Assembly: GCA_964590395.1 (NCBI GenBank)
Contig: CAZPVT010000006.1
Span: forward strand, 4,093-68,092
Origin: an uncultured bacterium
Lineage (GTDB): Bacteria > Hydrothermota > Tepidihabitantia > Tepidihabitantales > Tepidihabitantaceae
DNA length: 64,000 nucleotides
Direction: 5' to 3'
Shown here: piece after piece, positions 1-64,000 of the stretch
Numbering within the stretch: position 1 is the first letter of the stretch
Layout: each line of letters begins with the position of its first letter
The notes under the pieces: model-generated
Databases searched by the model: none
What the model was told of the DNA's origin: nothing
The model's input: the letters and a program-made list of their open reading frames with translations, nothing else
Position numbers and translations under genes: made by a program

Positions 1-329
1 TCGGACTCGCACTCAACGCCAACCCCCTGACCTTTGCTGGACTGGCAGGAATGGGTGATCTGATCGTTACCGCATTTTCACCTCACTCCCGCAACCATCA
101 ACTCGGCCTGGCAATCGGCAAAGGCAAAGAACCTGCTACCGCACTAAAAGAGTTAACCGGGGTCGCTGAGGGTTATCACACCGCACGCACCGGTTTTGAA
201 CTCAGTCGTAAGATGTGGATAGAAATGCCAATTACCGAAGAGATTTATAAAATACTTTATCAAAACGAAAAGCCGGAAAACTCACTTATCCGGCTTTTGA
301 AAAGGCCAACCAAAAAGGAGTTTTACTGA
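1..329 (+). CDS. gpsA: NAD(P)H-dependent glycerol-3-phosphate dehydrogenase, C-terminal fragment (5' end lies outside the window)
   Basis: The reading frame continues upstream of the listed ORF to the window edge (GLALNANPLTFAGLAGMGDLIVT...). The C-terminal region matches the GpsA family (LTCFSPHSRN-like, HTARTGFELS). Confidence 0.8.
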   Translation, partial: GLALNANPLTFAGLAGMGDLIVTAFSPHSRNHQLGLAIGKGKEPATALKELTGVAEGYHTARTGFELSRKMWIEMPITEEIYKILYQNEKPENSLIRLLKRPTKKEFY

Positions 330-673
330 TGAAAAAACAGAAGTTCTATTCTGTATCTCAGGTATGTGAACTTTTAAAGATACCACCCCACACCTTGCGC
401 TACTGGGAAAACCAGTTTGAACTGAAGTTTCAGCGCAACTCTGCCCAACGACGGATCATCTCCTCAGAGCAACTGAAAAAACTGGAACTGATCCAGCATC
501 TTTTGCATCGGGAAAAGATGACCATCAAAGGTGCGCGCCGGAAACTGAAGGAGATGGGGCTAAAACCCGAAGAGTTGCCCCAGACCAAAGACAAACGGGA
601 AATTCTGCTCTGGTTAAAAAAAGAACTGATTGGCTTACGGGCGACACTCCAAGCCAGCAAACCTGCTGATTAA
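329..673 (+). CDS. MerR-family HTH transcriptional regulator
   Basis: N-terminal MerR-type HTH (YSVSQVCELLKIPPHTLRYWE). The ATG overlaps the gpsA stop by 1 nt. Confidence 0.6.
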   Translation: MKKQKFYSVSQVCELLKIPPHTLRYWENQFELKFQRNSAQRRIISSEQLKKLELIQHLLHREKMTIKGARRKLKEMGLKPEELPQTKDKREILLWLKKELIGLRATLQASKPAD

Positions 674-678
674 AGTTT

Positions 679-2346
679 TTAAGAAAGTCCGCTTATCCTG
701 CCGTCATCTGCGATATCAATCTTTAAGGCATTTGGCTTTTTTGCCAGTCCGGGTAAAAGTTCCATATCACCCGCAACCGGCACCAGATAACCCGCACCGG
801 AGCGGATGTGGATTGCAGATATGGTAATTTTAAACCCACTGCACGCCCCAAGGCATTCCGGATCATCGCTCAGCGACAGGGGCGTCTTGGCAATACAGAT
901 CGGCAGTTTATCATAACCCAGCGCATAGATGCGCTTTAACTCCCGCTCTGCCCTTGGCGTATAAACCACCTGATTTGCCCCGTAGATTTTCTTTGCCACC
1001 GTCTCAATCTTCTCCTCGACCCGCCAGTTGTAATCGTAAATCGGCCGATTCTTTCCGGGTTTTTCTATTACCTGCTGTAATACCGCCTGTGCCAGTTCCT
1101 CACACCCCTTACCGCCATCTGTGTGCGGAGAACAAACCACCGCCTTTGTCCCGAGTTCTTCGCAGGACTTGATGACCAGCCGCAACTCATCCTGAGAATC
1201 ACCCTCAAACCGGTTGAGTGCCACCACCGGCTCAATCCCATATGTCCGGCAGTTCTCAATGTGCCGGCGCAAATTTTCCAAACCAAACCAGAGATGACGC
1301 AGTAATCCCTTACGGGGATCGCTTGCCCCTCCCTGATATTTCAGCGCCCGCAATGTCGCAACCAGCACGCATCCGTCAACTGTAAAATTGCCTACCGGAG
1401 CCACCAGATCAACAAACTTCTCAGCACCAAGATCAGAACCGAACCCGGCTTCAATAACTGTCCAGTCGCAGAGACGAAGCGCAGCGTTGGTTGCAATTAT
1501 ACTTGCAGTACCGTGAGCAATATTAGCAAAAGGTCCGGTGTGAATCAGTGCCGGGGTGTTTTCGGTTGTCTGAACTAAATTAGGCTTAACCGCATCCTTC
1601 AAAAGCGCTGCCATCGCTCCGGTCGCTCCCAGATCCTGAGCGGTTATCGGCTTGTCATCATAACTCAGGGCAACCAGTATCTTACCCAAGCGCTGTTTCA
1701 AGTCTGCCCTGCCGGATGCTAAACCCAAAATTGCCATCGCCTCTGAAGCCGCGGTAATTACGCAACTGTCCTCCCGTGCTGGACCGTTTCCCCTGCCACC
1801 CAGCCCTACCACCATTGATCTCAAAACCCGGTCATTCATATCAATCGCCCTGGGAAAGAAAATCTCTCTCTCATCAATACCCAGCGGATTGCCGAAGTGG
1901 ATGGCATTGTCCAGCATTGCGGAAAGCAAATTGTGCGCCGAAGTAACCGCATGGATATCACCGGTAAAGTGCAGGTTAATATCCTCCATCGGCAGAACCT
2001 GGGCATAACCACCACCAGCCGCCCCGCCCTTGATACCAAAAACCGGACCAAGCGATGGCTGACGCAATACCACAATTGACTTTTTTCCCAGCCGGTTTAA
2101 CGCCATTGACAGCCCAATCGAAACCGTGGTTTTACCCTCGCCAAACTTGGTCGGCGTAATCGCGGTTACCAGAATCAGTTTGCCGGTAGGGAAATCTTTG
2201 ATCTGCTCCAGTAGGCGCACGGAAAGTTTCGCCTTATAGTTGCCGTTGGGCAGAATCAGGTCCATATCGGTTATTCCTAATTCCTTAGCGATTTCCCAGA
2301 TCGGCAGCAGTTTTATACTCTGGGCAATGTCAATATCTGAGAGCAT
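679..2346 (-). CDS. fhs: formate--tetrahydrofolate ligase
   Basis: 555 aa with the FGEGKTTVSIGL P-loop-like motif and full-length similarity to FTHFS. Confidence 0.9.
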   Translation of the reverse strand: MLSDIDIAQSIKLLPIWEIAKELGITDMDLILPNGNYKAKLSVRLLEQIKDFPTGKLILVTAITPTKFGEGKTTVSIGLSMALNRLGKKSIVVLRQPSLGPVFGIKGGAAGGGYAQVLPMEDINLHFTGDIHAVTSAHNLLSAMLDNAIHFGNPLGIDEREIFFPRAIDMNDRVLRSMVVGLGGRGNGPAREDSCVITAASEAMAILGLASGRADLKQRLGKILVALSYDDKPITAQDLGATGAMAALLKDAVKPNLVQTTENTPALIHTGPFANIAHGTASIIATNAALRLCDWTVIEAGFGSDLGAEKFVDLVAPVGNFTVDGCVLVATLRALKYQGGASDPRKGLLRHLWFGLENLRRHIENCRTYGIEPVVALNRFEGDSQDELRLVIKSCEELGTKAVVCSPHTDGGKGCEELAQAVLQQVIEKPGKNRPIYDYNWRVEEKIETVAKKIYGANQVVYTPRAERELKRIYALGYDKLPICIAKTPLSLSDDPECLGACSGFKITISAIHIRSGAGYLVPVAGDMELLPGLAKKPNALKIDIADDGRISGLS

Positions 2347-2363
2347 TTTCCCCTCCTTATAAT

Positions 2364-3014
2364 TTACTCCCGGGATATAAGCATTATACTCCCCGCCATT
2401 GCTGCGGCGATCACTGCGGTAACACTAAAAAAGGTAATTGCCGCGGTTGTAGCATTGCGCTGATATGCTCGTAGCGCCGCGCGACGGGACAGTTCTACGG
2501 TTGCCGTATCATCTGCACCAACCGTGACCCAGCGCGTGCCAACCCTCACCGCGTCCCGCTCATAACTTGACAAAAGGGCATAGCGGTCTGCAGGCAAACC
2601 CGCAGGAGAAATCAATCGCCAGAACTGCTCCGGTGTCTCATCCCGATAGGCAAGATACACATCTTTAATCCCGAAGAAACTTAGATAATGCCTACCCTGC
2701 TGAACCGAGAAAACAGTACCAGGTTTTTCCACCAGCATCCTGCAGCCATCACAATAAATTTCGGTTGGCACCGTATCCGGATAGACCGCAACGAACCCAA
2801 TCCCAGCGCCCACCTCCTCAACGAACGAACTGTTTTTATTCCGCTCGGTATCTATCTGCCTTCTTATCGTATCCATCGGCATTGTCGCGGGCAACTCAAT
2901 TCGAAACTGCTCCCTTTCATCAATCAGGTCTGAACCACCCGCGCCTAACGCCCAGCCCCCTGAATTTAGCATCATACCGGATAAGAAAAGTGCCAGCAGA
3001 CTTTTACACCGCAT
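2364..3014 (-). CDS. hypothetical exported protein with C-terminal TM anchor
   Basis: N-terminal signal-peptide-like segment and a C-terminal hydrophobic helix. No recognisable domain. Confidence 0.4.
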   Translation of the reverse strand: MRCKSLLALFLSGMMLNSGGWALGAGGSDLIDEREQFRIELPATMPMDTIRRQIDTERNKNSSFVEEVGAGIGFVAVYPDTVPTEIYCDGCRMLVEKPGTVFSVQQGRHYLSFFGIKDVYLAYRDETPEQFWRLISPAGLPADRYALLSSYERDAVRVGTRWVTVGADDTATVELSRRAALRAYQRNATTAAITFFSVTAVIAAAMAGSIMLISRE

Positions 3015-3017
3015 ATA

Positions 3018-4127
3018 TCAACCTGTGATACCCCTCAGTTGCTTAATAAACCTTGCTATCTCATCTTCGGTATTATAGAAATGCGGTGATATCCGGAGCC
3101 AGTTCTGACGGACCGCACAGCAGTAACCGCTCTGCTCCATTTTACGCTGAACCTCAACCATATCCCGCTCCGGATGCCGGCAGGTAACGATGCCTGCCCT
3201 CTTATTGCGCTCCCTCGGTGTCAACACCTCAAAACCAGCGCCTGAAAGTTCAGAAAGCAACATCCCGGCGAGACTTAAAACCCGCTCCTCAATCTCCTGC
3301 AGACCGAAATCCAGCAGTAATTTCAAAGAGGCACGCAAACCATAAATCCCAACATAATTCTTTGTCCCCTCTTCAAACCGACGGGCATTTTTCTTTAACG
3401 GTCTTGGGGTAAAACAGTCATTAAAATCAACCCAGTGCGCAGAAAGCCAGCCAAGATTATATGGTTTTAATCTGGGTAAATGTTTTAAGTTAACATAAAG
3501 CAGACCTACCCCCTGCGGAGAAAGAAGCCACTTACCACCACCAGCCACCACAAAATCCGCACCAATCTGACTAAAATCCTCATTTATCACACCCAACCCC
3601 TGTATCGCATCTAATATAAAAAATATCCTATGCCTCTGACAGAACCTACCAATCTCCTGGACATCAAATCTCGTACCAGAAAGGAAATGGACCCAGTCCA
3701 GCGCCACCGCTTTCGTTTTTTTATCTACCAGTCTGAAAACAGTTTCTGGTCCCTGGCTGAGTTCAGTGGCGGTAACAAACCGCTTCTCAATCTCTGGCAA
3801 AAGCAGATGGTAAGGATAAGTATTGGCAGGAAATCCGTCCTTCATCATTATCAGATTATCCTCAGGTTCCCATGGTATTGAGCCAATGGCAATTATAATT
3901 CCGCTGGTGGTATTTTTCACAAATGCTATCTCATCCGGCTTTCCCCTCATCACTCTCCCGGCAAGGACTCTTGTCTCCTCCACCACCTGTTCTGCTTCAG
4001 CATAGGGAACGCACCCGTTTTCTGCTGACTGGCGGAGAAAACCTTGCATCGCCTTCACCGTTGTTGACGGTAGCGGTCCGGTTCCGGCATTATTAAAATA
4101 TACCAGCCGGTTAACAACCGGAAACAT
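3018..4127 (-). CDS. class V aminotransferase (cysteine desulfurase / selenocysteine lyase-like)
   Basis: PLP fold V signatures (VYFNNAGTGPLP ... internal lysine region). The start is taken at the internal Met MFPVVNRL, but 4160 is also possible and the upstream part of the listed ORF looks non-coding. Confidence 0.65.
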   Translation of the reverse strand: MFPVVNRLVYFNNAGTGPLPSTTVKAMQGFLRQSAENGCVPYAEAEQVVEETRVLAGRVMRGKPDEIAFVKNTTSGIIIAIGSIPWEPEDNLIMMKDGFPANTYPYHLLLPEIEKRFVTATELSQGPETVFRLVDKKTKAVALDWVHFLSGTRFDVQEIGRFCQRHRIFFILDAIQGLGVINEDFSQIGADFVVAGGGKWLLSPQGVGLLYVNLKHLPRLKPYNLGWLSAHWVDFNDCFTPRPLKKNARRFEEGTKNYVGIYGLRASLKLLLDFGLQEIEERVLSLAGMLLSELSGAGFEVLTPRERNKRAGIVTCRHPERDMVEVQRKMEQSGYCCAVRQNWLRISPHFYNTEDEIARFIKQLRGITG

Positions 4128-4286
4128 CCGGCGCACCCGTTCAACCGTAATTTTTACCATAAGGCAAAATTTTGCCCGCTTATAATTAAAAGTCAAATCT
4201 GTGGTTGACTTTTGCCCTATCAAGGTATAATTAAAATGTGTCCCCAAATCGTAGAGTTGTTAAAATTAAGTAAGTAAGGAGGTAAT

Positions 4287-7200
4287 GTGAACCGTCTTTT
4301 TGTTGTCTTGATGCTGATAGCCGGCATTGCACTGGCAGGCAATATCACCCGGACATTTAACTTTTCCCCTGATTTAATTAAACTTGGCACCCGGGACGGC
4401 TATACCACAGTTGAGCTCAACATGGCAGCCTGTCCTGGTAATCTGGGTGAGCCGGACCTGCCGGTCCTGCCCTACCAGGTGGTAATTCCGGCTGATGCGG
4501 AAGTTACCGGTCTGGAGATAATCTCGTATAAGGAAGAACCAATTCCAGGCACCTATAAGGTTATTCCGGTCCAGCATCCTATCCCCTGGAAAAAGGAGTA
4601 TCAACCGATGCCATTTGTTCCGCCTGACCCCCAGATTTACGCCCAAAATCAGCTCTGGCCCCAGCTACCTGCCCGGTTTGCCCATACCGGCAGTAAATCT
4701 GGCTATCGGATTGCCAGTTTCTGGGTTTATCCGGTCCGGTATAATCCGGTAACCGGCAAACTCTATGCGCTGAGCAGTATCACTATTCGGCTTAACTACC
4801 AATCCGGACTGCATCCTGTTCCCGCTTATACCGATTTACAGATCAAACTTTTTGGTGACCAGGTAAAGATGCTTGTCATCAATCCGGAAGAGGTTGACCG
4901 ATTCGCTCCACCCAAAAGGACAAAAAGTTACGGCTCACTCCTTCTTGAGCCTGGCACCTATGAGCACATCATTTTAACCGGTCAGCAGTTTGCAGATTCA
5001 CTTATCTGGCTACGCGACTGGCGGACCAAACTGGGTTGGCGCTCCAAAATCGTGATTCTTGAATCAATCTGCGCTACCTATCCGGGCAGAGACAATGCAG
5101 AAAAGATGCGCAACTTTATTAAAGACGCTGATACCACCTGGGGCACAATCTTTGTCTTCATCGCCCGACCTGACTATCCAGCAAACTACTATCGGATCGC
5201 GCGTGCTTATGGTTATGACTTTTTCTCGGATATGTACTTCTCGGACCTTGACGGCACCTGGGACAGAAATAATAACAACATCTTCGGTGAACCTGCGGAC
5301 TCGGTTGACGGCTATGCTGATGTCCACATCGGAATGATGACCTTAAACCAGTTCTCAGAAATTGCCAATGTCCGCAACAAGATTATGCGCTACGAAACCG
5401 CACCGGACACCACTGGCAACTGGTGGCATAAAATACTTTTGCCCAACGGCGTAGACTTCTCTGACAACTACAACGACTCCATTGCCAATGCCAGTCCAAC
5501 CCCGCCATATTTTGACCTGAAGATGTATTACTCGGGTAATGGCCAGGTTATCCCAACTCCCCAGCGCTACTGCGACTCTTTGAACTCCGGGTACACTTTC
5601 ACTTCGGTTATCGCACACGGTGACCCGGACTTATATGAACTTGGTGGTTATGTTACCAGCCAGATGATGCTCAATCTGACCAACATCAACCGTCTTAACT
5701 GCCTGACCGCGGTCTGCTGTCATACCGGTGAATGGGATGCCGGCTCAACCAATGGCGACTGTATAGCCGAAAATATGTTTAACCACGCACCAAACGGCTT
5801 TATCGGTGTAATGATGAACTCCCACTATGGCTGGATCAATGTTGCCGAAAAACTGAACTATGCGGTCGCCTACGGGTTTTTCGGATTCAGAACCGCTCGC
5901 AAAATCCATCAGGCAGAAATGCTCTCCTATGGCAGAGACTACTGGGTACCGGTAATCCTTGACTCCCAGAAGTACCGGATGGAAATAATGGAACGCAACC
6001 TGTTTGGTGAACCTGCCACCCCGATCTGGCGTGCCCGACCGTTTATTCCTGTGGTAAGCAAACCAACTTCAATCAACATTGGCAACAACATCCCGGTGAC
6101 CATAACTGTCCAGACCCCGGGTTTTGCGCCCGTGGAATCCGCAATGGTTGTCCTCCAGAAAACTAACGAAACTTTTGTCCGGGGCTGGACCAACTCTTCA
6201 GGACAGGTTACGATGCTGGTATCCTGTCCGACCCCGGGCTTTCTCAAACTCTCGGTCGTAGGTGCAAACAACATCCCCTATTTTGACTCAATCGTAGTTG
6301 TATCCAGCAGCAGGTATATTTCCTATCTCAAACACTATATCAACGACCCACCACCTGGTGGTAATGGCGACAGCATCATCAATCCCGGTGAATCGTTCCG
6401 GATTCCGATGTGGCTCAAGAATTACGGCAATCTGACCGCAAATAATGTAACCGCCCGGCTCCGCACCCGCACCGCTGGTGTTACCGTAACCGATTCAGTC
6501 AAAAACTTCGGTAACATTGCCGGTGGTGATTCAGCCTTTAACAGTCAGGGTTTTGGAATGACCGTTGCTAACGGTCTGCCCAACCGTTATCCCATCTCCT
6601 GTTCGCTTATCTGCAAAGATGCCCTGGACTCCACCTGGGTCTCATTTATCATCCTGTATGTCGGTGCCCCCGCAATTGACTTTGTTAATAAAACGGTAAA
6701 AGATTCAGCCTCCTCCCAGCCAAACGGCAGGCTTGACCCGGGTGAAACCGCTGACCTTGAAGTTACCCTCTGTAACTCTGGATTGGGTAATGCTTATAAT
6801 GTTCGGGCAGTTCTGCGCTCCGGTGATAGTAGATTGGTGGTCTCTGATTCGGTAGCACTCTACGGCACAATTCCGGCTGGTGCCAGCGCCACCAACCGTA
6901 CCGATCGCTTTACCCTGTTCGCCTCATCCTCAATCCCACCGGAAACACCAATTACCTGCACGCTCGCGGTATCGGCTGATAACGGCTACTATAGCCGGTC
7001 AACCTTTACAATTATCATCGCTGAAATGCGCCCGATTGACCCGATTCCGGACAACTCCAACCCGCCACTTTACTGGGCTTACGACGAGGTGGATACGCTC
7101 TATCCACATTATCCTGAGTTTGAATGGGTGGAGATTTACGGTATTGGCACCAGATTGAATCTGAGTGATGACCAGACAATAACCATTGACCTGCCCCCAT

Positions 7201-8006
7201 CATTTGGACCATTTATCTTCTATAATCAGCGCTACACCCAGATCTCCATCTGCTCCAACGGCTGGATTGCTCCTGGGTATACCACACTGACCACCTATGA
7301 TAACACCACACTTCCCAACACCTCTATGCCACCGCTGATTGCTGCGAACTGGGATGACCTTTACCCGCCCTACGGTGACAGTGTCTGGTATTACCATGAT
7401 ACCGCCAATCACCGGTTTATTATTGAGTGGGACTCGGTGTATTACTGGAACAGCACGCAATGGGAGAAGTTTGAAATAATCATTTATGATACCACGCTTG
7501 CCAGTGCAGATGGCAACTCCAGAATCGTTATTCAGTATCTTAGCGCAAATAAGGCAGGCAGTTCTGCAACCGTGGGAATTCAGGACCACACCCGGACCAG
7601 ATACATCCAGACACTTTACAACGGCTCATATCACCGTTGCGCCTCACCCTGGATTCCTAACCATGCGATAAAATTTTCCACTGATAGCCCCACCGGAGTT
7701 ACTGAACAGTTCGGTGCCTCACTCTCGGCTAAAGGCAAAATCCTCGCAATAGCACCCACCCATTTCCATCACACCACCACCATTAACTGGCTGGTGCCAA
7801 GAGCCGGTGAAGTAGAACTGAAGATATATGACCCTCTGGGCAGAGTTATTAAAACCCTGATCAAGGGAAAAATGCAACCGGGAACCTACTCAACGGTCTG
7901 GAATGGAACTGACGAAAACCGCAGGAAAGTTGCTAACGGCATCTACTTCATTCGGCTGACAACTCCGGATAACTCAGTAAAGGTAAAAACTGTCATCACC
8001 CGGTAA
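4287..8006 (+). CDS. secreted gingipain-like cysteine peptidase (C25 family) with C-terminal T9SS sorting domain
   Basis: Signal peptide, C25-like propeptide and catalytic region (VIAHGDPDLYE His region, TAVCCHTGEWD Cys region). Ig/CARDB-like middle domains. The last ~70 aa match a T9SS type-A CTD (KIYDPLGRVIKTL...NGIYFIRL). Confidence 0.75.
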   Translation: MNRLFVVLMLIAGIALAGNITRTFNFSPDLIKLGTRDGYTTVELNMAACPGNLGEPDLPVLPYQVVIPADAEVTGLEIISYKEEPIPGTYKVIPVQHPIPWKKEYQPMPFVPPDPQIYAQNQLWPQLPARFAHTGSKSGYRIASFWVYPVRYNPVTGKLYALSSITIRLNYQSGLHPVPAYTDLQIKLFGDQVKMLVINPEEVDRFAPPKRTKSYGSLLLEPGTYEHIILTGQQFADSLIWLRDWRTKLGWRSKIVILESICATYPGRDNAEKMRNFIKDADTTWGTIFVFIARPDYPANYYRIARAYGYDFFSDMYFSDLDGTWDRNNNNIFGEPADSVDGYADVHIGMMTLNQFSEIANVRNKIMRYETAPDTTGNWWHKILLPNGVDFSDNYNDSIANASPTPPYFDLKMYYSGNGQVIPTPQRYCDSLNSGYTFTSVIAHGDPDLYELGGYVTSQMMLNLTNINRLNCLTAVCCHTGEWDAGSTNGDCIAENMFNHAPNGFIGVMMNSHYGWINVAEKLNYAVAYGFFGFRTARKIHQAEMLSYGRDYWVPVILDSQKYRMEIMERNLFGEPATPIWRARPFIPVVSKPTSINIGNNIPVTITVQTPGFAPVESAMVVLQKTNETFVRGWTNSSGQVTMLVSCPTPGFLKLSVVGANNIPYFDSIVVVSSSRYISYLKHYINDPPPGGNGDSIINPGESFRIPMWLKNYGNLTANNVTARLRTRTAGVTVTDSVKNFGNIAGGDSAFNSQGFGMTVANGLPNRYPISCSLICKDALDSTWVSFIILYVGAPAIDFVNKTVKDSASSQPNGRLDPGETADLEVTLCNSGLGNAYNVRAVLRSGDSRLVVSDSVALYGTIPAGASATNRTDRFTLFASSSIPPETPITCTLAVSADNGYYSRSTFTIIIAEMRPIDPIPDNSNPPLYWAYDEVDTLYPHYPEFEWVEIYGIGTRLNLSDDQTITIDLPPSFGPFIFYNQRYTQISICSNGWIAPGYTTLTTYDNTTLPNTSMPPLIAANWDDLYPPYGDSVWYYHDTANHRFIIEWDSVYYWNSTQWEKFEIIIYDTTLASADGNSRIVIQYLSANKAGSSATVGIQDHTRTRYIQTLYNGSYHRCASPWIPNHAIKFSTDSPTGVTEQFGASLSAKGKILAIAPTHFHHTTTINWLVPRAGEVELKIYDPLGRVIKTLIKGKMQPGTYSTVWNGTDENRRKVANGIYFIRLTTPDNSVKVKTVITR

Positions 8007-8023
8007 GGAGAGGCTAAAAGATA

Positions 8024-8998
8024 CTACATCAAACTCCAGCCCCGCTCCAAATCTCTGACTGCTGATTCGTTAAAATCCGCACACCTTTTCAGCAGGTTAA
8101 CCACCATTTCCCTCTCTGAATTCTTTAATGAAAATTTATCCGGCTCACCCACCATTTGCTTAATTTGATCCAAATTATTAAATGAACGGGCAAACATCTC
8201 CCCTGCCTTATTCAAATACTGTGCCACCTCTTGCCAGCGCTTCGCCAACCGCCGGCAGAATCCAGCCGCCCACATCTGCAACTCCCAGTAACACATTAAA
8301 TTATAGATAAATCCAAGTTTATCAAACCGACACTTTGCCACCGCATCCGCCCAGGTGCGAAATGCGGTTGCACCATAAAAGTACTCCCCACTGAAGCAGG
8401 GAGCAAGACCACGCAGAAGTTTTGTCGCCCTGCCGATTGCTTCTCGGGCACATCTCTCTTGAACAACAGAAAAACTTTCCCCAAAGAAAATCCCTGCTAT
8501 CCGCCCGAGGGTTTTAAGTTCGTTGTATCTGATCTCCTGTCTAACACCGGCTTGTTTCTGAACCAGATAATATTGCTCACGATAGCCACAAACCAAACCA
8601 AACTCCGGTGCATCACCCGCGCCCCAGACAATACAGCAGTTACCGGAATCGATCTCCTCCTTTACCCGGGTAAAAAGTTCCATAAATAAATCATCCTCCC
8701 CACCCTCTACCGCTACCAGTTCGATTTCAATCCCCAGTGACCGCGTTCCCTCAACCAGAATATTCCAATCAAATTCAACTGGTCCGGTAGGTAGCAATTC
8801 CGGATGAATATTAACGATAAAGGCGTAACCGCTCATACCAGCCACATCGGTTAAATCGCATTTTATCCCCAGGGAACGCAAGATCGCGGTTACCACACCA
8901 ACATAACTCACCCATACATCAGAACAATCAACGTTTATGTCAATCACCTTCATCTCGCAAGAATTTTGGTTCACACCTATTTCCCCTTTCCCAGCCAC
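8024..8998 (-). CDS. hypothetical protein (possibly BtrH_N/DUF4872-like, unverified)
   Basis: 324-aa ORF with good coding character and no motif I can name confidently. Confidence 0.35.
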   Translation of the reverse strand: MAGKGEIGVNQNSCEMKVIDINVDCSDVWVSYVGVVTAILRSLGIKCDLTDVAGMSGYAFIVNIHPELLPTGPVEFDWNILVEGTRSLGIEIELVAVEGGEDDLFMELFTRVKEEIDSGNCCIVWGAGDAPEFGLVCGYREQYYLVQKQAGVRQEIRYNELKTLGRIAGIFFGESFSVVQERCAREAIGRATKLLRGLAPCFSGEYFYGATAFRTWADAVAKCRFDKLGFIYNLMCYWELQMWAAGFCRRLAKRWQEVAQYLNKAGEMFARSFNNLDQIKQMVGEPDKFSLKNSEREMVVNLLKRCADFNESAVRDLERGWSLM

Positions 8999-9513
8999 GG
9001 CATCGGATCAACCGCCTTACCGCCGATACGTATTTCAAAATGAAGTATCTCACCGCTCAACCCGATAACATCACCGGCATTTAGCACCTGCCCGGCACTG
9101 ACCCGCAGTTCATTCAATCGAGTGTACACGGTGTGGTAACCACCACCGTGTTCAATTATTACCATTAAACCCTGCCCCATAAACGCATCCGCATAACTCA
9201 CCCTCCCTTTACTGATTGCCTTAACTGGACTGTTTTTCTGACAACTGATGTCAATCCCAAGATTTTTGGTCTTGGTGCCGTATTTCGGATCGAGTTGAAC
9301 TCCAAAATTGGCAACTATTTTCCCGTTTACCGGCCATGGTAATCTACCTTTATTCACCTCAATCGGATGTCGGGCTGGGGAAGCACTCTGTTTTTGGGAT
9401 TGGGGAGCGGGCTTTTTGCCGCGCCTAAATCTTGGCGTACTAGTATAAAATATGCCAGTGCAGTCAAGTAACAACAATACGACAATGAACCAAGGTAACT
9501 GGCGCCAAGCCAC
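8977..9513 (-). CDS. M23 family metallopeptidase (exported)
   Basis: Signal peptide, then an M23 fold signature (...GIDISCQKNSPVKAISKGRV ... GYHTVYTRL ... HFEIRIGGKAVDP). Confidence 0.75.
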   Translation of the reverse strand: MAWRQLPWFIVVLLLLDCTGIFYTSTPRFRRGKKPAPQSQKQSASPARHPIEVNKGRLPWPVNGKIVANFGVQLDPKYGTKTKNLGIDISCQKNSPVKAISKGRVSYADAFMGQGLMVIIEHGGGYHTVYTRLNELRVSAGQVLNAGDVIGLSGEILHFEIRIGGKAVDPMPWLGKGK

Positions 9514-9554
9514 TAAAATCTTTTACCCACTTCTACCTCAAAGTCAACCCTGAC

Positions 9555-9587
9555 TAAAAAAGGGCGCCAGAAATACGGGCGCCCTTA
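9555..9587 (-). terminator. rho-independent terminator downstream of gdh (minus strand)
   Basis: A 9-bp GC-rich stem (AAGGGCGCC / GGCGCCCTT) followed on the minus strand by a TTTTTT run, immediately 3' of the 9618..10937 gene. Confidence 0.5.
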
Positions 9588-9617
9588 AAGAGCGGTTTTT
9601 ATAGTAAAATCAACCCA

Positions 9618-10937
9618 TTATGGGAAAATGCCCCGTTCCTTGTAGACCTTCTCCAGCCGCGCAAGAGCCACAATATATGCCGCTGTCCGCCAGTTGACCT
9701 TGAATTTCCTTGCCGTTTCTCTCACCCGCTGGTAACCACCGACTATCTTCTTGTACAACTTGCAGTCAACCTCCTGCAACTCCCAAAACTCGCTGCGCTT
9801 ATTCTGAAGCCACTCAAAGTAACTGACGATCACCCCCCCCGAATTGCAGAGAATATCAGGCAGAACATCAATTCCCCGTTTTGCCAGTATCTCATCACCT
9901 TCAGGTGTTGTTGGTCCATTCGCGCCTTCAGCAACCAGCCGAACGTTGAGCAAAGGTGTTGTTTCCGCAGTAATCTGGTTCTCAAGCGCTGCCGGAATAA
10001 AGATATCAGCCCGGGTGCGGAGGAATTCGGTATGAGTTATCATTTTTGCTTTCGGATAACCGTTTACGCCACCGTGTTCCTTTACATAACTGGCCAGCTC
10101 TTCAGGATCGATACCCTCAGGATTGCCAATAGCACCGGTAACATCTTCAACTGCCAGCAATCCGGCACCAAGCGGCTTCAGTAGGCGTGCTGCCCAAGAA
10201 CCAACATTGCCAAATCCCTGAACGATATAGGTCGCCTTACTAAGGTCAAAGTTGTTGTCCTTTGCCCATTCTCTGATTAGAAACACCACACCCTGACCAG
10301 TCGCCTTGTCCCGACCGACACTACCACCCGACTCAATCGGCTTGCCGGTTACAACACCCAAGCATCGCTGACGCTCAAACGCTGGCATCATTGACTGGTA
10401 AGTATCAAGAATCCAGGCCATTATCTGGGGGTTAGTATTAACATCCGGTGCCGGAATATCGTAATCAGCACCGATGGTATTACCCAGTGCATAAGTAAAG
10501 CGTCTGGTAATCCGCTCCAGTTCTGAAAACGAGTATTTACTCGGGTCTAACTGAATACCGCCTTTGGCTCCGCCAAATGGAATATTTACGATTGCCGACT
10601 TCCAGGTCATCCAGGTTGCCAGTGCCCGGACCTCATCGATGTCAACCGCCGGATGATATCTCAGCCCGCCTTTGAAAGGACCAAGCGCGTTGTTATGTTG
10701 CACCCGATAGCCGGTAAACACCTCGATTCTCCCGTCATCCATCTTAACTGGAAAATGGACGATAATCTCATTCATCGTCGTCCCCAATATCTTTCGGACA
10801 CCGACATCAAGCTTCATCAGATCAGCAGCCTTGTTAAACTGTCTAATTACATCCTCATAGACACTGTGTCGCTTCTGTTGCCTCAAGTTATTCCGAAACT
10901 CACGAATTTTGGCACGTCCTTTTGTTGTCACCGCCAT
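9618..10937 (-). CDS. gdh: Glu/Leu/Phe/Val-family glutamate dehydrogenase (439 aa type)
   Basis: GGAKGGI active-site motif plus an NAD(P)-binding Rossmann motif (GFGNVGSWAA). Confidence 0.85.
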   Translation of the reverse strand: MAVTTKGRAKIREFRNNLRQQKRHSVYEDVIRQFNKAADLMKLDVGVRKILGTTMNEIIVHFPVKMDDGRIEVFTGYRVQHNNALGPFKGGLRYHPAVDIDEVRALATWMTWKSAIVNIPFGGAKGGIQLDPSKYSFSELERITRRFTYALGNTIGADYDIPAPDVNTNPQIMAWILDTYQSMMPAFERQRCLGVVTGKPIESGGSVGRDKATGQGVVFLIREWAKDNNFDLSKATYIVQGFGNVGSWAARLLKPLGAGLLAVEDVTGAIGNPEGIDPEELASYVKEHGGVNGYPKAKMITHTEFLRTRADIFIPAALENQITAETTPLLNVRLVAEGANGPTTPEGDEILAKRGIDVLPDILCNSGGVIVSYFEWLQNKRSEFWELQEVDCKLYKKIVGGYQRVRETARKFKVNWRTAAYIVALARLEKVYKERGIFP

Positions 10938-10952
10938 TTGGCACCTCGCTAT

Positions 10953-11303
10953 TTACTGATATTCTTCACAGTGCCACACCCCGATTTCTTTGTTACGGAT
11001 GGCACAATCCTTACGGTTTTCACAGTTCACACATAAACCCTTATACTCATCCCATTCGCGCATCTCTTCTAATGTTGGAAACATCTCAACGGCAGTTTCC
11101 TCGGTGATTGTCGGCACTGTCGAGTCGAACTCCTCGCAAAACACCACCGGCTGCTTGTTCCTTACTCTGTAACCGCAGTGCGCAGCGTTATTACAAGTAA
11201 GACATAACCCCTGCTCTTCGGGCGGCACCACTCGGAGCTTTTTAGCCTTTATTTCACTTAATTTTTGGGCCGCTCTTTTGGTAGTTCTTGTAGAAACAGA
11301 CAT
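10953..11303 (-). CDS. small cysteine-rich protein with two repeated C-x2-C-x5-C-x11-12-C modules (putative metal/Fe-S binding)
   Basis: Two near-identical modules (GLCLTCNNAAHCGYRVRNK...FCEEF and GLCVNCENRKDCAIRNK...HCEEY). A perfect AGGAGG RBS sits 8 nt upstream, and a sigma54 promoter about 60 nt upstream. Confidence 0.55.
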   Translation of the reverse strand: MSVSTRTTKRAAQKLSEIKAKKLRVVPPEEQGLCLTCNNAAHCGYRVRNKQPVVFCEEFDSTVPTITEETAVEMFPTLEEMREWDEYKGLCVNCENRKDCAIRNKEIGVWHCEEYQ

Positions 11304-11376
11304 TTTAATCCTCCTTTTTTTACATTAGTTTTTCACCGCTACCCCAATTCCCTTTTCTTCCTCTTTTTTATTAAAA

Positions 11377-11392
11377 TGCAATTACCGTGCCA
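11377..11392 (-). promoter_or_regulatory. sigma54 (-24/-12) promoter
   Basis: The minus strand reads TGGCAC-GGTAA-TTGCA, an exact match to the RpoN consensus. It lies ~75 nt upstream of the Cys-rich gene ATG and is adjacent to an NtrC-family activator gene. Confidence 0.6.
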
Positions 11393-11565
11393 CATAGTTA
11401 ATTTCAGATAAAAATATATGGATTAATAAGGCTAACTTATTAATTGTTAATTAGTTACAAAATTAAAACGGCAGTCGTATTATTATCTCTTGACGAGGTT
11501 CGGACCGAATTGCACAGGGGAAAAACCCCCCACGTGGATATAAATTCCCCGATTTACAATTGAGG

Positions 11566-12912
11566 TTAGACCTTAGGTTTTTTTCGCAGCTTGATTCTCA
11601 GTGTTTTACGGTCGATGTTCAGAATCTTTGCCGCCTTCGTTAGATTACCGTCTACACTATTAAGAACCTGGCGAATGTAATCCTGCTCGGCTTCGGCGAG
11701 CGTCCGATTTAGTTTAAGTTCACTGGAAAGAGAGAATCTCATATATGGCGGCAAATCGGTAATATCTATTATTTCCCCATCAACCATTATCAATAGACGT
11801 TGGATAAGATTTTCAAGCTCCCGGACATTACCAGGCCATTCATATCGTTTGAACGTCTCGAGTACCTGGTCGGAAAGACGGGGTATGGACCTACCCATTT
11901 CTTGGGCGAACTTTTCTAAGAAATATCTTGCTAATAAAAATATATCATCGCCACGCTCGCGCAACGGAGGTAAAGATATGTTAAGTACATTCAAACGAAA
12001 GAACAGATCTTCTCGAAAAACCCCCTTTTGCACCAAACTTAATAGATCTTTGTTGGTTGCCACGATGATCCGAACATCAACTTTATAAGACTTCGAATCA
12101 CCGACCATTCTTACCTCTTTGTCCTGCAATACCCTTAAAAGTTTAACTTGCATTGATGGGGTAGTTTCACTTATTTCATCAAGAAATATCGAACCGCCAT
12201 CTGCCGTCTGAAAGAACCCTGCCCTGGTTTCATTTGCTCCCGTAAACGCCCCTTTCACATATCCAAACAACTCGCTTTCCAATAAACTCTCAGGAATACC
12301 TCCACAGTTAACTGGAACAAATGGTGCTGAAGCCCGTTTACTTGAATAATGTATTGCCCGTGCTACCAACTCTTTACCGGTTCCACTTTCACCCGTAATT
12401 AAAACAGTAGCCGATACTTTCGCCGCCCGTTCGATTGTAGCAAATACCTTTCTCATTACCTGTGATTCCCCAAGCAGACCGGGATAGACCTTTTGCACCG
12501 ATAACTTACTGATTGCCGCCGACCGTCGAATCCGAAGCTTATCCAGTGCCTGCTTCACTGCTTTGAACAACTCTTCATCAGTAAACGGCTTGGCTAAATA
12601 CTCCTCTGCCCCAGTCTTCACCGCCTGCACCGCACTCTCAACCGTCGCGTAGCCAGTAATCACCATTACTTCGGTATCTCTTAGGTTTTCTCGAACATAT
12701 CTTACCAAATCCAGCCCGCTCACTCCGGGCATCTTCAGGTCGGTTACTACTAAATCTACCGGTATCTCTTGTAAAATCTGCAAAGCCTCATTGACATTTC
12801 TCGCAGTATGAACCTTATAACCCTGAGATGTTAAATTCCTTTCCAGCACCTCAAGAGTTTCTATAATATCGTCGACAACTAACAAAGTTGCTTGCCGATT
12901 CTTCTCGATCAT
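11566..12912 (-). CDS. sigma54-dependent response regulator (NtrC family: REC + AAA+ sigma54-interaction + Fis HTH)
   Basis: Receiver domain with the conserved Asp region. AAA+ motifs GESGTGKE, GAFTGA and ESELFGY. C-terminal Fis-type HTH. Confidence 0.9.
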   Translation of the reverse strand: MIEKNRQATLLVVDDIIETLEVLERNLTSQGYKVHTARNVNEALQILQEIPVDLVVTDLKMPGVSGLDLVRYVRENLRDTEVMVITGYATVESAVQAVKTGAEEYLAKPFTDEELFKAVKQALDKLRIRRSAAISKLSVQKVYPGLLGESQVMRKVFATIERAAKVSATVLITGESGTGKELVARAIHYSSKRASAPFVPVNCGGIPESLLESELFGYVKGAFTGANETRAGFFQTADGGSIFLDEISETTPSMQVKLLRVLQDKEVRMVGDSKSYKVDVRIIVATNKDLLSLVQKGVFREDLFFRLNVLNISLPPLRERGDDIFLLARYFLEKFAQEMGRSIPRLSDQVLETFKRYEWPGNVRELENLIQRLLIMVDGEIIDITDLPPYMRFSLSSELKLNRTLAEAEQDYIRQVLNSVDGNLTKAAKILNIDRKTLRIKLRKKPKV

Positions 12913-14631
12913 TTATTTATTTCCTGATGATTTTATCGGTAATACGACCTCGAATCTACTCCCTTTCCCTGGTTCTGACTCTACATTTATTGAACCACCG
13001 TGAGCCACCACAATGCCATGCGCAACCGATAAACCCAAACCAGTCCCCTCACCTACTGGCTTGGTTGTAAAAAATGGAATAAATATCCGGGCTTTCACTT
13101 CATCGGTCATGCCAATGCCGGTATCTTCGATAATTAAAGAGATTACAGTATCTTTTGGAATCGTAGCAATTTTTAATCTCCCGCCATTGGGCATTGCCTG
13201 AATTGCATTAACAACCAGATTAACTAATACCTGGTGCAACTGTGTCGGGTCAGCTGAAATTTCGGGTAAATCTGATGCCAGGTCAAAGCTTAATTCAATA
13301 CCTGCCTTAGCACATCGGCTTTTTAGAAAATAAAGTCCGTCTATTACCAGATTATTCAAATTAACCGCAACCCGTTGTGGCGGTTGCACCCGGGCAAAGA
13401 ACATCAGTTTATTGATAACCTCCCGGGCATGGAGTGCAGCGGATACTATCCGCTCGATATCCTTCACCGCCTGTTTCGGAATTTCCGGCATCTTTACCGC
13501 CAATTGGGCAAAACCCAAGATGTTTGCCAGAGGCTCGTTTAATTCGTGCGCCACACCCGCTGCCAACTGTCCGATCGTAGCGAGACGATCCGCATGTCGA
13601 AGTTGATGTTCTAAACGAGTTTTCTCCTGCTTTGTCTCCCGTCGTTCGACGAAAATACCAATCTCCCGAGCTATCGCATCAATCAGTTTCCTTTCCTCTT
13701 TAAGAAATGGTCCCTCATCAAGTGTCGGAAGTTCTTTGTGGTAAAAAACCTCCGTTAAACCACGTTCCTGCCCCCGAACATAAATTGGTGCCGACTGACG
13801 ATGAAACACTTCACCATATCCGGGAGTAGCATATACTTTTCCATCCAGTTTAATCTGAGCAGAAGCAATCTCTGAGTAAAGCCAAGCCGGTGGCAATTTC
13901 GCCACGGCTGCCTGAAGCGCATCATTCAATTCCATCTCGTCCTTACTTAAAATCCGGTCAAGTTCATAAAGGCAGGTCAGTTCCTTTATCCGCTCTCGCA
14001 ATGCCGCCTGAGCTTGCCGATCTGCCCAAGCAACACCCAATGTCTGTGCTACCCCTTGATAAAATTCGACCTCGTAACTTTTGAAATAACCGGGCTGGCG
14101 GCTTTTAAGAAAAATTAGCCCGTGGCTCTTCTCAGTAATCGAGAAAGTCAATATCGCGACCGAACGGTAGTCCCCCGGTATTTTAATCAGCCGGCCATTT
14201 ATCTGTACCGGCTTGGTAGCATCCGAAGTCCAGAAAGCACCGTTGGCAGTAAAACCGGGTAGACCGGGATCATATTTGCCCGTGACCAGATCCCGACAGA
14301 ATTCAGTAAATTGCACATCCTCAACTTCATCCCCCGGGAAAATCTCATCTGAGTTCAAATTAGACCTGGGGGCTATGCTAAAGAAAAACCTATCCCTTGT
14401 CGAACGATCTAAAATCCCTCGATAATAACGGACACTTTCGTTAATACGTATCTCAATCTCATCACAATCCGAAAAATCCAGAAATTCATTTATTACAATC
14501 CGGGTAAATTCATTTCTTGGTACCCCCAGATTAGCAACGCGTAGAATACGTCGGGAAAGTGCACAGAACTCTTCGGCGAGTTTCTGTCCATAGCCTCGTC
14601 GCCGATGATTGTCTTTTCCTTTGTTGCTCAT
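12913..14631 (-). CDS. cytoplasmic sensor histidine kinase (GAF-like N-terminal sensor region + HisKA + HATPase_c)
   Basis: H-box HELNEPL, and an N/G1/G2 box (IEDTGIGM, GTGLGLS). No TM helices. The stop abuts the RR start. Confidence 0.85.
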   Translation of the reverse strand: MSNKGKDNHRRRGYGQKLAEEFCALSRRILRVANLGVPRNEFTRIVINEFLDFSDCDEIEIRINESVRYYRGILDRSTRDRFFFSIAPRSNLNSDEIFPGDEVEDVQFTEFCRDLVTGKYDPGLPGFTANGAFWTSDATKPVQINGRLIKIPGDYRSVAILTFSITEKSHGLIFLKSRQPGYFKSYEVEFYQGVAQTLGVAWADRQAQAALRERIKELTCLYELDRILSKDEMELNDALQAAVAKLPPAWLYSEIASAQIKLDGKVYATPGYGEVFHRQSAPIYVRGQERGLTEVFYHKELPTLDEGPFLKEERKLIDAIAREIGIFVERRETKQEKTRLEHQLRHADRLATIGQLAAGVAHELNEPLANILGFAQLAVKMPEIPKQAVKDIERIVSAALHAREVINKLMFFARVQPPQRVAVNLNNLVIDGLYFLKSRCAKAGIELSFDLASDLPEISADPTQLHQVLVNLVVNAIQAMPNGGRLKIATIPKDTVISLIIEDTGIGMTDEVKARIFIPFFTTKPVGEGTGLGLSVAHGIVVAHGGSINVESEPGKGSRFEVVLPIKSSGNK

Positions 14632-14684
14632 ATAGTTTAATGATCTAATTATTTAGATTGCCTTAATAGTTTCCGCATTAAGAA

Positions 14685-15035
14685 TGGAGGCGGCGGGAAT
14701 CGAACCCGCGTCCGAAGCGTTCAGTACCCAGGTTCTACATAGTTAGTCAGTCTATATTTCTCATCGCCTACTAAGCCGACTGACAGGCGGTAGCCGACCA
14801 GCCCCAGTAAAAATCCGGCTGCCATCCTGAGGCACAATAACAGCCTTGATCACCCTACTATACCCGCAACCAGCGCCGGGTGAAACTCGCTGGTCCAGGG
14901 GCTACCTTGCTTTAGGAAGCCAGTGCATAGCTGCTATTGGCAGCTGTAGTTCCTCTGTTGTTATTAACGAGGCAACAGAGGAGCCTCGCTATGCCCCTGA
15001 GTCCCTCAGTCACTTCGTCGAAACCATTCGCCCCC
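14685..15035 (-). ncRNA. ssrA: tmRNA (SsrA)
   Basis: 5' end GGGGGCGAAUGGUUUCGACG and 3' tRNA-like end GGACGCGGGUUCGAUUCCCGCCGCCUCCA on the minus strand. The acceptor stem pairs (GGGGGCG / CGCCUCC). An internal tag-like frame ends in a stop. Confidence 0.85.
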
Positions 15036-15100
15036 AGCAAGACTGAGGTATTATATATCCTTATATATTTTACCGCTTTTATTGGCTGGCGTCAACTGGT

Positions 15101-16555
<1,455 letters not shown>

Positions 16556-16611
16556 TCAAATAAATTCGGAGAAAAATACCCGCTGTGCTGGGGAGTTTTG
16601 TCCCGATATGA

Positions 16612-17457
16612 TTATTGTCTTTTCAACAGGAGTGCTTTCATTCTGTCTCTCACTGCCTGCATATCACTACACCGCCTTAAACTGATCGGCGCACCAACAT
16701 AGAAGTACTTCTCCCGCGGTTCATTGATGGCGTTAAAAAACCCGAACCCACTGCCTTGGATGTTTCCCTTATCTCCAGGTTCAATCGCTGGACCATTTCC
16801 TGACCAAACCACCACACACCCATCCCCCTCGTAGACATCAGCAACGAACGCCGGAAATATTCGTTCTGATGGAATAACCAGAAGAGTATCAGTCAGCAAC
16901 GTATCCAACTGAAATATTTGGTCATCATCTTCTCCGTTAGTGCCGCGGTAATTATACTCGATATCAATTTCGGCAAAATACCATTGCGCCCCAGCAGACT
17001 TAGACCAGGAAATATAAAGCGTGGAATCAAGGTCAAGGATATAACCTTCTCTTGGCCGGTGAATGCTAAAATTGCCCGGCATCGTAACCCGGGCACTTGC
17101 CTTCCCCCAGAAATGCTCTACCTTCAATTCATAAGGCTGATTAACCATAAATTGGTTGGAATCTTTATAAGCGTACTTCGTCCATGAGTAATAAAATGCT
17201 GGTAGCGACTCTTTGTTCAAAGAAACCACCGGCACCATCCGCAATCCCTTGGGGTCAAAAACCTCCACATACCGCTCATATTCAACGGTATTATCATAGT
17301 ACTCTCCCCGGTAAAGCCACCCATTAATCATTGGCTCTGAGTAATCCGGATCACGCCCGCAACAACCAGCCACGCTTACTACAAGGTAAAATCCGAAGCA
17401 TATCCACAACCAACAAATGACAAAAATTACTTTGAACTGCTCTCTGATTTTCACCAT
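16612..17457 (-). CDS. hypothetical lipoprotein
   Basis: Signal peptide with Cys-rich lipobox-like VAGCCG. No known domain recognised. Confidence 0.4.
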   Translation of the reverse strand: MVKIREQFKVIFVICWLWICFGFYLVVSVAGCCGRDPDYSEPMINGWLYRGEYYDNTVEYERYVEVFDPKGLRMVPVVSLNKESLPAFYYSWTKYAYKDSNQFMVNQPYELKVEHFWGKASARVTMPGNFSIHRPREGYILDLDSTLYISWSKSAGAQWYFAEIDIEYNYRGTNGEDDDQIFQLDTLLTDTLLVIPSERIFPAFVADVYEGDGCVVVWSGNGPAIEPGDKGNIQGSGFGFFNAINEPREKYFYVGAPISLRRCSDMQAVRDRMKALLLKRQ

Positions 17458-17564
17458 TTCTCCCTTTTAATTAAATCACCCCTCATCATGGCGTTTTACT
17501 TTTCTTCGTCATTGCGAACGAAGTGAAACAATCTCTTTGCGTGTAATCCCATTTTTCCTACCTA

Positions 17565-18659
17565 CTAATCCAAGCGAACCGGCATCAGGACATAAATGTC
17601 CTCACCGTCACTTTGGGAGTCAACCGGCTTGAAAACCGCTGGGGACATCGGGCTGGACAGTTCCACGCTCACCTGCTCGGTACTGATATGCTGGAGAATT
17701 TCCAATAGATACCCCCCATTAAACCCAACTTTAAGACTTTCCCCCTCGTAATGGCAATCAAGTTCCTCTTCACTCTTACCAACCTCATGGGACTCTGCCC
17801 GGACCATGAGTGCCCGCGGTGAGAACTCAAGACTTATCTGTTTACCGAAAGGATTAGCAAATATTAATGCTCGCCGGACCACCGCGCCCAACTCCTCTTT
17901 TTGGATAACCGCCCGATTCGGCAGCCCCTTCGGAATCACCCTTTCATATTCTGGATACTGTCCTTCAATCATTTTAGAAATCACCACCATATTTTCTAAT
18001 TTGAGACCAACCAGTTTCAAATCAGAAAACACCCGAACCTTTTCTTCGCCCCGGGGTAAAATTTTGATCGCCTTCGGAGTTATCAGCAGTCCGGTTTTAA
18101 CAGGAAGTTTCAATTTCCGGGTGATCAACCCCAACCGATAACTGTCCGTCGCGACCATTTTCGTTTCGTTCTTGCCGATCTCCCAATTAATTGCGGTCAT
18201 CAGTGGCCTGCCCTCGTCTTTACTGACTGCAAACTCACAGGCGTCAAACATTTCAAACAGTAAACCAAGAGGAAAGTCAAAAGTAATATCTTCTGGCATC
18301 TTTGGTAATTCCGGAAACTCCTCTGGTGCCAGATGAACAAAATCTGCCTTCATTCTTCCTGCCTCAAATCTCACCCGGTTCTCCACACGGCGAATGACAA
18401 CATCAGTTGACTGACTTGACCGCACTAACTCTGCTAACCGCCGGCCATTGACTAAAGCCTTTCCCTCTTCAACCTTACCTTCCAGTCTAACTTCCTTGTG
18501 AACTACGGTATCACCATCGGCAGCGGTAAGAGCCAGTCGTCCCGGTGTTATTTCTAAAAGAACATTTTCAAATACCGGATAGGTGGTTTTACCGGGAATA
18601 ATCATAACAACCGTCTCCAATACATCAGCAAAAATCTCCCGTTCTAACGAACAACGCAT
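17565..18659 (-). CDS. dnaN: DNA polymerase III beta sliding clamp
   Basis: 364 aa with the three-domain clamp pattern. The N-terminal IFADVLETV... region is typical of DnaN. Confidence 0.85.
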   Translation of the reverse strand: MRCSLEREIFADVLETVVMIIPGKTTYPVFENVLLEITPGRLALTAADGDTVVHKEVRLEGKVEEGKALVNGRRLAELVRSSQSTDVVIRRVENRVRFEAGRMKADFVHLAPEEFPELPKMPEDITFDFPLGLLFEMFDACEFAVSKDEGRPLMTAINWEIGKNETKMVATDSYRLGLITRKLKLPVKTGLLITPKAIKILPRGEEKVRVFSDLKLVGLKLENMVVISKMIEGQYPEYERVIPKGLPNRAVIQKEELGAVVRRALIFANPFGKQISLEFSPRALMVRAESHEVGKSEEELDCHYEGESLKVGFNGGYLLEILQHISTEQVSVELSSPMSPAVFKPVDSQSDGEDIYVLMPVRLD

Positions 18660-18780
18660 ATTGCCTCCTTTGTGAAATAAACCATTAATATAGTTTTACT
18701 CTTTTACATCTCATTGTCAAGTTTGCCCTGTCTGAAAGATGATTTTGACTTACCGATCATTTTTTCTAAATTACTTCATT

Positions 18781-19920
18781 ATGAAAATCCATGAGTACCA
18801 AGCTAAACAAATTTTTGCCCAGATGAGAATACCCATTCCCCGTGAGCAGGTAGCGCAGACTACTTTTGAGGCAAAGGAAATCGCTCAAGCACTCGGCATG
18901 CCAGTGGTCATTAAGGCTCAAGTCCTCGTCGGGGGTAGAGGAAAAGCAGGGGGAGTAAAAAGAGTAGAGAAAATTGACGATGTTCCCGTGGTTGCGGAAA
19001 GTATTCTGGGAATAATGATTAAAGGACTGAAAGTGGCAAAGGTGCTGGTTTCAGAATGCATTCCTATCAAAGCGGAGTTTTATGTTGGCATCACCATTGA
19101 CCGAGCGCTGCGCCAACCGGTCCTTTTAGCCTCTGCCGCCGGAGGTGTGGAGATCGAAGAGATTGCCCGCAGTAATCCGGAAAAGATCCACAAATGTAGA
19201 ATTGATCCGCTTCTCGGACTTTTGCCATTTCAAACCCGGGACATCGGATTTACTCTGTTCACTGAACCGGCACTCACTCAGGAATTTAACTCAATTACCC
19301 AGAAACTCTACCGCCTATTTATTGAACAGGACTGCTCGCTGGTTGAAATCAACCCACTGGTCTTAACCACCAGCGGTAAATTGATCGCCCTGGATGCCAA
19401 GATTAACTTTGACGACAATGCCCTTTTCCGGCACCCGGAAAATGAAGCCCTGCGGGACTTCAGTGCTGAAGAGCCCACCGAGGTGGAAGCCAAAAAAGCC
19501 GGCCTCTCCTATATTAAACTTTCCGGCAATGTCGGTTGTGTGGTTAACGGCGCCGGTTTAGCAATGGCAACCATGGATTTGATCAAACAATTTGGTGGCG
19601 AACCAGCAAACTTCCTTGATGTTGGTGGCTCCTCATCACCTGAAAAGATGGTCACCGCCCTGCGCATCATCCTCTCTGATCTGAATGTCAAAGCAATTTT
19701 AGTTAACATCTTTGGCGGTATCACCCGTTGCGATGACATCGCTCGGGGTATAATCCTTGCCCAACAACAGGCTGATATCAAAGTTCCACTCGTCGCTCGG
19801 CTGGTCGGTACCAATGCGGAACAGGCAAAAGAACTACTCGCTAACAGCCCGATCCTCTGGGCAAATACTATGTCCGAAGCGGTAAAACTGGCGGTGGTAA
19901 AGGCAAAGGAGGCGAAGTGA
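18781..19920 (+). CDS. sucC: succinyl-CoA synthetase beta subunit
   Basis: [13 protein letters not shown]-terminus and an ATP-grasp domain. The start is moved to an internal Met matching the family N-terminus. Confidence 0.9.
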
Positions 19921-20777
19921 GTATTCTGATCGACGAAAACACCCGCGTAATCGTTCAAGGTATCACCGGCAGAGATGGTGCCTTCCATACCAAAATGATG
20001 AAAGAATACGGCACAAATATCGTTGCCGGTGTAACACCCGGAAAACGCGGGCAGGAGGTGGAAGGTATTCCGGTCTTTAACTCGGTGGCAGCGGCAGTCA
20101 AGGCGACTGATGCCAACACCTCAATTATCTTTGTCCCTGCCAACTTCACTGGTGATGCTCTTTTGGAAGCAATCTTTGCTGGTATTAAACTCATCGTCTG
20201 CGTAACCGAAGGTGTGCCAACACTTGATGCCATCCGAGCAATTGCTGTTGCCCAAAACCGGGGTGTGAGAATAGTCGGACCAAACTGTCCGGGTGCAATT
20301 TCCCCGGGCAAGGCGAAGGTAGGAATAATGCCTCATAGTGCGTTTAAACCTGGGTGTATTGGCGTCGTTTCTCGCTCAGGCACTCTGACTTACGAAATCG
20401 CTGCCAACACCGGTGATTTCGGCCAGTCAACCGTGATTGGCATCGGCGGTGACCCGGTCATCGGCACAAACTTCATTGACTGTCTGAAGATGTTTCAGGA
20501 CGACCCCGAAACCAAAGCAATTGTGATCGTCGGTGAAATTGGTGGTAGCGATGAAGAACGGGCAGCAGAGTTTGTAAAGGAGTACGTTACCAAGCCGGTA
20601 TTCGGTTTCATTGCAGGACAGACCGCACCGCCAGATAAAAGGATGGGACACGCCGGCGCTATCATCTCCGCAGGTACCGGTACCGCCACAGAAAAAATAC
20701 GGGCATTTCAAAATGCGAGCATTGAAGTCATTTACGAACCCGAAGAATTGCGGCAAAAACTTCTGGCAAGAATATAA
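19917..20777 (+). CDS. sucD: succinyl-CoA synthetase alpha subunit
   Basis: GTG start overlapping the sucC stop (GTGA). CoA-binding and His-loop motifs (GITGRDG ... MGHAGAI). Confidence 0.9.
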
Positions 20778-20780
20778 CGA

Positions 20781-21245
20781 CTATAACTTCGTCTGGGGTT
20801 TACTCCTCTGCCAGTAAATTAAAGTTCCAATCGTACCTTGGGCGTCTCGGATCAATGTACAGAACACCCCTTCGTTACCTGAATTCTCTCCCTCGTCAAC
20901 ATCCTCGGCTGAAATCACTATTGCCTTCTCCCCGCGCGAGGTACTGAACCCTACCCCTTCCCATAAACCGGTAATCGCCTGCCGATAAAATTTCTCCACC
21001 ACCGGTAAAGAGTCATCCGTCTGAAAAATGTAGAACCGATTGATGCCGGCATCACTACTTTCACCAGACTGATCAATTTCTATTGCATTCGGATATTTTA
21101 GTGCTGCCGGCAATTCCACGAGATCAGCACTCATTGCCTTTACCGCATCAGCCTTTTTAACCCTGGGTTCAACTTTGGTTTTGGTTCCGCTACAGTTAGT
21201 AAACACAAGCACCGCCAAAACTGCCATCAACCTATACCACCTCAT
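20781..21245 (-). CDS. hypothetical lipoprotein
   Basis: Signal peptide with lipobox LVFTNC. Confidence 0.4.
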   Translation of the reverse strand: MRWYRLMAVLAVLVFTNCSGTKTKVEPRVKKADAVKAMSADLVELPAALKYPNAIEIDQSGESSDAGINRFYIFQTDDSLPVVEKFYRQAITGLWEGVGFSTSRGEKAIVISAEDVDEGENSGNEGVFCTLIRDAQGTIGTLIYWQRSKPQTKL

Positions 21246-21437
21246 ACTACACGCCTTTCTGGTATACTCATAATAGCAAAGAAAAGTGAAATGTCAATTC
21301 TACTTATTCTAAACGGTATAATCCTTAAAAGTTTGTTTGACGCCTTAATAAAACATCTCTTTTTTCTATAGCCAAAACCGGCGTGTCAAAATGGTTGTTG
21401 ACTATTCTACGGAAAAGGATATTATTTAAATCTGAAA

Positions 21438-22277
21438 ATGAGGTTCGGGTTCCACATCTCCATTGCAGGAGGGTTCGCCAATGTGCACCAACGCGCAGAA
21501 GAACTCGGTTGTGATACCATCCAGTTGTTCACCCGTTCGCCGCGCGGCTGGGCCGCTCCCAAGCTGGATGAAAACGACGTGGCAAAGTTTCGGCGAGACA
21601 CTCGGACCTCAAAAATATGTCCGGTCTTTGCCCATGCACCTTATCTACCCAATCTCGCTGCAGTTGACCCAGAAATCCGCAAACTTTCCATCGCCGCAAT
21701 TACCGACGATTTAAAAAGATGTGCCATACTGGGAATTAAATTTCTTGTCGTTCATGTTGGCAAAGCGCTGGGGGCAGATGAAAAAGTTGCCTTTAAAAAG
21801 GTAGCGGATAACCTGAACCGGATACTAAAAATTGCCGAAAACCAAGTTATGGTACTTTTAGAAAATACCGCTGGTATGGGTTCAGAGATCGGCTACCGTT
21901 TTGAACAGATCGCTGAGATCATTGATTTAGTAGAACAGCGCGACCGGATCGGAGTCACACTGGACACTGCCCATTCATTTGAAGCGGGCTATGACTGGCG
22001 TTCCCGACCCACGGTTGACGAAACACTGCGTCATTTTGACCGGACAATTGGCATGGGCAGACTGTACCTGATTCACCTTAACGATTCCAAAACTCCGTTC
22101 GATTCCCGGGTTGACCGGCATTGGCACATTGGTAAAGGCGAAATCGGTATTGAAGGATTCAAGGTAATTGTGAATCATCCACTACTAAAAAAACTACCGG
22201 CAATAATGGAAACGCCGCGCAAGAGCATAAAAGAGGATCTGGAAAACATGCGCACCGTCCGGAGCATCACCAAGTGA
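21438..22277 (+). CDS. nfo: endonuclease IV (AP endonuclease family 2, TIM barrel)
   Basis: FGFHISIAGG, HAPYLPNLA and LENTAG Nfo signature regions. Confidence 0.85.
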   Translation: MRFGFHISIAGGFANVHQRAEELGCDTIQLFTRSPRGWAAPKLDENDVAKFRRDTRTSKICPVFAHAPYLPNLAAVDPEIRKLSIAAITDDLKRCAILGIKFLVVHVGKALGADEKVAFKKVADNLNRILKIAENQVMVLLENTAGMGSEIGYRFEQIAEIIDLVEQRDRIGVTLDTAHSFEAGYDWRSRPTVDETLRHFDRTIGMGRLYLIHLNDSKTPFDSRVDRHWHIGKGEIGIEGFKVIVNHPLLKKLPAIMETPRKSIKEDLENMRTVRSITK

Positions 22278-23653
22278 AAATCCAATTCTGGGGTGGTGTT
22301 GGCACGGTAACCGGTTCCCAGCATATTCTGAAAGCTGAGGGTAAACAGTTGTTATTAGAATGTGGCCTATTTCAGGGACATCGCCAGGAGGCAGAAGAGA
22401 TCAACCGCCATCTACCCTATGATGCCAAGACAATCAACTATTGTGCGGTAAGCCATGCCCATATTGACCACATCGGTAACATTCCTAATCTGATTAAGAA
22501 TGGTTTCCGGGGTCAGGTTTTGATGACCAAACCCTCAGTGGCTTTAAGCCGGGTGCTACTCTTGGATTCCGCCAAGATCCAGGAAGGTGACATCAAATAT
22601 CTAAACAAAAAACGACGGGAGAAGGGGGAACCGCCCAAAGAACCGATTTATACCACCGCCGATGCAGAGCATAGTTTGACTCGCCTTAAGGGCGTTGGTT
22701 ACGCCAAGGCAAACAAACTCGGTCCATTTACCTTATATTTCCACGACGCCGGCCATATTCTGGGCTCGGCATTGATCGACATTGAAGTTGCTGGCAAAAG
22801 AATACTCTTCACCGGTGATCTGGGAAGAAAAAAACTCCCCATCATCCGCGACCCGGTTCAAATCAGGGAGGCTGACATCTTGATTATGGAGGCAACATAT
22901 GGTAACCGAATTCACGGTGATTACGAAGATGTACGCAATCGGCTGACGGAAATAATCAACCGGATTTTCCAGCGCAAGGGTAGAATTATCATTCCCGCAT
23001 TTGCGGTGGAACGGGCACAGGAAATCGTTTATAACCTGAAAATTCTCCGCAAGGAAAATCGCATTCCCGATATCCCGATATTTGTCGACAGTCCGCTTGC
23101 CAGTCAGATAACCGAAGTCTATCGGAACAGCCTCGCCTACCTTGATCAAGAGACCAGTTTGTTACACGATGAGCACGACGGTATTTTTGACTTTCCCGGG
23201 CTACGTTACATTGAAGATGCTTACGAGTCAAAGAAACTTAACTCCATTGACGGACCGGTTATCATCATTTCACCATCGGGAATGTGTGAGGCAGGCAGAG
23301 TTCTTCATCACCTCAAACACTCGGTCACCGATCCGAAAAACTTAATCCTTATCGTCTCCTTTCAGGCAGAACACACTCTGGGGCGAAGGATAATAGAAAA
23401 ACAACCGGTGATAAAGATCCTGGGCGAAGAGTTCCCTCTCCGGGCAGAAGTAATAGCAATGGATGAGTTCAGTGCCCACGCGGACCGGAACGGACTCTTA
23501 GAATATGTCCGGAATATGAACCTTGCTCGTCTCCAAAAGGTCTTCTTGGTTCATGCCGAACCCCCCGCGGCTGCCGCAATGATTGAACCGCTTAAAGAAT
23601 TGGGTATTCCCGAAATAATCATTCCTACCAGAAGCATTGAATATGAAATTTAG
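22274..23653 (+). CDS. MBL-fold beta-CASP RNA-metabolising hydrolase (RNase J/CPSF-like)
   Basis: HAHIDHIG metallo-beta-lactamase motif plus beta-CASP conserved C-terminal His. Overlaps the nfo stop by 4 nt. Confidence 0.75.
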   Translation: MKIQFWGGVGTVTGSQHILKAEGKQLLLECGLFQGHRQEAEEINRHLPYDAKTINYCAVSHAHIDHIGNIPNLIKNGFRGQVLMTKPSVALSRVLLLDSAKIQEGDIKYLNKKRREKGEPPKEPIYTTADAEHSLTRLKGVGYAKANKLGPFTLYFHDAGHILGSALIDIEVAGKRILFTGDLGRKKLPIIRDPVQIREADILIMEATYGNRIHGDYEDVRNRLTEIINRIFQRKGRIIIPAFAVERAQEIVYNLKILRKENRIPDIPIFVDSPLASQITEVYRNSLAYLDQETSLLHDEHDGIFDFPGLRYIEDAYESKKLNSIDGPVIIISPSGMCEAGRVLHHLKHSVTDPKNLILIVSFQAEHTLGRRIIEKQPVIKILGEEFPLRAEVIAMDEFSAHADRNGLLEYVRNMNLARLQKVFLVHAEPPAAAAMIEPLKELGIPEIIIPTRSIEYEI

Positions 23654-24314
23654 GTTACCATTGTTGATCGCTATCCTGTTTGGCATCAACTGTCATATCT
23701 TAATTGACTCCACCCCTCCCACCTGCCTTATCATATCACCATTTGACTCCTCCTTAGTCTCTGGCATCGTTATAGTCCAAGCCGAGGCACACGATTCCGG
23801 TGGCATTGCCAGAATCGATTTTTACGCGGACGGCTCCCTTTTTGCCACTGAAACTTCTGCCACCGCAACTGCCGAATGGGACACCCGCAACCTGCCAGAA
23901 AACTCCTGGCATAAACTTTACTGTCTTGCCACCGACCTAGCTGGAAACCACAGTGCAAGTGAGACTGTGAATATCAAAGTTGTCTCAACCGCCCAACGCA
24001 GTCTATTTCACGGTAAAATCACCATCAATAATAACTATTATTTTACGATTAACTTCGACGCGGAAACGAGTAAAACCATTCGGGGCGACGCCCGCGCCGT
24101 TAACAACGGCAAAATCAGCCGATTTTTACTGCTTGATGCCAACAACTTCCAGAAATACCGCGCTGGCCAACCTTATACCGCACTTTACGAACAAAACGAC
24201 CGGTCTGAAGTCAGCATAAATTATCAATTTACCGTCACCGCCAGATATTATGTTGTCTTTCTCAATACCACCGGCACCTCGCAGACCTATTGGATAAGAC
24301 TTACCCTGGAGTAA
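23637..24314 (+). CDS. hypothetical secreted protein with Ig-like/Big-like region
   Basis: Signal peptide, then a beta-rich region (IVIVQAEAHDSGGIARIDFYADG). Confidence 0.4.
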   Translation: MNMKFRLPLLIAILFGINCHILIDSTPPTCLIISPFDSSLVSGIVIVQAEAHDSGGIARIDFYADGSLFATETSATATAEWDTRNLPENSWHKLYCLATDLAGNHSASETVNIKVVSTAQRSLFHGKITINNNYYFTINFDAETSKTIRGDARAVNNGKISRFLLLDANNFQKYRAGQPYTALYEQNDRSEVSINYQFTVTARYYVVFLNTTGTSQTYWIRLTLE

Positions 24315-24319
24315 TAATC

Positions 24320-25822
24320 ATGACGCTAATAATTGCCATTTTACTAAATATCCTCCCCCGACCAGAATGTCCGCCTTTGACCGTGGCTGACCTCAGACGT
24401 TATTTTACCCTTGAACAGCGTTTTAACACTCAAACACCTACCGAAAAGGTTGAACTACCAATGAGGCACGCGATTCCCGGACGACTGGTTATCGGCTTCC
24501 GACCCCAAGCACTCTGTTCGGTTATCTCCCGTCTGGAAGCGATTAATCTCCGCATCATCCTCATTGACACCACGGCAGATTTTATCGTCGTGCATCTCCC
24601 CCCGAATACCCAAGTTGCAGATTATGAAAAAATTATTACCTCGTTTGCCGGTATCAGATTTGTCGAACCGGACTTTTGGGTTTATACTCTGCTCATTCCT
24701 AATGACCCGATGTTTTCCACTGTTCAATGGGATAAATGGGTGATGTATTCAGACCCCGCTTGGGACATTGTCACCGGCGGGAATATCAAAGTTGCGGTTG
24801 TGGACAACGGCGTTGAATACCTCCATCCTGACCTCGCCGCCAACTTTCGTGCCGGAGAGCTCGGCTATGATTTTATTGGCAATGACAATGACCCGCGCCC
24901 GGACAACCCAACAATTGAAAATGCCTTCCACGGGACCCATGTTTCAGGAATCATTGCCGGTATCATCGGCAACCAAATTGGCATCGCTGGCTGGGCACAA
25001 GTTCAACTCCTCGCCGTCCGTGTCCTCAATGACTCGGGCAACGGAACATTAACTGATGTCGCCCGGGGTATTCGCTGGGCTGCAGACAACGGCGCGATAA
25101 TTATCAATCTGAGCATCGGTGGTGATGCGGTATCAACCCCATTACTTGAAGCCTGTCAGTATGCAGTGCGAAAAGGCGCGCTACTTGTCGCTGCATCGGG
25201 AAATGATGGCAAACAGGGCATAACCTATCCCGCCAAGATGGCGGAGTGTATTGCGGTCGGTGCCACTGACGCAACCTCTGAATTAGCCTGGTTCTCCAAC
25301 TACGGGCCAGAACTAGAGTTAGTTGCACCTGGAACCACCATCTATTCCACTGTTACTGGCGGATATTATGGTTCGGCTAATGGTACATCAATGGCTACTC
25401 CCCAGGTAAGCGGTGTAGCAGCACTGCTTTTTGCCCTTAACCCATCATTCACCGCCAACCAGGTAAGAGCGATATTAAGTGTCAGTGCGATTGATATGGG
25501 CGCTAATGGCAGAGACGCGTATTTCGGTTACGGCTTGGTAAATGCTTATCGGGCAGTTCAACTGGCGCAGTCATTGCTAACCGGTTCAACCACCAAATCT
25601 ATCGCTAACCTACCAACTCTACCCACTATTATTAACCATCGCACTCTATCCTTGCCGTTAAATGAGGGAATAATAAGTATTTATAATTCCACCGGCAGGC
25701 GTATCTTTAAATCTTCCTCGCCGGATAACAAAATCAACCTGACTGAACCAGGGACTTATTTTCTCCGAATTAACTTACCAAACTCATCACCGACTATCAA
25801 AAAAATAACTGTTATCCACTAA
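24320..25822 (+). CDS. S8 subtilisin-family serine peptidase with T9SS C-terminal sorting domain
   Basis: Catalytic triad regions VAVVDNGV (Asp), HGTHVSGIIAG (His) and GTSMATPQVSG (Ser). C-terminal ~60 aa CTD (IISIYNSTGRRIF...GTYFLRI). Confidence 0.85.
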   Translation: MTLIIAILLNILPRPECPPLTVADLRRYFTLEQRFNTQTPTEKVELPMRHAIPGRLVIGFRPQALCSVISRLEAINLRIILIDTTADFIVVHLPPNTQVADYEKIITSFAGIRFVEPDFWVYTLLIPNDPMFSTVQWDKWVMYSDPAWDIVTGGNIKVAVVDNGVEYLHPDLAANFRAGELGYDFIGNDNDPRPDNPTIENAFHGTHVSGIIAGIIGNQIGIAGWAQVQLLAVRVLNDSGNGTLTDVARGIRWAADNGAIIINLSIGGDAVSTPLLEACQYAVRKGALLVAASGNDGKQGITYPAKMAECIAVGATDATSELAWFSNYGPELELVAPGTTIYSTVTGGYYGSANGTSMATPQVSGVAALLFALNPSFTANQVRAILSVSAIDMGANGRDAYFGYGLVNAYRAVQLAQSLLTGSTTKSIANLPTLPTIINHRTLSLPLNEGIISIYNSTGRRIFKSSSPDNKINLTEPGTYFLRINLPNSSPTIKKITVIH

Positions 25823-26160
25823 TCTCGTTGGTATTCTGCCCAGCACTCATCGTTCTCCCATACTCTTACCTTGATAACCGGATAATACCGCGCCATCTCA
25901 TCAAAAAAATAACGAGCGAGATTTTCTGCTGTCGGATTGAAATTATAAACCTCGTTTAGTAGTTTGTGGTCAGGAAGCATGCTACTTAATTTCTCGCGCA
26001 ATTCTGAAAAATCAATCACCACTCCCGGCGGGTTCAAATGCTCAGAACCGACCACCACGTCCACCCGGTAATTGTGGCCGTGCATCTGTTCACACCTACC
26101 ATCGCCACCCTTAATCTGATGGGCAGCACTAAAACTATTCCTTACCATTACCCGATACAT
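25819..26160 (-). CDS. queD: 6-carboxy-5,6,7,8-tetrahydropterin synthase (PTPS/QueD family)
   Basis: CEQMHGHNY (C-x5-HGH) motif, 113 aa. Confidence 0.8.
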   Translation of the reverse strand: MYRVMVRNSFSAAHQIKGGDGRCEQMHGHNYRVDVVVGSEHLNPPGVVIDFSELREKLSSMLPDHKLLNEVYNFNPTAENLARYFFDEMARYYPVIKVRVWENDECWAEYQRD

Positions 26161-27257
26161 TATTTAACCTCCTTTTTTATTCTATTCTTGCCCCTTCTCT
26201 CCAAAACAGAAACAAACGCCTCAACCCGACTGATAAAGCCGGTCTCCGCGGTATGCTCATCAATTGAAATTGACAAGAGTGGAATGTCATAATCCCGGCT
26301 GGCTAAAAACAGCACCGGCTGTACCACAGTACTTGGCATACAGGCAAACGGATGAAGATGGATTACTCCGTCATAACCCTCCTGGGCAGCAAGAATCAGA
26401 TGGCCAAGTGAATTGGCATCCTCACCTCCAACACAATAACGCCAGTATTTTTTCGCTGCCATCTGTGCTCTTATAACCTCTCTTTTCCGCAATCGAAAAC
26501 TGTGGAATCCGAGCCAGCGCGGACCGGTCAAAAACGGCTCCACCCACACCCTCATTTCTCCCAGCAGTTCAATGACATTAAAATTAACAAAAGGTTCTAT
26601 GGTGCAATAACTTTCACCAATCAGTTTTATCCGCAGACAACTATCTCGGTCATTCCTTCTAATCCGGTCAAAACGAATAGCGACTGAATCTCTCAGCTGT
26701 ATCAGTTCTCTCACATTATTTGTGTTGGCGATCTGATTCACAACCTCCTGAACTAACCGCCGGCACTCCTTTGGCTCAACAGAAAAAGGCATTGTCTTGC
26801 GGGCATACTCATAGGTCTTTTCCAGAGCAGACGCTTTAAACCATCCCAGACGAAATGCTCGGGCCGTCCGCAAAAGTGCCCGGGAAAATCTACCCTCACT
26901 TAACCCCAGAATCTCTTTTGCCACCGCTATCAACTGATCATGCCGTAACTCCACTAATCTAAACTTATACCCCAGATCCCTGGCAATATCTGCCTGGAGT
27001 CTACCGTAATAACCATATCGGCACGACCAAGAACCACTCGTATAAACAAGTGCATCTGCTCCCATTTCTAAAGCACGAACAATATTACCCAGGGTTATCT
27101 TGAAAGGCAGACAGAAGGTTTCAGGTGCAAGCTGTACGCCCAATGCAATCGTCTCACGGTTAGGCGGTGGTGGTATTACGACCTGTGCCCCTAACTCCTG
27201 CATGATCGGTTCCAACACCAGCCGGATATCACCCATATAAGGAAACGCAGCCTTCAT
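26160..27257 (-). CDS. DUF2229-like / 2-hydroxyacyl-CoA dehydratase-related (acyl-CoA dehydratase activase-associated) protein
   Basis: CLPFK and C-terminal IDEHTAETG-type motifs. Paralogous to the upstream gene. The stop overlaps the queD ATG by 1 nt. Confidence 0.5.
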   Translation of the reverse strand: MKAAFPYMGDIRLVLEPIMQELGAQVVIPPPPNRETIALGVQLAPETFCLPFKITLGNIVRALEMGADALVYTSGSWSCRYGYYGRLQADIARDLGYKFRLVELRHDQLIAVAKEILGLSEGRFSRALLRTARAFRLGWFKASALEKTYEYARKTMPFSVEPKECRRLVQEVVNQIANTNNVRELIQLRDSVAIRFDRIRRNDRDSCLRIKLIGESYCTIEPFVNFNVIELLGEMRVWVEPFLTGPRWLGFHSFRLRKREVIRAQMAAKKYWRYCVGGEDANSLGHLILAAQEGYDGVIHLHPFACMPSTVVQPVLFLASRDYDIPLLSISIDEHTAETGFISRVEAFVSVLERRGKNRIKKEVK

Positions 27258-28201
27258 CGTCCACTGGCTCGGGCGCAGGCTAAATCAATAAACGACTCCA
27301 ACCTCGTTCTCAACCCGGTTTCAGAACTATGCTCATCAAAAAGCAGGGTCAAAATCGGCAATCCGCTCTTAACTGCTACCCTGCGGCGGACGAGTTCATT
27401 CATCACCGACGCAGTTCCACAGGCAAAACTTGATACCAACAGGATCCCGGCAGCCTGGTATTCTCTTAGTAGTTTTCTGGCCCTTACGAATAATTCTAAT
27501 TCATAAAACCAATTCGGCAGTTGACTACGCCTCACCTCATCGACAACCTCATTCTCTTTAACCACAGGCACCAGCGGCACAACGCCAAGTTCACTAAGCA
27601 TCTTTAACATATTAAGACTTATATGCTCATCGTAAATCAAATACGGATGACCGATTACACCGATCAACCGGTCGCACTCTCGCGCGTGCTTATTAAAGAT
27701 ATCAACCGGCACAAAACTGCTACTTAAATTTTCTGACGCTGGTATTTTATCATTAGTTGCCAACTTAAATGCCCTTCGTGCCGATCGACTGCTAACTCCC
27801 AATTGACGGGCAGTATCAACAAACGCCATTTCATCGGATTGGACCCGATGGTCAATAATCAGTTCAAAAAATTTATCAACCTTAGGGAAAATCGCGCTCA
27901 CCAAATCCGGCAAGGCAATCGCCTTAGGACAACCAAAAAACCAGTCCTGCTCCAAACTACGGCATACCATTCTGGGCAAAAAAACAAAATCGACTCTCTC
28001 CAGCAACCTATCTATCTGTCCTAAAAAAACCTTAACCGGCAGACACAGTTCTGCAGGTGCTATCGCGACACCCCGGGCAACAATATCCTTATCAGTTTTA
28101 TCTGACAGCACCACATCAAAACCCAGCTGTTCAAAAAAAAACCGCCACCGGGAAAAGTGGTAGTATGTATACAATCCACGTACAAAACCGATTTTCACCA
28201 A
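27254..28201 (-). CDS. DUF2229-like / 2-hydroxyacyl-CoA dehydratase-related protein (paralog)
   Basis: ELCLPVK and C-terminal FDEHSSETGLRTRLE motifs. Overlaps the downstream paralog by 4 nt. Confidence 0.5.
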   Translation of the reverse strand: MVKIGFVRGLYTYYHFSRWRFFFEQLGFDVVLSDKTDKDIVARGVAIAPAELCLPVKVFLGQIDRLLERVDFVFLPRMVCRSLEQDWFFGCPKAIALPDLVSAIFPKVDKFFELIIDHRVQSDEMAFVDTARQLGVSSRSARRAFKLATNDKIPASENLSSSFVPVDIFNKHARECDRLIGVIGHPYLIYDEHISLNMLKMLSELGVVPLVPVVKENEVVDEVRRSQLPNWFYELELFVRARKLLREYQAAGILLVSSFACGTASVMNELVRRRVAVKSGLPILTLLFDEHSSETGLRTRLESFIDLACARASGR

Positions 28202-28283
28202 CTCACGATTATAACCCTCTATCCAAATCGGTCAAATAATTATAACAAGGTTGACAGACCCTTAACCAATTCTAAACTCTCTT

Positions 28284-28709
28284 ATGCCTCGGTGGCATCT
28301 GCTAATCTCCTTCTCTCTTTTTCTTCTTGCCTGTTCTACAGCTGTGCGGACCAAAAACGCGCTATCCAAAGAACTTCATCAGGTAGTCATCGGTTACTAC
28401 CCGGAATACCACTATTCTTTACCTCCTGAGCATCCACTTTACCAGCGAGCAAAAAAACTACAAACCGATATTGCCCCCCGCGAACATCTCTTCTCCCCCA
28501 TCATCCGGCAAAAATTGGGTGTGAACCAGCCGTTAAAATTCCGCCTCTCCTATATCGGGCACGACTCCATCAACCATCGTCTCATCTTTCGCCTCTTCGC
28601 TTCAAACAAAAAGCCCGATACAATTGCCGGCTGGCAGGTACAGATTGTCTACCGCTTGCCTGAGTTAGTCCTTGACCGCATCTTTGCCTGGGCAGTGCCA
28701 CTGGAATGA
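28284..28709 (+). CDS. hypothetical lipoprotein
   Basis: Signal peptide with LLACS lipobox. Confidence 0.35.
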   Translation: MPRWHLLISFSLFLLACSTAVRTKNALSKELHQVVIGYYPEYHYSLPPEHPLYQRAKKLQTDIAPREHLFSPIIRQKLGVNQPLKFRLSYIGHDSINHRLIFRLFASNKKPDTIAGWQVQIVYRLPELVLDRIFAWAVPLE

Positions 28710-28764
28710 ACTGAATGTCTTATAATTCTTGACTTTAGAAGCCTTTGAGATAACATAAGTAAGA

Positions 28765-28840
28765 CGGGGCGTAGCGCAGTTGGTTTAGCGCACCAGCTTG
28801 GGGTGCTGGGGGTCGTCGGTTCAAATCCGATCGCCCCGAT
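28765..28840 (+). tRNA. tRNA-Pro (anticodon GGG)
   Basis: Cloverleaf folded by hand. Acceptor CGGGGCG/CGCCCCG, anticodon loop TTGGGGT, T-loop TTCAAAT. Confidence 0.85.
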
Positions 28841-28864
28841 TTAATTTATTTTTGGGGTTAAATA

Positions 28865-29224
28865 TCAACTGGCGAGATTGCGCTTTGCCAGTTCTACCAG
28901 TTGAGCAAACTCTCCGGGTGCGTGAATCGCAACCTCGGATAGCACACTGCGGTCCAGGTCCACACCAGCAAGTTTTAGACCGTTAATAAACCTGCTGTAA
29001 CTGATATCGTAGGGTTTAAGTGCCGCGTTGATCCGTGTGATCATCAGCGACCGGAAAACACGTTTTTTCCGCTTGCGGTCCCGATAGGCGCTCAGCAAAC
29101 CGTGCATAACCTGTAGACGCGCAGTCTTGTATAACCTGGACTTACCACCCCAGTAACCCTTTGCTTGCTTTAACCATTTCTTGCGGCGTCTTCTGGTAAC
29201 TGGTCCGGTTTTTACTCTTGCCAT
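28865..29224 (-). CDS. rplT: 50S ribosomal protein L20
   Basis: MARVKTG...RRRKK N-terminus. Full-length L20. Confidence 0.95.
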   Translation of the reverse strand: MARVKTGPVTRRRRKKWLKQAKGYWGGKSRLYKTARLQVMHGLLSAYRDRKRKKRVFRSLMITRINAALKPYDISYSRFINGLKLAGVDLDRSVLSEVAIHAPGEFAQLVELAKRNLAS

Positions 29225-29233
29225 TTCTCTCCT

Positions 29234-29434
29234 TTACGAATAAGGCATCAAACGTTTCAGTGCTTTGACTCTGGTTTTATCGGCAATCGCTGGTCGATGC
29301 AAAAAACGTTTGCGCCGACTGTTCTTGGCACTGTTATTATGACTTGTGCCGCTATGACTATGCACAAACTTACCGGTTGCAGTTCTTTTAACTCGTTTCT
29401 TTAACGAACTTACCGTTTTTAGTTTCATCTTCAT
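29234..29434 (-). CDS. rpmI: 50S ribosomal protein L35
   Basis: MKMKLKT..KKR basic 66-aa protein in the expected position. Confidence 0.9.
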   Translation of the reverse strand: MKMKLKTVSSLKKRVKRTATGKFVHSHSGTSHNNSAKNSRRKRFLHRPAIADKTRVKALKRLMPYS

Positions 29435-29982
29435 TTTGGCACCAACATTAATTGAATTGACTTTCGACCTTCATCCAGAAATCTCACCTGTCCTTCGACT
29501 CGTGCGACATCAGACAGATCCTGCTTTATCCGCTCAATCAACCGCATCGCCAGATCGGTATGCAAAACCTCTCTTCCGCGTAACCATAAAATCAGCCGGA
29601 TGCGGTCCTTATCAGCAAGAAACTCCCGCATCTTCCGCAATTTCACCTCGTAGTCGTGTTTATCAATTTTCATCTTCATTCTAATCTGTCTCACCTGTGT
29701 CTGATGCTGCTTCTTTTTCGACTCACGCTGTCGTGCTTTTTGTTCATAAAGGTACCGCCCAAGATCCATAATGCCACAAACCGGTGGTTCCTCATTGGGT
29801 GCCAGCATTACCAGATCCAGACTCTGTCTTCTTGCTATTGCAATTGCCTCGCGGGTCGGCATTATGCCAATTGGCCTTTTATCCTCTCCGATTACCCGTA
29901 CATAGGGAACCCGGATCTGTTCGTTTGCCCTTGGTCGGTCCTTGAACCCTTCCCTTACAACCTGCTTACTATGCTCTTCCAG
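29431..29982 (-). CDS. infC: translation initiation factor IF-3 (non-AUG start; the ORF-track model is N-terminally truncated)
   Basis: The frame continues upstream of the first AUG with IF3 N-domain sequence (NEQIRVPYVRVIGEDKRPIGIM...). AGGAGG lies 6 nt before an in-frame CUG, and an in-frame AUA abuts the SD. Classic thrS-infC-rpmI-rplT arrangement. Confidence 0.8.
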   Translation of the reverse strand: MEEHSKQVVREGFKDRPRANEQIRVPYVRVIGEDKRPIGIMPTREAIAIARRQSLDLVMLAPNEEPPVCGIMDLGRYLYEQKARQRESKKKQHQTQVRQIRMKMKIDKHDYEVKLRKMREFLADKDRIRLILWLRGREVLHTDLAMRLIERIKQDLSDVARVEGQVRFLDEGRKSIQLMLVPK

Positions 29983-31867
29983 TTTTATCCTCCTTGATTA
30001 GTGCTACTACTTTATCCAACGAAAAGGCACCGAGATTACCTTTACCGCGCTGGCGCAACGCGACGGTATTTGCTGCCGCCTCGCGCCCGCCAACAACCAG
30101 CATAAAGGGGATCTTCTGGCGCTCTGATTCACCAATCTTATAGTTTATTTTATCATTATTTAAATCAATTTCAACTCTGACATCTTCGGCTCTCAGAATA
30201 TCATAAACCCTCCGGGCATAATCGGTCTCTTTATCCGTAACTGTCATTATCCGTGCCTGTACCGGCGCCAGCCAGACCGGAAACGCACCACCGTAGTGCT
30301 CAATCAAAATTCCGATAAACCGTTCAATTGAGCCCAACACCGTTCGATGAACAAGATAAGCCGGCAGATGCTGACCGTTACTATCCATATAGTAAACATC
30401 AAGTTTATTTCCCAGATTAAAATCAAACTGACAGGTAGCACACTGAAACTCCCTACCCAGTGAATCCGCAAGATTGATATCGATCTTCGGACCGTAAAAA
30501 ACCGCCTCTCCTTCCGCACGGTGAAAATTAAGCCCGAGCCGGTTGAGTGCATTGATTAACGAACCTTCCGCCACCTGCCACTGCTCATCGGCGCCTAAAT
30601 ATTTTTCCGGATGTTTCGGGTCGCGCACCGAAAGTGCAACATTAAATTTCTCAAAACCAAAACTCCTTAGCATCTTCAGTGCGAGGGAGACGACTCCAAA
30701 AATTTCTTCCTCCACCTGTTCACGGGTACAGAAGATATGAGCGTCGTCCTGCGTAAATCCCCTCACCCGCATCGTACCGTGGAGCACACCGGAACGCTCA
30801 TAACGATAAACCGTCCCCCATTCTGCCAGACGCAACGGCAGGTCCCGATAGGAGTGAACCTTTGTGCGATAAAGCAGAATATGACCCGGACAGTTCATCG
30901 GCTTCAGCACATACTCCTCATTCCCCATCGGAATGACATACATATTTTCCCGGTAATAATCATAGTGTCCCGAGCGATGCCACAACTCACTCCGGGCGAT
31001 ATGGGGGGTAACGACCAGCTGATAACCGGCTTTTAGATGCTCCCTCTCCCAGTACTGCTGGATGAGCCGTCTTACCACCGTCCCCTTCGGGTGCCAGAAT
31101 ACCAGTCCCGCTCCTGCCTCCTCATGAAAACTGAAAAGGTCCAGTGCCGGACCGAGTTTCCGATGGTCGCGCCGCTTTGCCTCCTCCAGCCTCTCTAAAT
31201 ACTCTGCCAACTGCTGCTCATCAGAAAACGCAACGCCGTATATCCTCGAAAGCATCCGATTCCGCTCATCACCACGCCAGTAGGCACCGGCAACACTCAG
31301 AAGTTTAATTGCCTTAATCCTGCCGGTATCCGGCAGATGCGGACCGCGACAGAGATCAACAAAATCACCCTGCTCGTAAACCGAAATTTCTTCATCTGGA
31401 ATCTCATTGATAATTTCCAGTTTGTAACTCTCGCCCCGCTCTGAAAACAGCCGGATCGCCTCATCCCGGGGTAAATACTTATGGATAATCGGAATTTTTT
31501 CGGCTGCCAGTTCACGCATCCGCGTCTCAATTTTCTCTAGGTCCTTTTCAATAAAAGGGGTGGGCACATCAAAATCGTAATAAAAACCCTCCGGTACCGC
31601 TGGTCCGATAGTTACCTTTGCCTGTGGATACAACTGCTTTACCGCCTGCGCCATCAGGTGAGAAGCGGAATGCCAAAAAATCTCCCTGCCTTCAGGAGAA
31701 TCAAAATAAACCGGTTCAACCCGGGCATTATTTTCAATCCGAAATGCCAGATCCACCAGCCGATCATCAACCCGAGCGGCGATCGCCTCTCCATCTTTGA
31801 GCAACTCCCCGGCAGTTACTCCCGGTGCTACCTGCCGTTCTTCGCCTTGGACAATTACTTTAATCAC
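29969..31867 (-). CDS. thrS: threonine--tRNA ligase
   Basis: TGS N-domain, class II aaRS motifs and C-terminal anticodon-binding domain. 632 aa. Confidence 0.95.
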   Translation of the reverse strand: MIKVIVQGEERQVAPGVTAGELLKDGEAIAARVDDRLVDLAFRIENNARVEPVYFDSPEGREIFWHSASHLMAQAVKQLYPQAKVTIGPAVPEGFYYDFDVPTPFIEKDLEKIETRMRELAAEKIPIIHKYLPRDEAIRLFSERGESYKLEIINEIPDEEISVYEQGDFVDLCRGPHLPDTGRIKAIKLLSVAGAYWRGDERNRMLSRIYGVAFSDEQQLAEYLERLEEAKRRDHRKLGPALDLFSFHEEAGAGLVFWHPKGTVVRRLIQQYWEREHLKAGYQLVVTPHIARSELWHRSGHYDYYRENMYVIPMGNEEYVLKPMNCPGHILLYRTKVHSYRDLPLRLAEWGTVYRYERSGVLHGTMRVRGFTQDDAHIFCTREQVEEEIFGVVSLALKMLRSFGFEKFNVALSVRDPKHPEKYLGADEQWQVAEGSLINALNRLGLNFHRAEGEAVFYGPKIDINLADSLGREFQCATCQFDFNLGNKLDVYYMDSNGQHLPAYLVHRTVLGSIERFIGILIEHYGGAFPVWLAPVQARIMTVTDKETDYARRVYDILRAEDVRVEIDLNNDKINYKIGESERQKIPFMLVVGGREAAANTVALRQRGKGNLGAFSLDKVVALIKEDKTGRA

Positions 31868-31914
31868 AGGTGAATAATACTCAAAAGCACGATTATGTCA
31901 AGACAGGTTTCCTC

Positions 31915-32604
31915 TCAGGGACTGATCTTGAAATACACCCCGGCATTCAGCCACTCATCAGCCCGTCTTCTACCCAACACATCATACACCATACCGTCTG
32001 TTACGGTCCAACGCTCTCTGCTCAGCATCACCAATTTTCTCCTCTTCATTGAACCCCGCGCATCCAACTGAAACTCCTCCTGATTACCCTGCAAGGTTGT
32101 ATCATCTACCGTAACATCATCAAAGTAAACCATTGCCCCCGGCAGTGCCAAACAGGAAACAGAAAGGAAAACAGCCGAATCCGGAGTAGTAACCCAGTGG
32201 GAGTACTGGCGATAACTGTTAGAGTAATAAACCGGAATAAACAGTGGTGTGCCCACCGGATTGCCCAACATTGTCAGAAACTGCAATATAAATGAACCAC
32301 CTAAACCACCCGGCACCAGGGCAAAACCAGAAAACTTGTAATAAGCACCGGACCGCACCACGGTTAACGAGGTGGCAAACGCCATCGTATCTCCACCGAG
32401 CAGACACAGACAGTAATCACCGGAATTACTCTGGGTATCTTTTACTGCTGAACCTGGATAAAGGAACTCCGATGTCAGCCAGCCGAGGGGCATATTCACC
32501 CCCAACGTATCCAGCCATACTTCAAAAGAAGGATTCGGCAGAATATTGACCGCACCGGCAATCCCCAGCAATAAAAACAGTAAACCAGCGGACTTAATTT
32601 TCAT
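31915..32604 (-). CDS. hypothetical secreted protein, CBM-like beta-sandwich with T9SS-type C-terminal domain
   Basis: Signal peptide, NPSFEVW carbohydrate-binding-module-like N-terminus and a C-terminal VYDVLGRR...GVYFKI tail. Confidence 0.45.
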   Translation of the reverse strand: MKIKSAGLLFLLLGIAGAVNILPNPSFEVWLDTLGVNMPLGWLTSEFLYPGSAVKDTQSNSGDYCLCLLGGDTMAFATSLTVVRSGAYYKFSGFALVPGGLGGSFILQFLTMLGNPVGTPLFIPVYYSNSYRQYSHWVTTPDSAVFLSVSCLALPGAMVYFDDVTVDDTTLQGNQEEFQLDARGSMKRRKLVMLSRERWTVTDGMVYDVLGRRRADEWLNAGVYFKISP

Positions 32605-32634
32605 ATCGCCATTTTATTGATTATCTCCACCTAA

Positions 32635-35529
32635 TCAATTTCTCTCCGAACTGAACAGAACCTGCCTGTAGGCATTCAGCACAAACGGATCCGGCTCCCT
32701 ATCCTTTGCTAAAAGCAATATCGCCCTAACCTCCCGGTCCATCATCCTTCCCAGCGCCTCCACCGCACACAACCGCACAAAAGGCTCGTTATGCTCCAAG
32801 TACCGCTTAATCTCACGCCGGCACTTATCCTTAGTCACCTCGGTTGTTAAGGTATCAAGTTTAGCAACAATCTGTCCAAGCGCCCGGATACTGTGTCCGA
32901 GTGCGGGCACTGGCTGTTTTACCAGACTCCGCAACAGCGGGTCGATACTCGGTTCACCAATTGCCACCAGTGCTGCCTCAGCAGCACTGCGCACGGTAAA
33001 GAATCTATCATTCAAACTCGCAATCAAATCGTCAATTGCTACCGGGTTTTTTAACTTACCGCAGGCTTCGGCGGTAACAATTCTGGAAACTTCAAAAGTA
33101 TCTTTAAGCAGATAAAGTATCTTCGGCACCACCGTGGAATCACCGATACTGCCCAGCGCGTAAACCGCCCGGCGCGGAGTGATCCGCTTCTCTTTCAATG
33201 CCAACAGGATTGAATCCACCGCATCCAGTGCACTCTTTCCCATCTCGCCCAGCCAGTATGCCGAGTTATTCCGGGCAAGATACCTTGAATCCCGCAGACC
33301 CCTGTAAAGATAGGGCTTACAGGTATCAGGTAGCGCACAGCACAGTGCCTTGATCGCCTCTGATTCCAGGCCATCCTTGGTATCCAGTTTCTTTTCATAA
33401 AAATACTCTATCGCTTTCTTCCCCAGTCTTATCAACTCTTTTCTCGCCCTAAGAACCCTCTTCCGCGCATTGCCCACTGCCCAGATTGATGCGGTCTTAA
33501 AAATACTCTCCACCGGTACGGTGATTATCGAATCAATGCTTGCCTCTGAAGTATCAACATCCGGCTCCCAGTCAATCACTGTAGCAGGACGTGCCAGGTC
33601 CGCACCGGAACCGTAAGTCCCTTTTGTCCATCTGTTCTGGTCTTCTGCCACATTTCTCCCTGAATACCAGTCCTTGCCCGCAAGGTCTAAAAAAACACCC
33701 ATTCCTCCAAATCCCCGTGCCCAGTTTGACGACCCCTGACAGATTAACGACTCTGATGCCATATACCAGTCATTACCATCCTGGTCAATAAAAAGCCCAA
33801 CCGAATTGGTCAGTCCAATACCCTGTCCACCAGAAGCGTAATACCCATCATCACCCTTGCGGTCCACTAACACCCCGACCGAAAGGTCATGCCCTTCGCC
33901 CTGACTCGGACCGAGCCGGGAAAAATAGGAGTCATTACCCTCCTCATCAATCAAAGCGCCAACCGAAAGATGAATCCCCGCGCCCTGTGTATATTGAGCC
34001 GCGGTATAATGGTCAAACCCCTCCTCATCATAAAGCATTCCCAACGAATACCAGTAACTTGTCCCCTGTGCGAAAACCTCGGCATTATAGAAATCGTTTC
34101 CCTGAAAATCGGCAAGAAATCCGATACCCCCACCTGCATCCGGTCGCACCCCGATTGCAAAACCCTGAGCAAATGAGCGATACTCTCTGGGCAACAATGG
34201 CTCATGCTTGTATTTACCACCTGCATAATAAAGGTCATTTCCCCGGCCCTCTGCCAGTAAACCATATCCCCAGGTTCCGGCAAACCCCTGACAGTAACAA
34301 CTGGAGCGATAAACATCATTACCATTCTTATCAATCAGCAGACCTGTGCCGTAATGCCCCGCACCTTGAACAAAAAACCCCGCATCGTAAACATCATTAC
34401 CATCACCATCCCTTAGCACACCGGTACCAAATATTGCGCTACCCTGAGCATAATGCTTACTGCGATACACATCATCACCCTGCAGGTCAAAAACCACCCC
34501 GCACCCGAAAACTGCGGAACCCTGGGCAAAAATCTTACTACTCTGATACAGGTCATTACCTTTTAAATCCAGCACCACACAGAAAGGCTTGTCAAGAACT
34601 CCTACCGCACCACCCGCACGATTGTAATATATGTCATTTCCACCAAGGTCGATTATCACCGCCGCCTCGCACTCATAAACATTATCACCACTGCCCCCGA
34701 CAATCACCCTACCCCATTCGCTCTCCTGATAATAAACCACATCGCCCTTTACCCCATCCACCTGCTGCTTGACAGCAATATCAATTAGTCCATCTCTTAA
34801 AATCATAGCTGCCTTATCAACTGCCATCACCACCACCAACCCGCAAAGTGCCAGTGCTTTACGGTCAATCTTCCGGGCATAAGCAAGCAAAGTCTCAGCC
34901 TTAACCTGCTGTGCGGTGTCATAATCTCGGCCAAACTCCCGATGCAACATCCCGCTGAATCCCCTTTCCAACGTATCATCCTCATCCTTCCAGAATGATG
35001 GCACTTCGCCGAGCAAAATATCCAGCTCCCGCTTCGGAATCTGGGTGATTGCCATTTTCAGATACCGATTACCAACCGCAAAACCGGCAAAAATCAGATT
35101 CAATGCCTTTACTAACTCCGGTGTCAGACCATCCTTTATACCGGGACTAACCCGCACCACCGCTTGAATCTCATTCCACAACCTAACAGAATCCGATTTA
35201 CCCACCGGCACATCAACCTGCTGATAAAGCGAAAACAATAACCCGGCAGGCAAATCAAGTCGCTTTTTGACCTTTACTGCTTCATCCTCAACATACGGCA
35301 GCACCCCCAGAGGACGAGCAAGCAAACTTTCCACCACCTTCAGCCGGAAAAAACTGTCAATCGCCCATAACTTATAAAACCCTAACTCCTCCTCATTCAT
35401 CCCCTGAATCTTCAACGCCTCATCCAGCGTTGCTCTTGTGAGTGAATCAAGCCCGTAAATTGCTGTTGTGGTTTTACCAGCCACAAAACTCCCCAAAAGA
35501 ACAACCAGCACAAAAAGATTTTTCATCAC
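32635..35529 (-). CDS. large exported protein with >=11 tandem ~26-aa D-x-x-G-(N/D)-D-x-Y...Q-G repeats (predicted beta-solenoid) and C-terminal HEAT/PBS-lyase-like repeats
   Basis: Signal peptide. Repeats such as LDLKGNDLYQSSKIFAQGSAVFGCGVV, FDLQGDDVYRSKHYAQGSAIFGTGVL and IDKNGNDVYRSSCYCQGFAGTWGYGLL. C-terminal alpha-solenoid (HEAT-like). Confidence 0.55.
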   Translation of the reverse strand: MMKNLFVLVVLLGSFVAGKTTTAIYGLDSLTRATLDEALKIQGMNEEELGFYKLWAIDSFFRLKVVESLLARPLGVLPYVEDEAVKVKKRLDLPAGLLFSLYQQVDVPVGKSDSVRLWNEIQAVVRVSPGIKDGLTPELVKALNLIFAGFAVGNRYLKMAITQIPKRELDILLGEVPSFWKDEDDTLERGFSGMLHREFGRDYDTAQQVKAETLLAYARKIDRKALALCGLVVVMAVDKAAMILRDGLIDIAVKQQVDGVKGDVVYYQESEWGRVIVGGSGDNVYECEAAVIIDLGGNDIYYNRAGGAVGVLDKPFCVVLDLKGNDLYQSSKIFAQGSAVFGCGVVFDLQGDDVYRSKHYAQGSAIFGTGVLRDGDGNDVYDAGFFVQGAGHYGTGLLIDKNGNDVYRSSCYCQGFAGTWGYGLLAEGRGNDLYYAGGKYKHEPLLPREYRSFAQGFAIGVRPDAGGGIGFLADFQGNDFYNAEVFAQGTSYWYSLGMLYDEEGFDHYTAAQYTQGAGIHLSVGALIDEEGNDSYFSRLGPSQGEGHDLSVGVLVDRKGDDGYYASGGQGIGLTNSVGLFIDQDGNDWYMASESLICQGSSNWARGFGGMGVFLDLAGKDWYSGRNVAEDQNRWTKGTYGSGADLARPATVIDWEPDVDTSEASIDSIITVPVESIFKTASIWAVGNARKRVLRARKELIRLGKKAIEYFYEKKLDTKDGLESEAIKALCCALPDTCKPYLYRGLRDSRYLARNNSAYWLGEMGKSALDAVDSILLALKEKRITPRRAVYALGSIGDSTVVPKILYLLKDTFEVSRIVTAEACGKLKNPVAIDDLIASLNDRFFTVRSAAEAALVAIGEPSIDPLLRSLVKQPVPALGHSIRALGQIVAKLDTLTTEVTKDKCRREIKRYLEHNEPFVRLCAVEALGRMMDREVRAILLLAKDREPDPFVLNAYRQVLFSSERN

Positions 35530-35535
35530 CCCTCC

Positions 35536-37137
35536 TTATCTATTAATAAGCACCTTTAATCTACTGCCTCTACCCTGCACCAGATAAACACCTGCGGGCA
35601 ACAGATTGCCGTGGCTATCACTGCCATCCCAGATCACCTGTTTCTGCGCCAGTGCCTCCCATACCCTCCTACCATCGCTGGAATAAATCTCAATCAGTTC
35701 TGGCTTATCAGCACTCAAAACGATCTCAGCCTTATTCCGGAACGGATTGGGCTTAAAACCTATCACTACCCGTTTTGCCGGTTCTGGCATATCCTCAATC
35801 CCAACCTGACTGGAGTCAAAAGTGATGTCGCAGATAATTGTGTCGCCCACCTCCCGGATATTCCGCACACTCACCCAGGTCGGCTGATTGTTCCTTGCCT
35901 TGCTTGACGGGTTTGACCAGTTGTCAAAACTTGTCCGGTTCCAGATTCCAGGTAAAGGATCAGAGGTATCACCCAGCGCCTCATGATAGATATGCGGGTC
36001 AGGTCTTACACCGCTACCACGGTCCAGGTGATAGGTTGAATCCTCCTCCAGGTCAACCCGATTGTGATCGGCGCTATAATACGGATCAATATGCCAGATT
36101 AACAGTCCAGAACCGGGCAACGGTGCATCAAAACCCTTTTTCTGCCGGTTTTCCAAAAGAAAACAGGTATCAGAATCTCTACCCTGTCGCCACACCTTGT
36201 AAACAACCGGATGGGTCTCAACATCTAAAATCCGCAAACCAAATGTATCCCGGGTTATCACCACCGGCTGGACAAAACCTGCCTCAACCTTGCTCCACGC
36301 CTCCATATGTGATGGGCTCCAGGGTGTATTACCACCTGCGCCCCATGCACCATAACCCATCAAACCCCAGTAACCGATACCCCAACTGTTTCGGCTGTAA
36401 TCATAAAGGTCAGGCAATCCTACTAAATGTCCGAGTTCATGGCACATCACCGCAATACAGCAAAGTGTGGTATCTCTGCTCTCGGTAACCATTGCAAACT
36501 CCGGCACATTGGTAACACCATCAATTATCACCCCATCATTTGTCCGGTAATTAAAATACGGTATCGCGTGCGACCACAGGCAATTAACATCGCCGTTATC
36601 CGCACCATCCGCACCTGCATGCACCATAAACATCGCCTCAATATGCCCATCACCGTTAACATCAAAATCCTGGAAATCAATAAACGAATCAACCTGCTGT
36701 AAATTCTCCCTTGCCAGTTGTCTGCCAGTTGATAGCATATAATTCCCATCGTAATAACGGGAATAGTTGTATCTCGACATAAACCAGCGGTTACCCGCAA
36801 CTCCACCCCGCACCGAGTACCGACCATACGAGTTTTCTAAAAAGAAATCATTCAAACTCCCTGCCCGATAAGGCTGACCATTATAAACCCCGACCGAATA
36901 AAGCATAGAATCAAACCTTGCCGGTGAATGTCTGATTGTATCTGCCCGGTTATCCGAAAACTGCATCAGAATCGTAACCGTCTCGCAAAAATCATAGTCC
37001 TTCAGTTTATTCGGACCCGGAACCTCAACACCCGCAGGAAAAACCGGTGCTGGTCCCCAAAAACCGGGCTTGGGTGGCATTGCTAATGAAATACTGAAAA
37101 CCAGTAAAAACACTGCTGTTAGCCTCATATTTCTCAT
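35536..37137 (-). CDS. M6 (immune inhibitor A-like) zinc metallopeptidase with T9SS C-terminal sorting domain
   Basis: HELGHLVGLPDLYD zinc-binding motif in an InhA-like context. Signal peptide. C-terminal CTD (EIYSSDGRRVWEA...GVYLVQGRG). Confidence 0.75.
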   Translation of the reverse strand: MRNMRLTAVFLLVFSISLAMPPKPGFWGPAPVFPAGVEVPGPNKLKDYDFCETVTILMQFSDNRADTIRHSPARFDSMLYSVGVYNGQPYRAGSLNDFFLENSYGRYSVRGGVAGNRWFMSRYNYSRYYDGNYMLSTGRQLARENLQQVDSFIDFQDFDVNGDGHIEAMFMVHAGADGADNGDVNCLWSHAIPYFNYRTNDGVIIDGVTNVPEFAMVTESRDTTLCCIAVMCHELGHLVGLPDLYDYSRNSWGIGYWGLMGYGAWGAGGNTPWSPSHMEAWSKVEAGFVQPVVITRDTFGLRILDVETHPVVYKVWRQGRDSDTCFLLENRQKKGFDAPLPGSGLLIWHIDPYYSADHNRVDLEEDSTYHLDRGSGVRPDPHIYHEALGDTSDPLPGIWNRTSFDNWSNPSSKARNNQPTWVSVRNIREVGDTIICDITFDSSQVGIEDMPEPAKRVVIGFKPNPFRNKAEIVLSADKPELIEIYSSDGRRVWEALAQKQVIWDGSDSHGNLLPAGVYLVQGRGSRLKVLINR

Positions 37138-37404
37138 TCCTTAAGTGTTTTACTATACCATGACAAACACAGAAATCAACAATCCAATATAAAAACGCGC
37201 TCACTGCTATAGGATGATCTGGACGCCGTACTGGCAATTACTGCTGTATCCGGTAGACGTAGAAACTGGCAACCATCCTGCCACTCCAGACTATCCTTAT
37301 CATACCTCTCTGTTGACAAATCGCAAAATAATTTATAACATTCTAAAATGCGTGATATAATCCAGCACATAGCAAGCAAAGGAACAAAATATCGGCAGTA
37401 ACTA

Positions 37405-37902
37405 ATGACTAAGATGAAACTGATTGTCCCACTTATAATCGGTATAATAATAACTATCTGCACAGCCCAACAATTGTGGGTAGCAAGATACAACGGACCA
37501 GGAAATGGTTACGACGAAGCAACCGCGATTGCGGTCGATAATAGTGGCAATGTTTATGTCACAGGCTGGAGTATTGGTTCAGGCACTTATGAGGATTATG
37601 CAACGGTAAAGTGTGGTAGTGGTTCTATCCTTGAAGAAAACAGGACGACGGCACAGTTAAAACAGGAATGGCTAATCCCGACTCTGATAAAGGATGAGTT
37701 GTTAATACGCTTTAATCAATCAGTAGAAAAATCTCTCTCGTTATTTATTTATAACGCACTGGGCGAAAAGTTGCGTTCCTCCCCGATTGAAAAGGGAACA
37801 GAAACAATGTGCTTATCCTTGAGCGGTTTAAGAACGGGTACCTACTTCATAAAATCTAATAACAGGACCATCAAACCTGTAAAAGTGACCTTAACAAGAT
37901 AA
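37405..37902 (+). CDS. short SBBP-repeat protein with T9SS-type C-terminal domain (possible truncated paralog of the 61517.. gene)
   Basis: One beta-propeller SBBP-like repeat ([32 protein letters not shown]), then directly a CTD-like tail. Confidence 0.5.
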
Positions 37903-38090
37903 AACCTCGTATTATACCAGCCTTCGTCTCCTCTATCATTTTACCCGCTACCATAAGTCAAATTTTTGTTTAGATTTTTAATGAAACACTGTGGCAGTTT
38001 GACAATACCGAAAACTTGGCTATTGTTATATAGCAGGATATGATGATCAATAAGAGGCTACTAATAGTAGACCGCGGGTAAGGTGAGCAG

Positions 38091-39218
38091 ATGAGTATCA
38101 CCCTCACCACCGTCAAAGACAAAAACGACTGGCAGGATTTTGGGAAACTGCCCTGGCAAATCTATCGGGGCAATCCGAACTGGGTACCGCCGTTATTGTC
38201 CGAAGTAAAGGAAACCCTTGACACCACCCAAAACCCGTTCTGGGAACACGCCCGGCGCGAACTATTTTTAGCCCGAAAGGATGGCAAACCTGCGGGCAGA
38301 ATTGCGGCAATTGTTGACGATAACCACAACCGCTTTCACCAGGAAGAGACCGGCTTTTTCGGATTCTTTGAATGCATTGAAGATTTTGATGTGGCAAAAA
38401 TGCTCTGGGATGAAGCGAAAAACTGGCTCAAGGCACAGGGTATGAAAAAGATGCGTGGTCCGGTCAACCCCAGTATGAATGACGAATGCGCCTTTTTGCT
38501 GGAAGGCTTTGATAAACCGCCAACGATAATGATGCCCTATACCCAGCGCTACTACCTTGACCTTGCCGAAAGATACGGATTTAAAAAGGCAAAGGACCTC
38601 TACGCCCTCTTGAAAAAGGCAGAAGACGGTATACCGGAGCGGATCGAACGGATGGTTACCGCGATTAAGAAAAAGACCCGTGTTACCATTCGCCCCTTTA
38701 ATATGAAAAATTTTGAGCAGGATATTAAACATCTCAAAGAGATTTACAACTCCGCCTGGGAAAAGAACTGGGGCTTTGTGCCGATGACCGACAAGGAAAT
38801 GGACTTAACCGCTAAAAAACTGAAACAACTAGCAGACCCGGACCTGGTCCTCTTTGCCGAGATAGATGGTAAACCGGCTGGCGTAACCGTTACTATACCG
38901 GATTACAATCAGGTCCTGAAACAACTTAACGGCAGACTCGGTCCGGTTGAGATTCTGAAGTTCCTTTATTACCGAAGAAAAATCACCGGTGTCCGCTCCC
39001 TGATTGGCGGAGTCAAAAAGGAGTTCCGCAACACCGGCATAATCGCGGTTTTGTATTACCAGACCGAGAAAAACGCTGCGGGCAAAGGTTATCAGTGGTC
39101 TGAACTGGGCTGGAACCTTGAAGACAATGATTTAATCAACCAGTTTGACATTGCCATCGGCGGCAAAATCTATAAGAAATATAGAATTTACGAAATGCCA
39201 ATCAATGACAACTCATAA
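38091..39218 (+). CDS. conserved hypothetical protein, GNAT-fold acyltransferase-like (PNWVPPL family)
   Basis: N-terminal PNWVPPL motif that I recall from a family of ~375-aa GNAT-like proteins, but I could not verify this. Confidence 0.35.
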   Translation: MSITLTTVKDKNDWQDFGKLPWQIYRGNPNWVPPLLSEVKETLDTTQNPFWEHARRELFLARKDGKPAGRIAAIVDDNHNRFHQEETGFFGFFECIEDFDVAKMLWDEAKNWLKAQGMKKMRGPVNPSMNDECAFLLEGFDKPPTIMMPYTQRYYLDLAERYGFKKAKDLYALLKKAEDGIPERIERMVTAIKKKTRVTIRPFNMKNFEQDIKHLKEIYNSAWEKNWGFVPMTDKEMDLTAKKLKQLADPDLVLFAEIDGKPAGVTVTIPDYNQVLKQLNGRLGPVEILKFLYYRRKITGVRSLIGGVKKEFRNTGIIAVLYYQTEKNAAGKGYQWSELGWNLEDNDLINQFDIAIGGKIYKKYRIYEMPINDNS

Positions 39219-39267
39219 CGGCCTCCTTACTTGACTTAACCTATTTTTATAATATAAATTTTACCTG

Positions 39268-41883
39268 ATGTTATTATCGCTTGTTCTTATCTTAACTACC
39301 GCAAAACCGCAACTCTCTGACTTCCTCTCCCGCCAGGATTACTCTACCGCCGCTCAATACTATTATCAGCAGATTCAGCGCCAGCCGAAAAACCTTTCCG
39401 CTATTAAAAACCTTGCCCGGGTTTACGACCACTGGCGCAGGTTTGACTCCAGTTTATACTGGTGGGAAAAAGCCTTTCAACTTCAGCCCGATGATGACTC
39501 GGTTATAGTTGGCAGATGGCGGGCGCTATACAACTTTCACAAAAAGGACAGTGCACAACTTGATTCAATTAAGAAATTACTCGAAACCGAACTCCTCCGC
39601 ATCTTCGTCTATCCTGATACCAGTTATCGCAGTATTAGCCTTGCCTATCAGGGATTTGTCCTGATTGAAGACACAGTGCGTACCCGCCGCGCTGCCAATC
39701 TCCTTACCCACCTCTATCCGGACTCTGCTATCTCCTACGAGATAATCGGCAGCGCATTTTATGACTCCCTCTATCCGGTCTGGAATAACGACACCGCCAA
39801 ATTACTGGTCATCTCCAACTTCCTTGCCCGCTATCCAAAAACCGAATGGCGCCAGACATTTTATATTTATCTATTAAGCTCCCTCTTTAATCTCAAGGAC
39901 ACCCTGAGTCTTGTCTCAATGACCCACCGGATGCTCAAAGAGGATTCGCTTGACCCATTCCGCTACCGGTATGCCTCTGCCATCTTTAACCGGCTGAAGT
40001 TCCATCCCGAACTTGCCGAACTTTATGCCCGAAAGGCAATTGAACTGGAACCAAAGGCAAAAAAACCGAAAAATAAACCCCAGGAACAGTGGCAACTTGA
40101 ATACCCACCCCTATATGGTCTTGCCCGGGTTGCCCTTACCGAAGCGCTTTTGCTTCAGAACCGGCCAGCAGAGGCGCTTCCCTATCTTTATCAGGCAATT
40201 CAGAACTTCTCCTGGGACCCGGATAATGAGATGACCCCTGCCCCCTACTACTGCCTCCTTGGTGAAGCCTACGAAAAACTGGGCAAGACCGACAGCGCAA
40301 AAATCGCCTATCTTAAAACCCTGGTCTTTGGTGACTCCCGCAACTACTATACCAGCCGTGCGGACACCAATCTCCAGCGTCTCGGCGTAAGACAAAACGA
40401 ACAGTTAACCCTTGCCCGCGAGATTTTAAATTATACCGGTCCGGTCTTCACCGATGTCACCGAAGCATACGGCCTGGAAAACCGGCGCGAGTCACGGGTT
40501 GCCTGGGGCGATTATAATAATGACGGTTATGAGGATCTCCTCTTAAATGGCTGCCGTCTTTTCCGCAACGACTCGGGCAGGTATTTTACCGATGTAACCG
40601 ATTCCGCCGGCTTAACCGGCATTACCGGCAGGGGTGGTATCTTTGCGGACTTTAACAACGACTACTGGCTTGACCTTTATGTCTGCGGTGCGGATACTCA
40701 AGACTACCTGCTTCTGAACCGATTCGGCAGACTCTTTGACCTCACCGAATCGCTCGGCTCTCCATCTGATCCTTATCCTACCGAAGGCTGTGCGGTTGCC
40801 GACTACGATCAGGATGGCTGGCTTGACATCTACTGCGCCAACTACGAAAACTGGGAAAAACGGATCTATTATCCGGACCATCTTTATAAAAACGAACTGG
40901 GCAGATTCAAAAATATAACCAAAACCACCGGCATAATCCCGCCCTATAACGAAGACCTTGCGGGCAGAGGGGTCAACTGGTGCGATTACGACGACGACAC
41001 CTATCTGGACTGCTATGTCTCCAACTACCGCCTGTGTCAAAACCTGCTCTGGCACAACAACCGCGACGGCACATTTACCAACCTTGCTCCGAAACTGGGC
41101 ATTGCCGGCGATGAAGTAAAAGGCTACTTTGGCCATACGATCGGCTCGGTCTGGCAGGACTTTGACAACGACGGCGACTGGGACCTATTCTGTGCCAACC
41201 TTGCCCATCCCCGCTACATCGAATTCTCCAACCGTTCAACTCTTTACGAAAACCGCGGACCAAAGGCAAACCCGCAATTTATTGACCGGCGCGCCCAACT
41301 CGGCATCCGCTACGAAGAGACCCACTCAGACCCGGCATTTGCCGATGTGGACAACGACGGCGATTTAGACCTTTACCTGACATCTATCTACGAAAACAGG
41401 CGCTCATTTTTATACCTCAACCAGTTAAACCCGGATCCCGCACCTGCAATTGACTTTGGCAACTACCGGTTCCAGGAGGTAACCTATCTTGCCGGGGTCC
41501 GTGCCTTTAACGGCTGGGGCTGTGCCTTCTCGGACTTTGACAACGACGGTGATCTGGACCTGGTGGTTGGCTCGGGCTCGGGCCTGCGCCTCTTTCGCAA
41601 CGACACCAAAAACGAAAACAACTGGCTCAAGGTCAAGGTTATCGGCACCAAACACAACACAAGCGGTATCGGTGCGAAGGTTACGGTCATTCAGGGCAAA
41701 AAAAGGTATATCCGGCAGGTGGAAGGTGGCAAAGGCACAACCAGCCAGAACTCACTCGTTCAGCACTTCGGCCTGGGCAAATCAAAAGCGCCAATAACCG
41801 TGGAGGTCCGTTTTGGCAAGGATTCTCAGGTAACCCTGAAAAATGTCCAGCCCAACCAGATGCTGATTGTAACCGAGCCCTAA
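39268..41883 (+). CDS. TPR-repeat + FG-GAP/VCBS-like repeats + C-terminal ASPIC/UnbV domain protein (CRTAC1 family-like)
   Basis: N-terminal TPR-like helices. Repeated ...DxDxDGxxD... FG-GAP-like motifs (YNNDGYEDLLL, FDNDGDLDLVVG). C-terminal UnbV_ASPIC-like domain. Confidence 0.7.
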   Translation: MLLSLVLILTTAKPQLSDFLSRQDYSTAAQYYYQQIQRQPKNLSAIKNLARVYDHWRRFDSSLYWWEKAFQLQPDDDSVIVGRWRALYNFHKKDSAQLDSIKKLLETELLRIFVYPDTSYRSISLAYQGFVLIEDTVRTRRAANLLTHLYPDSAISYEIIGSAFYDSLYPVWNNDTAKLLVISNFLARYPKTEWRQTFYIYLLSSLFNLKDTLSLVSMTHRMLKEDSLDPFRYRYASAIFNRLKFHPELAELYARKAIELEPKAKKPKNKPQEQWQLEYPPLYGLARVALTEALLLQNRPAEALPYLYQAIQNFSWDPDNEMTPAPYYCLLGEAYEKLGKTDSAKIAYLKTLVFGDSRNYYTSRADTNLQRLGVRQNEQLTLAREILNYTGPVFTDVTEAYGLENRRESRVAWGDYNNDGYEDLLLNGCRLFRNDSGRYFTDVTDSAGLTGITGRGGIFADFNNDYWLDLYVCGADTQDYLLLNRFGRLFDLTESLGSPSDPYPTEGCAVADYDQDGWLDIYCANYENWEKRIYYPDHLYKNELGRFKNITKTTGIIPPYNEDLAGRGVNWCDYDDDTYLDCYVSNYRLCQNLLWHNNRDGTFTNLAPKLGIAGDEVKGYFGHTIGSVWQDFDNDGDWDLFCANLAHPRYIEFSNRSTLYENRGPKANPQFIDRRAQLGIRYEETHSDPAFADVDNDGDLDLYLTSIYENRRSFLYLNQLNPDPAPAIDFGNYRFQEVTYLAGVRAFNGWGCAFSDFDNDGDLDLVVGSGSGLRLFRNDTKNENNWLKVKVIGTKHNTSGIGAKVTVIQGKKRYIRQVEGGKGTTSQNSLVQHFGLGKSKAPITVEVRFGKDSQVTLKNVQPNQMLIVTEP

Positions 41884-41971
41884 AAAACTTGATTGGTTTT
41901 ATTAAGACAATAAAATTGTCTGTTAATTTGCCATCTATTTACACCCTGATGCTAAAATACATTATTATTAA

Positions 41972-42109
41972 TTATCCATCCTCTTCCTGTGTATGTTCGT
42001 TCGGTTTAGGTTCTGTTTTTTCTGGTTGACCTGAAGGATTAGTAACAGGTGGATCGGGAGGCACAAAGCCTTTCTCTTTCTTTTGCACTTTTTTATCCAT
42101 AGACTTCAT
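41972..42109 (-). CDS. small ORF (45 aa, Lys/Pro/Glu-rich), translationally coupled to the upstream membrane-protein gene
   Basis: ATG 2 nt after the stop of the 42112..42585 gene. Low-complexity MKSMDKKVQKKEKGFVPPDPPVTNPSGQPEKTEPKPNEHTQEEDG. It is below the ORF-track length cutoff and was found by eye. Confidence 0.25.
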   Translation of the reverse strand: MKSMDKKVQKKEKGFVPPDPPVTNPSGQPEKTEPKPNEHTQEEDG

Positions 42110-42111
42110 AT

Positions 42112-42585
42112 TTAACCACCTTCGGATCTAATTCTGCATAAATTCGTACCGACAAATACGGCAAGCGAAATTATTCCTAATATAAATGCAATTAGTGAAA
42201 ACAAATTGAGAAATGAGGTCCATCGTGCCAATGTATTCTTTTGCTTTAATGCGTCCCTTTCCCCTTTTTGGTCGGCATCCAGCATATCACGGTATCGCCG
42301 AAGTGATCGGATACTGAACTTGAAACTTAACATTATAGTGAACAACGAAAACAACAATAATCCCCAGGCGCTAAATAATATCCATAGATATTTAGGGGAG
42401 GGCGCTATTAACCTGATAAATGTAATTGACAATCCCAATGCACCGCTTGACAGTGTTATAATGGCTTTATCAAATGTCTTTGTCGATTCTAATTCTAAAT
42501 TAATATTAATTTTTCGTTCGTCCAAATATACATCTTTAGGTAACTCTGGCAATTGTGAGGATTTTTGTGTCTCAGGGCAATTCAT
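42112..42585 (-). CDS. hypothetical membrane protein (3 predicted TM helices)
   Basis: Three hydrophobic segments after a ~50-aa soluble N-terminus. AT-rich gene. Its start is 15 nt after the GIY-YIG gene stop. Confidence 0.45.
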   Translation of the reverse strand: MNCPETQKSSQLPELPKDVYLDERKININLELESTKTFDKAIITLSSGALGLSITFIRLIAPSPKYLWILFSAWGLLLFSLFTIMLSFKFSIRSLRRYRDMLDADQKGERDALKQKNTLARWTSFLNLFSLIAFILGIISLAVFVGTNLCRIRSEGG

Positions 42586-42599
42586 AATAAATATGCGAT

Positions 42600-43361
42600 T
42601 TATGCCAATTTAACCCTGCCTTTTCGCAAGGCATCAAGCGAAATCCAGTTTCCGTCCTTTGTCTTGAACCGCCACCATGTCCAGCCATTTATAGACCGCC
42701 CTGTTGCTGCTTTTCCGGCTGATGACGGCGAATTAAATATTTTATTTTTCAACCTCTGCCAATCTGCGCTTCTGCTATCAAATGTGATTGTTCCATCTTT
42801 GCGTATTTGAGCAATGAATGTTTTCCCCTTGTATTCCATCCGAATGTGTAATCGCTTGAATACATATTCACTTAGTTTAGTTTTGTGTTTATTCGTTATT
42901 TTTCCTCTATCTTTTGCCCCCGATTTACTTTCTTCTTCTTCATCCGATATACTCCAACTCGTCCACTCTTCAATTTTTCGGTTTACACTTTCCCGCAAGC
43001 GTCGACGTAATTCATACATCAAGTCCTGTGAATCAATAAATTTACCTGTTACTCTATTCCCGGGCGGTTCTGCAATGCGAAGTATCAATGCTTCAAGCTC
43101 CTTCAGATGCTCATCGCCTTCGGTCAGATAGATACTGAAGCGGTTCCATTTGCCAGAATGGCGGTCACGCATATGACTGCGTAATCTCGATCGCAGATTT
43201 CTTGCTAATCCAACGTAATAAAGACGGTCATTCTTGTAAAGCGCATAGACGCCGTTTTTTCTTCTGATAAAATCGCGAATAACCTCAGGGGATTCGTCCA
43301 GCACTTCCCCAGCAACCCCCTCAAGATGCTGAACAACCAAACGCGTTGGTCTATATTTCAT
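42600..43361 (-). CDS. GIY-YIG nuclease-domain protein with DUF4357-like C-terminal domain
   Basis: GVYALYKNDRLYYVGLARNLRSRLRSH GIY-YIG motif. C-terminal FNSPSSAGKAATGRSINGWTWW motif that I recall as characteristic of DUF4357. Confidence 0.6.
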   Translation of the reverse strand: MKYRPTRLVVQHLEGVAGEVLDESPEVIRDFIRRKNGVYALYKNDRLYYVGLARNLRSRLRSHMRDRHSGKWNRFSIYLTEGDEHLKELEALILRIAEPPGNRVTGKFIDSQDLMYELRRRLRESVNRKIEEWTSWSISDEEEESKSGAKDRGKITNKHKTKLSEYVFKRLHIRMEYKGKTFIAQIRKDGTITFDSRSADWQRLKNKIFNSPSSAGKAATGRSINGWTWWRFKTKDGNWISLDALRKGRVKLA

Positions 43362-43521
43362 CAGTCACCCTTTTTATCAAACTTGAATTTCCGTTAGGAG
43401 AAATTTGACTGTATAGATATATCACGCAACATAACATCATTACTATTAACATTAACTAAATTTAAAATACTTGTCAAGAACTTGTATAACTCAAACACAT
43501 CTCCGAGATTTTGCCTTTTAG

Positions 43522-44859
43522 TTATCGGCTATTTCTCGGCTTGGCGCGGGATTTCTGAGCGAAATTAATCTTTAACGGTTTCAGGAACTGGTAGTATTGA
43601 TAACCGATATCCCGGGTGATTTCCGCTCCATTTTCAATAGGTTCATCGGCAGACTCACGGGAAATTCTTTTCAACTCCCTTTTTGCCAGTCCGTAAAAGG
43701 GGTTCAGTTCCAGTGCAATCTTTAGGAATAATTTAGCCGCACCCGATTCGCCCCGAACAAGATGGCAGGTTGCCTTATTGGCATAGACCCGGAAGATTTC
43801 CGGATAGGTAATTCTATTCTCCAAGAGGAAGGCAAAAAACCGGTTGATTCTCTTCAGGGCAGTGTCAAAATCCTCATTACTCAGCGATTCAATCACCTGA
43901 TGATATTTCTTATACATCGGCGGAATCGGATTTTTGGAAATGGTCAGATTTATATCGGGCAAGAGACCCTTTTCATTGGACTCCTTGACCTTCTCCAACG
44001 GGGTTTTATCACCCAATTTCTTTTGCGGGCAGAAACGGTAAAATCGTGCCAGCCTTTCCAGTATCAAAGCCACGGCAACATCATAGTCCATTCGGTCCGG
44101 TGGTAGTAAACTGAATATCAGATTCAGCAAAGCCGGAAATTCACCCACCGATTCATTATAAATCCATTCTTTAATTGTTGCCGTGTCAACAAATTTATTA
44201 AGACCAAACCTAAAGAGGACTTCTTGCAGGGCAACCTCCGCCTCCTTTAGGGTGGAAATCTCCCTAGGGACCTCCGCCTCGCCTTCCCTGCTTAAAATGT
44301 TACTCCAGATCACCTTGGGATTCCAATTCTCTTTTGAGCCGCGGAAGACCCTTTCCACCTCCGGGCTCATTTTGATTGGCGGCAACGGTGGTGCCGTGCT
44401 TACCAGTTCATAATGCTCTCCCACCTTTGCCACCCGGCCCGGAAATACCTGTCCCGCTGTGACACAAAAGGTTAACTGGTACTCTTTGACCCAATAGACC
44501 TTGCCGGTCTGAATGTTTTCCAAGAGTAGCCCCTCGCCCAATCTGACCTCTTTTATTTTATAAAAACCATAGCAGTTATCCTGCAGTTGCTTATAAACCT
44601 CAAGCCGGGCATCGTTCAAATTATCGGGGTTGGTTAAATAAAAGTCCTCAATAGGTGTCCGGCCATTGCTCAGTTTAAAATCATATACAAACCATTCGTT
44701 GAATAACCCGGATTCCACCTCGTCGCGGATTTTGATTTCATTAATCGGCGCTGAGGGGCTTAAATCAAAAAACTCTCTTAATGCGCCCAGGATATCCGGG
44801 TGAAATTTCGGATTAGAAAAATAATAATTCAAAATCATCTTAATCGTTCCGGGTTCCAT
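43522..44859 (-). CDS. hypothetical protein (445 aa; C-terminal TPR-like helices)
   Basis: Long ORF in low-GC island context. No motif recognised. Confidence 0.45.
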   Translation of the reverse strand: MEPGTIKMILNYYFSNPKFHPDILGALREFFDLSPSAPINEIKIRDEVESGLFNEWFVYDFKLSNGRTPIEDFYLTNPDNLNDARLEVYKQLQDNCYGFYKIKEVRLGEGLLLENIQTGKVYWVKEYQLTFCVTAGQVFPGRVAKVGEHYELVSTAPPLPPIKMSPEVERVFRGSKENWNPKVIWSNILSREGEAEVPREISTLKEAEVALQEVLFRFGLNKFVDTATIKEWIYNESVGEFPALLNLIFSLLPPDRMDYDVAVALILERLARFYRFCPQKKLGDKTPLEKVKESNEKGLLPDINLTISKNPIPPMYKKYHQVIESLSNEDFDTALKRINRFFAFLLENRITYPEIFRVYANKATCHLVRGESGAAKLFLKIALELNPFYGLAKRELKRISRESADEPIENGAEITRDIGYQYYQFLKPLKINFAQKSRAKPRNSR

Positions 44860-44930
44860 AATTTATATATAAATATTAAAAACCATTTGACTAAATTCAA
44901 ATACCCGCATTCTATTCCATTCCATTTATG

Positions 44931-45620
44931 TCAATCATCGGAGTTTGAACTGCCGGCACGATTTAATATCTCGCCAATCGCCATTTTGAGAATCTTGAAG
45001 TTTTCATTCAGATAGTATTTCCTGAACTCGGCATCAAGCAGAGAACCCAATTTGACCGTATAATCACGCCGGGTCAACTGGTCAATTCCGCGCTGAAGTT
45101 TTCTAACTATCCCGACATCTTCGGGCAGGTTCACCCCATTTTTAATTATAAACTCAATGTCAAACACATCCCTTATTTCCCGGCGTACCAGAAACGCATC
45201 AATCTTTGCCCGCAACATCTCATTTAATTTCGGCACGGTCACCAGGACCTGTGTCGTGGCATAGCGACTGTAGGCAATCGCCCTTTCCAGTTCTATACGC
45301 CTGGGTTCTTTTCGGATCTCAATCTTAAGCCGGCGCAGATATTCAACCGACTTCAGTTCCAGAAGCAGAGTAAAAAACTTGCTCTGCCGGTCGGTAAGCG
45401 TGTAATAGCCGGAAAGAAAATCAGCCAGATTTAAAAAGAAGCGCCGGTAATTTAGTTCCTTATTTACCCAGAAATCCAGGTCAACCGAGAACCGGTTTAA
45501 GCCATAACACAGCCTTAGCATCGTTCCGCCCGTAAAAATCAACCGGCTCAGAAACCTGCCGCTGTTTAACCGGTCCAGCACCTCAATTTCAAACCGCTCC
45601 TGCTGAATCAAATCCCGCAT
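44931..45620 (-). CDS. AbiEii/AbiGii-family nucleotidyltransferase toxin (type IV TA)
   Basis: FTGGTMLRLCYGLNRFSVDLDF motif typical of DUF1814/AbiEii. Confidence 0.75.
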   Translation of the reverse strand: MRDLIQQERFEIEVLDRLNSGRFLSRLIFTGGTMLRLCYGLNRFSVDLDFWVNKELNYRRFFLNLADFLSGYYTLTDRQSKFFTLLLELKSVEYLRRLKIEIRKEPRRIELERAIAYSRYATTQVLVTVPKLNEMLRAKIDAFLVRREIRDVFDIEFIIKNGVNLPEDVGIVRKLQRGIDQLTRRDYTVKLGSLLDAEFRKYYLNENFKILKMAIGEILNRAGSSNSDD

Positions 45621-46204
45621 AGTTTTTCAATTACCTTTCTGGTTTTAACCGGGTAAACCCGGACAATCCGCTGCAACTCCTTTTTGTCCAACCGGCTAAG
45701 GTCAAGCGCGGCAAAATCAAGCCGGTATTTACCAAAGGAATAAAGATATAACGCATCAATCAGCGCCTTCTCCGGTGTGGCAATAAAAAAACCATCCTTT
45801 CTGAGAAAACTGAAATAAACACCTTTCTTTAACTTGTAATACACAAACTGCTTGCCCTGAATTTCAAACTGAACTGTCCTTTTCACCCCGCAACTTTCTA
45901 TATAACCCGGTTGGACCTGAGTTGTTATCCCGTAAAAACCAAGTGCGGTGGTTAAGGAAACATACGAAGGAACCTGCAGGATATTGGCAATCTGAAACAA
46001 CTCCACCTGGGAAAAACCCTGCCAATTCTGGGCTAATGTGTAAACCCCCTTTTTCAAACGGATAAAAACCCCCTTTTTACAGTTCCGGCTGACCAGCACC
46101 CTTATTGAACCCGGCTGTTTTTGCCCGATGCTTATCAGGTCATCTAAGGTAAAGAACAGTTTCCGGCTCAGCCGTTGTAATAACGCCCATTCCTTATTAA
46201 GCAT
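45608..46204 (-). CDS. AbiEi-family antitoxin / transcriptional regulator
   Basis: Located immediately upstream of, and overlapping, the AbiEii gene. Its ~200-aa size and N-terminal wHTH-like region fit AbiEi. Confidence 0.55.
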   Translation of the reverse strand: MLNKEWALLQRLSRKLFFTLDDLISIGQKQPGSIRVLVSRNCKKGVFIRLKKGVYTLAQNWQGFSQVELFQIANILQVPSYVSLTTALGFYGITTQVQPGYIESCGVKRTVQFEIQGKQFVYYKLKKGVYFSFLRKDGFFIATPEKALIDALYLYSFGKYRLDFAALDLSRLDKKELQRIVRVYPVKTRKVIEKLCGI

Positions 46205-46376
46205 AGATAGTTAACAATTCTGTTAATTATATATCCCTACAACCGCTGGTCAACTATCTGCGAAATCCTGTTTTGACTTGGCATTCTCGGTTTTAATCAG
46301 ATACCAGCCATTTGATAGTAGCTTTACCTCTCTAATCTGGCGGCGAAATTTACCTCTGCCCCAGTATTCACCAACC

Positions 46377-47961
46377 TTAATTTCTTTCACGTTTCACCTC
46401 GTAAATAATTAGATACTGATGGGTTAATTTAAGATAACCATTAAAATCGGGCAAAGTCCCTTGACTCTCTTTAACTAACACGATTATCTCTTTGAGCGCC
46501 AATTGCTGATTATCAACAAGATCAACAATCCTTTTTGCCAATTGCTCAATAAAACCATTTATCCGAACATCTTGAGTTTGAATCGCCACAAACCCGTTAT
46601 CTTTCATTGTCGACACCAACCCATTGACTATCTCCTCTATCTTCCCCAGATACTCATCAACCGAAAAACCTGATTGCCACTGAGACCATCCTGGTGATTT
46701 GATATAAAGTAAACCCATTTCGCCTTTGATCCTTCCGGGTTTAACTTCGCCCTTTCGCCTGCCAGTACTATCCAGCATCACGCTCAAACAGTCTCCTCCC
46801 GTTCCATAACGGGCAAGAACATTACTATCCAGCGACCGGTCAAACTCCTCCTCCGGGAAAACCCAGACCGTGGTGGTCTGAAAAGTTTTCATTCTTTCGC
46901 TGATAATTGGCACCTTTTTTAACACCAGCGGTTTACTAATTACCTCCCTTACCTGTGCCTGATATTCACGTCTGGCATCAACCGGCTTTTCGAAAATCGG
47001 CAGATACTCATGGGCAAGAAGAAGAAAGTTATGCTCAATACTGCTTTTATACCAGAAACCGGTGGTTTTGCAGTTGTGCTGACGCTTGATCACCAATTCG
47101 CGCAACTTAAAACCCGCGGAAAGATAAACATTGATAAGTTCAAACCCCAGAGGTAAAATATGTCTCTTCCGACGCAAATCACCGATCAATATTGCACATT
47201 GTCGGCCTGGTTTCAAAACCCGAAAACTCTCCTCCGCCACATCTCTCATTGCGGCTAAAAAATCATCAACATCAAGTAACGAGAGATCTCCTTCCTTACC
47301 ATCGGTATAATGAATAATGTTTGCATAAGGTGGATGGGCACAGATTAAATCCACTGAGTTGACTTCTAAAAAAGATAGATTCCTGGCATCCCCAACTAAA
47401 AGTTCTGGCTCATAAACTGAAGAATCCAACTCATCACCGGTTAATTTCAACTGGGGGGCTAAAACATTAAATGCGAGATTCCGCCGTGCCAGTTCAATTG
47501 CCTTTTCGTTGATATCCAGTGCAATACACCGCCGGCCAAGAAGTTTTACACTCAATCGCAGTTGTCCCTGCTCCACAGAAATAATCTAAAACCAACTCGT
47601 TGGGTTGAGAATAACGGAGTATTACATTCCTTGGTATATACGGGGACCAGTTACCCCGATACTCCCCACTATGCGTTGCCCAATTTCCTCTTTGTTTGAA
47701 ACTCCATACTGTTGTCGTTTCCAAAATAAACCCTACCGGCTGAAGTTGTTTTATTCTGTTTTCCGGCTTTAATCGGCTAACATTCAACCCATGTGTCTTG
47801 GTAATCAGTCTCTCAATGTATCTGAAGGTTACCCCGTATTTTTTACCAATCTCAACATCCGGCGTTCCCTTTGTCTTCTCGAGCAAAATCGCCTGATCCA
47901 CTGAACTTTTACTTTGCTTTCTCACTCTGCTTGACATACCTAACCTTATTAAACATATCAA
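46377..47961 (-). pseudogene. N4/N6 DNA methyltransferase disrupted by a +1 frameshift in an A4 run (two overlapping ORFs)
   Basis: The upstream ORF ends ...VLDYFCGAGTTAIECK in frame A. Frame B continues LLGRRCIALDINEKAIELARRNL ... DLICAHPPY (motif IV-like). Deleting one A at 47544-47547 (coding-strand AAAA) fuses them into a ~528-aa MTase with an N-terminal HTH. Confidence 0.65.
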
Positions 47962-48000
47962 TAACCAAAAGTCAATAAGGTTTTCCCTTACTGTGAAATA

Positions 48001-48396
48001 TCACTCCTCGGGCTCGGGCACCGCAAACGCCTCGTCCCGGATGCGCTCCAGAACCTGCCGGTCCAAGGTCCTTGCCACCCATTTCTCAAGTAGGACATTC
48101 ACTTCCCGCACCAAGGAAGGTCCGGAAAACTTAAGCATCCGGCTGAAAATCTCCCGGGCAAAGTTGAGATAAAATGGATACAAAATCGTCGGCACATCTG
48201 CGGAGTTAAGCACCTGTTTTGCCCGGGTCTCAATCGCCACCAGCAGCGCCTGCGCCGCCTCGGTGTTGCGCTCCATTGAACCCCGCATATCCTTAAGCGT
48301 GGCACAGACCCTTTCCGGTCGGGTCTTCACCCGCCACTTTTCTATCCTTTTAACTGTATCATTTTTCATCTTAAACTCCTTTCGTTTTGCCTTCAC
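48001..48396 (-). CDS. hypothetical protein (131 aa)
   Basis: An ORF with coding character immediately upstream of the methyltransferase. Confidence 0.35.
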   Translation of the reverse strand: MKAKRKEFKMKNDTVKRIEKWRVKTRPERVCATLKDMRGSMERNTEAAQALLVAIETRAKQVLNSADVPTILYPFYLNFAREIFSRMLKFSGPSLVREVNVLLEKWVARTLDRQVLERIRDEAFAVPEPEE

Positions 48397-48548
48397 TATA
48401 TAAGATGCCGGAAACTCCCGATTATTAACACATAATTTTAATGTAAATATAAGTATTTGTTTTTGAAAATATTAATTAAATATATAATAAAATTTCTAAG
48501 ATAATACCCTGCCCGGGGCTTGCCCCCTGGCGGTTAACAGGACAGTGG

Positions 48549-49259
48549 TTATTGTTTTCGGGATCTCCTGTTGGGCACCGGAATTAAAACTGGCACCGTC
48601 TGGCAGTACCGTTCGTAATCCGGTTTCATTATCTCCTTTAACAAACGCTCCTCATAACGCACCTGAAGATAGACAAGCGGTATCCCTAAAACCAGTGCCA
48701 GGATCAACCCGCCATAGGAGTTGAAAACCAGCGCCGAGCCCAAAAGCACCAGCACAATCGCAAAATAGCGCGGATGACGGCAGAGTCTCTGCCACCTTAA
48801 ACCCAGAAACCTTTTTACCGGAATTATCAACTCCGCACCACCCGATTTTGTCTGGACAATTCCCAACAGGGCAAAAAGCGTTGCCAGACGCAGATAAACC
48901 CCGAGTCCCAATATCACCAGTCCGATAATCCCGGTAATGAGAGCAGGAATCGGTATCTGGGTCCAGCGCCACCAGATATAATCACCCCCGAGATACCCGA
49001 GATAGGGATAGAAGAAGAAAGCAAAGATCGCGCGCCAGAGTGGATTGGGCTCCACCACCCCGGACTGGAAAAATGGCGAACCGAAGTAATACTCCAGTCC
49101 GAGCCAGAGGATAAAGATATAGGCAAAAATCAGGGGCAGGGTCATCTGTTCAGGAATCGCATCCCGGAAAAAGTTGGTAAAGAAGACCAGAAAGTAACCG
49201 GTTGTCAGTACGGTCCAGATGAACCTGCCGGATTTGAACTTTAAAACAAACCGGCTCAT
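48549..49259 (-). CDS. isoprenylcysteine carboxyl methyltransferase (ICMT/PEMT) family membrane protein
   Basis: Multi-TM with RHPRYFAIVLVLLG and a C-terminal EER...Y..Y motif. The start is moved to the Met at MSRFV.. to avoid a 74-nt overlap. Confidence 0.6.
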   Translation of the reverse strand: MSRFVLKFKSGRFIWTVLTTGYFLVFFTNFFRDAIPEQMTLPLIFAYIFILWLGLEYYFGSPFFQSGVVEPNPLWRAIFAFFFYPYLGYLGGDYIWWRWTQIPIPALITGIIGLVILGLGVYLRLATLFALLGIVQTKSGGAELIIPVKRFLGLRWQRLCRHPRYFAIVLVLLGSALVFNSYGGLILALVLGIPLVYLQVRYEERLLKEIMKPDYERYCQTVPVLIPVPNRRSRKQ

Positions 49260-49260
49260 C

Positions 49261-50478
49261 TTACCTCTTTCCCCGGGATTGAAGAATACAAGCGAGGTAA
49301 TCCACCAACCGCAGTTCAGATAACTCAAAATCACTCACCTTGAAATCCGGTTGTCTTTTCAGCAAACCAAAAGTCGTTCCCAGGCGATAGACCTGCTGGC
49401 TGGATATCCTGTTAGCCAGTTTCGGCGCCAAAATCACCTTAACACCGGGCAGACTCAAAAGCCGTTTGAGCTCCACCCCGGTAATGTTAAAAATCACCAG
49501 TTTTCCCGGTTCCGGAAGGATACCACCCAGTTTACCCCGGGTTACAGGACCAGGCAGAATGGTATCCAGCACAAGTGTGCTATCATCATAGACAAAACCG
49601 TCAATCAACCCCAGTTTTAAGATGCCATCGACGAGCATCTTTGATAACTCTGCCGGTAAAATCCTTACCCGGGTAACCATCACCGTTTCGTTTGCTACCG
49701 TCGCCCGGTTCTGGAAAAACGAGTCAAATACCGCCTGCACCACCGGTGAGGGCTTAACATTCTCAAGCACCATCCTGCCTCTATTCATCTCGATCAACCG
49801 TTGGCCAAAAAAAGCCAGGTCATAAACGGTGATACTGTCCTGAACTGTGCTCACCACCAGGTCATAGCCTGGAATTTCGATCCTCTCGCCCGGAGGAACT
49901 AAAAGGATGTTGAAACCTCCCCTGTTCCTCAACAGTCCGAGCACCCGCCTTGCCGCATACGCCGGAGAGAGATAATTGACACCCTTCAACCGGTAGTAAA
50001 CTGAACCGGAGCCCGTAAGCAGTGCGGTAACACCAATAACGAGATTGTCAACTGTTTTGACAAACCAGTTATGAGCGATGGGTAACCCGGCGGTGTCCTC
50101 AAGGTTACCCGCAAGGAGGAAAAAACGCGCCCGGTCAATTAATTTCTTTACCGAACAGGTGCCAAGTTTCAGCCATTCCGGGTTGAGTATCTGAGCATCA
50201 ATGCCTGCGCTGTTTAAGAGCGCAACCTCTATATCAGCCCGATCCTCGAGCTCAAACTGCTGGTCAAAGATGAGCCTACCGGTGCCCAGCCAGAGCACCC
50301 CGTTCCTCTGCTTCATCTCTGAAATCAGGTTTGCCATTTTTACCAGTTCGGTAACGGTCAGATTACCGCTGACCAGTAAGGTCAAACGGTGTGGTGCCTG
50401 TTTCACCACCGCACGGGCACAACCACCGCCGATCAAACCGACGGCAAAAATCACACATAAACACGCCAGATATTTCAT
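49261..50478 (-). CDS. hypothetical lipoprotein
   Basis: Signal peptide + lipobox (LIGGGC). Confidence 0.4.
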   Translation of the reverse strand: MKYLACLCVIFAVGLIGGGCARAVVKQAPHRLTLLVSGNLTVTELVKMANLISEMKQRNGVLWLGTGRLIFDQQFELEDRADIEVALLNSAGIDAQILNPEWLKLGTCSVKKLIDRARFFLLAGNLEDTAGLPIAHNWFVKTVDNLVIGVTALLTGSGSVYYRLKGVNYLSPAYAARRVLGLLRNRGGFNILLVPPGERIEIPGYDLVVSTVQDSITVYDLAFFGQRLIEMNRGRMVLENVKPSPVVQAVFDSFFQNRATVANETVMVTRVRILPAELSKMLVDGILKLGLIDGFVYDDSTLVLDTILPGPVTRGKLGGILPEPGKLVIFNITGVELKRLLSLPGVKVILAPKLANRISSQQVYRLGTTFGLLKRQPDFKVSDFELSELRLVDYLACILQSRGKR

Positions 50479-50570
50479 CGCGGTCAGTTCTTGGGATTAT
50501 ATTCGCCTGTCAGCAACTGTCAACCACCACGCTTGACTTTAATAATTGGCCGATTAATCTTAAAACATCC

Positions 50571-50641
50571 TGGGGGATCGTCTAACGGTAGGACGGCTGG
50601 CTCTGGACCAGCTAGTCGGGGTTCGAATCCCTGTCCCCCAG
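50571..50641 (+). tRNA. tRNA-Gln (anticodon CUG)
   Basis: U1:A72 acceptor typical of tRNA-Gln. Anticodon loop CTCTGGA. T-loop TTCGAAT. Confidence 0.85.
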
Positions 50642-50667
50642 TTTCATTACGAGATCCGCTCCGGCCT

Positions 50668-51957
50668 TTATTTCTCTGGCGGGTTAGGCTTACCTCTTTT
50701 TCTGAGTTCTGCCTCAAAACCCCGGCCTGTGGGAAAGTAATATTTTCTGCCTTGGAGCGACGGTGGTAAATGCTCCTGCTCTACCCGGGCATCGGGAAAG
50801 TCGTGGGCATATTTGTAATCCTTACCATAACCCAGACTCTCCATAAGCGGTGTAACCGGATTACGCAAATGGAGTGGCACCGGTTCGGTTAAACTGTTTA
50901 AGGCATCCTCTTTTGCCCGGTTATATGCCTCGTAAACCGCATTGGACTTTGGTGCCAGCGCCAGATAGATTACCGCCTGTGCCAGTGCGGTGTTACCCTC
51001 CGGCATACCGACAAAATGCACCGCCTCCTTTGCGGCGTTGGCAATTAACAGCGCATCCGGGTCTGCCAGGCCAACATCCTCAGAGGCAAACCGCACCAGC
51101 CGGCGCACAATATAAAGCGGGTCCTCACCTGCCTCCAGCATCCGGGCAAGCCAGTAGAGCGCACCATCCGGATCTGAATCCCGCAAAGATTTGTGCAGAG
51201 CAGAGATCAGATTGAAGTGCTCCTCTCCCCCCTTGTCATACAACAGAAACTTCCGCTGAATTACATCCTGCGCCAGCGAAAGTGTTACCTTCCTTTTTCC
51301 CGCCTTATCCGGCTCAGCAGAAATGACCGCCAGGTCCAGCGCGGTTAAAGCCACCCGGGCATCACCCTGCGCAATTACCGTAAAGTAGTCAAGCACCGCA
51401 TCATCAATCAACGGATTCAGTTGAACAAGCCCCTGCTCCGAACTAAGCGCCCGGCGCATCAGTAACTTCAAATCATCAGGTGAAAGCTGGTTCAGGACAT
51501 AAACCCGGGTCCGGGAAAGGAGCGGTGCGATCACCTCAAAGGATGGGTTCTCGGTGGTGGCGCCGATCAGGGTGATCAAGCCGGACTCCACATATGGCAG
51601 AAGCGCATCCTGCTGTGCCTTGTTGAACCGGTGAATCTCATCAATAAACAGAATTGTCCGGCGTTTAAACAACTGCTGGTTTTCCTGTGCCCTTTTTACC
51701 GCCTTGCGGATATCGCTGACACCTGCGGTAACCGCGGAGATCTGGATAAAATCGGCATTTGTATGCCGTGCGATGGCAAGCGCGAGCGTGGTTTTGCCTG
51801 AACCGGGCGGACCCCAGAAAATCATTGAGTGCAGTTCACCCCGTTCCAGCATCCGGCGAAAGGGCTTATCCTTACCCAGCAGATGCTCCTGTCCAACAAT
51901 CTCATCCAGTTCCTTCGGTCGCATCCGGTCCGCAAGCGGAGTCAACTGCAGTGCCAT
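50668..51957 (-). CDS. rarA: replication-associated recombination protein A (AAA+ ATPase)
   Basis: [13 protein letters not shown] Walker A. MgsA/RarA C-terminal domains. Confidence 0.9.
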
Positions 51958-52014
51958 CAGGCTATTATAACCTTTTAATTACCAAGTAGCAAGCCCGCAC
52001 CTGATGGTGAGAGG

Positions 52015-52635
52015 TTAAACTATCTTCAAAAGCAGAAAGTAAATACCGGTGATGATGGATAGGATCCGGGCAGTGGTGCGAATCAGTTCAAACCGGGCAA
52101 GGTAACCAAAAAGAACGAGCGGCAGAAAATAGATCGAGGTGGCAAGGAAGAAGAGAAGAAAGAAAATAACACCATTTAGGATGCCGGCAAACTCCAACAC
52201 ATTGACAAAAGCTAAAAGAAACGGGGGACAGGGGCTGATACCTACGAGCAAACCTAATAGAAGTAGAAATTGGGTGGATTCAAAATGGGGTTTAAGAAAA
52301 CGGCAGGGTGTAAAGCGAGCAAATGGGTCAAGACCGGTTATACCGTATAGTATTAGAATAATGGCAAACAGGATATAAAGTACCGGAATTATTACCTGCC
52401 GGAAAAGTGGATAACGAATTAAATTGGCACCCAGCATCCCGGCAATGAAACCGATAAGCAGGTAGGCAATGAGTCTGCCCAAGAGAAATATCAACACCCT
52501 CCGAAAAGAGTTGCTGATACCTGAAGTTCTGGTACCCGCCAGTGCGGGCAGGGTGATCGGCAAGCAGTAGCCAAAGCAGGATAAACCGGTTGAAAGTCCG
52601 AGCGCAATTACCCGGTAGAGAAGCAGCTGGCTCAC
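52015..52635 (-). CDS. polytopic membrane protein, DsbD_2/CcdA-like thiol-disulfide transporter family (tentative)
   Basis: At least six hydrophobic segments with Cys in TM1 (LSCFGYCLP) and in a GISPCPPF segment. Confidence 0.4.
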   Translation of the reverse strand: MSQLLLYRVIALGLSTGLSCFGYCLPITLPALAGTRTSGISNSFRRVLIFLLGRLIAYLLIGFIAGMLGANLIRYPLFRQVIIPVLYILFAIILILYGITGLDPFARFTPCRFLKPHFESTQFLLLLGLLVGISPCPPFLLAFVNVLEFAGILNGVIFFLLFFLATSIYFLPLVLFGYLARFELIRTTARILSIITGIYFLLLKIV

Positions 52636-53063
52636 CGCCGGATCACCAGACCGGGATCGATTTTTACCGTGGCGGTCCGGACACCCGGAGTGTTAAGAAG
52701 AGTGTCAAGGACTGCATTGCCGATCTCCGGGATATAGGGACAGTCGGGAGTGGTCAAGCCCAGCACCACCCGGATGTTGCCCGCGGTATCATAGTTAAGC
52801 GATTCCAGAAGTCCAAATTGCAGGATGCTAACGGAAAATTCCGGATCCAAAACCGTGCCCAGACGGTAAAGAAGAACTGTTGAGTCAGGAGCTGTCTTCA
52901 GAAATGGATAGCGACCAGTGCCTTCAAGGATAAAGTGTTTTATTGACTTGCTACCGAGGCGCAGGTAATGGGGCAAAATGGTCAGGGTGATGCCGGCAAG
53001 TAAGAAGAAAATTATCAGCAAGGGCCGAAGAATACGCTGGTAACAGTAACCGTCTTTGACCAC
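52632..53063 (-). CDS. membrane-anchored DUF59 (MIP18/SufT-like Fe-S assembly) domain protein
   Basis: N-terminal TM helix, then VLDPEF...VVLGLTTPDCPYIPEI..V..L DUF59 signature. Confidence 0.45.
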   Translation of the reverse strand: MVKDGYCYQRILRPLLIIFFLLAGITLTILPHYLRLGSKSIKHFILEGTGRYPFLKTAPDSTVLLYRLGTVLDPEFSVSILQFGLLESLNYDTAGNIRVVLGLTTPDCPYIPEIGNAVLDTLLNTPGVRTATVKIDPGLVIRR

Positions 53064-53148
53064 AGAAATATTTTAACAACGGAATTTTTTGAAGTAAATT
53101 ATTACCGAACAGAGTTGACAAAAGAAAGGTTTGATCTATGCTTGAATT

Positions 53149-53433
53149 ATGAGTGAAAAGGCATCGTTTCTTGCACTTGTTTCCGGTCGGGTACAAGGAG
53201 TTTTCTTCCGGATGTTTGTAATGAAGGAAGCAAGAACGCTGGGGCTTGCAGGCAGGGTCCGCAATCTGCCCGACAGCAGAGTTGAGGTGATTGCAGAGGG
53301 CGACAAGGACAGGCTGGTAAAACTGACCGAAAAACTACATCTGGGACCACCGGGCGCAATTGTGGAAAAAGTGCAGGTAGAATGGGACGAGTACCGGCAC
53401 GAGTATGACGATTTTCAGATTGACTACCGGTAA
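53149..53433 (+). CDS. acyP: acylphosphatase
   Basis: VSGRVQGVFFR signature, 94 aa. Confidence 0.85.
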   Translation: MSEKASFLALVSGRVQGVFFRMFVMKEARTLGLAGRVRNLPDSRVEVIAEGDKDRLVKLTEKLHLGPPGAIVEKVQVEWDEYRHEYDDFQIDYR

Positions 53434-53439
53434 AAAATT

Positions 53440-54540
53440 ATGAGCGGATGGTGTGAAGCAGATAAGCGGTTTATGACGGAGGCGCTGGAGTTGGCGTTTA
53501 AAGGCTGCGGTTTTGTCTCGCCAAACCCAATGGTAGGAGCGGTGGTGGTAAAGGATGGCAAGGTGGTCGGCAGAGGTTATCATCAGCGTTACGGCGCTGA
53601 ACATGCCGAAGTGATGGCAATCAAAAATGCTGGGGCAAAAGCACGAGGCGCAACCCTTTATGTAACAATGGAACCCTGCTGTTTTCAGGGCAAGACACCC
53701 GCCTGTACCGACGGTATTAAACAGGCAGGTATCAAAAGGGTGGTCGCGGCAATGATTGACCCTAACCCAAGGGTCAACGGTAAAGGGCTCAGGTGTTTGC
53801 GCCAGATAGGAATTGAGGTGAAAGTCGGCCTTCTGGAAAAGGAGGCGCGCCGGCTGAACGAGGCTTATATCATCTATATGACTGAACATCGGCCGTTTGT
53901 GATGTTAAAAGTGGCAATGAGTCTGGACAGTATGATGGCAACCGAAGATGGTGAATCCCAGTGGATCACGGGCGAACGGGCAAGAGCAGCCGGACAGTTT
54001 CTGCGCCTGATCGCTGATGCGGTACTGGTTGGAGTGAACACTGTGCTTGCAGATGACCCGAGGTTGACCTGCCGGCTGGTTGATGGTAAAAGACTTTTAA
54101 GGGTGGTGCTGGACTCTGCTCTGCGCATAAAGCCAACCGCCCGGATTTTCACTGAACCGGGCAGGGTGATAATCTTCACCGCCAGCCAGCAGGAGCGGAA
54201 GATTCGCGGACTGGAAAAATGTGGCGCTGAGGTGGTGCGGGTGAGGGAGGAAAAAAGAGGCAGGTTGAGTTGGCAGGATATGCTGAATGAACTTTTTCAT
54301 CGCCAGATTATGGCGGTGCTGATTGAAGGCGGAGCAACCGTGGTTTCATCAGCGCTTGAATCAGGAGTGGTTGACAAGGCATACTTCTTTCAGTCACCAA
54401 AAGTGCTCGGTCCAGGTAAACTGTTTAGCGGGGGAATGAACTCCCGGACCTTAAAGGGCGCCCTGGTGTTGAAGGATGTCCGGCACATCGAACTGGGTGA
54501 AGATATACTGACCGAGGGTTATGTTTACCGGTTTAGTTGA
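53440..54540 (+). CDS. ribD: bifunctional riboflavin biosynthesis deaminase/reductase
   Basis: CMP/dCMP deaminase zinc motif (HAEVMAI ... EPCCFQGKTPAC), then a RibD_C reductase domain. Confidence 0.9.
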   Translation: MSGWCEADKRFMTEALELAFKGCGFVSPNPMVGAVVVKDGKVVGRGYHQRYGAEHAEVMAIKNAGAKARGATLYVTMEPCCFQGKTPACTDGIKQAGIKRVVAAMIDPNPRVNGKGLRCLRQIGIEVKVGLLEKEARRLNEAYIIYMTEHRPFVMLKVAMSLDSMMATEDGESQWITGERARAAGQFLRLIADAVLVGVNTVLADDPRLTCRLVDGKRLLRVVLDSALRIKPTARIFTEPGRVIIFTASQQERKIRGLEKCGAEVVRVREEKRGRLSWQDMLNELFHRQIMAVLIEGGATVVSSALESGVVDKAYFFQSPKVLGPGKLFSGGMNSRTLKGALVLKDVRHIELGEDILTEGYVYRFS

Positions 54541-55117
54541 AACGGTCGGAGTTGTCCGCCAAGTTAGGAGCCGGGCTAATAACCGACTGCTAACGATTGA
54601 AACCGATTTTGCCCCCGAGTTGCAGATCGGTGAAAGCGTGACGGTTCAGGGTTGCTGTCTTACGGTAACTGATGTCAGCAAAAGGCGGTTTGAGGTAGAG
54701 GTAACCAAGAAGACATTAACCGCCACCACCTTAGGCATGCTCTCCCCTGAAATGCTGGTAAATCTGGAACGGGCGCTGAAGATGGGCGACCGCATCGGTG
54801 GCCATATGGTTTTAGGACACATAGATGAGGTGGGCAGGATAAAACGGTTAATAAAACGGAGTGGGGAGACCGAGGTGATAATCGGGATCGACCCAAAAAA
54901 CGCCCGGCTGGTTGTGCCCAAAGGTTCAGTTGCAATTGATGGTGTAAGTCTGACCGTGCAAAAGGTTGGCAGTGCGGAGTTCAGCGTCAACCTTATTCCG
55001 TTCACCGGCGAAAGGACAACATTAAAAACCTGGCGCACCGGCATACCGGTGAACATCGAGTATGACATCATCGTCAAGTCTGCTCAGCAATTATCGGGTC
55101 CGAATCCGCGAATGTAA
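54521..55117 (+). CDS. ribE: riboflavin synthase (alpha subunit)
   Basis: MFTGLVETVG N-terminus with duplicated lumazine-binding repeats. Confidence 0.9.
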   Translation: MFTGLVETVGVVRQVRSRANNRLLTIETDFAPELQIGESVTVQGCCLTVTDVSKRRFEVEVTKKTLTATTLGMLSPEMLVNLERALKMGDRIGGHMVLGHIDEVGRIKRLIKRSGETEVIIGIDPKNARLVVPKGSVAIDGVSLTVQKVGSAEFSVNLIPFTGERTTLKTWRTGIPVNIEYDIIVKSAQQLSGPNPRM

Positions 55118-55889
55118 ATCAGCCCTGAACCGCACCGGTATTCCCGGCGGCGACTACTGTCTCAATCCCTATCTTGGCTGTACCCATAACTGCCTTTACT
55201 GTTACGCCAGTTTTATGCTTCGGCACCACCGGTTAAATGAACCCTGGGGCTCGTTTGTGGAAGCGAAGATCAATCTGCCGTTGGTATTAAAAAAGGAGGC
55301 GAAGCGCACCGGCAGGGTACTTTTGGGCACAGTGTGTGACCCATATCAACCTGCAGAGGCGAGCTTTTATCTGACTCGAAAATCCCTGCTGATTATGGGA
55401 GAGGCGGGGTATCAGGTGGAGGTGATGACCAAATCGGATTTGATTTTACGGGACATTGAAATACTAACAAGGTTCACCGGATTCAGCGTGGAGTTTTCCA
55501 TCACCACACTCGACGAAAATGTAGCAAAAGTTTTTGAACCTGGTGCCTCGTCACCAGCAAGGCGGTTAAATGCGATTGCCCAGCTGATCAAAGTAGGGGT
55601 ACCGACCACCGTTTTCTTTGGACCGGTCCTGCCTGGATTTTCTGATTCCCTTAAGACAATGGTTGAAATACTGAACGCACTAAAGGGCGTGGGAGTAAAA
55701 TATGTGCTGATTGATAAAATGAACTACATCAGCGAGAAGATAGATCGAATCGCACCGGTGTTGAATTCAGAAAAACGCCAACTTTACCGCCTCATTTCCG
55801 TCCATCCCTTGCGCTACACTGCAGAACTGCGAGCAAGGGCAGAACAGGCAATCCGAAAGACCGGAATTAACGGCAAAATCATCTTTTGA
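55062..55889 (+). CDS. radical SAM protein (SPL/DNA-photolyase-like family)
   Basis: C-x3-C-x2-C (CTHNCLYC) cluster motif near the N-terminus. The start is uncertain because the ATG at 55062 overlaps ribE by 56 nt. Confidence 0.6.
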   Translation: MTSSSSLLSNYRVRIRECKSALNRTGIPGGDYCLNPYLGCTHNCLYCYASFMLRHHRLNEPWGSFVEAKINLPLVLKKEAKRTGRVLLGTVCDPYQPAEASFYLTRKSLLIMGEAGYQVEVMTKSDLILRDIEILTRFTGFSVEFSITTLDENVAKVFEPGASSPARRLNAIAQLIKVGVPTTVFFGPVLPGFSDSLKTMVEILNALKGVGVKYVLIDKMNYISEKIDRIAPVLNSEKRQLYRLISVHPLRYTAELRARAEQAIRKTGINGKIIF

Positions 55890-55924
55890 TTGACCGGGGA
55901 AAATATTAAAATAAAATTGAGCAA

Positions 55925-57175
55925 ATGGATTTAAAACTGATTCGCGAGAACCATGCTGAGGTACGGCGGATGCTTAAACTGCGCCGGAGTCCGGCTGACA
56001 TTGAGGAGATCCTGAAACTGGATGAAAAACGGCGCCGATTGATAAAAGAACGGGATGAGTTGCGCCATAAACAGAAGAATGTTTCTGAAACTGTTGCCCA
56101 GTTAAAACGAGAAAAAAGGGAAGACCCGGAGATTTTAGCCCTGGCAAAAGCGCTCTCTGAGCAGGTAAAACAGATTGAGGAGGAGCTTAAGGTAATCGAG
56201 GAGGAGCAGGAGCGGCTGGTTAATCTTTTACCCAATCGGATTCACAGTTCGGTTAACGAAGAGGAGGAGATTATTACTCAATGGGGAGAACTACCAAAGT
56301 TTGATTTTGCACCACTGGCACACTGGGACCTAACCGAGACACTCGGGATCGTGAATTTCGCTACCGCAGCAAGACTTGCCGGATCCAGATTTGTACTTTT
56401 CCAGGGACTGGGAGTAGCACTGGAAAGAGCGCTGATTAACTTCTTCCTCGATACAGCAATCCGAAAATACGGCTATTTCGAAATCGCACCGCCCCTGCTT
56501 GCCAACTATGCAACCCTTTTCACTGCTGGCCAACTACCCAATCTGGAATCGGAGATGTACCTCGTTAAGGAGGAAAACCTGTATCTAATCCCCACCGCTG
56601 AACCACAACTGGTGGCTTATTTCCGAGAAGAAATAATCGATGAGTCACAACTACCGGTGAAGTTAGTTGCGTATACCCCCTGTTTTCGGCGGGAGGCAGG
56701 CTCCTATGGCCGGGATGTCCGTGGTATGATCCGGGTGCACCAGTTTGATAAAGTGGAACTGGTCCGATTAACCAAACCAGAAGAGTCCTACGCCACGCTG
56801 GAGGAGATGCGTAAAGAGGTAGAAAGTCTGTTGCAGGCGCTTGAACTTCCCTATCGGGTGAAACGGCTTGCTGCCTGGGATATCGCATTTCAGTCTGCCA
56901 AAACTTATGACCTTGAGGTTTATGCCGCGGGCTGTAACCGGTGGCTGGAGGTATCGTCTATATCCAACTGCGAGGACTTTCAGACCCGGCGGGGCAGAAT
57001 TCGGGTGCGGATAAAAGATGGCAAAAGTTATTTTCCTCATGCACTGAACGGCTCGGCACTTGCCTTGCCCAGAACATTTATCGCCATCGTAGAAAACTAT
57101 CAGCAGAAAGATGGCTCTGTACTCGTCCCTAAGGTATTAAGACCTTACCTGGACGGACTGGAACGCATCTCTTGA
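55925..57175 (+). CDS. serS: serine--tRNA ligase
   Basis: N-terminal coiled-coil arm plus a class II catalytic core. 416 aa. Confidence 0.95.
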   Translation: MDLKLIRENHAEVRRMLKLRRSPADIEEILKLDEKRRRLIKERDELRHKQKNVSETVAQLKREKREDPEILALAKALSEQVKQIEEELKVIEEEQERLVNLLPNRIHSSVNEEEEIITQWGELPKFDFAPLAHWDLTETLGIVNFATAARLAGSRFVLFQGLGVALERALINFFLDTAIRKYGYFEIAPPLLANYATLFTAGQLPNLESEMYLVKEENLYLIPTAEPQLVAYFREEIIDESQLPVKLVAYTPCFRREAGSYGRDVRGMIRVHQFDKVELVRLTKPEESYATLEEMRKEVESLLQALELPYRVKRLAAWDIAFQSAKTYDLEVYAAGCNRWLEVSSISNCEDFQTRRGRIRVRIKDGKSYFPHALNGSALALPRTFIAIVENYQQKDGSVLVPKVLRPYLDGLERIS

Positions 57176-57563
57176 TTTTTAGTTTGAAACCCTGAGGTAA
57201 AAGTTGTTTTAAACGCAGTTTTTTTAGACGCCCCTCGGTAGCGAGGATGATTAAAGGATTTCGGCCAAACTCCCTTATCACTTGGCAGCAGGCACCGCAG
57301 GGAGGTGTGAACTCTACAGTTGGGGTGAATACAAGTACCGCCCTGATCCTTCTTTCCCCCGCACTGACCGCCTGAAATATCGCCACCCGTTCCGCACACA
57401 CAGTCAACCCCAGTGAGGCGTTTTCAATATTTACCCCGGTAAAGACACTTCCCCTACCCGTCAACACCGCAGCGGAAACTTTAAAACCGGAGTAAGGTGC
57501 ATAGGCATTTTTAACTGCCTCGCGGGCAGCGGTCAAAAGCAGTTTAATCTCATTTCTATTCAC
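57129..57563 (-). CDS. cdd: cytidine deaminase
   Basis: CAER and PCGACCQ zinc-binding motifs. Confidence 0.8.
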   Translation of the reverse strand: MNRNEIKLLLTAAREAVKNAYAPYSGFKVSAAVLTGRGSVFTGVNIENASLGLTVCAERVAIFQAVSAGERRIRAVLVFTPTVEFTPPCGACCQVIREFGRNPLIILATEGRLKKLRLKQLLPQGFKLKIKRCVPVRPGKVLIP

Positions 57564-57574
57564 CCCACCCTCCT

Positions 57575-58750
57575 TTACCGGGCGATAACCCCCCAGAAAC
57601 TAACCCCTGCTGGGGTGGGCTTGACTCCCAGATATTCTGCCGCGGTCGTGCCAAGGTCAGCAAAACTCTCTCTTGTACCCAGGTCTATTCCAGGTTTGAC
57701 CAATTTGCCGTAGACTAAAAGTGGCACATACTCCCGCGAGTGATCGGTTGATGGAGTAGTCGGATCACAACCATGGTCAGCAGTAATGAAAAGTAAATCA
57801 TCGGATTGTAGTCGATTTAAAATATCAGTCAGTGCGTAGTCAAACTCCATAAGTCCACGGGCAAATGAATGGAGGTCGTTACGGTGTCCCCAATCCATAT
57901 CAAATTGCACCAGATTGGTAAACACCAGTCCGGGCTTGGGTTTATCAAGAACCTCCTTCAAGATAGTTAAACAATCATCATTTTTAACCGTGTGGTGAGT
58001 TTCAGTTAGCCCCTGACCGGCAAAAAGATCATCTATCTTGCCGATGCCAATGACCGCAAGGCCGGCAGATTTGATGTTATCAAGCAGGGTCGGTTGGGGT
58101 GGAGGGCAGGAGAAGTCCTTGCGTTCCGGTGTCCGATAAAATGAATCGGGTTTACCGGCGAATGGGCGGGCGATCACCCGGGCAACGCGGTATGGCCCAT
58201 CCAGCAACCTTCGTGCAGTTGTACAGATCCGGTAGAGTTCTGGCACCGGGATAATGTCAACATGCGCCGCCACCTGAAATACACTATCGGCTGAAGTGTA
58301 AACAATCGGCGACCCGGTACGTAGATGCTCCTCTCCCAGCCGATTGATGATCTCGGTACCAGAAGCGGGAATGTTACCCAAGACCTTCCTACCGATCTGT
58401 TCTTCAAATCGCTGGATCAAATCCCAAGGAAAGCCATCAGGGAAAACCGGAAACGGCTGGTCGGTAATCACCCCGGCAATTTCCCAGTGACCGATAGTTG
58501 AATCCTTGCCGAGAGAACGTTCTCCCATTTTGCCAAATGAAGCAAGTGGTCTTTCAGCCGGTGGTACACCGGCAATAGAGATAATATTACCTAAGCCGAG
58601 ACGGGCGAGGTTGGACAGAGTTATACCACCGATTGCCGTAGCAAGGTTGACAATAGTATTGGAACCACAATCGTGGAAACGGTCTGCATCTGGTAACTCA
58701 CCACAACCGACACCATCAAGAACAATAATAATAACACGGCGCTGGAACAT
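57575..58750 (-). CDS. deoB: phosphopentomutase
   Basis: IIIVLDGVGCGELPDA N-terminus, alkaline-phosphatase superfamily. 391 aa. Confidence 0.9.
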   Translation of the reverse strand: MFQRRVIIIVLDGVGCGELPDADRFHDCGSNTIVNLATAIGGITLSNLARLGLGNIISIAGVPPAERPLASFGKMGERSLGKDSTIGHWEIAGVITDQPFPVFPDGFPWDLIQRFEEQIGRKVLGNIPASGTEIINRLGEEHLRTGSPIVYTSADSVFQVAAHVDIIPVPELYRICTTARRLLDGPYRVARVIARPFAGKPDSFYRTPERKDFSCPPPQPTLLDNIKSAGLAVIGIGKIDDLFAGQGLTETHHTVKNDDCLTILKEVLDKPKPGLVFTNLVQFDMDWGHRNDLHSFARGLMEFDYALTDILNRLQSDDLLFITADHGCDPTTPSTDHSREYVPLLVYGKLVKPGIDLGTRESFADLGTTAAEYLGVKPTPAGVSFWGVIAR

Positions 58751-58761
58751 TGGGCTTTAAA

Positions 58762-58843
58762 TGCCGGGGACAGGATTTGAACCTGCATGCCGTGAAGCAC
58801 ATGGCCCTCAACCATGCGTGTCTGCCAATTCCACCACCCCGGC
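58762..58843 (-). tRNA. tRNA-Leu (anticodon GAG), long variable arm
   Basis: Minus-strand GCCGGGGTGGTGGAATTGGCAGACACGCATGGTTGAGGGCCATG...GGTTCAAATCCTGTCCCCGGCA. Type II tRNA. Confidence 0.85.
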
Positions 58844-59351
58844 GAAATCAGACTCAACTATTATAGAAACAATCTGTCTCCTGTCAATCTTGGAAAATCT
58901 CAGCCTCTCTTTGTCAGTTTACCTCCACGAATTGTCAAAAAGAACAAAAGCAAACCTTTGCGCCCTAATTTCAAACGCCTTTTCAGGTTTGCCCTCATAT
59001 TTAAATCGGCAAAATCACCCTCGCTTAACCCAACCACAAATCTCAGAAGAGCTATAAAACCCGTAGTGGTGGGGGGGACATGCCCTTGGGAAGAAAGGCG
59101 ATAAACCAAAAACTCATTAACTAATTGCCAATGCGTGCCTTACAGCAAGTTTGCCAATAACACTTCAAATATCTCCGTTAATTTTCTAAAGATTCCGGCT
59201 CTAAATGATAGGGGGCGAATGGCTAAAATTACCTCCTGAGGAATACCTTTTTCATCTTTCCATTGCCCGTTTTGCATTTTGCCTTGAACATTGCATAAGC
59301 CTCTGGCTCTAAATGAGGAAAGGCATCCTTATTAACGAGCGGATGTCATAC

Positions 59352-59379
59352 TTGACAAAAATCCTTTCAGCTGTATAAT
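59352..59379 (+). promoter_or_regulatory. consensus sigma70-type promoter (TTGACA-16-TATAAT) with no downstream ORF
   Basis: Exact -35 and -10 hexamers with a TG dinucleotide immediately preceding the -10. It points into an ORF-less region and then antisense to the 59577..60458 gene. Confidence 0.4.
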
Positions 59380-59576
59380 GTGGTGCTACCTGAGTGCCAC
59401 TGGCTTGGGCAGCTGATTCTGTTAAGGGAAAACAAAGGGAGGACAAAATAAGGAAGGATATTGTCATACGCCGATTTATTTGTTTTTTGATTGAAAGGGA
59501 TTTTCATAACCATTATTAATGGGCTCGCTGTCGATTAGTTAGTATCTGCTGAATTTTATCGTGAAGTTGGTTCTGG

Positions 59577-60458
59577 CTAACCGCTGAGTTTAGACGTGTA
59601 ATTTTGAAATTGTGTTTGCAGACGGCGGGTTATTGGTCCGGGTCTGCCATCAGCAACTGGTTTGCCATTTACTGATATAACCGGCACAATTTCCCAGGTG
59701 GTGCTGGTGACAAAGATTTCATCCAGTTCTGGAATTTCTTTTTCTGCAACCGGGTTTTCGGCAACCGGCAGATTGAGTTGATGGCATAGTTCAATAACAA
59801 CATTTCGGGTGACACCAGGCAAAATGTGATTGTTAAGCGGGTGGGTAAAGATAACACCTTTTTTGACAGTGAAGAGGTTGGTGTGTGTTCCTTCGGTGAG
59901 GTTGCCTTCGCGAACAAAGATTGCCTCGTCCGCACCCGCTTCTGCTGCTGCCTGACGGGCAAGGACACTGGGTAGAAGTCCGATGGATTTGATGTCGCAG
60001 CGCTGCCAGCGGATGTCAGGGACGGTGATTGCCCTGATGCCCTGGTCTGCCTCGGCCTCTGGCGGGACAATCGGCATTACCGAGATGTAGAGTGTGGGGA
60101 TAATCCCCCCGGGCGGGAAGAGCAAATTGCGTCCCCAGATTCCACGGGTTGCCTGAATATAGAAAAACACATCTCTTTCCTGGAGTTGATTGCGCTCTAA
60201 TAACTGGAGGCAGATTTCACCAATGGCATCAACATCAGGAAGTTGAATCCTGATTGCGGCGAGGCTGTTTTTAAACCTTGTCAGGTGGTCGTGGACCCGA
60301 AAGAGTTTGCCCGCATAAGTGCGCATAACTTCATAGACGCCATCGGCAAAATAAAAACCACGGTCATCAGGAGAGATGTGCGCCTGTTTCTTGGGGAGAA
60401 TTGCGCCGAGAGGGTTTTCTGCCGAGCGGAGATAGCAGAAATCGCTGGTTTCGTTCAT
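59577..60458 (-). CDS. class IV aminotransferase (BCAT / D-amino-acid aminotransferase / ADC lyase family)
   Basis: Fold-type IV PLP enzyme pattern (FYFADGVYEVMRTY... lysine region, ...EGTHTNLF). Confidence 0.7.
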   Translation of the reverse strand: MNETSDFCYLRSAENPLGAILPKKQAHISPDDRGFYFADGVYEVMRTYAGKLFRVHDHLTRFKNSLAAIRIQLPDVDAIGEICLQLLERNQLQERDVFFYIQATRGIWGRNLLFPPGGIIPTLYISVMPIVPPEAEADQGIRAITVPDIRWQRCDIKSIGLLPSVLARQAAAEAGADEAIFVREGNLTEGTHTNLFTVKKGVIFTHPLNNHILPGVTRNVVIELCHQLNLPVAENPVAEKEIPELDEIFVTSTTWEIVPVISVNGKPVADGRPGPITRRLQTQFQNYTSKLSG

Positions 60459-60538
60459 GGCAATAATTTATTTGCGGACGAGGATAAGTCAATAGTTGAA
60501 ATCAAGGTTTGATACCATAGGCTTATGTGTAAGTTTTT

Positions 60539-61378
60539 ATGCGTATAAGAATTATCGGTGCGGAATCTTTTGGGGTGAGGAGTATGTGCTGTGTTGTTGA
60601 AACCGCCAGCCGACGGGTGGTAATTGACCCCGGTGTTGCACTGGCGCCTTTGCGTTTTGGTCTGCCACCCCATCCGGTGGAACTGAAAAGGGCGGAAGCA
60701 ATCCGTGAAGAAATTTTATTGGAGATTGGTCAGGCAACCGATATTGTGGTCAGCCATTTTCATGGTGACCATACACCATTAGCAACACCAGACCCATCAC
60801 AGCTATTACTATCAGAATTTGCTAAGCAATTGGGCGCGGCTAAAATCTGGATTAAGAGCCGTCACGGAAACACGAAATTGATGGACAAGAGGTATGGGGA
60901 TTTTGTGCATCTATTTGGCGATAGGGCTTTGGATGCCGATGGTAAGGATGATGGCGAACTTGCCTTTTCTCTGCCGGTGCTGCATGGGAAGAAAGGAAGA
61001 GGAAAGGTGATGATGACCAGGGTTGTTGATAGAGGCTCGGTTTTTGTTCATGGCTCAGATATTCAACTTCTTGATGATGAGGCTGTTGCCCAAATAATAA
61101 CCTGGAAACCAGATGTTGTCTTTGTTGATGGACCTCCGGTGTATCTCGGATTGCCCATTTGCGAGCGAGAGCGGGCGATTACAAGCGGGCGGCAACTGGC
61201 GAAGATGGTTCACAGGGTTATTATTGACCATCACCTTTTGCGTAGTCAAGACGGACTGTACTGGCTCAGGCAATTAGGTGAGGAAAGCGGCGGTCGGGTG
61301 ATGTCAGCTGCTGACTGGGAGGGGGGAAGACCGTTGCTCTTGGAGGCGCAGCGTCGGTCGCTGTTTCGCAGTAGTTAA
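60539..61378 (+). CDS. MBL-fold metallo-hydrolase
   Basis: VVSHFHGDHTPL metal-binding motif. Confidence 0.7.
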   Translation: MRIRIIGAESFGVRSMCCVVETASRRVVIDPGVALAPLRFGLPPHPVELKRAEAIREEILLEIGQATDIVVSHFHGDHTPLATPDPSQLLLSEFAKQLGAAKIWIKSRHGNTKLMDKRYGDFVHLFGDRALDADGKDDGELAFSLPVLHGKKGRGKVMMTRVVDRGSVFVHGSDIQLLDDEAVAQIITWKPDVVFVDGPPVYLGLPICERERAITSGRQLAKMVHRVIIDHHLLRSQDGLYWLRQLGEESGGRVMSAADWEGGRPLLLEAQRRSLFRSS

Positions 61379-61516
61379 TCAGCAATAATTGGCGTTCATT
61401 GTTGACATTTATTGATTACGAGATATAATATAATTGAATCTGCGGGTATAAAGATGTTTGGGCATAATTGGGTTACATTCCGGAAAGGTTTTAATTGAAA
61501 AACAGAAGGAGGTGGC

Positions 61517-64000
61517 AATGGTAAGAATTTTCTCAGTAAAAGCAGGGACCATCTGGATAACTTTTATTTTTCTTCTTGTGCTGAGTGGGCTATCTTTCGG
61601 ACAGATTGAGGTGTGGAGTTCGCGGTATAATGGCGATGCGGATAATTGGGATGAGGCAACCGCAATGGCGCTGACTCCGGATGGCAATGTCGTTCTGACC
61701 GGTAACAGCACAGGAACAGACGGCTCTTTTGATATTGCGACAGTCAAGTTTTCCGGTTCTAACGGCGAGATTATCTGGTCAAGACGGTGGCAGGCGGTCA
61801 GCGGCTCGATGGATAAAGGCAGGGCAATTGCCTCCGATAATATGGGGAATATCTTTGTTGCCGGTTTTACCGTGAGGTTAGGGGTTGATACTGACTATGT
61901 TATAATTAAATACCGTGCTGATGGCACCGAGTTATGGGTAAGGCGTTATAATAATGGCTGGAGAGATGTGCCGATGGCGGTGGTGGCGGATGAGGTTGGT
62001 GGCTGTTTTGTCACTGGTTATTCGTTCCATTATTTGCCTAATGACACTAACAGTGATTATCTTACCATTCACTATTCACCCAGTGGCGCTGTGGAATGGA
62101 TGGCGCGTTATAATGGACCGGCAAATGGCAACGATTTGGCATCAGCACTGGTATGGGACCAGCGGGGTGCGCTCTATGTTACCGGTTATTCTTGGGGCGG
62201 TGAAACCTCCCAGTTGGATTATTTGACAATCAAGTACAATGCTGATGGAGAGACGCTTTGGACCAGGCGTTATGACGGCACCGGCAGTGACCCACTCATC
62301 AATAATGACTATGCCTTTGCCATAACTTTAGATAATGATGGCAATGTTTATGTAACCGGAAGGGCAGGAGAAAGTGTAACCCACTACGATGCCACCACGA
62401 TAAAATATACCCCAGGAGGACAAAGGGTATGGATAAACCGGTTTGACTGGGGTGAGAATGCACCGGATGGTGCTGCTGAGATTCAGGTTGGACCAGACCG
62501 CTCAGTTTATTGCGGCGGTTTTACCGAAACAAATCTCGGCGATCTTGATATGCTTGTTTATAAATTGACTCCAGCCGGCGAGGTTGAATGGCAGGATATA
62601 TACTTTGGCTTTGTTGGGGAGAATGACAGCGTTGAGGCGCTTTGCGTTGACCGTTATGGCAATGTTTATATTACTGGTTTTTCCTCTGGCTCCGATGCCT
62701 ATGATGATTGGGCGACGATAAAATATAATTGCAACGGCGCTCGGGTCTGGCTGGCAAGGCATGGTGACTTAAATGAGGAGGCGGACGAGCCCAATGCGAT
62801 TGCGGTTACCCAATTAGGCGATGTTTTTGTTGCCGGCTATGATGTTCTTGAGGGGAATGAGGATTATGCGCTGGTGAAGTATTCTGCTCCAGATGTTGGT
62901 GTGGCGGCGATAATTCAGCCACGGGATACATTCCGGCTGGATGCAGAGGTAATCCCCCGGGTAAAGGTCAAAAACTACAGTGCGCTCAGTTTTACATTTC
63001 CGGTGCGGCTGGAGATTGGTAATTTCTATTTTGATATTGAACAGGTGCCGTATCTCGCCCCCTATGATTCAATTGTGGTGGCTTTTGGACCCTGGGTAGT
63101 CCGGGATGTGGGTGAGTATAATGTCAGGTGTCATACGATGCTGGTGGGTGATAAGGAACCTGGTAATGATACGGTCTGGTCCAGGGTAAAAACGGTTTCT
63201 CCTTGGGAGCAACTTGCCGAAATGCCGGTCGGACCGAATGAAAAGGACGTTAAGGATGGAGGTGCTTTGACCTTTGCACAGGAGAGCCTGATTTTTGCCT
63301 TCAAGGGTAATAATAGGAGTGAGTTCTATTGTTACAACATCACAAGCCTTACCTGGGTTGAAAAGGAAAGCATCCCGGCTCCTGAACGAAAAAAGGTAAA
63401 GGGTGGTGCCTGTCTTGCGGCAGATGCCAGTGGCAATGTTTATGCGCTCAAGGGTAACAACACCCTGGAGTTCTGGCGTTATTCGATTTATGAGAACCGC
63501 TGGCAGCAACTGAAAGATTTCCCGGCTGGTAATAAGCGGGTGAGAGGCGGTGCAGGGATGGTGTATGTTCCTGAATTTCGTTCAATCTATGCTCTGCGGG
63601 GGGCTAATACCACTGATTTTTATGCCTATTCTATTGATGGCGATTCCTGGATTAAGAAACAGAGCGTCCCCACAGGTGACCGCAATCGCCGGATAAAGGA
63701 TGGTAGCGCTATTGCATTTGATCGCAATTCCACGATTTATCTACTAAAAGGCAACACCTATGAGTTCTGGGCTTATAAGTTGAGAGGCGACACCTGGATA
63801 AAATTGCCTGATATTCCGGATTCAAGAATTAACCCCAAACGACGCAAGGTAAAAAAAGGCGCGGATATGGCTTATGACCCGGATTTTGCGCGCGTTTATG
63901 CGACCAAGGGTGGCAAGCAGACTGAGTTCTGGTATTTTGATGTTTTCGGTAATAACTGGGTAGAGACTACGGATACAATCCCAAAATCCATTTCAAAACG
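61517..64000 (+). CDS. large exported SBBP beta-propeller-repeat protein with C-terminal Kelch-like repeats (3' end lies beyond the window)
   Basis: ATG at 61517 with a GGAGGTG RBS. Signal peptide. About 9 SBBP-type repeats (Y.TIKY...G..W.RRY.G....D.A.A...D..GNVYVTG). From ~63.2 kb, five ~48-aa Kelch-like repeats (KGN.T.EFW.Y......W). The frame is open to the end of the window. The ORF track omits it because it has no stop. Confidence 0.7.

Follow-up and report, generated by a model that had tools for sequence, protein, structure and literature searches.

The locus described here raises the question of whether a nuclease, a small membrane protein, and a short peptide that are encoded side by side constitute one system or separable parts. 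A preliminary description of the stretch of DNA that we analyzed (64,000 nucleotides; here, "the window") had proposed the former, as a candidate novel three-gene module. The three genes are as follows.

42600 to 43361, minus strand: GIY-YIG nuclease gene (253 aa; GIY-YIG plus C-terminal RAMA/DUF4357; PADLOC PDC-S14 type)
42112 to 42585, minus strand: membrane-protein gene (157 aa), the three-helix, tail-less form of a large unannotated family
41972 to 42109, minus strand: Lys/Pro/Glu-rich peptide gene (45 aa), a tail of the membrane-protein family, here encoded on its own

All three minus-strand open reading frames (ORFs) are real and tightly packed; the gap preceding the peptide gene is 2 nt, as first reported, and the one following the nuclease gene is 14 nt instead of 15. 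Our analysis points to a two-unit architecture that we consider highly probable, in which a candidate nuclease precedes a portable membrane-protein/peptide cassette. The two functional units would be transcribed together. What is new here, as judged from profile searches and gene neighborhoods, is a large unannotated family of such cassettes near restriction genes; the nuclease itself is of a known kind.

The locus and its defense-island setting

The AT richness ascribed to the module is borne out by a GC fraction of 0.403 against a window mean of 0.476 (standard deviation, 0.027; 1,400-nt windows). This value is the eighth lowest among 626 windows of 1,400 nt, and the GC minimum of the entire stretch lies at position 42100. 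The three genes sit at one end of an approximately 6-kb island of low GC (41884 to 48000; GC, 0.421), and we read the locus as the putative distal end of a low-GC defense island in a candidate-division WOR-3 chromosome. Pfam and PADLOC searches place these operon-like genes in a defense island, where AbiEi/AbiEii and a DNA methyltransferase adjoin them.

44931 to 45620, minus strand: AbiEii, context (PADLOC E value, 5.7e-87)
45608 to 46204, minus strand: AbiEi, context (PADLOC E value, 1.4e-29)
46377 to 47961, minus strand: N6/N4 DNA methyltransferase, context (two ORFs; a single additional A within an A-run near 47535 splits the frame)

AbiEi/AbiEii is an abortive-infection toxin-antitoxin pair and shares the island with the three-gene module. 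The PADLOC MTase_II model PDLC03376 matches contiguously over both methyltransferase ORFs, with the frameshift located by frame analysis, and this frameshifted gene is the sole methyltransferase near the nuclease. A 445-aa gene upstream was considered as a fourth component and rejected (19 homologs; the two contexts examined were unrelated). An Rfam scan and a repeat search around the cassette detected no mobile-element ends and no regulatory RNA.

The genes had also been placed behind a sigma-70-like promoter.

43449 to 43477, minus strand: sigma-70-like promoter candidate, TTGACA-17-TAATGT (read directly from the sequence; a weak feature)

The hexamers and spacer are indeed present (TTGACA, 43477 to 43472; a 17-nt spacer; TAATGT, 43454 to 43449), in the AT-rich 160 nt that precede the nuclease gene (GC, 0.30). 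However, the -10 hexamer is poor, with 3/6 consensus positions matched, the site is absent from the list returned by a consensus promoter scan, and promoter-like sites are no commoner than in shuffled sequence (16 found versus 13.8 expected). We thus treat the promoter as plausible and do not use it as evidence.

Identity and genomic neighbors of the nuclease

The nuclease matches the Pfam models for GIY-YIG (PF01541; 23.4 bits, cutoff of 22.6; residues 36 to 71) and RAMA (PF18755; 36.2 bits, cutoff of 35.2; E value, 6.3e-9). The DUF4357 model (PF14267), which overlaps the RAMA model, scores below its cutoff (32.3 versus 38.4 bits; E value, 9.9e-8). The two domains are located as follows.

43056 to 43256, minus strand: GIY-YIG catalytic core (residues ~36 to 102: GVY, YYVG, R59, H63, E88/E90, N102)
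42621 to 42839, minus strand: RAMA/DUF4357 domain (residues 175 to 247; signature SPSxA...NGWxxW)

More than 372 homologs of the nuclease exist. In a 33-sequence homolog alignment, G37, Y39, Y49, G51, R59, H63, E88, and E90 are invariant and N102 nearly so, and the SPSxA...NGWxxW signature is invariant as well. Weak matches in the Protein Data Bank connect the catalytic core to the GIY-YIG domain of AtGRXS16 (2lwf) and the RAMA/DUF4357 domain to the C-terminal domain of the CcrM methyltransferase (6pbd). About four to five PDC-S14 hidden Markov models (HMMs) in PADLOC match over residues 35 to 98 and the C-terminal region (E values, 2.2e-12 to 3e-6). The protein therefore belongs to the GIY-YIG superfamily, contains a RAMA domain, and has the HMM matches and architecture of PDC-S14; with these matches and all catalytic residues kept, it is a nuclease of known kind.

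By its domain architecture, this gene is not novel: PADLOC lists PDC-S14 as a candidate, and GIY-YIG-RAMA fusions are already in the literature, where they are proposed to be Type IV, N6-methyladenine-sensing, restriction enzymes (PMC11037411). PDC systems are candidates by "guilt-by-embedding" and have yet to be validated experimentally (PMC10855318). The C-terminal sequence quoted in the preliminary description, FNSPSSAGKAATGRSINGWTWW, is present in the nuclease; the DUF4357 region was there said to be of unknown function, and it corresponds to the RAMA domain, which has been defined and predicted to be a reader of DNA or N6-methyladenine (PMC4738411). Biochemical evidence for RAMA as an N6-methyladenine reader is mixed (PMC4738411, PMC11037411). 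The first unit would thus be a stand-alone GIY-YIG endonuclease with a RAMA DNA-binding or reader domain, of the restriction type and the PDC-S14 kind, and by analogy to Type IV enzymes the putative nuclease may depend on DNA modification.

A UvrC-like repair paralog with housekeeping neighbors, the outcome that would have undone the original proposal, does not fit a protein whose domains are only GIY-YIG and RAMA and whose neighbors are those of a defense island. UvrC/Cho repair nucleases share the catalytic fold and motif spacing, whereas the window nuclease lacks the C-terminal endonuclease and helix-hairpin-helix domains of UvrC and has AbiE, a methyltransferase, and other island genes as neighbors, and its homologs lie inside restriction operons. 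Its GIY-YIG core with all catalytic residues and its C-terminal RAMA/DUF4357 domain are those of PDC-S14, and like its homologs the gene lies among restriction genes. The difference is that PDC-S14 is catalogued as a single gene, whereas the window nuclease and two WOR-3 relatives precede a membrane-protein/peptide cassette.

These two relatives bear on whether the three genes make up an obligate three-component system, in which the membrane protein and peptide would sense infection and regulate the nuclease or the nuclease would signal to a membrane effector. Tight packing on one strand fits such a system, as does the recurrence of the nuclease-membrane protein-peptide order at both loci, L018 and L012. 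At L018, the membrane protein is 97% identical and the nuclease 89%, and the peptide ORF is cut off by the end of the contig. L012 is syntenic but divergent and occupies the same chromosomal hotspot as the window; its nuclease and membrane-protein genes are each broken over three reading frames, indicating either that the module is dispensable or decaying there or that the assembly contains indel errors. The gene-neighborhood check proposed earlier thus succeeds at these two loci and fails at seven others with a nuclease homolog (L009, L010, L011, L098, L099, L100, and the P0027 locus), from which any member of the membrane-protein family is absent, so that the refuting outcome named in the preliminary description largely applies. 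Co-occurrence is confined to the window, L018, and L012, all within one WOR-3 lineage, and the GIY-YIG/RAMA nuclease is only 1/35 non-redundant upstream partners of the cassette. The others are mostly unrelated enzymes and include Type IIG, Type ISP, TIR, HNH, and DUF559 proteins. The seven nuclease loci and the unrelated partners, together with the single-gene status of PDC-S14, argue against the obligate module first proposed, and we consider it improbable.

The membrane protein and its peptide tail

The membrane protein has three hydrophobic segments (residues 41 to 61, 64 to 95, and 118 to 153), and an AlphaFold2 run predicts three long helices (mean pLDDT, 86), consistent with its earlier description as a three-transmembrane-helix protein. 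A profile search for the family retrieved 6,806 cluster representatives at an E value of ≤1e-3 and 4,070 at ≤1e-10, from which we set the size of the family at no fewer than 4,000 clusters at 50% identity. Searches with the membrane protein, 42 relatives, and the peptide identified no Pfam, NCBIfam, PADLOC, or PHROG model for the family. Scattered weak matches (DUF2721, DUF3169, 8xMP, and "Effector 2TM") were judged compositional; DUF3169 is the Staphylococcus aureus AyrA protein, whose context is unrelated to the cassette. The window protein has no PADLOC match, and 2/42 relatives weakly match "Effector 2TM" (E value, 2.8e-4). No similarity to the membrane defense effectors catalogued in PADLOC-DB v2 (CBASS 2TM/4TM, PycTM, SLATT, KwaA, and RexB, among others) was evident, and a fold search returned generic helical bundles only. 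The initial impression that the locus matches no named system therefore applies to the membrane protein and peptide and not to the nuclease, a PADLOC candidate.

We define the family by an SSGALGLS-type motif in helix 1, a W in helix 2, and N...G...F...N in helix 3, with a Pro/Lys-rich tail, fused or separate, that comes next and has either G-[FY]-V-P-P or GRxxP as its motif. Three alignments place the window membrane protein and peptide within this definition, and the type of tail motif covaries with the membrane-protein subfamily. The 45-aa peptide was correctly described as Lys/Pro/Glu rich (8 K, 8 P, and 6 E residues). Its conserved motif, G-[FY]-V-P-P-x-x-P, and its position in relatives identify it as the family's C-terminal tail, detached from the membrane protein. 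This relationship was missed at first, and the cassette is the unit that is truly conserved.

42047 to 42070, minus strand: short linear motif G-F-V-P-P-D-P-P (peptide residues 14 to 21)
42116 to 42122, minus strand: Shine-Dalgarno-like AAGGTGG within the 3'-terminal part of the membrane-protein gene, 6 nt ahead of the peptide ATG

The family motif derived from 62 motif copies is [DEQ][KER]-G-[YF]-V-P-P-[KR]-x-P, which EKGFVPPDPPV in the window peptide fits. Family peptides contain 20% K and 22% P, usually end in KK, and repeat the motif one to five times. The window peptide is atypical in having a single motif copy and an acidic C-terminus where ...KK is usual, and its C-terminal half is net acidic. 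In about 70 loci, the tail takes one of two forms, a fusion to the membrane protein or a separate ORF of 27 to 94 aa, and the pairing is present in nearly all. The 36 non-redundant peptide homologs begin -11 to +19 nt downstream of tail-less members (up to ~106 nt in three cases), and a fused tail with the same sequence occurs at ~12 loci. The presence of both fused and split forms among relatives makes it probable, by gene-fusion logic, that the two products interact. The strictly conserved, repeated proline motif in turn suggests that the peptide binds a specific structured partner. The motif may bear some resemblance to proline-rich antimicrobial peptides of insects and to ligands of the DnaK or SH3 type; literature searches on the peptide motif and on Type IIG-linked membrane proteins returned nothing relevant.

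A GGAG/GAGG-type Shine-Dalgarno-like sequence occupies the equivalent position in most of 21 split loci, and a purine-rich Shine-Dalgarno-like stretch precedes the peptide start in ~13/15 fused loci. We rejected a programmed frameshift joining the two proteins, given that split and fused loci alike provide a Shine-Dalgarno sequence and an ATG for the peptide itself. We also rejected a secreted bacteriocin with its immunity protein: the peptide lacks a leader or signal sequence, and it is frequently joined to the membrane protein in one chain. The summary output of an AlphaFold2 run on a natural fused homolog, made to see whether the tail docks, depicts the tail as coil (pLDDT, 62 to 74). The three-helix AlphaFold2 model would place the tail on the membrane side opposite the soluble helix extensions; charge bias only mildly favors a cytoplasmic tail.

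The internal start recalls the lambda S holin/antiholin, which arises from two starts in one ORF. In fused members, the internal Shine-Dalgarno sequence and ATG would likewise yield a second product, a free peptide, in addition to the full-length protein. Unlike in lambda S, the product of this start would be a soluble tail only, rather than an alternative membrane protein, and there is no endolysin or phage context. Nor does the cassette resemble a holin or phage lysis cassette in other respects, with no PHROG family, no match in phage records, and no adjacent lysin. The separate 27- to 94-aa peptide genes are real small ORFs, which standard annotation likely under-calls.

Restriction-gene partners and candidate functions

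Our sample comprises ~100 loci from the much larger family. Type IIG restriction-modification enzymes account for 10 to 11 of the 35 non-redundant upstream partners, and the remaining cassette neighborhoods are likewise rich in restriction and defense genes. A same-strand ORF of ≥750 aa lies within 1.5 kb upstream at 12/30 loci (those with ≥3.2 kb of upstream sequence). The cassette shows translational coupling to the genes before it, with gaps that range from -32 to +37 nt and are typically 5 nt after Type IIG enzymes. In other cases, the upstream gene is divergent and the cassette has an intergenic region to itself, an arrangement in keeping with autonomy. The nearest relatives of the window cassette (46 to 48% identity; L019 to L024 and L036) follow Type IIG enzymes, implying a partner swap. 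Type IIG enzymes and GIY-YIG-RAMA nucleases are treated as self-sufficient single-gene defenses, and here an unannotated gene pair is repeatedly operon-linked to them.

One could regard the membrane protein as an independent superinfection-exclusion or envelope protein, or as a non-defense membrane protein, present in the island by chance and followed by a functionless small ORF. Small membrane proteins are common in mobile DNA, and annotated phage and plasmid collections supply no matches that would give context: tblastn with three family members against annotated plasmids, and with one against 50,697 phage records, returned none. However, a search of 2.9 million viral contigs gave just three weak family matches, the family has no PHROG model, the small ORF is kept in sequence, position, and ribosome-binding site over dozens of loci, and restriction genes are enriched among the neighbors far beyond chance. 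We therefore view a chance association as very unlikely.

The second unit would be a portable cassette of two cistrons, one for the three-helix membrane protein and one for the Lys/Pro-rich peptide cognate to it. It would follow the 3' ends of restriction or defense genes that encode single-polypeptide systems, mostly Type IIG and here a GIY-YIG nuclease. We suggest that the membrane protein could be a latent membrane-perturbing toxin restrained by the continuously made peptide. Should the peptide supply stop, through phage takeover of translation or operon loss, membrane damage would follow, and the outcome would be abortive infection or post-segregational killing, conferred on restriction genes unable to cause addiction themselves. 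Single-polypeptide restriction systems are without the classical restriction/methylase imbalance that kills on gene loss, and the Type IIG, ISP, GIY-YIG-RAMA, HNH, DUF559, and TIR partners appear to be systems of this type. The traits that recall a putative toxin and antidote are the bicistronic unit, its split and fused forms, its own ribosome-binding site, and its defense-island location. If correct, this mechanism would explain the genomic retention of non-addictive restriction genes and bring in a membrane effector of a new kind, regulated by a peptide. We regard the toxin/antidote-like mechanism as possible but less likely than not, and our confidence in the explanation as a whole, two units plus inferred mechanism, is middling.

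Several observations weigh against the toxin/antidote-like mechanism. An antidote on the same chain, as in the fused forms, is unusual for toxin-antitoxin pairs; the membrane protein has no similarity to known membrane effectors or toxins, its fold search being generic; and the window peptide departs from the family pattern. The opposite membrane sides predicted for the tail and the soluble extensions, the proline motif with its suggested structured partner, and the broken module at L012, if not a product of indel errors, also count against it. The strong bias toward following Type IIG genes directly could just as well reflect a functional link between the two.

Comparison with established systems shows a similar mixture. 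Like Hok/Sok-type and type II toxin-antitoxin operons, the cassette is a two-gene, autonomous, and portable unit with a strong ribosome-binding site for the second cistron, located in defense islands and beside restriction genes. It differs in its candidate antidote, which is disordered, rich in Lys and Pro, bears a strict short linear motif, and is often fused as a tail to the candidate toxin, and in lacking a DNA-binding autoregulator. CBASS 2TM/4TM, Pycsar PycTM, SLATT, and Thoeris type II TM effectors and RexB are also short helical membrane proteins in defense operons, and one cassette relative follows a TIR protein. These effectors have no HMM relation to the family, however, and the cassette has no cyclase or other signal producer, nor does its obligatory proline-rich peptide or tail have a counterpart among them.

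The cassette could also act as a guard. Abortive-infection effectors can be embedded in restriction loci, as with PrrC within the EcoprrI Type I locus and with RloC; each is a soluble anticodon nuclease that has ATPase domains. With EcoprrI as the precedent, the cassette would monitor the upstream restriction enzyme and damage the membrane once a phage anti-restriction protein inactivates that enzyme. The cotranscription and translational coupling of the cassette with restriction genes fit such a guard, and the two arrangements share a second-line, potentially suicidal function cotranscribed with a restriction gene. By contrast, the cassette is a small helical membrane protein with a proline-rich peptide, is unrelated to PrrC and RloC in sequence, and accompanies Type IIG or GIY-YIG rather than Type I enzymes. 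A helical membrane protein of 140 aa and a disordered peptide also offer no obvious surface for such diverse partners, and some cassettes stand alone behind an intergenic region of their own, making a guard unlikely.

We consider tethering about as unlikely as a guard, or marginally less so. Here, the polycationic Lys/Pro tail or peptide would bind DNA or a conserved host factor and concentrate incoming DNA or the nuclease at the membrane, at the site of phage DNA entry, enhancing restriction without killing. The lysine and proline content and KK ending of family peptides resemble DNA-binding tails, most partners target DNA, and the fused forms would anchor the tail at the membrane. Nonspecific DNA binding would not require the invariant G-[FY]-V-P-P motif, however, and the split forms have no covalent anchor, the TIR partner does not target DNA, and the window peptide has a net acidic C-terminal half. 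Tethering, or the sensing of DNA entry, would change the view of how restriction enzymes act in cells.

Finally, the cassette could represent an unrecognized and very widespread accessory class that is specific to single-polypeptide restriction enzymes, above all Type IIG, and that operates by a mechanism unlike known defense, toxin-antitoxin, or lysis systems. We rate this reading as possible but somewhat doubtful; it would mean that many "single-gene" Type IIG systems are really three-gene systems. With ~200 codons, a sharp peptide motif, and natural split and fused variants, the cassette is directly testable. One form that an unfamiliar mechanism might take is a membrane sensor or gate under the control of a multivalent polyproline ligand produced from its own internal start.

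The three-gene module and its conserved cassette

Three minus-strand ORFs had been proposed as a novel module of a GIY-YIG nuclease, a membrane protein, and a peptide. All three are real, at the positions originally reported:

42600-43361, minus strand: gene 1, nuclease ORF, 253 aa
42112-42585, minus strand: gene 2, membrane-protein ORF, 157 aa
41972-42109, minus strand: gene 3, peptide ORF, 45 aa

The ORFs are tightly packed, as described, with gaps of 14 nt (not 15 nt) and 2 nt. They are also AT-rich: the GC content of 0.403, against a window mean of 0.476, is among the lowest of the 1.4-kb stretches in the window. The module forms one end of a low-GC island of ~6 kb (41884-48000) that also encodes, on the same strand, a 445-aa protein, an AbiEii/AbiEi pair, and an N6/N4 DNA methyltransferase. 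The promoter suggested for the module, TTGACA-17-TAATGT, is present as sequence (43477-43449), but the -10 hexamer is a poor one, and this AT-rich region holds no more promoter-like matches than shuffled sequence does. We use "cassette" for the membrane protein with its Lys/Pro-rich peptide, whether fused or separate. An Rfam scan found no family around the cassette, a repeat search found no repeats bounding it, and the ORFs checked beside the island included no integrase.

A word-based search recovered only 14 relatives of the membrane protein. Profile searching of 1.84 billion cluster representatives yielded 6,806 matches at E<=1e-3 and 4,070 at E<=1e-10, all ~120 to 300 aa long. No consistent Pfam, NCBIfam, or PADLOC family was found among 42 diverse members, nor a PHROG family in the six tested (the window protein and five relatives), and sources that name members label them "hypothetical protein." AlphaFold2 predicts three long helices (residues 17-60, 64-107, and 118-154; pLDDT 86), whose hydrophobic halves would form a three-helix membrane bundle, in agreement with the three-TM protein first described, and whose polar halves reach ~20 residues out on one side. 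A fold search returned generic bundles only. Conserved features are a motif of small residues in helix 1 (SSGALGLS), a helix 2 tryptophan, and, in helix 3, N...G...F...N.

By its sequence, the 45-aa peptide is the detached C-terminal tail of the membrane-protein family. In many members the protein ends in a Lys/Pro-rich tail in which a short motif appears once or several times; in the subfamily nearest the window protein this motif reads [DEQ]-[KER]-G-[YF]-V-P-P-[KR]-x-P (62 copies analyzed). If, like the window protein, a member stops just past helix 3, the tail sequence is encoded by an ORF of its own that follows, offset by -11 to +19 nt in most loci and by up to ~106 nt in three. The split form occurs at 41 loci (36 distinct peptides of 34 to 94 aa) and the fused form at ~12; most loci missed by the first pattern also have a downstream Pro/Lys-rich small ORF of at least 27 aa with a variant motif. 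Peptide composition is 22% P and 20% K, and KK is the usual ending. The window peptide (...KKEKGFVPPDPPVTNP...) matches the family consensus and is atypical in its single motif copy and acidic end.

Most of 21 split loci have an SD-like GGAG/GAGG-type sequence a few to ~10 nt before the peptide ATG; in the window, AAGGTGG lies 6 nt 5' of it. A purine-rich SD-like stretch sits at the corresponding place in ~13 of 15 fused genes, within codons for differing amino acids. Its retention across different codons indicates a constraint at the RNA level and suggests that the peptide is translated independently whether split or fused; fused members probably also make the tail alone from an internal start. 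Motif type tracks subfamily: all G[FY]VP motifs go with window-type bodies, and all GRxxP motifs with the other two types. From this covariation and the gene fusion, we infer that the membrane protein and peptide act on each other.

At the junction of membrane protein and tail, fused members conserve a Met that follows an SD-like GGAG within the coding sequence (related loci L025, L029, L032-L034, L056-L058, L084, and L085). Peptide gene copy number varies among cassettes. Two Bacteroidota-type cassettes (L007:5001-5828 and L003:5001-5816) add one or two free peptides to the tail, all with the variant motif (G/A)RTIP(K/I)P, and the 89-aa peptide of L040 has ~five motif copies.

The nuclease and the partners of the cassette

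The GIY-YIG assignment of gene 1 holds, with a Pfam core score of 23.4 bits, barely over the cut-off. The C-terminal DUF4357, described as having no known function, scores below its own Pfam cut-off and overlaps RAMA (36.2 bits, over the cut-off), a domain defined as a predicted N6-methyladenine reader and fused to many restriction nucleases (PMC4738411). PADLOC assigns the nuclease to PDC-S14 (best E, 2e-12), a single-gene candidate; PDC systems are unvalidated candidates (PMC10855318), and the literature lists GIY-YIG-RAMA fusions as possible Type IV enzymes still to be studied (PMC11037411). Alignment of 33 homologs shows little or no variation at both motif tyrosines (GIY and YIG), R59, H63, E88/E90, and N102, and conservation of SPSxA...NGWxxW in the C-terminal domain. 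Matches to solved structures were weak only (the AtGRXS16 GIY-YIG domain and the CcrM C-terminal DNA-binding domain).

Nuclease homologs occur in restriction contexts: one follows a Type I specificity subunit, two follow Type IIG enzymes, and one has an 891-aa protein on one side and an HNH protein on the other. Gene 1 thus adds a member to a known candidate kind, PDC-S14, and is not the UvrC-like repair paralog raised in the preliminary description. Members of this nuclease family also often sit as satellites on the 3' side of restriction-modification genes, 13-23 nt past Type IIG enzymes or overlapping the last part of a Type I specificity gene (L099:641-4326, L100:526-4747, and the P0027 locus).

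At loci fetched via protein matches, the cassette follows Type IIG- or Type ISP-like restriction-modification enzymes by 2-19 nt, adjoining Shedu, Abi_2, and McrBC genes, and in one case follows a TIR protein by 14 nt. Across 82 loci from metagenomes and viral contigs, the biggest neighbor family is a Type IIG enzyme of ~1,000 aa, found at 16 loci and always upstream on the same strand. Type IIG enzymes make up 10 to 11 of the 35 nonredundant upstream neighbors, among which Type ISP, DUF559, HNH, HerA, S_4TM, and RadC are single cases. Of the 30 nonredundant loci with enough upstream sequence, 12 have an ORF of 750 aa or more on the same strand within 1.5 kb (within 40 nt at 9 of these), and the remaining 18 neighborhoods hold mostly restriction, helicase, HTH, HipA, HEPN, and CBASS-type domains. 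Upstream of some cassettes lies a divergent gene, and these cassettes have an intergenic region to themselves.

An obligate three-part system, the view of the preliminary description and a main rival to ours, is contradicted by seven other nuclease loci: a family HMM run against locus DNA found the cassette membrane protein absent from six, and the gene table of the seventh contains no family member. The nuclease is itself only 1 of the 35 upstream neighbors, at a locus almost identical to that of the window. What is conserved is the membrane-protein/peptide pair, and its nuclease partner is variable. At the window locus, a PDC-S14-type nuclease is joined by this portable, near-universal pair, which is co-transcribed with restriction-type genes in defense islands. 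The finding is novel and defense-linked, which supports the earlier interpretation in part: the cassette is absent from every library searched, and the nuclease is of a known candidate kind; a membrane protein without a defense role is another main rival. We found no description of the cassette in the literature, which does not exclude that one exists.

The nearest relatives of the nuclease are in candidate division WOR-3 genomes, two of which (L012 and L009) have flanking genes in common with the window. On one flank, GNAT and FG-GAP/TPR genes are common to the window and L012; on the other, 131-aa, PEMT-like, and 405-aa genes are common to all three, with MgsA also in L012. The region between these common flanks is therefore a variable defense hotspot. 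All three genomes have the nuclease there, followed in L009 by a Tsp45I restriction-modification pair and in L012 by the membrane protein and then the peptide ORF, the order of the window; the methyltransferase, AbiE, and 445-aa gene are in the window only. The nuclease and membrane-protein genes of L012 (L012:6001-7500) are each split across three reading frames, so that this copy is either decaying or carries indel errors of assembly. The cassettes most like that of the window (46-48% identity) accompany Type IIG enzymes, and the WOR-3 arrangement accordingly looks like a swap of partner.

A HicA-like small ORF (L012:7586-7756) follows the L012 peptide ORF. The related metagenome contig L018 has the same arrangement as window 41972-43521, with 97.5% identity in the membrane protein and only 88.6% in the nuclease, where differences are concentrated in the GIY-YIG-RAMA linker (residues ~125-175). 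At L013:770-4618, a 152-aa TIR protein, which has a membrane helix at its own C-terminus, precedes a cassette whose peptide has the C-terminus FVPPPPPPPKPKK; the next gene encodes an 898-aa PHP-like/SMC-type ATPase, and this may be a distinct multigene defense locus.

Possible roles of the cassette

The partners of the cassette are single-polypeptide systems: Type IIG, Type ISP, GIY-YIG-RAMA, HNH, DUF559, and TIR. As restriction-modification addiction is generally understood, systems of this sort lack the nuclease/methylase imbalance by which loss of the genes kills the cell. The membrane protein could be a small toxin silenced by continuous translation of the proline-rich peptide; the pair would then supply the killing on loss that its partners cannot, and would serve as a backstop when phage shuts down host translation. 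We prefer this silenced-toxin model to its rivals but hold it less likely than not. Antidotes fused to their own toxins are unusual, the WOR-3 peptide is atypical, and the L012 copy is disrupted. An ambiguous membrane topology also weakens it: AlphaFold2 places the tail on the opposite side from the soluble extensions, and the tail is net positive where the N-terminus and second loop are neutral to acidic. The strict proline motif, likewise a point against the model, suggests a specific partner. Two main rivals would make the cassette a PrrC-like guard monitoring the upstream enzyme or a tether bringing DNA or the enzyme to the membrane.

Other features of the island and window

42056-42074, plus strand: terminator-like hairpin followed by a T-run (consensus match only)
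43522-44859, minus strand: 445-aa protein, directly upstream of the module
44931-46204, minus strand: AbiEi/AbiEii TA pair of abortive-infection type, complete, 13-nt overlap
46377-47961, minus strand: N6/N4 DNA methyltransferase, split into 155-aa and 399-aa ORFs, 83-nt overlap
14685-15035, minus strand: tmRNA, tag peptide AMHWLPKAR
28765-28839, plus strand: tRNA-Pro(GGG)
50570-50642, plus strand: tRNA-Gln(CTG)
58762-58843, minus strand: tRNA-Leu(GAG)

None of the tmRNA and tRNA genes adjoins the island. The hairpin lies ~170 nt past the convergent FG-GAP/TPR gene, within the peptide ORF of the opposite strand. The 445-aa protein has no family in Pfam, PADLOC, or PHROG; 2 of its 19 homologs have PF25948. 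We rejected it as a partner of the nuclease or cassette, as it is elsewhere linked to neither: homologs at L101 and L102 are in unrelated contexts (ribosomal protein genes; a Y1 transposase/RhuM/Pif1 cluster). PADLOC E values are 1.4e-29 for AbiEi and 5.7e-87 for AbiEii. The methyltransferase is frameshifted near 47535, where deleting one A of a TAAAAC run restores ...DYFCGAGTTAIECKLLGRRCIALDINEKAIELA...; the alternatives are a pseudogene, phase variation, and a sequencing error in the homopolymer. No other methyltransferase lies near the nuclease, which is predicted to read methylated adenine.
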